IMG/VR virus record: IMGVR_UViG_3300042273_000539
DNA length: 20,000 bases
Strand: one strand, 5' to 3'
Origin: an uncultured virus (IMG/VR IMGVR_UViG_3300042273_000539)
Taxonomy: Duplodnaviria; Heunggongvirae; Uroviricota; Caudoviricetes
Position 1 is the stretch's first letter. Each line of letters starts with the position of its first letter. Below are positions 1-20,000 of this stretch, one piece after another. Position numbers and translations under genes: made by a program. The notes beneath the pieces are model-generated. The model searched no databases and was not told where the DNA came from. It saw only the letters and a program-made list of their open reading frames with translations.

Positions 1-187
1 CAAAATCATCTTCCACTAAATGAGCAGGTATTTCAACTATAGCGTAAATTTTTGGTTCTACATTCCACTGTTTTCTGTATAAATTCCCTGCTTTTCTTGT
101 TTCTGTTTTGTTCTTACACTTGAAGAAACAAAAACTTGAAGGTGAAATATAACCAGTATCAAAACAAAGACCATAAATTTTATCCAT
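1..187 (-). CDS. Hypothetical protein, 3' end runs off the window (MDKIYGLCFDTGYISPSSFCFF...)
   Basis: ATG at 187 preceded by GAGGT Shine-Dalgarno and promoter copy 1; frame is open to the window edge; not in the ORF track. Confidence 0.75.
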   Translation of the reverse strand, partial: MDKIYGLCFDTGYISPSSFCFFKCKNKTETRKAGNLYRKQWNVEPKIYAIVEIPAHLVEDDF

Positions 188-222
188 TTTTTACCTCTTT
201 TCTTTTGTGATACCTCATTATA

Positions 223-582
223 TCATTTTTTTAGTTTCTTGTCAAGTAGGTCTATCAAATGGATATTATCTATTCTCCTAAAACCACTATAACCCCCATT
301 TAGAACGCTTAAATAACCCTGCCATATCTCTTTTATGTTTATTACACCCCCTATTATGATTGCAATTGGTAAAGCAATAGTAGCAAAAAGTTTACCTAAT
401 ATATTAACTTTCGTATAATACGCAAATCTTTTTTCTTCCGTTTCTTTTAGAAAATATCTTCCATTCTTAAAAATCTTTATTCTAGTAGGCAAAAGTTTGT
501 TATGGTCTTTTCTTGACAACTTTACAATAGCATAACCATTTTTTAACCAATATTCATCAGCAGATATTTTTTTAGTATCCAT
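223..582 (-). CDS. Hypothetical protein with one hydrophobic segment
   Basis: 119-aa ORF, AAGGA RBS, follows promoter copy 2; C-terminus LDKKLKK* is encoded by repeat copy 1. Confidence 0.8.
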   Translation of the reverse strand: MDTKKISADEYWLKNGYAIVKLSRKDHNKLLPTRIKIFKNGRYFLKETEEKRFAYYTKVNILGKLFATIALPIAIIIGGVINIKEIWQGYLSVLNGGYSGFRRIDNIHLIDLLDKKLKK

Positions 583-618
583 TGTTTCATCCTTTCATAC
601 CATCATCATAGCATTTTT

Positions 619-990
619 TTAGTTTCTTGTCAAGTAGGCAGAAAATTCAGCTTCAAATTCTCTCATTCTATTGTTCTTGTGCGTATTAAGAAGTGGTAAA
701 AGCCTTTCCTTTTCTTTGCTAAAGATATTCCATACAATCCTTAAAACATTAGCCATATTTTCATAATCCTCAAAACAGACATCTTTATAATAAAGATAAT
801 AACTATCCTTCACGTTTATTCTCAACAGAAGATTGCCTATCTCTATCTTAGCCCACGATTTAAAGACAGTATTAGCTTCAAATACGGAAGTTTTTACCCC
901 TTCTTTTCTACACGCTATACATATATCTATCACTTCGTGCGCTAGTTTGTTTAGTTCTTTATCAAAAAATCTTTTTTCTTTTCTTGTCAT
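619..990 (-). CDS. Hypothetical protein
   Basis: 123-aa ORF, GAGG RBS just after promoter copy 3; C-terminus LTRN* is encoded by repeat copy 2. Confidence 0.8.
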   Translation of the reverse strand: MTRKEKRFFDKELNKLAHEVIDICIACRKEGVKTSVFEANTVFKSWAKIEIGNLLLRINVKDSYYLYYKDVCFEDYENMANVLRIVWNIFSKEKERLLPLLNTHKNNRMREFEAEFSAYLTRN

Positions 991-1034
991 AACGCCTCTT
1001 TATTATAGCATTTTTTTAGTTTCTTGTCAAGCCC

Positions 1035-1130
1035 CTATCCAAGATGTTTAAAACATAAAATGACCCATATTGCCATAAGAATAGCAAATACACCTACTAA
1101 CCACAACAACCATATACCTAACTGTACCAT
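1035..1130 (-). CDS. 31-aa single-pass membrane peptide MVQLGIWLLWLVGVFAILMAIWVILCFKHLG
   Basis: Manual translation; the ATG lies inside repeat copy 4, whose unique A>G variant creates AAGGA 9 nt upstream; ORF fills the whole inter-repeat unit. Confidence 0.65.
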   Translation of the reverse strand: MVQLGIWLLWLVGVFAILMAIWVILCFKHLG

Positions 1131-1145
1131 TTTTTTAGTTCCTTG

Positions 1146-1316
1146 TCAAGATGCTACAATGCCCATTTTTTCCAGAAAATTTTCCGTGTCCTCGTTTATT
1201 TGGTCTATTGCATTATAGATTGCTTCAAACTTACCCGCAACATCAAACGGTCGTATCACTTCTATTACTTTCATAAACGATTCCCACTTTGCAGAATTGA
1301 TTGCCTCTTGATTCAT
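1146..1316 (-). CDS. 56-aa hypothetical protein MNQEAINSAKWESFMKVIEV...
   Basis: Manual translation; shares the leader GATGGCATGACAAGGGGGCTGT-ATG with the ORFs starting at 1741 and 2526; stop TGA is within TTGACA of copy 4. Confidence 0.8.
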   Translation of the reverse strand: MNQEAINSAKWESFMKVIEVIRPFDVAGKFEAIYNAIDQINEDTENFLEKMGIVAS

Positions 1317-1363
1317 ACAGCCCCCTTGTCATGCCATCATTGTAGCATTTTTTTAGTTTCTTG

Positions 1364-1741
1364 TCAAGCCCCTATTACTTTAAAAGGTTTGTCCCATTTC
1401 CCGATATGAATATCTACATACCACCCCACGTCAAAATAATCTACCATAACATTAGAGTTGTCATGATTGCCAACCATCATAGCATTTCGGCAAGCCTGTA
1501 ATAGTTCAGCGTTTCTACCCGTAAAATGACTATCAATATGATATACATTCACGTCGTGCCTATCCCTATTTGGCATATCTTCAAGAAGATTCAAAGAACA
1601 TTCCTGTATTGTCATAACAATGCTACTTCTATTGCGAACGCTATATGTTGCCTTAATCTTCACATCTGGAAATTGTTCCGCAAGCACTTTTTTGACATTT
1701 TCCACTAATACCTTTTTTCGTTCTTGGTTCATGTAAGCCAT
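1364..1741 (-). CDS. Conserved phage-type protein with DNSNVMVDYFDVGWY motif (resembles LPD25/LPD29-type 'DxMxDYFD' polyvalent-protein domains)
   Basis: 125-aa ORF, AAGGGGG RBS, own promoter (copy 6); family resemblance from recall only. Confidence 0.75.
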   Translation of the reverse strand: MAYMNQERKKVLVENVKKVLAEQFPDVKIKATYSVRNRSSIVMTIQECSLNLLEDMPNRDRHDVNVYHIDSHFTGRNAELLQACRNAMMVGNHDNSNVMVDYFDVGWYVDIHIGKWDKPFKVIGA

Positions 1742-1796
1742 ACAGCCCCCTTGTCATGCCATCATTATAGCATTTTTTTAGTTTCTTGTCAAGCCC

Positions 1797-1889
1797 CTAT
1801 CTGCCGAACTCGGCAAGGGCAATACTTTCCGCTAGTTCATACGGATACCCTAAACTAATATACAAGTCTATTATTTCTTCAAATGTCAT
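1797..1889 (-). CDS. 30-aa peptide MTFEEIIDLYISLGYPYELAESIALAEFGR
   Basis: Manual translation; fills the unit between copies 7 and 6; ATG is 6 nt after the -10 hexamer TAAGGT. Confidence 0.65.
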   Translation of the reverse strand: MTFEEIIDLYISLGYPYELAESIALAEFGR

Positions 1890-1928
1890 ACTAGCACCTT
1901 ACCATTTTTTTAGTTTCTTGTCAAGCCC

Positions 1929-2015
1929 CTAAAATTCGTCATCATCAAAGAAATAGTCGTCAAAATCGTCAAAATCGTCAAACTCAACAGACACAATACT
2001 TTCCCATACTTCCAT
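1929..2015 (-). CDS. 28-aa highly acidic peptide MEVWESIVSVEFDDFDDFDDYFFDDDEF
   Basis: Manual translation; GAGGT RBS; follows promoter copy 8 and stops just before copy 7. Confidence 0.7.
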   Translation of the reverse strand: MEVWESIVSVEFDDFDDFDDYFFDDDEF

Positions 2016-2109
2016 TCAAGAACCTCGCTTCATGCCATCATTGTAGCATTTTTTTAGTTTCTTGTCAAGTAGGTAATGTTTCCACCATTTGGATACACCA
2101 CCCCTACTT

Positions 2110-2162
2110 AGCCATCGTCAGTACCAGTATCACTGGCAGACCGCCCGAAAGCGGTTTCGGCT
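2110..2162 (-). ncRNA. Type II hammerhead ribozyme
   Basis: Minus strand AGCC-GAAA-CCGCU(UUCG)GGCGG-UC^UGCCAG(UGAUA)CUGGUA-CUGACGA-U-GGCU: GAAA, GUC cleavage triplet, CUGANGA core and all three stems are present; predicted cleavage between 2139 and 2138. Confidence 0.92.
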
Positions 2163-2181
2163 TATGTAGGATACCATTTTT

Positions 2182-2526
2182 TTAGTTTCTTGTCAAGAGG
2201 GACAAAGGGCGGATAAAGTCTTGTGATACAACACGCACAGAACGCCCGTTTTCTATACTGATTACAGCTTTCCCCTTGTCGTGTCGGTATTCCTCTACCT
2301 TGCAAGGAATAAGCACACCTTTCCCGCCTTTGGTATGATAGCACGCAATACTTCCCACAGGACACAATTCTTCCGCATTTGTCACAGGGACACCATACGC
2401 CTTTACTCTATAATCAGGTTTTACCCTAGCATAACTCTTTTTTCCAGTAGGACATACGTGTACCCCTAGTGGCTCATTACGATATTCTCCAGCCTTAACT
2501 TGTTCCAGTAAACCATAGTCAGTCAT
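2182..2526 (-). CDS. Hypothetical protein
   Basis: 114-aa ORF with the shared leader and AAGGGGG RBS after copy 10; ends LTRN* in copy 9. Confidence 0.8.
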   Translation of the reverse strand: MTDYGLLEQVKAGEYRNEPLGVHVCPTGKKSYARVKPDYRVKAYGVPVTNAEELCPVGSIACYHTKGGKGVLIPCKVEEYRHDKGKAVISIENGRSVRVVSQDFIRPLSLLTRN

Positions 2527-2987
2527 ACAGCCCCCTTGTCATGCCATCATTATAGCATTTTTTTAGTTTCTTGTCAAGCCCCTAATCGGCAGAACCGACT
2601 AACGATTGACTCGCTCAAAATACCATTTTTTTAGTTTCTTGTCAAGCCCCTCTTGCCTTGCTTGGCAAGCGGAAACGACACGCTTAAAATACTATTTTTT
2701 TAGTTTCTTGTCAAGCCCCTTGCAAGTGTTTTCCTTGCAAGGCGTTGACCGCTTCATACCATTATTTTATCATTTTTTTAGTTTCTTGTCAAGCCCCTCG
2801 CACGTATTTTCTTATAAGGAAAACAGGCGGGCGTGCGTGCGGGCGCACGCCCACGCGATATATCATTATAGCATTTTTTTAGTTTCTTGTCAAGCGGGTA
2901 AAAAATTTTCGTAAATCCTTATAATATATAGAGTTATTTATAATGTTTATTAGGGTATATACAAAAGTTAGAGGGGATTTAAATAGG

Positions 2988-3014
2988 CAAAACCCCTATA
3001 TAATAGGGGTTTTG
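2988..3014. repeat. Perfect 12-bp inverted repeat CAAAACCCCTAT-ATA-ATAGGGGTTTTG (possible terminator or DNA signal)
   Basis: Seen directly in the AT-rich noncoding gap 2895-3102. Confidence 0.7.
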
Positions 3015-3102
3015 AGGCACTTTTTTTGTGGTGGTAGTGCGACACCGATATAGGTATTTTTTAGAAATTTTTTGCTTTTTTTATAAATTTTAGAAAAAAT
3101 TT

Positions 3103-3672
3103 TTAGAAAATTTCAAAATTTTCCCAAAGAACTTTTTTCCCAGCTTTGTCTTTTTCGTAATCAAACAATCTTTGTATTCCAGTTTCAACATGGTAAAAAA
3201 TTACATCACTGCCAGAACGAACTACACATTTTCCTTCATTATTTACTGATATTAAAACTATATGGGTTTTACTAACGAAGTTAGAATGACCCCAAGAACC
3301 TTTACCACTTTGGCTTATTTTGTATAATCTTTTTACCAACTTTTCAGCGGCTGGTGATAAATATTTTTTCTGCTCTTTCTTTAGTTTGTCAATTTTTTCT
3401 TTTTTCTCTTTTCTTTCGGCTTCATCTTCGTCAATGTCAAAATCTTTGTACTGATATTGTTTTCCGCCTACTGCCTTCATAAGTTTTGAAAACGTAGAAT
3501 AAATTTTTGCCTTACTATCCAAAGAAGGTTTATTAAATTCTTCAACCTCTTCTGGTGTTTTAGATCCTGCGTAAAACGATTTGTCATTTACTTTATACAC
3601 GTAAAGATTTTCGCCTTCCGTCCGGTGGGTTACTCTCGCCCCTACGAATGCGTTATCTTTTGTCAATTCCAT
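3103..3672 (-). CDS. Hypothetical protein
   Basis: 189-aa ORF, GGGAGG RBS. Confidence 0.85.
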   Translation of the reverse strand: MELTKDNAFVGARVTHRTEGENLYVYKVNDKSFYAGSKTPEEVEEFNKPSLDSKAKIYSTFSKLMKAVGGKQYQYKDFDIDEDEAERKEKKEKIDKLKKEQKKYLSPAAEKLVKRLYKISQSGKGSWGHSNFVSKTHIVLISVNNEGKCVVRSGSDVIFYHVETGIQRLFDYEKDKAGKKVLWENFEIF

Positions 3673-3687
3673 ATATACCTCCCAAGA

Positions 3688-4044
3688 TTATATGATATGT
3701 TTTTCTTTTTTAGTAAAGTTTTCCTTTACTTGTATTTTGTTTAATAAGTATCTTTTAGAAAAAATGTTTATAGAGCTTTCTTCTATACAATCCTTTGCGT
3801 ACTGAACTGGATTTGCTTTTGCTAGCATAGCCATAGCCATCCATCCACATAACATTTCTTCTAAACATTCTTTAGGCATATTTTTACCATGCCAATATTC
3901 GTAATGGTGCTTTTCTTTTTCTTTATGTTCTTCTTCCAACAGCGACACTTTTTCAATAAGCCTCTGTGATATATTTTTACCTTTTCTTAATAGATGAATA
4001 TATCTGGCAAAAAGAAAATAATGTTTAAAGAAAAAGTTATCCAT
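3688..4044 (-). CDS. Hypothetical protein (start revised to ATG 4044, MDNFFFKHY...)
   Basis: GGAG RBS before the ATG at 4044; the ORF-track extension to 4128 crosses a hairpin. Confidence 0.7.
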   Translation of the reverse strand: MDNFFFKHYFLFARYIHLLRKGKNISQRLIEKVSLLEEEHKEKEKHHYEYWHGKNMPKECLEEMLCGWMAMAMLAKANPVQYAKDCIEESSINIFSKRYLLNKIQVKENFTKKEKHII

Positions 4045-4141
4045 TTGTCTCCAGTTACAAAAAAGTGAAAACTTCTTTGCAACACGTATTAAGTAAATTT
4101 TATATACAACTATAAATGCTAGAAACACCGCCTATCCTTTT

Positions 4142-4318
4142 TTATTTTACAACAGATGCCTTATAATACGTATCAAGTTTACAATCACAATCTGTCTTTG
4201 TCATTGTAGCAGGAATTTGGTTTTTTGTCAACTCTTTTTTCTTCATGTCAACATATACATTAAATAATGCTCTAGATGCTTTTTCTTCTTCGGTGTCTAT
4301 TTCTATTTTAATCTTCAT
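4142..4318 (-). CDS. 58-aa hypothetical protein MKIKIEIDTEEEKASRALF...
   Basis: Manual translation; GGAG RBS; start overlaps the end of the upstream gene. Confidence 0.55.
   Translation of the reverse strand: MKIKIEIDTEEEKASRALFNVYVDMKKKELTKNQIPATMTKTDCDCKLDTYYKASVVK
4203..4231 (-). promoter_or_regulatory. sigma70-type promoter TTGACA-17-TACAAT with extended TG
   Basis: Minus strand TTGACAAAAAACCAAATTCCTGCTACAAT, a diverged relative of the array repeat. Confidence 0.75.
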
Positions 4319-4640
4319 AGGCTATATCTCCTGGTTTTACTGTTGTGTTAATGATTTGCCCTCCTTCTTCATAAGAAACGGAAACATATAGGACTTTTTC
4401 TTTGTTTTCTTCAAACGCTATAGGAACATATTGTACCGTAGCATTATCTACTATCCTTGTAGTGGAGGAAGGGAAAACTCCCTTTCCTCCACATTTTGGG
4501 CAAGTCATGCGATATTCCTTTGCGACACGTATTTCTCTGTTTCCTTTACAGACAGGGCAAGTATCATCTGTTGGAACTTTTACACTAAATTTTTCTTTGA
4601 AAATAGATTTGTCTAATACTTTCTCTAAAAATTTATCCAT
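4308..4640 (-). CDS. Protein with DnaJ-type zinc finger motifs
   Basis: CPVCKGNR ... CPKCGGKG in a 110-aa ORF. Confidence 0.75.
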   Translation of the reverse strand: MDKFLEKVLDKSIFKEKFSVKVPTDDTCPVCKGNREIRVAKEYRMTCPKCGGKGVFPSSTTRIVDNATVQYVPIAFEENKEKVLYVSVSYEEGGQIINTTVKPGDIAYED

Positions 4641-4641
4641 A

Positions 4642-4815
4642 TTATAATTCTTCTACCATTTCCTGTATTTCTTCTTCTTTATCAAAAAATTCTTGCATTG
4701 CTTCGTCATACCATTCCCAAGCATCAACTCCTGAATCTTCAAGTGCTTGGAGTTTTGCTTCTGCGAGAAGCAACTCCAAATACTCTTCTTTTGTTATTTC
4801 TACCATTTCTTTCAT
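4642..4815 (-). CDS. 57-aa acidic phage protein (MKEMVEITKEEYLELL...LEDSGVDAWEWYDEA)
   Basis: Manual translation; AGGAG RBS; fills the gap downstream of nrdJ. Confidence 0.8.
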   Translation of the reverse strand: MKEMVEITKEEYLELLLAEAKLQALEDSGVDAWEWYDEAMQEFFDKEEEIQEMVEEL

Positions 4816-4827
4816 TACTTTCTCCTA

Positions 4828-7800
4828 TCAACCGCAAGTAGAATATCCACAACTGCTACAAACCGTACAGCCACCCTCAAAAACCATAGTTCCACCACAT
4901 TCAGGGCATTCTGCTTTATTAGAAGAAATCATTTCTCCATCAGGTATATAATACTTCAATACCCTCGCAATGGCTTTTTGGAACGTCCCAAACTTCTTTA
5001 CTTTATTCATCTGTGCGACAATAAACTCCAATGGAACTTGATGCCTCATCAATAAAGAAAGCAATCTACACATAGAAGCATAATCATCATTAAACACCTC
5101 TGCTAAATTTTCTACTACTATCTTACTTCGCTTGCCTTCAATAAGCAAATCATATCTACTGGCTTTTTCAGCACCATCATATACCTTAACAATACTACCT
5201 TCTTTAAATCTCTTTAAATCAACTATATCATCATGATTATCTGTATAGAAGATTTCATATGGTGCGTTATTGTAAGGTGAATCTGGATTTTTACCAACTA
5301 GGACAATAACAGGTTCTTTATTAACTGTAATATCATAGATATCGCAAGGCAAGCTTTCTGGACGTTTCATAGCATTTTTCAATACCTCAATATTTCTCCA
5401 TCCATCATCTTTCTTTGTAGAAAGAATACCATCCATAGAAGCACCTTCATGAAAAGAAGTAACTCCCTTCAATCCCTTTTTCCAGGAATACATGAATATA
5501 TCTTTATATTGCTCTAGTGTAGTTTCAAAAGGCATGTTAATGGTTTTACTGATACTGTGGTCTATCCAGTATTGAAGTGCTGCCTGTATATCTATTCCTT
5601 CTGTAATAGATACATTATGGGATACCACTACATAATCAGGAAGATCATTTCCTTCTTTGTATCCTGCGTACTCTATGTATTCCAGCCATCCATCATCATA
5701 TACAGTTTGTGTTTTTGTGGTATCATCATCCTGTCTTATAGACCTATCATACTGCAAAGAGAAAATAGGCTCAATACCAGAAGAACAGTTATTTCCCAAA
5801 GACAAAGAAGTGGTGTTATGACTAACATATGAATTTGCAATATAAGTTCTTCCGTCTGGAACTTCCAAGTCTAAAGTGTAATTATTACTATCGCTTATAG
5901 CAACAACTTCATCAATAAACAATCCCTTTCCAAAATAATCATTAAGATAATCTACTTTCTCTTTTAAATCTTTTTTAATATATCTCTTTGCTCTCTCTTC
6001 TCCGATAGAGCCATATTTTTTCCAATAAATCCTGTAAGATAAATTGTTTGAATAGCTACCTTCATCAAGAGATTTATCATAAACTGAAATAGATGAATTA
6101 ATACCTACTGCTCTCATTATAATAGCTAATTGTTGAGCATTTTTTTCGGAATAAGTATCAATATACATTGTCCCTCTGCTGCTTGAACCATCACCATAAA
6201 AATATCCATCAATATAAGAAAGGATACTTTCTTTAGAAGATAATCTTACTGCTTTTGGAATTTCTATTCCTAATGCTTTATTTTTTATTAATCCATTAAT
6301 TTCTAAAAAGTTAAGTAATCTTTGAGAAGAAATATACACACTGTCACAATTTTTACCATTATCAACAACTTTAGAATTCCAATTAAATAAATTCTTAATC
6401 AGTTCAACAACTTCTATTGATTCATTTGTTAAATGATTTAAGTTAATTCTTATGCCTTTGTTGTGAGTGCTACCATCTGCATTATAAAGTCCTAAAAAGA
6501 AAGCAAATTCAGCGGTAATCTCTTCCGGTAATCTTATATCTTTTTCATTAGGGTGTTTTGCATAATCTGGAAGTATAAGCCGTTTATTATCTTTCTTTTC
6601 ATATCCTCCAATTTTATAAACTATATTATCTCCAACAGATAGGTCTTCAAGTTTCTTCCAGTCAAACGAAGTTCCATTTAACACTTTAAACTTATGATTT
6701 GGAGTTCCTTCTAAATTTACACCACTCTTTGTAGATATTTTTTTAGTAGGTTTAAATCCATTTATAAAAGTATTCCTTATTCCTTCGTACTTTTCATATT
6801 CGTTTAATGCTCCAAGATTTTCTTGTGGTATCCAAGTTCCATCTTCATAGTTTTTATAATTAGGAATTAATTCTTCCAATGTGTATAAACCATCGTTAGT
6901 TGATACAATACTTTCTGGAACAAGACATCCGGTTGGTGCCGTGGTTAATATACCAATGTTTCTTAACCCGACTTCTTGAATTCTTTTCTGTGTTCCTTCA
7001 CTTAACCTTGTAATAAATCCAGAATGCCCAATATGACTATCATAAGCAGGAAACGAGCCTTTTTGTAATGCTAAATCAACAGAAGCATTATACGCACTTT
7101 CTGCTAGGACATTTCCCATTTCATATACAAAATCTACACTTTCTTTACTTCCATATCTAATCTTTAATTTCAACAAAGCATCGCCAAGTCCTGTAATTCC
7201 AAGACCAATCCTTCTCCATGCTTTTGATATTTTCTCAATTTTTTCAAGAGGATAATCAGTAGCATCCAAGACATTATCCAAGAACCTTACTCCAAGTCTT
7301 GCCATGTTTTTAAATTCTTCCCAATCAAATTCTGCATTCTCTGTAAATTGATTTTTTACCAATTTAGAAAGATTGATAGAAGATAGACAGCAAAGAGAAT
7401 AAGAAGGCATTACGATTTCCATCAGTTATTGTTAAGCTCTTTATCTTAACTCTCCGATTTTCACCGGAGTGTCGGACTATATCTTCACCCATAATATGGG
7501 GCAGGGCGCTCGTGGGAAAATTACCTACCGTTCTGGTATCGTTTCCTAGTCTCTGAACCTTGCAGAGTATTCCTACTCTACCTTGGATGCTGATTAGCAT
7601 ATTCTTTTTCAAGAATTTAGCTTTCCAGCAGTTCACCCTGTTTTTTACTTGAGGCAAGATTATTTACCACAAGGATTGCATCTATCTACCTTAAAAGCGT
7701 GAGAAGCATTGTTTCCTGCTTCCACTGTATCAAGGAACAAAGCACCTGGCTCATTATACCACCAAGCCTGTTTAGTCATTCTTTCATACAAATCTTTTGC

Positions 7801-8580
7801 TCTTACAGTTTTATACACCTTTACTAAAATAAGATCTGTGTCGTCAACAGTATATCCTTGGTCTATACAATATTGTAAATCAAAGTTGTTTTTAACCCAT
7901 TTTGTTTTACAATTTTCTTCGCTTTCAAATTTCATAAGAGGGAATACCAAATCCCAGTCTTCATCATTTTCAACTGCTCTCATAAACTCATCAGTAATAC
8001 CTACTGAAATATTAAATTGAGTAAGTTTATTATTCTCTCTTCCTTTCTTATATTCAATAAATTCTTCAATATCTGGATGGTCTACATTAAGGATACAAAT
8101 GTGCGCCCCTCTACGACCACCTCCTGTATGTATAGCTTTAGCAGAAGTATCAAATACCTCTATAAAACTCATAACGCCAGAACTTTCTCCGCCTTTGCTA
8201 ATCAATGCGCCTTTAGGACGAAGTTTTGAAGCGTTAAATCCAACACCTCCACCCATTTGACCGATGATAGCATCTTCGCTTACTGGCCCATAAATGCCAG
8301 GCATTGAATCCTCTAAATCAATAGTAAAACAGTTGTTGTAGTTTTTCATTCTGGAATAAGGTCTAGCATTTGCCAATATTCTTCCCGCTGGGATAAATTT
8401 ACCAGAAATCATAGCTTGATAGAAATACTCTTGCCAAATGTTTTTTAAATTATCATCCGGTTCTACAGACGCTATTTCTTCTGCTACTCCTTTTAAGATT
8501 TCTTCTACTGTTTTTTCTCCGTGAAGAGCATATTTTCTAAAAAATATCTCCCTTGAAATATCCTGTTTAAATTCAAACAC
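4828..8580 (-). CDS. nrdJ: Class II (B12-dependent) ribonucleotide reductase; exon 1 8580-7666, exon 2 7419-4828; contains an intein (about 1168-aa precursor, about 797 aa mature)
   Basis: Motifs PAGRILANA, NCF, GGGVG, GGGRRGA, FNISV, EPG, joined NPCG^E, CCLSSINL, RRIGLGITG, TAPTG^T, SSGIEP, ISKTIN; C-terminal TSCPD-like region and CPECG...CSSCGYSTCG zinc ribbon; no beta subunit nearby. Confidence 0.93.
5815..6927 (-). mobile_element. Intein with LAGLIDADG homing endonuclease (371 aa) in NrdJ
   Basis: APTG|CLVPES...TPNHKF...LGLYNADGS...IDGYFYGDGS...DLEV...YIANSYVSHN|TTSL: Cys1, block B TxxH, two LAGLIDADG motifs, terminal His-Asn, +1 Thr. Confidence 0.96.
7420..7665 (-). ncRNA. Group I self-splicing intron (246 nt, probably subgroup IA2, no homing endonuclease)
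   Basis: 5' exon ends in U (GGU) and intron ends in G; P1 CUUGUGGU/GCCUCAAG with U-G pair; P3 CAGGGUG/CGCCCUG; P AACUGCUGGAAA, Q AAUCAGCA, R GUUCAGAGACUA, S AAGAUAUAGUCC; P9 CUCCGGU-GAAA-AUCGGAG; removal restores NPCGEI in frame. Confidence 0.95.
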
Positions 8581-8633
8581 TTTTTAAACTCCTTGTGTTC
8601 TATATATACGGTGTATCATATTTGAAAAAACAT

Positions 8634-8658
8634 AAAAAAACCCTACATGTAGTAGGGT
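8634..8658 (-). terminator. Rho-independent terminator upstream of nrdJ
   Basis: ACCCTAC-TACAT-GTAGGGT followed by a T tract on the minus strand. Confidence 0.8.
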
Positions 8659-8675
8659 CTATGTTTCCTACTTAT

Positions 8676-8942
8676 TTATACTGGGGAATTGTTTAAAAAA
8701 TCCTTTAATGTATAAACAAATAGCTCTCCTTCATCATCTTTATATATAATGTCGCCTTTATAGCAATTACTTGTTCCTTCTTTATTGGAAATCATATAGA
8801 AGCTTCCATCGTTATCACTATTAAATCTTTGAACTAAATCATTAAGCAATATAGCTTTCCCGTTAAGTTGTTCCAAAGAAAACCAAAGGGGTGGTGATTC
8901 ATAACCAAATCTAAAATACTTTTTTTCTTCTTTGTTTCTCAT
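8676..8942 (-). CDS. Hypothetical protein
   Basis: 88-aa ORF translationally coupled (TAATG) to the upstream gene. Confidence 0.75.
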   Translation of the reverse strand: MRNKEEKKYFRFGYESPPLWFSLEQLNGKAILLNDLVQRFNSDNDGSFYMISNKEGTSNCYKGDIIYKDDEGELFVYTLKDFLNNSPV

Positions 8943-9160
8943 TATTCTTCCTTATTCTTTATTAAAGTTTGATAAAATATTGTATCTTTAGGAGGTTTCA
9001 TAGGACGCTCTTTAGGGTCTAGTTGAAGAAATTTTTCCATTTCTTCTCTTATTTCCTTTTTAGAGAAGAATTTAGCTTTTAAGCCGATAGATTTAGCAAA
9101 TCGCTTCATTCTATACCTAAATATAAATTTATTAATTTTATCCTTAATATATTTCTTCAT
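8942..9160 (-). CDS. Small basic hypothetical protein
   Basis: 72-aa ORF in a tightly packed operon. Confidence 0.7.
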   Translation of the reverse strand: MKKYIKDKINKFIFRYRMKRFAKSIGLKAKFFSKKEIREEMEKFLQLDPKERPMKPPKDTIFYQTLIKNKEE

Positions 9161-9494
9161 ACTCTATGATTTCTAATCCATGCCTTATAGATAAATCTTT
9201 CATGCTCGCTGTTCCTCTACCATCAGGGAAAAGGATACAAACATTAGCATATTCAGCCATTTGTTTATTTCTTATAGGGCCAGCACTTTTACCATATTTA
9301 GCCCAGTTAGCTGGAAATGATTTTATTCTAATGTTCAATTCTTTTGCTATATCTTCACCAAATTTATCAGCCCCAGTACATCCACCACTTACTACTTCTT
9401 TTGCTTTAATTTCTAAAAGTTTTTCTTTTAACCAAGTTCTGTGCTTATCTAAAGGCGAGAAATCTCTTCCTCCAGCAACGATAACTTTTTTCAA
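9144..9494 (-). CDS. SLOG-superfamily protein (YspA/DUF2493-like)
   Basis: KVIVAGGRDF, VVSGGCTGAD and ANWAKYGKSAGPIRNKQMA motifs; AAGGAG RBS before a TTG start. Confidence 0.88.
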   Translation of the reverse strand: MKKVIVAGGRDFSPLDKHRTWLKEKLLEIKAKEVVSGGCTGADKFGEDIAKELNIRIKSFPANWAKYGKSAGPIRNKQMAEYANVCILFPDGRGTASMKDLSIRHGLEIIEYEEIY

Positions 9495-9497
9495 GTT

Positions 9498-9641
9498 TTA
9501 CTCCTTTTCAGGCTCTGGTTTTATTTGCAAACTTTTGATTATATTAGCCAAATCCCTCATAAGTGCTTTTGCTTCTTGAACTGAAACCTCAAAAGTTTGT
9601 CCGTCTTCTAATGTTATAGTAAGTTTATCTACTGCTACCAT
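9498..9641 (-). CDS. 47-aa hypothetical protein MVAVDKLTITLEDGQTFEVS...
   Basis: Manual translation; AAGGAG RBS; fills an operon gap. Confidence 0.7.
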   Translation of the reverse strand: MVAVDKLTITLEDGQTFEVSVQEAKALMRDLANIIKSLQIKPEPEKE

Positions 9642-9670
9642 ACTTTTCTCCTTTATGCTATATAAGATTT

Positions 9671-10024
9671 TTAAAAATCTTCACTAAAATAAATACAAGT
9701 ATTTTTACCAAATTTATTTTCTATAGCTTTTATCAAATCCCCAACAGCACCATAGGCAAGATCAAGTATTTCTTCTCTTTTTTCTTCGTCCTCTTCGTCT
9801 ATGGTATCCATAAATTCATCTGTTGTACTATATCCTTCTGTCATTATAGTATAAAATGAAACTAAATCCATGCCGTTAAAGTTATTAGATAAAGCAATAC
9901 TTCTTAAAAAATCTACTTGAATTTTATCAAGTTCTTCCAATACAGCCTCAAAATGTTCTTTTTTAGTAAACATAATAAAGCTACTGCTACTACTATTGCT
10001 TACAAAACCACTTCTAATTTTCAT
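9671..10024 (-). CDS. 'MKIRxGFVSNSSSSSF' family phage protein
   Basis: N-terminal motif shared with the upstream neighbour. Confidence 0.85.
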   Translation of the reverse strand: MKIRSGFVSNSSSSSFIMFTKKEHFEAVLEELDKIQVDFLRSIALSNNFNGMDLVSFYTIMTEGYSTTDEFMDTIDEEDEEKREEILDLAYGAVGDLIKAIENKFGKNTCIYFSEDF

Positions 10025-10370
10025 ATCTTTCCTTTAATTTTTTATCGCCCCTTTCTATAATTTCTCTTATGGAAGAACCTTCTCTATCTACCCAAACCTC
10101 TGGGCCAAACCTTGCTCTTCTGTAATGGCTTTCTTGTACAAATAAATAGCTCCATTGTCCTTCAAATTCACTTGGAAAGTATTTCCTAAAAGGTTCTAAA
10201 CGAGAAATCCATTTAGAAAACCGAAGGTGGTCTATCCCTACTCGTATATCAACATCTATATTATTTATACAAATATCCAAATAATCTAATATGTCTTCTG
10301 TAAGATGTTTTCTATGAATGATAAAACTACTGCTACTGCTATTGCTTACGAACCCATTTCTCATTTTCAT
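10014..10370 (-). CDS. 'MKMRNGFVSNSSSSSF' family phage protein (start revised to 10370)
   Basis: Motif aligns with the neighbour's N-terminus; ATG sits right after the phosphoesterase stop codon. Confidence 0.85.
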   Translation of the reverse strand: MKMRNGFVSNSSSSSFIIHRKHLTEDILDYLDICINNIDVDIRVGIDHLRFSKWISRLEPFRKYFPSEFEGQWSYLFVQESHYRRARFGPEVWVDREGSSIREIIERGDKKLKERYEN

Positions 10371-10371
10371 A

Positions 10372-11079
10372 TTATCTTCTGCCTGGCTCTTCTGGATAGA
10401 GGTCTTGCGAAAAATCAGACTGCCACCATTCATCAGTATCAATATCTACCAATGTAAGCTTTCCATTCCATCCTGCTCCTTGGTCTATATTCCAAAAATT
10501 TTGATATTGAAAAGGAGTAAAGTCTGGCAATTCTCTTGAAGTTTGGGTATGCCCTACAAATACTTTCTTATAGGGAAAAAGAGATATATCTTCATGTTGC
10601 CTTTTATCATAAGCAACAGTATAATACAAATCCCTATCCCACATAAGTTCATGTCCGGAAATGTTCATGAGGTCTTTTAGGTTTTCAGTATCAAAACAAC
10701 CGCCATGTATAAACGCCATACCATCTATTTCAAGATAATAAGGCATAGCTTGCAAAAAAGTTCCGTGTTTCTGTTGGGTAGCCCTGTCTATATCTTCATA
10801 AGATTTTATAGTAGCTGCTCCACCCTGCGAAACCCAAATATATTCTGCATTCCCACCCTTAAGCCAGTTAGATGCCCAGTAATCATGATTCCCTATTACT
10901 CCCAAGAAGTTAGGTAATTCCATAATATATGATATTACACTACTTGATTGAGACCATCCATCTACATAATCTCCAATACCAATGAGTAAATCTTCTTCTT
11001 TATTAAACCCTGCCCTTTCAAGAACCTGTATCATTCCTCTATAAGAGCCGTGTATATCACCTATTACAAATCGTCGCAT
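10372..11079 (-). CDS. Calcineurin-like metallophosphoesterase (lambda NinI-like Ser/Thr phosphatase family)
   Basis: GDIHG, GDYVD, GNHD, HGG, GHT and IDQG motifs. Confidence 0.92.
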   Translation of the reverse strand: MRRFVIGDIHGSYRGMIQVLERAGFNKEEDLLIGIGDYVDGWSQSSSVISYIMELPNFLGVIGNHDYWASNWLKGGNAEYIWVSQGGAATIKSYEDIDRATQQKHGTFLQAMPYYLEIDGMAFIHGGCFDTENLKDLMNISGHELMWDRDLYYTVAYDKRQHEDISLFPYKKVFVGHTQTSRELPDFTPFQYQNFWNIDQGAGWNGKLTLVDIDTDEWWQSDFSQDLYPEEPGRR

Positions 11080-11080
11080 A

Positions 11081-11257
11081 TTATTCTTCCTTATTTATTA
11101 TATCAAATCTTTCTATTTCATACTCTCCGTCTTTATTTTTACGCCAAACAGGAACAATTTCTTCTCTTGTTATATGTACTTTTTCTTTAGGTTTATGAAA
11201 CTTAAGCGGAGTATGAAGTTTATTATAAAATTTTTCTTCTATGTGTAAGTCATTCAT
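11081..11257 (-). CDS. 58-aa hypothetical protein MNDLHIEEKFYNKLH...
   Basis: Manual translation; fills the gap and stops 1 nt before the phosphatase ATG; weak RBS. Confidence 0.6.
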   Translation of the reverse strand: MNDLHIEEKFYNKLHTPLKFHKPKEKVHITREEIVPVWRKNKDGEYEIERFDIINKEE

Positions 11258-11283
11258 ATTCTGTTTATACTTTATATTTAAAA

Positions 11284-11787
11284 TTAGACAGTATCTTTTT
11301 CATTTTTTCTCTTTAACACAAAAGGATTGTCCTCTTCTTTTTTCTCTACTCTAAAACCACACCTCTGACACCAAATGGGTCCTGTGGGTTTCCTAAACTG
11401 GTCTATTCTTCCACTTCCACATTTAGGGCAACTAAAATAATAATATGGTGGTTCCACTGGATCTATGAAAAGACCTTCAGATGGATAATAGTTTTCTAAA
11501 ACTTCATCTTCTTCAAAAATATATAACTCTTGTGGTTCTTTAAAATCTATGGCTATACATTTATACAATGGATTTGCTTTTTTTAAAAGAGGAACTATAT
11601 GTTGTTTGTTATAGAGTATATTATCTCTTTCTTCTTTGCTTATTTTAGCTACTAAATACATAGCACCAAAATATACAAAATCTACAAAAGAACAGATATA
11701 ATCTGTGTTTTCCTTTTCTCCTTCTGCAAGCAGTAAGACGGGCAAATCGTAATACTCTAATGTTTTTGTAAAAATTATATTATCCAT
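11284..11787 (-). CDS. Hypothetical protein with LEYYDxP N-terminus (DUF6575-like, from recall) and C-terminal zinc ribbon
   Basis: 167 aa; CPKCGS...CQRCG. Confidence 0.75.
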   Translation of the reverse strand: MDNIIFTKTLEYYDLPVLLLAEGEKENTDYICSFVDFVYFGAMYLVAKISKEERDNILYNKQHIVPLLKKANPLYKCIAIDFKEPQELYIFEEDEVLENYYPSEGLFIDPVEPPYYYFSCPKCGSGRIDQFRKPTGPIWCQRCGFRVEKKEEDNPFVLKRKNEKDTV

Positions 11788-11788
11788 A

Positions 11789-12133
11789 TTACATCATTTC
11801 TATCATATTGTTATTATATCTCTGAAAAGATTTCATATAGTTTACCAAATCTTCTTTTTCATACTTGTCAAGTTCTTCTTCCATTAAACTTATATGTTCA
11901 TCAATGTAAGTAGTCATTACTGAATTTTTAATCTCTTTAACTCTCCAATTTCTGAAAATATACCCAGCTAAAAAAGGAGTAAAACATAAAACTACTAATA
12001 ATTCTATTATATTCCAAACACTTGCTGATGTTGATACTCCAGCATAAACAATCATAAAAATCAAAAATGTCATGAATATAATAGACATAATAAGGTCTCC
12101 AAACCTTTTTATAAAGCTAACAAACTTTCTCAT
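11789..12133 (-). CDS. Membrane protein with two predicted transmembrane segments
   Basis: Two hydrophobic stretches; start revised to ATG 12133 after AGGTGAGG. Confidence 0.75.
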   Translation of the reverse strand: MRKFVSFIKRFGDLIMSIIFMTFLIFMIVYAGVSTSASVWNIIELLVVLCFTPFLAGYIFRNWRVKEIKNSVMTTYIDEHISLMEEELDKYEKEDLVNYMKSFQRYNNNMIEMM

Positions 12134-12503
12134 ACAAATCCTCACCTTTTTCTTTTAACAACAGCAAACATTCTTCCAAATACATTTGATTATGCTCTGG
12201 AAAATATATTAATTCATTTTCTGGCATATCTTCACCTAATAAATCATGTGAAGTGCCAAGTATTTTACCACGATAGTTTATATCCCACCATTCTTTTGTT
12301 ATATTATACTCTCTTTTTGCCATTTCCATCATTACTAAAAAATGATACATGAATAAAGTAAAATAAGAATGAGTAAATACATAATCTACTGTGCTATGTT
12401 TTTTACCCCATCCTTTTCCTCTTAAAGCACAACATTCTCTATGTTGTCCTAAAAGCCTTTGTCTTGAAAGATAGGGTATCAATTTATAATGCCAAAGTCT
12501 CAT
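12117..12503 (-). CDS. TIGR02328-family / pyrimidine dimer DNA glycosylase (DenV)-like protein
   Basis: MRLWHxxLIPYLxRQxLLGQHRECCALRGxGWGKKHSTVDYVF signature. Confidence 0.88.
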   Translation of the reverse strand: MRLWHYKLIPYLSRQRLLGQHRECCALRGKGWGKKHSTVDYVFTHSYFTLFMYHFLVMMEMAKREYNITKEWWDINYRGKILGTSHDLLGEDMPENELIYFPEHNQMYLEECLLLLKEKGEDLYEKVC

Positions 12504-12943
12504 TATTTATTCTCTTTTAAATAATTCTCCAAGGCAACGGAAAGTTCTTGCACTTCTCCACCGTGGTCGCTCACAAACCACTTGCCATCTTTAAATAGAT
12601 ACTGATACTCAATCCACATACCTTTATTATTCCAAAAAACTGCTTCAGTTTTAGAGGTTCTTGTTCCTACCGTTCCCCAATCTTCGCCCCTATCTCTGTG
12701 ATAATAAATTGAAACTCCTTTTACTGGATTTTCGTATGAGTGCTCTTGCCCTGGTTCTGGCATAGTATTCTCATAAATAGCAGAAGCATCACCGAAAGCA
12801 ACAAGCAGTTTTACTTTTTCATCGGTATTGTGGCAATCCAACAAAGTCGCTCCTACGCCATCTAAATATCCATCCCAATGTGAGTAAATATATTCAACTT
12901 CTCCATTCTCTAAAACTACGCCAATATAACAACGTGTAGACAT
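12503..12943 (-). CDS. Conserved phage hypothetical protein (MSTR...YIYSHWDGY...YYHRDRGE)
   Basis: 146 aa, AAAGGAG RBS, own promoter. Confidence 0.85.
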   Translation of the reverse strand: MSTRCYIGVVLENGEVEYIYSHWDGYLDGVGATLLDCHNTDEKVKLLVAFGDASAIYENTMPEPGQEHSYENPVKGVSIYYHRDRGEDWGTVGTRTSKTEAVFWNNKGMWIEYQYLFKDGKWFVSDHGGEVQELSVALENYLKENK

Positions 12944-12963
12944 ATTATTCTCCTTTCCATTAC

Positions 12964-12992
12964 AGTATATATTTTTTTTACTTTTTAGTCAA
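12964..12992 (-). promoter_or_regulatory. sigma70-type promoter TTGACT-17-TATACT
   Basis: A-rich spacer resembling the array repeat; intergenic position. Confidence 0.8.
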
Positions 12993-13003
12993 TAAAATTT
13001 TAT

Positions 13004-13429
13004 TTATAGCTTGTCTTTCCACTTTTTGATATCTTCAAAAGCATATTTATTCAGTTCATCAATGAGCACAAACTGGTCTTTTGTAAAATGCCCAAATCCT
13101 ATTACTTTCTTGATTCTGCTTTTTGACCACAAAACCCTCATAGGAAAATCTCTTATGGTAGATATATCCACCCCATCTTCTTCTGACTTGTCAAGTACTT
13201 CTAAAATTCCTTGTAAGATATAACCAACAGTTGCTTGTCCTGAACCAAGTGGAGGAAAAGAAATTTCATATGGACTGATATTATAATTATCTATGGGAAT
13301 ACTAATTTGTGGAGTATTGTTAAAATGCCAAATTAAATCAATACGTATCCTACTACCATTAGCGTTAGTGGTGAGTAGTTCCTCTCCTACCTCTTTCTCA
13401 ATCTGTTCAAGTGTTTTAATTACTTTCAT
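13004..13429 (-). CDS. Hypothetical protein
   Basis: 141-aa ORF, GAGGAG RBS. Confidence 0.8.
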   Translation of the reverse strand: MKVIKTLEQIEKEVGEELLTTNANGSRIRIDLIWHFNNTPQISIPIDNYNISPYEISFPPLGSGQATVGYILQGILEVLDKSEEDGVDISTIRDFPMRVLWSKSRIKKVIGFGHFTKDQFVLIDELNKYAFEDIKKWKDKL

Positions 13430-13853
13430 TTCTTAACTCCTCTCTTATTTTCATAAGTAATTTCCCGAGATTATTTTCTCCCTTGCCTTCGTATACTCCC
13501 CAAAAGGTATCACGCCAGGTGTTCCCTTCAATGAGTATAGCGTTTCCAGTTTTTACCAATCTTTCTCCAAGAGCAGGAATTTGGGTAAATTTCGCCCGAA
13601 GAATGTTTTCCATTTCTTGGATTTTAACATCTTCCCAGTCTTTTCTTAATTTTACTTTTCTACCATACATTTTAGATTGACTTGGTTCAAAGTGAGAAAA
13701 ATTAATTTTATCCTCTTCATTGGCACACTTCTGGCATTGAAAAGCAGCTTCTGTACTGGTGAATTTTTGCCCTTTGTATACTATATCACAAGGATAAAAA
13801 TTACTTAAGAAAAAGTTCTTTTTTTCAAATTTGTCAATAATTCCGACTTTCAT
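13416..13853 (-). CDS. NADAR (YbiA-like) family ADP-ribosyl/N-glycosidase
   Basis: FLSNFY, STEAAFQCQK, GRKVKLRKDWE, KFTQ, LIEGNTWRDTFWG and GENNLGKLLMKIRE motifs. Confidence 0.93.
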   Translation of the reverse strand: MKVGIIDKFEKKNFFLSNFYPCDIVYKGQKFTSTEAAFQCQKCANEEDKINFSHFEPSQSKMYGRKVKLRKDWEDVKIQEMENILRAKFTQIPALGERLVKTGNAILIEGNTWRDTFWGVYEGKGENNLGKLLMKIREELRNESN

Positions 13854-13862
13854 TTAAATCTC

Positions 13863-14273
13863 CTATAAATGACATACGGTAATAGTAATGTCAACATCTT
13901 GAAATACTTCTTCTATAATCTCTCTTACTCTTCCCCATTGCAATCTATCTAAACCGCATCCTATTTTAGGCATAGCAACTTCTTTGATATTTAGTTGCAC
14001 AATTTGCCATTTCATTATTTCTAATGCTTTTCTTAAACTTTCATAAGTTGGTTTATTCCAGTATTTTTCTTTTGTAACCAAATTAAAAACATTACTCGTA
14101 AAAATACATTGAGGATATTTTCTATCTCCATTTTCTTTTAGGTATTGTTTTACTCTATATCTTTTAGAAACTTCTACTGCTATACCAGCGCCCATGGCAT
14201 AGTCCGCAGATATGCAGTGTGCTATAGGGCAAGTGTGGTTAAAAAGATTTTCCTTTTTTTCAATCAATTTCAT
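13863..14273 (-). CDS. Macrodomain ADP-ribosylhydrolase (TARG1/DarG/Poa1p-like class)
   Basis: AHCISADYAMGAGIA, FNLVTK, KPTYESL and MPKIGCGLDRLQW motifs. Confidence 0.92.
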   Translation of the reverse strand: MKLIEKKENLFNHTCPIAHCISADYAMGAGIAVEVSKRYRVKQYLKENGDRKYPQCIFTSNVFNLVTKEKYWNKPTYESLRKALEIMKWQIVQLNIKEVAMPKIGCGLDRLQWGRVREIIEEVFQDVDITITVCHL

Positions 14274-14495
14274 TTAATCATCCCAAATTTCCATTCCATC
14301 ATATGTCATATTTTCTATGTCATAATCATTAGCAAAAAGAATAGGGTTAGTAATGGCGAACTCTACTAATCCTTCTTCAAGAAATTTATCAGTTATTCCT
14401 TTACAAGCCTCTACACAAAGCATGATACGTTTTATCCCTATTCCGTTTATTAGTTTATATTCTTCGTAATGTTCTAAATCGTATTTATTTCCCAT
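14274..14495 (-). CDS. Hypothetical protein
   Basis: 73-aa ORF, GAGG RBS, abuts both neighbours. Confidence 0.75.
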   Translation of the reverse strand: MGNKYDLEHYEEYKLINGIGIKRIMLCVEACKGITDKFLEEGLVEFAITNPILFANDYDIENMTYDGMEIWDD

Positions 14496-14496
14496 A

Positions 14497-14793
14497 TTAT
14501 TCCTCTATTGAATGAACACCATAAAAGGTTCCAAGAAAATCTGCTTTCTTTGTTTTATTGTTTTTATCATAAAACACGATAGTAATATTACCAGCAGTTG
14601 ACTCTCCTTCAATATAAGCAACGCCATTGTATTCCCAAACTGTTTCGCCAGTGAGCATATTAGATACTACTATCTCTCTTTCTAGCCCACCGCCAAAGTC
14701 TGACTTTACGTTCTTCTTCCAATTTTCCCATCCCATTCCACACGAAGTAAACAGAAGTACCGACAACAAAACTGCAACCAATAATTTTTTCAT
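14497..14793 (-). CDS. Putative lipoprotein
   Basis: MKK, hydrophobic core, then LFTS-C lipobox. Confidence 0.8.
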   Translation of the reverse strand: MKKLLVAVLLSVLLFTSCGMGWENWKKNVKSDFGGGLEREIVVSNMLTGETVWEYNGVAYIEGESTAGNITIVFYDKNNKTKKADFLGTFYGVHSIEE

Positions 14794-14803
14794 TTTATAA
14801 CTC

Positions 14804-15010
14804 CTATTTTAAATTCCATCCCGCTAAAGAAAGCAAAAGATTTTCCAGCCAATCTGGTTCTTCCTTACCTAATAAACTATATATTGTATCTAAAGTTAAA
14901 CAAAAGGCGGTAATAATAAACCACAGTATTCCAAGAAACAAAGCAATTCCAAACAAGACTGCAGTGATATATAATATGACTCTTAAAAAACCAAGTAGAA
15001 AAACTAACAT
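14804..15010 (-). CDS. Small membrane protein
   Basis: 68 aa, long hydrophobic N-terminus, AAGGAG RBS. Confidence 0.75.
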   Translation of the reverse strand: MLVFLLGFLRVILYITAVLFGIALFLGILWFIITAFCLTLDTIYSLLGKEEPDWLENLLLSLAGWNLK

Positions 15011-15036
15011 TTTATATCTCCTTTATTTCTCATTTT

Positions 15037-15579
15037 TTATTCCTTTATTAAAGCAAAATATCTAAAAATTTCATCATTACTTATAGGTTCAGAGTATTTT
15101 CCTTTTTCTCTAGCCCTATTCCAAGCATCTACCCAAGGTGTCTGATTAAGTGGAATATTTATCAAAGAAGTATAAGAATAGTCTTTGAAATGACATACTA
15201 CATCATCAATCAACTCTGCATCATATTTCTCAATAGGGTCTTTCCAATCTTCGTAAAAAAAGTTAAAAGGATAAGAAACATCAGGCTTTGTCTTTATAAC
15301 TTTTTTTATTTTAGGTATCCAAGAGCTTCCAAACATCTTAAATTCGTCATACACCTCTACAACTGTAGGGCCATTAGCCCAAGCATATATTTGCTCTGAA
15401 AAACAAGGTCTTCTGTTAAAAGAAGAAAACAAGAAAGATGCTTGACAAAAATATAAAAATTTTGTTAACCTGATATGGTCAACATATATATCATTATCAG
15501 AACAATAATTTATAATATGCCTTGCTACATCAATAGCATTATATACTTTTTTATTTCTCATTATTTCTGGTATTATCAT
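15037..15579 (-). CDS. Panacea (DUF4065)/SocA/GepA-like antitoxin-domain protein
   Basis: AIDVARHII, RLTKFLYFCQA, FSEQIYAWANGPTVVEVY, QTPW and ISNDEIFRYF match the family pattern. Confidence 0.88.
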   Translation of the reverse strand: MIIPEIMRNKKVYNAIDVARHIINYCSDNDIYVDHIRLTKFLYFCQASFLFSSFNRRPCFSEQIYAWANGPTVVEVYDEFKMFGSSWIPKIKKVIKTKPDVSYPFNFFYEDWKDPIEKYDAELIDDVVCHFKDYSYTSLINIPLNQTPWVDAWNRAREKGKYSEPISNDEIFRYFALIKE

Positions 15580-15580
15580 A

Positions 15581-15967
15581 CTATTTTAGATATGTAGTAG
15601 ATAAAACAGGAATTCTTTCTAAACTTTCTGCAACAAATTTCCTGTCTTCACTCTTCTCTATTTCCAGTCTTCTTTTTTTTTCTAGCTCTCTTCTAAAATT
15701 TTCTTCTTCCAAGAATTTAATCCATTCTTCTATTCCATCTAGTACTTTTGAAAGTAAAATTTCAAGTTCAAAATCTTCTAGGCGAATAACTTTTTCTTTT
15801 CCATTAAAACAAAAACCATCTATCTTAATTTCTCCATGAGCAGATGAAATATTTATGCCAAAATTCTTATAACGAAATAGATAAACATTAAGCCCTCTAT
15901 CTTCCACTCCTGGAACACCTATACCATATGCTCTTTTAAATAATTCATAAATTTTTTTGTCTTTCAT
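15581..15967 (-). CDS. Hypothetical protein
   Basis: 128-aa ORF, AAGGA RBS. Confidence 0.8.
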   Translation of the reverse strand: MKDKKIYELFKRAYGIGVPGVEDRGLNVYLFRYKNFGINISSAHGEIKIDGFCFNGKEKVIRLEDFELEILLSKVLDGIEEWIKFLEEENFRRELEKKRRLEIEKSEDRKFVAESLERIPVLSTTYLK

Positions 15968-15970
15968 TTT

Positions 15971-16531
15971 TTATTCCTTTCTTTTGCTATTAAAAAAATT
16001 ACTTTTTTTAACTGTGTAGCCTAACATATTTCCCCTTTTCTTTCCAACTTCTTTTGTTTTATTAAGAGTACAAGAACTATCAGTATCGCACATAATCAAA
16101 GTAGCATTATTTATAATACAGTTTTCTAAAATGCAATCAGTAAAGGAGCCTCCGTGTATCACACAGTTTTTAAAGGTACTGCCAAACCCAGAGCCATTTA
16201 CTATTATTTCACTACTCTCCAATAAAGAGTTATCAATTTTTTTAAAATTACCAAACGAATTTAACATTATGCTACCTTTTGTCAAAGAAACATATGGCTT
16301 TTTAAGCATACTTTTTATTTGACAATCTATCATAAGGCATCTTTTCATTATAGCATTAGTAGGGATAGTTGTTTTAAAAAATATAGAGCCTTCGCAAAAT
16401 ACGGCATCTATCCTGTTAGTCCCTTTTAAAATCCAATCTCTTACAAATTGATTAGTAAAAGAGGTGACATCTTCAGGGTCATAGTTAATGAGTTTTATAC
16501 TCTTAATGTAAGGTAGTATTTGTTCAAGCAT
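15971..16531 (-). CDS. Hypothetical protein with a short pentapeptide/beta-helix-like repeat; probably leaderless
   Basis: STFKNCVIHGGSFTDCILENCIINNATL; ATG is 5 nt after TATAAT with no Shine-Dalgarno. Confidence 0.75.
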   Translation of the reverse strand: MLEQILPYIKSIKLINYDPEDVTSFTNQFVRDWILKGTNRIDAVFCEGSIFFKTTIPTNAIMKRCLMIDCQIKSMLKKPYVSLTKGSIMLNSFGNFKKIDNSLLESSEIIVNGSGFGSTFKNCVIHGGSFTDCILENCIINNATLIMCDTDSSCTLNKTKEVGKKRGNMLGYTVKKSNFFNSKRKE

Positions 16532-16536
16532 ATCTT

Positions 16537-16565
16537 ATTATATTATTTTTTTAGTTTTTTGGCAA
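16537..16565 (-). promoter_or_regulatory. sigma70-type promoter TTGCCA-17-TATAAT
   Basis: TTGCCAAAAAACTAAAAAAATAATATAAT; spacer shares AAACTAAAAAAA with the array repeat. Confidence 0.8.
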
Positions 16566-16572
16566 ATAAATT

Positions 16573-16851
16573 TTATTCCCATTCTATTATAAGATATTTA
16601 CCACTTGAGGTTTCTTCTGTTATATGTACTGTAAATCCACCATCAATAAGTTCTTGCATTATTTCGTTTAAAATAATAGTTTCTTCTCTTGAAAAGAATT
16701 CTTCTATTACTTTTTTCTTTGGTTCCCTTATTGACATCTTTGCTAAAACGGCTTCTTTCCTTAACATATCATTTATTTTTTCACATTTTTCTTCGTAGTT
16801 TTTTATTCTACTTACATAAAGATTAAGATTTTCTTTGGTTATTATTCCCAT
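16573..16851 (-). CDS. Hypothetical protein
   Basis: 92 aa, GGGGAG RBS. Confidence 0.8.
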   Translation of the reverse strand: MGIITKENLNLYVSRIKNYEEKCEKINDMLRKEAVLAKMSIREPKKKVIEEFFSREETIILNEIMQELIDGGFTVHITEETSSGKYLIIEWE

Positions 16852-16870
16852 AATACTCCCCTTTTTGCAA

Positions 16871-16899
16871 AGTATATTGTTTTTTTAGTTTTTTGGCAA
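16871..16899 (-). promoter_or_regulatory. sigma70-type promoter TTGCCA-17-TATACT
   Basis: Near-duplicate of 16537-16565, directly downstream of the terminator. Confidence 0.8.
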
Positions 16900-16901
16900 A
16901 T

Positions 16902-16926
16902 AAAAAAAGGAGGGTTTCCCCTCCTT
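16902..16926 (-). terminator. Rho-independent terminator ending the structural operon
   Basis: AAGGAGGG-GAAA-CCCTCCTT followed by a T tract on the minus strand. Confidence 0.9.
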
Positions 16927-16949
16927 GTACAATTACTAAATTATGTTTA

Positions 16950-18161
16950 TTATACAGAAGACTCTGCAATATAAATACTCCATCTAAATTCTATTTCGGT
17001 ATCTGCAGTTTTCATTACTGGCTTTATATATCTTTTAGCTAAAAGAATACCAGAAGGCATTTTTTCGTATCCATCTGTAGAGGTTCCTAACCTTAAGATA
17101 CTATCGGAAAAAAGTCCGGCTTCTTTCAGGACCCAACCATTATAAGGATAAAAGTTAGAACCAGATGTCTGTGGCATAATAACAGAATATGTAAATTTAT
17201 CTTCATAAACTGTTGCGCTATTTTTACCTATATGCGTATACCCAGGTATAACGCTTTCAGTATGAAAATTGCTGTCATCTCTTTGAGCATACACAAAACA
17301 AGGTCGCCCTAATCCTCTATTTTCTCCAGAAGCTATCTCATTAGTGAAATCATACTTTGTAGTTTCGTCTGTAGCGCTTTCTATTAAACATGTTTTTATA
17401 GCACCTTTTATTCCAAATTCTCCTCTATAATTTGGCTCTTCAGGGGCTTCTTGATAAACATGAGGAGGCTGTACTGTTCTTGCCTTTATTATATTTGTTC
17501 CAGCTAAATTACTGGTCCCAGAATAATAGTTAGAATCTATGTTTATATTTGCTTTCCAAGTTGCAAAACTAGTTTCATCCATACTTTCAATACCTAGAAA
17601 ATTCTTCAATGTATTAGGATCATCTGTTCCATATAAAGCGGTTAAAGTGCTGTAATCATCATTCATGCTTATTTCTTTACCTGTCCCAAAAAGCATTTTT
17701 GTAGGGTACATGGGAGAAACATAAGAACTTCTATTTTCTTCAAAATTTCTCCATAAAAAAGATGCATCATCAAGGCCATTATGGTAATAAGGTCTATTAG
17801 ACAACAACATTCCGTCTTTATTTACTAAAGTGGACAAATCATGGAATGTGTTCACTCCATCATTGGCTTGCATGTTAGTAAATTTAACATTATAAGGGGA
17901 TACCAGTGGAGTAGAAAAACCAGACACAGAAGTACCATCAGTTGGTTCTTTATGCTCTTCAGATAATATATCTCCAGCAAGTAAGTGAACTATAGCATGT
18001 TTCATCCAATCGGTTATTTCATTATGATCTATATCATAGCTTATAATATTCCTGTCCTTATCTCTAACGATAACTTCTAATTCTCCTCTTACTCCTAAAG
18101 GTATGCTATCATTCTCTTTTTTTAGCATCCTGTAGCTCTTCATTATAACATCTTTTAACAT
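16950..18161 (-). CDS. Putative virion structural protein (baseplate/tail-collar-like)
   Basis: 403 aa; N-terminal GELEVIVRD...HNEIT and C-terminal LKEAGLF...LLAKR...VMKT...EFRWSI resemble phage tail-collar/baseplate proteins. Confidence 0.65.
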   Translation of the reverse strand: MLKDVIMKSYRMLKKENDSIPLGVRGELEVIVRDKDRNIISYDIDHNEITDWMKHAIVHLLAGDILSEEHKEPTDGTSVSGFSTPLVSPYNVKFTNMQANDGVNTFHDLSTLVNKDGMLLSNRPYYHNGLDDASFLWRNFEENRSSYVSPMYPTKMLFGTGKEISMNDDYSTLTALYGTDDPNTLKNFLGIESMDETSFATWKANINIDSNYYSGTSNLAGTNIIKARTVQPPHVYQEAPEEPNYRGEFGIKGAIKTCLIESATDETTKYDFTNEIASGENRGLGRPCFVYAQRDDSNFHTESVIPGYTHIGKNSATVYEDKFTYSVIMPQTSGSNFYPYNGWVLKEAGLFSDSILRLGTSTDGYEKMPSGILLAKRYIKPVMKTADTEIEFRWSIYIAESSV

Positions 18162-18523
18162 ATCATATTCCTTATATTTTCTACTTTCTTTCTTAAATCT
18201 TCTAACTCTTCACTATATTTCTCGCTTTCTTCTAAAACAGTAGAGTTTTCAAGTTCATTTTCTAAATAGTTTATTTTCTCTTCTATTAAGCTTTCTACCA
18301 TAGGGGCGAATACATTAAAAAACTTGTTAATAACTTCACCCTTTTTTGCTGAATGCCTTATCATATTTGCATAACTGGAAGTTATTACACCTTCCTCTAC
18401 TGCCATCCTTAAATCATAATCAAGGCTTTTATCAAAATAAGCTCCGTTTATTATTAGCCTTTCTATGCTCTTTCTTGGTATTGATATTCCTGCTGCTTCC
18501 AGCATTTCTTCTTTTAAATTCAT
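18155..18523 (-). CDS. Hypothetical protein, coiled-coil-like C-terminus
   Basis: 122 aa, AAGGAG RBS. Confidence 0.8.
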   Translation of the reverse strand: MNLKEEMLEAAGISIPRKSIERLIINGAYFDKSLDYDLRMAVEEGVITSSYANMIRHSAKKGEVINKFFNVFAPMVESLIEEKINYLENELENSTVLEESEKYSEELEDLRKKVENIRNMIC

Positions 18524-18555
18524 TATTAAATCTCCTTTTTTACCTTTCCTTCTAT

Positions 18556-20000
18556 TTATGTTATAGTGAGAGAAAAATCATCTTTCCCATCTATAATATA
18601 AACTCTTTTTAAAGGATTAGCGTACTCCATATATCCAACATTAATACTCCCAGAAAAAACACTAGAAGTATCTACTCCTGTTAAATCTGGCTCAAAATAA
18701 AAAGAATAAGTGTCTGATATATTTTCATCTTCTTCTGAAAATCCTTCTATTTCTTCTTCTTCAATCTTAAAAAAAGAGAAAGGAATAGAGGCTAGCTCGG
18801 GTTCTGACGAAGCCTCTGCGACAGATTGCTGGGTAAATCTTATGTCTTCTGTATTGTAATCATTCTCTGCATCTGCGTTATTTCCATCTATGTTAAACTC
18901 ATCCCCTACTCTCTTTGTATTTTCATCTATTATTCCTTCATCTACTAATTGATAGTTAGGTAAGTTATACCTTAACACGGTTCCATCGTTTAAAACAGTT
19001 TCATTAGTTATTTCAGAAGCGTTAAAAAGTTTAAATGTTATTTTATCTTCGTAAAAAGTTCCTTCAAATAGAATGGTAGGATAATATTTTCTAATATATA
19101 TAGGAATAATAATATTCATATATTTTTCTAAAATCTTTTGATACTCTAAACTTATTAAATTTTCTTTTGAATGAAAAAAGTAAAACTCAAGAGTTATAGT
19201 GTTTGTTTTAAAGTAGGTAAATATTTCTTGAAAATTATTAGAATACCCAAGTACTTTTTTTAATACATCTCTTATTGTATCCCCACTGTCTTCCACTGTA
19301 TAATCTTCTACTAGTTTACTGAAATAACTTTGTGATTTAGGCTCTGTTAAATTTTTTACTTTCTCATAAGGAGTTAAAGGATAATATGTAGTTAATGGAT
19401 TATAAGGTGTTAAATAATATTCATAAGAATCTAGATTTCTTTCTTTTGTAAAAGGATTGCCTTCCTCTACGTTGTCATACCAAAATAGTCTCCTATCAAA
19501 ATAAAGTTCTTTTATATTTAATCCTACTCCAAGAGAGCCTAAAAATAATTCTAAAGCATATATCGTACCTTTATGTTTATATACAGAAACTATATTACTT
19601 ATAAGAGATCTCATTTTACTGTGGTTATTTATATCCTCTTCTAAAACCACTTTAATTCCTAATATAGCAGATAAATAAGATAAATAATCTTGAGGAATTT
19701 TATCTATATCTGTATATCTCGCTATAGAATTTATTATTGTTGAAAACTTATCAAATTCTTTAAAAAAAGCTTCTATATGAATTTTTCTATCTTCATCTTT
19801 CTCTATCATAAACCAGTCATACTCTGGCAGAAACCTTTTCCTATTATCAAAAAAGAAGCTAAAAACATTGGCGTTAAAGAAGGAATATAATATTTGAACA
19901 TATAGCTTTCTGTATTTTATATTATACCAATCATAATTTATCAAAGGGTATATTTCATGAATAACTTCTTGTATATATCTAAATATGGTAGAAGAATAAT
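18556..20000 (-). CDS. Putative baseplate wedge protein with P2 gpI-like domain, 5' end outside the window
   Basis: DIDKIPQDYLSYLSAILG...RSLISNIVSVYKHKGTIYALELFL motif; the frame stays open upstream of 19944 to the window edge. Confidence 0.7.
   Translation of the reverse strand, partial: YSSTIFRYIQEVIHEIYPLINYDWYNIKYRKLYVQILYSFFNANVFSFFFDNRKRFLPEYDWFMIEKDEDRKIHIEAFFKEFDKFSTIINSIARYTDIDKIPQDYLSYLSAILGIKVVLEEDINNHSKMRSLISNIVSVYKHKGTIYALELFLGSLGVGLNIKELYFDRRLFWYDNVEEGNPFTKERNLDSYEYYLTPYNPLTTYYPLTPYEKVKNLTEPKSQSYFSKLVEDYTVEDSGDTIRDVLKKVLGYSNNFQEIFTYFKTNTITLEFYFFHSKENLISLEYQKILEKYMNIIIPIYIRKYYPTILFEGTFYEDKITFKLFNASEITNETVLNDGTVLRYNLPNYQLVDEGIIDENTKRVGDEFNIDGNNADAENDYNTEDIRFTQQSVAEASSEPELASIPFSFFKIEEEEIEGFSEEDENISDTYSFYFEPDLTGVDTSSVFSGSINVGYMEYANPLKRVYIIDGKDDFSLTIT

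Follow-up and report, generated by a model that had tools for sequence, protein, structure and literature searches.

Organisation of the locus

The window, meaning the whole 20-kb stretch of DNA that was analysed, comes from an uncultured tailed phage. Its long ORFs all lie on the minus strand, as do the promoters described here. Between 217 and 2893, a minus-strand 23-nt core, CTTGACAAGAAACTAAAAAAATG, occurs 14 times in direct orientation, with mismatches at 2 of 322 positions. Each copy carries a promoter (P14 to P1, from the array head to its tail) that stands ahead of the cargo of one unit (U14 to U1). A unit typically consists of a leader, a cargo ORF and the stop of that ORF. The cargo comprises six protein ORFs, three ORFs of 28-31 aa, one hammerhead-like RNA and four ORF-less hairpin units. 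The features are as follows, from head to tail.

2989..3013, minus strand, terminator-like hairpin AAAACCCCTAT..ATAGGGGTTTT, read from the sequence; identical in related contig L009; absent from the terminator scan listing
2865..2893, minus strand, P14, TTGACA-17-TATAAT, TG present (repeat and promoter scans)
2793..2858, minus strand, U14 cargo, no ORF; GC-rich 11-bp hairpin with T run (2827-2854), then a second small hairpin
2764..2792, minus strand, P13, TTGACA-17-TAAAAT, TG present (repeat and promoter scans)
2715..2757, minus strand, U13 cargo, no credible ORF; leader remnant and 9-bp hairpin CCTTGCAAG..CTTGCAAGG
2686..2714, minus strand, P12, TTGACA-17-TATTTT, without TG, core variant (repeat and promoter scans)
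2646..2679, minus strand, U12 cargo, hairpin only, CTTGCC..GGCAAG; fold z -2.4
2617..2645, minus strand, P11, TTGACA-17-TATTTT, TG present (repeat and promoter scans)
2578..2610, minus strand, U11 cargo, hairpin only; leader paralogous to that of U12; fold z -2.95
2549..2577, minus strand, P10, TTGACA-17-TATAAT, TG present, then shared leader GATGGCATGACAAGGGGGCTGT ahead of ATG
2182..2526, minus strand, U10 cargo, 114-aa ORFan; TAA stop within the P9 spacer
2168..2196, minus strand, P9, TTGACA-17-TATCCT, TG present
2106..2162, minus strand, U9 cargo, type II hammerhead-like RNA (Rfam RF02276 and fold)
2071..2103, minus strand, hairpin after the hammerhead-like RNA, directly before P8 (fold)
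2040..2068, minus strand, P8, TTGACA-17-TACAAT, TG present
1929..2015, minus strand, U8 cargo, very acidic 28-aa micro-ORF; its stop is the TAG of TAGGGGC
1896..1924, minus strand, P7, TTGACA-17-TAAGGT, TG present; ATG without Shine-Dalgarno sequence; -10 and leader differ in related contig L002
1797..1889, minus strand, U7 cargo, micro-ORF of 30 aa whose 3' end contains a hairpin
1764..1792, minus strand, P6, TTGACA-17-TATAAT, TG present, shared leader
1364..1741, minus strand, U6 cargo, 125-aa protein; TGA stop inside the P5 -35
1339..1367, minus strand, P5, TTGACA-17-TACAAT, TG present, shared leader; joint at which L002 has an extra unit
1146..1316, minus strand, U5 cargo, 56-aa ORF; TGA stop inside the P4 -35; ortholog in L002
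1121..1149, minus strand, P4, TTGACA-17-TACAGT, TG present; core variant AGG
1035..1130, minus strand, U4 cargo, hydrophobic 31-aa micro-ORF; its stop is the TAG of TAGGGGC
1002..1030, minus strand, P3, TTGACA-17-TATAAT, TG present, leader AAAGAGG
619..990, minus strand, U3 cargo, 123-aa ORF; TAA stop in the P2 spacer; weak phrog_6809 match
605..633, minus strand, P2, TTGACA-17-TATGAT, TG present
223..582, minus strand, U2 cargo, 119-aa ORF; TGA stop at the TG of P1
217..245, minus strand, P1, TTGACA-17-TATAAT, TG present
2..187, minus strand, U1 cargo, ORF (62 aa or more) leaving the window at its left end

The array holds at least 14 copies. This is a lower bound, since U1 leaves the window and further copies are seen in related sequences: in this lineage, contigs L014 and L015, as well as a loose end in sequencing run X1, have additional copies of the promoter that carry different cargo.

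A fixed promoter module

All 14 copies read TTGACA-17-TAnnnT, and 13 of them have a TG one base 5' of the -10. The match to the sigma70 consensus is 10-12 of 12 positions across the copies and is perfect in five. A 21-mer, TTGACAAGAAACTAAAAAAAT (minus strand), to which the 23-nt core adds one base on either side, has 14 sites between 225 and 2893 (13 exact, one with a single mismatch) and two further, diverged copies outside the array at 16545 and 16879. Only 0.01 matches are expected by chance, and the total of 16 was reached in 0 of 200 shuffles. The core itself is exact in 12 of 14 copies; its single changes are in U4 (1129-1149, AGG for AGA) and U12 (2694-2714, TAG for TGN). An earlier note on this DNA had counted 14 direct copies with single-base variants in copies 4 and 12 only, and both statements hold. 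It had also described a spacer that is fixed while the middle of the -10 varies, always within TTGACA-17-[-10], which the counts bear out. The T, the A and the last T of the -10, the positions most strictly read by sigma, are each present in 14/14 copies. Of the cells of its middle three positions, 15 of 42 are non-consensus, compared with 2 of 322 for the core (Fisher p = 8e-14), making the core about 60 times better conserved.

In the direction of transcription, the module runs from a G-rich stop block through C-TTGACA, the fixed 17-nt A-rich spacer, TG and TAnnnT to a short Shine-Dalgarno leader. The flank 5' of the -35 is TAGGGGC in 9/14 copies and CCTAC in 3/14. Stops in all three frames mark the upstream side (TAG, TGA in TTGACA and TAA in AACTAA), and a promoter with a ribosome-binding site marks the downstream side. 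The stops of all eight complete array ORFs fall at this boundary, three in the TAG just 5' of the next promoter and five inside that promoter. An ATG lies 10-24 nt past the -10 in nine units, three of which have in common a 22-nt leader with AAGGGGG ahead of the ATG.

On its letters, the repeat shows all the sequence features expected of a strong promoter of host type. Host primary-sigma RNA polymerase would start at each copy early in infection. It is very unlikely that the repeats are something other than promoters, such as replication-origin iterons, packaging signals or a non-productive sink for host RNA polymerase. In favour of such roles, the DNA is AT-rich, has numerous direct repeats of about 22 nt and includes four units without an ORF. 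However, unit lengths range from 68 to 425 nt with no helical phasing of the repeat spacing, the distance to a Shine-Dalgarno sequence and start codon is short and fixed in nine units, the -10 is invariant and free at the positions expected from sigma70 recognition, and no initiator gene is evident in the window.

Promoter function alone leaves the fixed spacer unaccounted for. The array could be a battery of strong early promoters with a T7-like tandem head, in which spacer and flanks are selected as protein-binding sites and recombination is incidental. Candidates for the bound protein would be a shut-off repressor, a sigma-modifying factor or the RNA polymerase alpha subunit, of phage or host. 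The far stronger conservation of the core than of the -10 middle favours this proposal. Dispersed promoters in the window also have much of the array spacer (AAAAACTAAAAAAAT at 16545, with one more change at 16879, and AAAAAC at 4231), which points to a function of the A-rich spacer beyond the array. Further, C-TTGACA-AG is read from the sequence as a 9-bp palindrome, and similar CTTGC..GCAAG palindromes occur in units 7, 12 and 13. Against this, the palindrome is lost in two copies of L002 (AAA for AAG), no DNA-binding regulator was identified among the window ORFs, and the unit indel and leader swap described below show that exchange at the repeat happens and survives. The proposal is considered unlikely as the main explanation, and it and exchange at the repeats are not mutually exclusive.

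Hairpins and a hammerhead-like RNA

Clear hairpins stand ahead of the next promoter in six of the 14 units (U14, U13, U12, U11, U9 and U7), with a T run in one only. That one, at 2827-2854 in U14, is terminator-like by the terminator scan (predicted fold of the unit -29.3 kcal/mol, z -2.2) and corrects the earlier view that no terminator lies between units. It is 12 nt shorter in L009, so its length is not conserved. Since this is the only terminator-like hairpin between units, transcripts probably run on as a nested set. The hairpin at 2989..3013 lies just upstream of the array, between it and the gene at 3103-3672.

The predicted fold of U13 (-16.7 kcal/mol, z -4.1) was equalled by 0/200 shuffles. 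The repeat extensions of U11 and U12 are 93% identical, and U11-U13 look like diverged duplicates of one ORF-less module because they share leader and layout. The earlier note gave each unit one cargo; U11-U13 are better read as duplicates than as three cargos. The first four promoter-hairpin units could act as a tandem promoter cluster with an attenuator, and the hairpins, possibly together with a self-cleaving hammerhead, may cut or shield RNAs.

Type II hammerheads (RF02276) of bacteria and phages are described as having a CUGANGA core, GAAA and a cut after NUH, such as GUC, and most members have a pseudoknot that pairs loop I with the tail following stem II; a role in processing long phage transcripts is suggested in the same account (Perreault et al., 2011, PMC3088659). 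The U9 RNA scores 28.3 bits against RF02276, under the Rfam gathering threshold of 37 (E 0.041 for 20 kb, 0.0022 for 1.1 kb). Its core consists of CUGACGA at 2121-2115, GAAA at 2158-2155 and GUC at 2141-2139, and the predicted cut falls between 2139 and 2138. Both the lowest-energy and the centroid fold of 2069-2167 form a three-way junction in which stem II is open and the other two, I and III, are capped, as in type II hammerheads. Unlike these, the RNA falls below the threshold, has an extra U (inserted at 2114) between A9 and stem II, has a stem I loop of 3 nt and has its own promoter. The usual pseudoknot between loop I and the 3' tail appears doubtful in the folding models, in which the upper part of stem I would have to open before a 4-bp GAUA/UAUC pairing could form.

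Cargo genes

The cargo genes are real, as judged by the pN/pS of U6 against L002 (0.026/0.208) and by the 30-aa ORF of U7, which is kept as a protein in L002 (33 aa) although its leader differs. The U6 protein belongs to phrog_10415, a family that is widespread in phages and of unknown function; one member is encoded in a T4-like phage, among consecutive small hypothetical genes. A structure model of U6 (pLDDT 87) gave no fold match. The U10 ORFan has only three relatives among 5.8 billion proteins, the last 30 nt of the U8 ORF are identical in L002, and no relative was seen for the U4 micro-ORF. No cargo matched a family of known function (Pfam, 0 families for the array ORFs tested; PHROGs, unknown function only), and the host-takeover or anti-defence role that the earlier note gave to the cargo is therefore hypothetical.

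Unit exchange between related phages

An independent metagenome contig, L002, is collinear with the array and 85-93% identical over units 8-5, spanning four promoters. It carries one extra unit of 274 nt, with an ORF of 78-79 aa, at the P5 joint, and the gap runs exactly from repeat to repeat. This is one case, in which insertion and deletion are not distinguishable. The breakpoint is not placeable within the shared sequence, as expected of homologous exchange. In unit 7, the -10 and leader are replaced in L002 by another leader type, and both flanking ORFs remain orthologous. Gain or loss of units in relatives with breakpoints in the repeat, as anticipated in the earlier note, is thus found in that L002 differs by exactly one unit. 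Two L002 copies of the repeat have drifted, with one and three changes per 23 nt, so core identity is not absolute.

Among the sequencing runs, record 9 of X10 has unit 2, then 506 other letters and then a diverged hammerhead-type unit downstream of unit 2; as a short-read contig, it could represent another strain or a paralogous region of the genome. The case for unit-level exchange is thin, consisting of one clean indel, one leader swap and this one short-read contig with a different neighbour. Run X18 consists of RNA-library contigs, in which RNA and carried-over DNA are not separable.

There is next to no likelihood that the array or its unit order is an artefact of short-read assembly, collapsed on the repeat. 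Short-read contigs in the runs do break at most repeats. Nevertheless, L002 crosses four promoters, and L009 spans the upstream edge of the array and crosses its first promoter. In X1, which is perhaps the source sample of the window itself, 8/8 listed pieces are without differences, and record 1 crosses two repeats. Records 11 and 12 of X10 keep the window order for units 6-5 and 10-9. In addition, 8 of the 24 listed runs, each from a different study, contain at least half of the words of the stretch.

Exact runs common to pairs of copies have a median of 26 nt and a maximum of 61 nt, the longest being between the P10 leader region and U6, and reach at least 30 nt in 13 of 91 pairs. Such lengths are close to the shortest that homologous recombination can use. 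No process beyond ordinary homologous recombination is needed to account for the exchange of units.

Comparison with known systems

The precedent named in the earlier note, the PeSL elements of T4-type phages, is the right one. In the accounts given of them, PeSLs are repeats of a sigma70 promoter and a stem-loop, the latter described as a terminator or attenuator, with an upstream stop and a downstream Shine-Dalgarno sequence and start as their bounds; they lie beside ORFans, and between phi1 and RB49 they coincide with indels of single ORFs (Arbiol et al., 2010, PMC2839356). They are reported from RB49/phi1, T4/PST and KVP40/nt-1 (PMC2839356; Comeau et al., 2014, PMC4122927). Like PeSLs, the array repeats a sigma70-consensus early promoter module with the same boundaries (8/8 complete ORFs), fronts ORFans in a variable region and differs between relatives by a single unit cut at the repeats, here in one case, for which homologous recombination suffices. 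Unlike PeSLs, it has a G-rich rather than AT-rich flank 5' of the -35 (TAGGGGC), a 17-nt spacer fixed throughout, stem-loops that are clear in 6/14 units only, one with a T run, and five units without an ORF, one of them hammerhead-like. It is also tandem and very dense, with 14 copies in 2.7 kb and units down to 68 nt. Within the 20-kb window, neither a DNA search with 1-8000 nor a search with the 462-aa tail protein gave a T4-like match.

The host-takeover module of the Bacillus phage SPO1 is described as a set of small early genes with promoters and ribosome-binding sites of the highly expressed type (PMC6873191). The array is likewise a cluster of mostly small early genes with such signals, but SPO1 groups its genes in operons whereas the array has a near-identical promoter per gene. 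In the Pfam and PHROG family scans, nothing of known function matched the cargo, and to that extent no likeness to SPO1 genes (37-60) was seen.

The T7 early region opens with promoters A1-A3 in tandem; after them, RNase III hairpins lie between its cistrons. P14-P11 are similar in that several strong promoters of host type precede the first early gene in tandem, and by analogy the array hairpins that lack a T run could serve for RNA processing or stabilisation. In T7 there are only the three promoters at the head instead of one for each gene, they are not near-identical, and shuffling at them is not known.

The array resembles integrons in having single-cargo cassettes that are gained or lost at a repeated joint. 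A true integron-like system, with units moved at the repeat by a site-specific recombinase encoded elsewhere in the phage, is highly improbable. One cargo per repeat and the repeat-to-repeat indel agree with it, and both fit any cassette system. However, a scan of 30 window ORFs turned up no integrase or recombinase domain, and each unit brings a promoter of its own, where an integron has promoterless cassettes behind a single common one. The units are joined by a direct repeat that lacks the imperfect inverted repeat of a folded attC site, and the unplaceable breakpoint fits homologous exchange. The earlier note took the repeat for both a promoter and a recombination joint in an integron-like array. 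The promoter features, the unit indel and the leader swap support the first two, and the integron likeness is only an analogy because no integrase was found in the window.

Implications for phage early regions

The array is likely to be a set of early promoters for host sigma70/sigmaA in which the repeats serve as homologous-recombination joints and which works like the PeSL cassettes of T4-type phages. Between the array and a related phage the difference is exactly one unit, with its cuts at the repeat, which makes this a gene-shuffling layout resembling one known from T4-type phages. The locus is best read as a hyperplastic early-gene region in an uncultured wastewater phage that is tailed and AT-rich. 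With stops upstream and a promoter and ribosome-binding site downstream, any exchange inside the module would give closed, expressed genes. Comparison shows the identical core in use as a crossover point for homologous recombination, with whole units gained or lost from one related phage to another.

The promoter repeat

Each of the 14 units of the array, numbered 14 to 1 along the minus strand, begins with a copy of the same promoter. The sequence TTGACAAGAAACTAAAAAAAT has 14 minus-strand copies within 225-2893, against a chance expectation of 0.01, and two diverged copies are found outside the array, at 16545 and 16879. Together with one base on each side it forms a 23-nt core, which is exact in 12 of the 14 copies and carries a one-base change in the other two, giving 2 mismatches over 322 positions. 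The promoter form TTGACA-17-nt spacer-TAnnnT is present in 14/14 copies, and an extended -10, with TG one base upstream of the -10, is present in 13/14. In the -10 hexamer the TA and the final T never vary (14/14), and of the 42 cells at its three middle positions 15 depart from the consensus (Fisher p = 8e-14 versus the core). The flanks of the module, taken as 10 nt on either side, are non-consensus in 62/140 and 55/140 cells. Both the 14-copy core with its TTGACA-17-[-10] geometry and the fixed spacer next to a variable -10 middle, as described in the earlier note, are borne out by these counts. Conservation is distributed as it should be in a promoter that a primary sigma factor recognises. 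The wholly fixed spacer is an unexplained extra beyond this pattern; it could be kept for recombination homology, for a bound protein or for promoter strength. The exact runs that two copies share are 26 nt long in the median and at most 61 nt (units 10 and 6).

Four promoters of the same family, with a looser, A-rich spacer, are dispersed over the window:

4203-4231, minus strand: dispersed promoter
12964-12992, minus strand: dispersed promoter
16537-16565, minus strand: dispersed promoter
16871-16899, minus strand: dispersed promoter

The copy at 16565 reads TTGCCA-AAAAACTAAAAAAAT.. and the fixed spacer of the array is probably a homogenised form of a genome-wide early-promoter consensus. 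Other identities for the repeats were considered and rejected: a CRISPR-like array (the repeats are promoters, and irregularly spaced), iterons, promoters served by a single-subunit polymerase of the phage itself (the consensus matches the host sigma), and an operator built on the inverted repeat ATGCTA..TAGCAT around the -10 (present in some copies only). The segment C-TTGACA-AG is a 9-bp palindrome, CTTGACAAG, and units 13, 12 and 7 have related palindromes in their hairpin stems (CCTTGCAAGG, CTTGCC..GGCAAG and TGCCGA..TCGGCA; 2625-2800 and 1800-1830, minus strand). These may reflect a shared protein-binding motif or chance; the palindrome is absent from two promoters of the related contig L002.

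Module edges

The sequence TAGGGGC precedes the promoter in 9 of the 14 copies. In the resulting string, TAGGGGC-TTGACA-AGAAACTAA, the stops TAG, TGA and TAA provide one stop per frame, and all eight complete ORFs of the array end in this block: three use the TAG, two the TGA within the -35, two the spacer TAA and one the TGA at the TG element. On the other side, the leaders are of a few types that run as far as the start codon.

Leader types of the array
GATGGCATGACAAGGGGGCTGT-ATG: units 10, 6 and 5
GATGGTATGAAAGGATGAAACA-ATG: unit 2 and relatives
AAAGAGG: unit 3

Cargo of the units

The array is preceded by a terminator-like hairpin, and its units carry both coding and non-coding cargo.

Features of the array and its upstream edge
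2989-3013, minus strand: terminator-like hairpin preceding the array, identical in the related contig L009
Unit 10: 114-aa ORFan
Unit 9: hammerhead-like RNA and hairpin
Unit 8 (1929-2015, minus strand): 28-aa acidic ORF
Unit 7: 30-aa ORF
Unit 6: 125-aa protein
Unit 5: 56-aa ORF
Unit 4: 31-aa hydrophobic ORF
Unit 3: 123-aa ORF
Unit 2: 119-aa ORF
Unit 1: ORF running off the window

Units 14-11 have no credible ORF; each consists of a promoter, a short leader and a hairpin, with fold z-scores of -2.2 to -4.1. Leader remnants are common to units 13, 12 and 11, which look like diverged duplicates. The earlier note saw no intrinsic terminator between units, and this holds except at unit 14, where a terminator scan locates a hairpin with a T run, the sole terminator-like site inside the array. 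The exact form of this hairpin is not conserved, because it is 12 nt shorter in L009. The GC fraction of the cargo is 0.46-0.65 in units 14-9 and falls to about 0.30 in units 3-1. One RNA library (run X18) has contigs on units 10-12, on a portion of unit 6 and on the gene upstream; such contigs do not show strand or starts, and they may stem from carried-over DNA. The intergenic DNA at 3040-3110, which separates the 189-aa gene from the terminator-like hairpin, is very AT-rich, with repeated TTTTTAGAAA(A/T)TTTT words.

The Rfam type II hammerhead model matches unit 9 at 2106-2162 (minus strand) with 28.3 bits, below the 37-bit threshold (E 0.041 for the window, 0.0022 for 1.1 kb). The elements located by hand are CUGACGA (2121-2115), GAAA (2158-2155) and GUC, with a predicted cut site between 2139 and 2138. 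Stem I has 7 bp and stem III 5-6 bp with a UUCG-like loop; stem II is open (AGCC/GGCU) and extendable by CCUAC/GUAGG. The lowest-energy fold reproduces the hammerhead junction. One flaw is that an extra U (2114) separates A9 from stem II; in viroid hammerheads, an extra base at the same place can be tolerated. A diverged copy in the related run X10 lacks exactly base 2114 according to the indel table, a hint that this deletion would restore a canonical core. The pseudoknot usual in type II hammerheads (PMC3088659) is doubtful here because the stem I loop has only 3 nt. The RNA is quite likely a hammerhead-derived motif, and the chances that it cleaves itself usefully are about even. The same source suggests that bacterial and phage type II hammerheads process long phage transcripts (PMC3088659), and such a role would fit unit 9.

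Pfam contains no family for the array ORFs tested, and PHROGs returns families of unknown function only (phrog_10415 for unit 6 and, weakly, phrog_6809 for unit 3). A search of solved-structure sequences with four cargos gave nothing below E 0.02. The unit 10 protein has only three relatives among 5.8 billion proteins. The unit 6 family has 1590 matches, none usefully named; its members occur in many phages (66 records), and in the T4-like Pectobacterium phage POP12 one sits among consecutive small hypothetical genes. The unit 6 model is confident (pLDDT 87.3), but Foldseek finds no matching fold in the PDB at E <= 0.001, and an Atlas search with unit 3 gave no usable match. Since no function was found for the cargos, the label "host-takeover/anti-defence" is a guess from position and size. 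Between unit 6 and its ortholog in L002, pN is 0.026 and pS 0.208; for unit 5 the values are 0.068 and 0.094 over 55 codons, which is uninformative.

The 28-aa ORF of unit 8 is 46% Asp or Glu (MEVWESIVSVEFDDFDDFDDYFFDDDEF), has a GAGG Shine-Dalgarno and could encode a tiny acidic mimic or binder; in one relative its last 30 nt alone are seen, and these are identical. Unit 7 (1889-1924, minus strand) has a weak -10, TAAGGT, with 6 nt to the ATG and no Shine-Dalgarno. Its message may be leaderless, or it may be translated only from read-through RNA with AAGGTG as ribosome site. The ortholog in L002 has a normal leader, and the 30-aa ORF is retained there as a related 33-aa protein despite the different leader.

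Exchange of units among relatives

A scan with the core returned 21 metagenome loci and 2 genome loci. Four of these 23 are relatives (contigs L002, L009, L014 and L015), and one, L005, whose kinship is unclear, has just a single promoter-like match. The other 18, which carry the AGG variant and fall mostly within coding sequence from unrelated organisms, were dropped as chance matches. Over units 8-5, L002 (1100 nt) aligns with the window at 85-93% identity. Between units 6 and 5 it has an additional unit of 274 nt, composed of a promoter, an AAAGAGG-type leader and an ORF of 78-79 aa that stops at the TGA of the following -35. The gap in the alignment extends exactly from one GGGGCTTGACAAGAAACTAAAAAAATG copy to the next. 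The gain or loss of a unit with breakpoints in the repeat, which the earlier note proposed to look for, can therefore be seen in a relative. In addition, unit 7 of L002 has a different type of -10 and leader (TACAAT GATAGCATGAAAGGATGAAAC), with orthologous ORFs on either side; this is a patch exchange between modules. The cores of L002 differ from that of the window by 1, 3, 0 and 0 bases; core identity is thus strong, not absolute. Run joints that fit the repeat at several places were left out of the analysis. At the level of sequence comparison, L002 demonstrates that units are exchanged at the repeat.

The run X10 holds a relative of roughly 90% identity. One of its contigs (3470 nt) has unit 2, then 506 unaligned letters and then a diverged hammerhead unit, as judged by alignment positions only; other contigs keep the window order for units 6-5 and 10-9. 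The X10 lineage therefore has a second hammerhead-type unit, either replacing window content or lying beyond the window edge. L014 and L015 combine this promoter with different cargos, in some cases two ORFs behind one promoter, and a loose end in run X1 matches one of them, so the module family is larger than the window shows. In one X1 contig, present at about half the local depth, 3 nt are inserted at 2165, and X1 also has a joint that connects the hammerhead core with a promoter copy; these data hint at a second hammerhead-type unit of the window's own lineage outside the window. In L014 (1-520, minus orientation), a last promoter unit is followed by three promoterless ORFs and a gene with a CxxxCxxC radical-SAM motif, which may mark the downstream edge of an array in that phage.

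The phage and its occurrence

The window is AT-rich (about 25-44% GC per 500 nt) and its long tiling ORFs are all on the minus strand. A domain scan and Rfam identify a ribonucleotide reductase gene split by a group I intron and with an intein inside; the intron was found by an Rfam scan of 451 nt and missed by the whole-window scan.

7452-7703, minus strand: group I intron RF00028 (74.1 bits, threshold 50)
7660-8580 and 4828-7422, minus strand: ribonucleotide reductase large-subunit exons, split by the RF00028 intron

The C-terminal exon (4828-7422, minus strand) contains the intein with a LAGLIDADG domain (Pfam Intein_splicing, LAGLIDADG_3), so that one gene holds both elements. Other products are a pyrimidine-dimer glycosylase, NADAR, Macro and Panacea-domain proteins and a P2-I-type tail protein, and this gene content shows that the window comes from a tailed phage. 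A run of genes with YAcAr/SLOG, NADAR, Macro and SocA_Panacea domains lies outside the array, at 9144-9494, 13416-13853, 13863-14273 and 15037-15579 (minus strand); these domains are often tied to counter-defence or signalling.

Parts of the window are present in 24 public runs, mostly labelled wastewater metagenomes, and at least half of its words are present in 8 of them. In the phage collection, DNA of window 1-8000 is matched at the intron region only, the sole part of it matching known phages, and the 462-aa tail protein has 0 matches. In viral_contigs, exact and degenerate promoter patterns give 0 loci and the 403-aa protein has no confirmed locus. Nothing close to the window is found in either set.

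Proposed mechanism

Host RNA polymerase would fire at all promoter copies early in infection. Without terminators, transcripts would run on and downstream genes would receive the sum of the upstream promoters, and hairpins and the ribozyme would trim or protect the RNAs. P14-P11 would act as a tandem promoter cluster at the head of the array, like the tandem promoters A1-A3 at the head of the T7 early region. Homologous recombination would exchange units at the repeat, with recombinants kept viable by the three-frame stop block and the built-in leader.

A further reading, which we consider unlikely, is that the array is a "landing pad" on which swapped-in ORFs or small RNAs are expressed at once, some slots being purposely non-coding. 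Its basis may lie in the invariant promoter core, the three-frame stop block and the standard leader. Units 11-14 could then be abundant early hairpin RNAs, decoys or modulators of RNA polymerase or RNase, and the promoter-driven hammerhead and hairpin of unit 9 could serve as a self-cleaving insulator between cistrons, the function of the engineered element RiboJ.

Comparison with known systems and significance

The closest known system is the promoter-early stem-loop (PeSL) cassette of T4-type phages (PMC2839356, PMC4122927), the precedent already proposed; promoter-repeat shuffling of early ORFans is described for these phages in PMC2839356. PeSLs and the array share a sigma70 promoter repeat bounded by stop and start, ORFan cargo and single-unit indels. 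Unlike PeSLs, the array belongs to a phage with no T4 likeness in the searches made, its upstream flank is G-rich whereas that of PeSLs is AT-rich, and stem-loops occur in only 6 of its 14 units. Its spacer is fixed, its density is extreme and it includes ORF-less and ribozyme-like units. The earlier interpretation of a shufflable, integron-like array is retained as regards exchange of units at the repeat, but the integron likeness holds only as an analogy: a scan of 30 window ORFs revealed no recombinase domain, every unit is driven by a promoter of its own and the repeat does not fold like an attC site. The array is not an integron.

PeSL-type promoter-repeat shuffling is also at work in an unrelated, uncultured wastewater phage, and in an unusually pure form: the 23-nt core is invariant, the stop block serves three frames and the shortest units measure 68 nt. 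Should the promoters have the strength that their sequence suggests, the module would be a portable expression unit ready for use. The array also provides a compact list of candidate early effectors, comprising six small proteins, three micropeptides, several small RNAs and a possible ribozyme, which can be screened for host-takeover or counter-defence activity.

Follow-up and report, generated by a model that had tools for sequence, protein, structure and literature searches.

Genes and features at the locus

The window, that is, the whole stretch of DNA analyzed in this study, is 20,000 nt of DNA from an uncultured phage, and all coordinates below are those of the window. Its G+C content is about 32%, and every long ORF in it lies on the minus strand. 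The PHROG matches in the window included a tail protein, a ribonucleotide reductase and a NinI-like phosphatase. The ribonucleotide reductase carries an inserted endonuclease-like segment. Its large subunit is split over two ORFs on the minus strand (8580-7660 and 7422-4828, in the region 4828-8580), and the insert lies in the second of them (PHROG 4645, residues about 300-462) and resembles an intein. An intron might account for the 240-nt gap that separates the two ORFs, in which no Rfam match was found at gathering thresholds.

From 2899 down to 208, the minus strand carries 14 copies of one sigma-70-type promoter cassette. The layout of the cassette is TTGACA, 17 nt, TG and a TATAAT-like box. 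The 15th copy listed for the repeat family (16528-16571) lies outside the array. Behind each cassette stands either a small ORF or some short non-coding sequence. Behind the first four cassettes, copies 14-11 (2585-2899, minus strand), only short non-coding pieces are found. Directly after copy 14 come a terminator-like hairpin rich in G+C (2854-2827) and a T-run, the piece of copy 13 has a direct repeat of TTGCAAGG, and the pieces of copies 12 and 11 hold small hairpins. The piece of copy 14 is kept, with a deletion, in a relative of the phage (L122). These pieces may be small RNAs or decoys.

The features examined here follow one another on the minus strand within the array. The upstream gene (2526-2182), which encodes 114 amino acids and has no PHROG match, was taken from the ORF list and is also present in contigs of relatives, including one RNA-library contig. 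Its stop codon (2184-2182) lies inside promoter cassette copy 9 (2196-2168; 10/12 in the promoter scan), which consists of the -35 box TTGACA at 2196-2191, a 17-nt spacer, TG, and the -10 box TATCCT at 2173-2168. A type II hammerhead catalytic unit then occupies 2162-2110, and a hairpin lies directly after it. The next unit downstream is promoter cassette copy 8 (2068-2040; TTGACA, 17 nt, TACAAT; 11/12 in the promoter scan). The first gene downstream of the ribozyme (2015-1929) encodes a very acidic peptide of 28 amino acids. With its stretch of D, E and F residues this peptide is extremely acidic, a trait of DNA-mimic anti-restriction proteins, and its 3' end is conserved in the relative L120.

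No terminator-like site was found between the 114-aa gene and the ribozyme, and the sole site that the scan gave in 1-3300 is the one at 2854-2827. Because the stop codon is inside cassette 9 and no terminator comes after it, the mRNA of the 114-aa gene should run into the ribozyme.

A run search showed that wastewater runs and one mixed-culture run contain near-identical DNA. About a quarter of the sampled words of the window were present in a landfill run, and only small shares of the words in anaerobic-digester and sediment runs. Megablast, blastn and tblastn, the last with a 403-aa protein as query, gave no relative of the window in the GenBank phage set, and none was found in IMG/VR with a promoter 21-mer, a ribozyme 28-mer and the 403-aa protein, and a ribozyme 23-mer gave no match in the GTDB genomes. 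One site of the degenerate promoter pattern in a 1.7-Mb MAG in GTDB was set aside as a chance match, the MAG having no blastn homology to the window.

Architecture of the ribozyme

The original prediction placed a full hammerhead core on the transcribed strand at 2162-2110. Every part of it was found there, and its coordinates were right, as judged from the sequence, the descriptor search and the minimum free energy (MFE) fold. Read 5' to 3' on the minus strand, the unit begins with the 5' strand of stem II, AGCC (2162-2159), and the core letters GAA (2158-2156). Stem III follows with 6 bp (A-U, C-G, C-G, G-C, C-G and U-G; 2155-2150 with 2145-2140), closed by a UUCG loop (2149-2146). Position C17 is C2139, so that the GUC site is 2141-2139, and the predicted cleavage site after stem III lies between C2139 and U2138, the latter being position 1.1. 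Stem I has 6 bp (2138-2133 with 2127-2122), with a seventh pair, U-A, possible, and is closed by the loop UGAUA (loop I, 2132-2128). The core CUGACGA (2121-2115), one extra U (2114) and the 3' strand of stem II, GGCU (2113-2110), complete the unit. Stem II is open and has 4 bp.

The conserved letters of the hammerhead core are all present: C3, U4, G5, A6, N7, G8 and A9, then G12, A13 and A14, the pair A15.1-U16.1 (A2155-U2140), and C2139 as H17. The three helices meet in one junction, in which the pair G10.1-C11.1 is G2113-C2159, and the extra U (2114) stands before this pair. Loops close both stem I and stem III and stem II is open, which is the topology of type II. The MFE folds of 2162-2110 and of 2162-2070 were the hammerhead three-way junction. 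The MFE fold of 2165-2085 was not the hammerhead, and its stability was no better than that of shuffled sequences (z = -0.40).

Probability of a chance match and score against Rfam

In order to judge how often such a unit would arise by chance, we used a type II descriptor that asked for stems of 4, 4 and 3 bp or more and for G-C as the first pair of stem II, and that allowed one extra base. Its sole match on either strand of the window was 2162-2110. Among 1000 dinucleotide shuffles of the window there was 1 loose match and there were 0 strict ones, that is, matches as good as 6, 6 and 4 bp, and 5000 shuffles of the richer segment 1500-3000 gave 0 matches to the descriptor. Many windows were surveyed, and a rare chance match is possible somewhere among them; comparative evidence therefore matters.

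At gathering thresholds, Rfam had no match in the window. The covariance model RF02276 (Hammerhead_II) matches 2162-2106 with 28.3 bits, compared with a gathering score of 37. The E value was 8e-4 when 401 nt were searched and 6.5e-3 for 3.2 kb; no other credible Rfam match was found in 1-3200. Score is lost at loop I, at the tail, which in the usual case forms a pseudoknot, and at stem II, which the model aligns poorly here.

These results bear on the explanation that the unit is a chance or decayed motif, similar to a hammerhead but devoid of cleavage activity. The score under the gathering score, a stem II of only 4 bp, the lack of the canonical pseudoknot described below and the very large number of windows surveyed, among which rare chance matches are expected, all speak for it. 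Against it stand the 0 strict matches in the shuffles of both the window and the segment, and two further observations, namely that more than 100 covarying phage hammerheads in IMG/VR have the same special form, and that at least three sequence variants among relatives retain the core while the flanks diverge. Taken together, we consider this explanation very improbable. The two comparative observations are described in the following sections.

The same form among phages of IMG/VR

We searched IMG/VR with the pattern GCC-GAAAC ... GUC ... CUGANGA-N-GGC, in which stem II, the core and the extra base are fixed and stems I and III are free. The pattern was taken from the ribozyme of the window, so that agreement in the core is partly by construction, and the pairing of the free stems is the independent part of the result. 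The pattern matched at least 119 loci. Among the matches listed, stems I and III both had at least 5 bp in 110 of the 120 distinct sequences, and the sequences of these stems were quite different from one another.

The original prediction described the core as having one extra U. The U at 2114 is indeed present, but it is no oddity, since the extra base was U in 110 of the 114 sequences whose two stems both had at least 4 bp, among the matches listed. This rule indicates that the extra U is a trait of the phage group, and not a defect. High-scoring members of IMG/VR (66.9 bits) also show the same two-letter insertion relative to the Rfam model as the ribozyme of the window.

When RF02276 was run on 20 of the IMG/VR loci, 20 matches were obtained in 19 loci, 10 of them with 37 bits or more and 10 below. 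The scores of six of these loci, in which loop I is tiny and the pseudoknot is absent, were 26.2-32.9 bits, and the 28.3 bits of the window fall within this range. Because compact forms in IMG/VR score equally low, the sub-threshold score marks a compact subtype and not a false motif. These scores also show that the Rfam threshold misses compact type II forms that lack the pseudoknot.

Among the 110 members listed, many copies directly follow a stop codon and have a ribosome-binding site close behind them. No strong promoter ending just before the ribozyme was seen in these 110 members; the best hexamers scored 9/12, in one case, and 43 members were without any. As far as these sequences tell, the promoter-flanked position of the ribozyme in the window is unusual in detail, not in kind.

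Several other features were seen in the IMG/VR phages. One 112-kb contig (L021-L026, about 4.8-15.4 kb) carries a dense array of at least 13 type II hammerheads with the extra U within about 10 kb. A twister-P5 ribozyme (L005, 2039-2092; 64.9 bits) and a pistol ribozyme (L008, 2386-2453; 63.6 bits) each lie about 1 kb or less from a type II hammerhead on their phage contigs; self-cleaving ribozymes are known to occur in clusters. In four compact members without a pseudoknot (L028, L029, L070 and L079), a 3' tail RUCAG is complementary both to YUGAY in the 5' flank and to CUGAY in the core, and the first letter of the tail changes together with N7. This tail may extend stem II, or may switch the RNA between an active and an inactive fold.

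Conservation in relatives of the phage

A search of the JGI metagenomes with the promoter 21-mer gave four short contigs of relatives. Two of them (L120 and L122) were about 85-96% identical to the window by blastn, and the other two (L123 and L124) shared the cassettes alone. None of the four covers the ribozyme unit, and no other hammerhead was found in them with Rfam at E values up to 1. A fifth match to the 21-mer (L121) is an AT-rich contig unrelated to the window. In L123 and L124 the same cassette and 5' leader as in the window stand before entirely different small genes; the cassette thus appears to act like a portable expression module across phages.

We then compared Logan contigs with the window over 1800-2700, using three DNA runs (X8, X9 and X12) and one RNA run (X14). 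The differences given below are those listed; 38 further substitution rows and 7 further indel rows belong to the same table. For the 3470-nt contig of X8, all 14 gap letters and 11 of the 22 substitutions were listed. The two contigs of the RNA library X14 in this region cover 2171-2582 or promoter cassettes only, so that the ribozyme core lies outside them.

Among the listed differences in X8, X9 and X12, none within 2110-2162 falls on a stem letter or a conserved core letter. N7 (2117), the only core position that may vary, is changed from C to U in X8 and X12, and both have lost the extra U (2114). In loop I, position 2128 differs in X9 and X12 and position 2129 in X12. No covariation of the stems was seen in the lineage of the window, as far as the listed differences of X8, X9 and X12 go. 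The flank downstream differs much more. In the 3470-nt contig of X8, which carries the change at N7 and the loss of the extra U, 10 substitutions and 10 inserted letters were found in the 35 nt of 2071-2105. The alignment of X9 ends at 2118, and the letters of its loose end continue the core, with U at N7 and no extra U, and the strand of stem II; directly after this strand, the 3' flank of X9 is unrelated to the window. These comparisons suggest that the ribozyme is kept in at least three sequence variants while its 3' neighborhood changes freely.

From the core, the free stems of the IMG/VR members and this pattern of change, we think it highly probable that 2162-2110 is a maintained type II hammerhead ribozyme of a compact subtype without a pseudoknot.

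Proposed pseudoknot and region downstream of the ribozyme

In the IMG/VR members and according to Perreault et al. (2011; PMC3088659), the pseudoknot of the family starts right after stem II. Perreault et al. found that it matters for fast cleavage of the ribozymes studied there. In the window, at most 2 bp can form with loop I within 12 nt after stem II, and the ribozyme does not have the pseudoknot form of Perreault et al. Considering this role of the pseudoknot, the copy in the window could be slow.

A pseudoknot between loop I and the UAUC at 2095-2092 (minus strand) had been proposed for this ribozyme. The analysis argues against it. The match GAUA/UAUC of 4 bp lies 15 nt beyond stem II and not directly after it, as in the family, and UAUC is inside a competing hairpin of 13 bp (2103-2071) that the folds prefer. 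In addition, loop I is changed in X12 (2128 and 2129) and 2091-2092 in the contig of X8, with no compensating partner listed in either. In two relatives, four letters that match loop I do stand two letters behind stem II; this match is ambiguous, because the same letters also match the core.

The hairpin just mentioned (2103-2071, minus strand; 9+4 bp) lies directly after the ribozyme in the MFE fold. It has no T-run and was not given by the terminator scan. Its loop holds the ATG of a 7-codon ORF (MVETLPT, 2088-2065). The original prediction had noted this ORF as the only one to follow the ribozyme. It is present, but nothing supports it as a gene, and in the contig of X8 two letters of its ATG, 2088 and 2086, are different; it is probably not a gene.

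Promoter 9 and a possible outer helix

From the spacing of its elements, the transcription start (+1) of promoter 9 is predicted at about 2161. The idea that the start coincides with the 5' end of the ribozyme comes from promoter-spacing arithmetic only. Together with TATTTT of copies 11 and 12, the TATCCT box of copy 9 is the second-furthest hexamer of the array from TATAAT (4/6 each). The -10 box that cassette 9 has in X9 and X12, TATACT, is nearer to the consensus.

The position of promoter 9 leads to the explanation that the promoter exists to make the ribozyme, and that the ribozyme is a unit for a small RNA or for trimming a leader, with a functional cyclic-phosphate piece of about 23 nt or a functional 5'-OH RNA. 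Promoter 9 does have a consensus -35 box, the 17-nt spacer and TG. A start at about 2161 would leave a stem II of 3 bp, like that of the IMG/VR family, and no credible ORF stands behind the ribozyme. The layout also resembles that of the synthetic RiboJ, in which a hammerhead and a 23-nt hairpin stand behind a promoter (PMC7536230). On the other hand, the start of promoter 9 is a prediction from spacing, and the 110 IMG/VR members listed, with no strong promoter just before the ribozyme, do not share the arrangement. Relatives show little conservation behind the ribozyme, which speaks against a functional small RNA downstream, and we found no support for the earlier suggestion that the locus is a generator of small RNAs. 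We regard this explanation as quite improbable.

A second explanation arises from the sequence around stem II. The MFE folds of 2200-2070 and of 2175-2098 contain a possible outer helix, distal to stem II, between 2171-2166 and 2107-2102 (minus strand). It is made of 5 Watson-Crick pairs (2170-2166 with 2107-2103) and one wobble pair (2171-2102), and an AUA/AA internal loop separates it from stem II. The 5' strand of this helix overlaps the -10 box of promoter 9. It follows that, if the outer helix is real, the complete ribozyme would be formed only in read-through RNA. The ribozyme, then of about 2171-2102, might discriminate between promoters: the full, fast form would be present only in read-through RNA from the upstream promoters, and RNA from promoter 9 would escape cleavage or be cleaved slowly.

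Besides the folds themselves, the comparison with IMG/VR favors this explanation. Among the matches listed, a helix of at least 5 bp between the flanks, within 6 nt of stem II, was found in 6 of the 14 hammerheads without a pseudoknot (less than 4 bp) and in 5 of the 70 with a pseudoknot of at least 5 bp. However, the six cases are not independent, because three of them come from L028 (two copies) and L029, which are related, and in those outer-helix cases the 3' tail is also complementary to CUGAY of the core, so that another pairing is possible. At the site of the window alone, the outer helix is not significant against shuffles (p = 0.135). In the contig of X8, which has an insert of 3 letters on the 5' side and of 1+3 letters on the 3' side, reconstruction still gives an outer helix of 6 bp, since the inserted letters of the two sides match, but the reconstruction uses 11 of the 22 substitutions. 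In X9 and X12, the change of 2170 from C to A (RNA) would break a pair of the helix, and the 3' flank of X9 is unrelated to that of the window. The -10 box of copy 9, far from TATAAT, would fit a double constraint by the promoter and the outer helix.

Considering these points, we think that discrimination between promoters is unlikely. If it were true, the locus would act as a RiboJ-like module of natural origin and would sort transcripts according to the promoter at which they began, in a promoter array for host takeover by a phage. The possible outer helix also weakens the view, given in the original prediction, that the ribozyme is the cargo carried by a cassette of its own.

Proposed action of the ribozyme

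Phage hammerheads have been proposed to process long transcripts into gene-length mRNAs (PMC3088659 and PMC6765202). The reading that we prefer is of this kind. That is, the maintained hammerhead at 2162-2110, which stands in the promoter array of the early genes, would cleave in cis and thereby separate the upstream mRNA from the downstream RNA. Taken as a whole, this statement seems to us likely.

The action can be pictured as follows. RNA started at promoters 10-14 would run through the ribozyme and would be cut at the predicted site between C2139 and U2138. At its end, the upstream mRNA would then have the GC-rich stem III hairpin, capped by UUCG, and a 2',3'-cyclic phosphate. A 5'-OH paired in stem I would start the downstream RNA, which would also contain the second hairpin, the sequence of promoter 8 and the gene of the 28-aa peptide. 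From RNA of promoter 9, which would start at about 2161, some 23 nt would be removed. As a net result, the upstream message would be uncoupled from the gene of the acidic peptide, and both new ends would be defined and protected by hairpins.

The suggestion that the ribozyme acts as an insulator, or processes read-through RNA, agrees with this picture and describes a likely effect. The ribozyme occupies a non-coding gap of the array on the strand that is transcribed, and PMC3088659 proposes the same for phage hammerheads. That the RNA is cleaved, where its transcription starts and how cleavage affects its stability are inferences. It is established for other ribozymes that ends of the cleavage type change the stability of RNA. 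The direction of such an effect is not predictable in the host of this phage.

Comparison with known systems

Intergenic hammerheads of phages have been known since 2011, and their purpose is still described as largely untested (PMC6765202). The present finding is modest in this respect, since it is another phage hammerhead of a known type. As a single copy in a defined place, in an array of near-identical strong promoters, the ribozyme of the window offers a simple test bed for how cleavage acts on the messages before and after it.

Compared with the type II hammerheads of RF02276 (Perreault et al. 2011; PMC3088659), the ribozyme of the window has the same circular permutation, the same core letters and the same GUC site. 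The intergenic phage setting and the position on the transcribed strand are also the same, and the extra U after CUGANGA is shared with the IMG/VR examples. It differs in its loop I of 3-5 nt, in the lack of a pseudoknot after stem II and in its score (28.3 bits versus 37). In addition, its stem II has 4 bp and is possibly extended by the outer helix. In place of the pseudoknot, compact type II forms may rely on a stem II that is extended and interrupted.

In an example of a type III hammerhead from a viroid, an extra nucleotide stands between A9 and G10.1, which is the same position in the core. In the present case the extra U characterizes the whole group of type II forms from phages, and close relatives of the window lack it.

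The prophage clusters in which hammerheads flank single genes (Perreault et al. 2011; PMC3088659) have the same proposed role, the cutting of phage transcripts to gene length. In contrast to these clusters, the array of the window holds a single ribozyme, and what stands between its units is 14 near-identical sigma-70-type cassettes, not ribozymes. The ribozyme of the window also follows a copy of the promoter, and does not directly follow a stop codon.

RiboJ is man-made and was derived from the hammerhead of a plant satellite RNA (sTRSV). It stands directly before a ribosome-binding site, whereas in the window another promoter comes next and the hairpin is not conserved in relatives. The order of RiboJ, that is, promoter, hammerhead and hairpin (PMC7536230), is present in the window, and the same 5' end of the downstream RNA would be expected whichever promoter is used, as with RiboJ.
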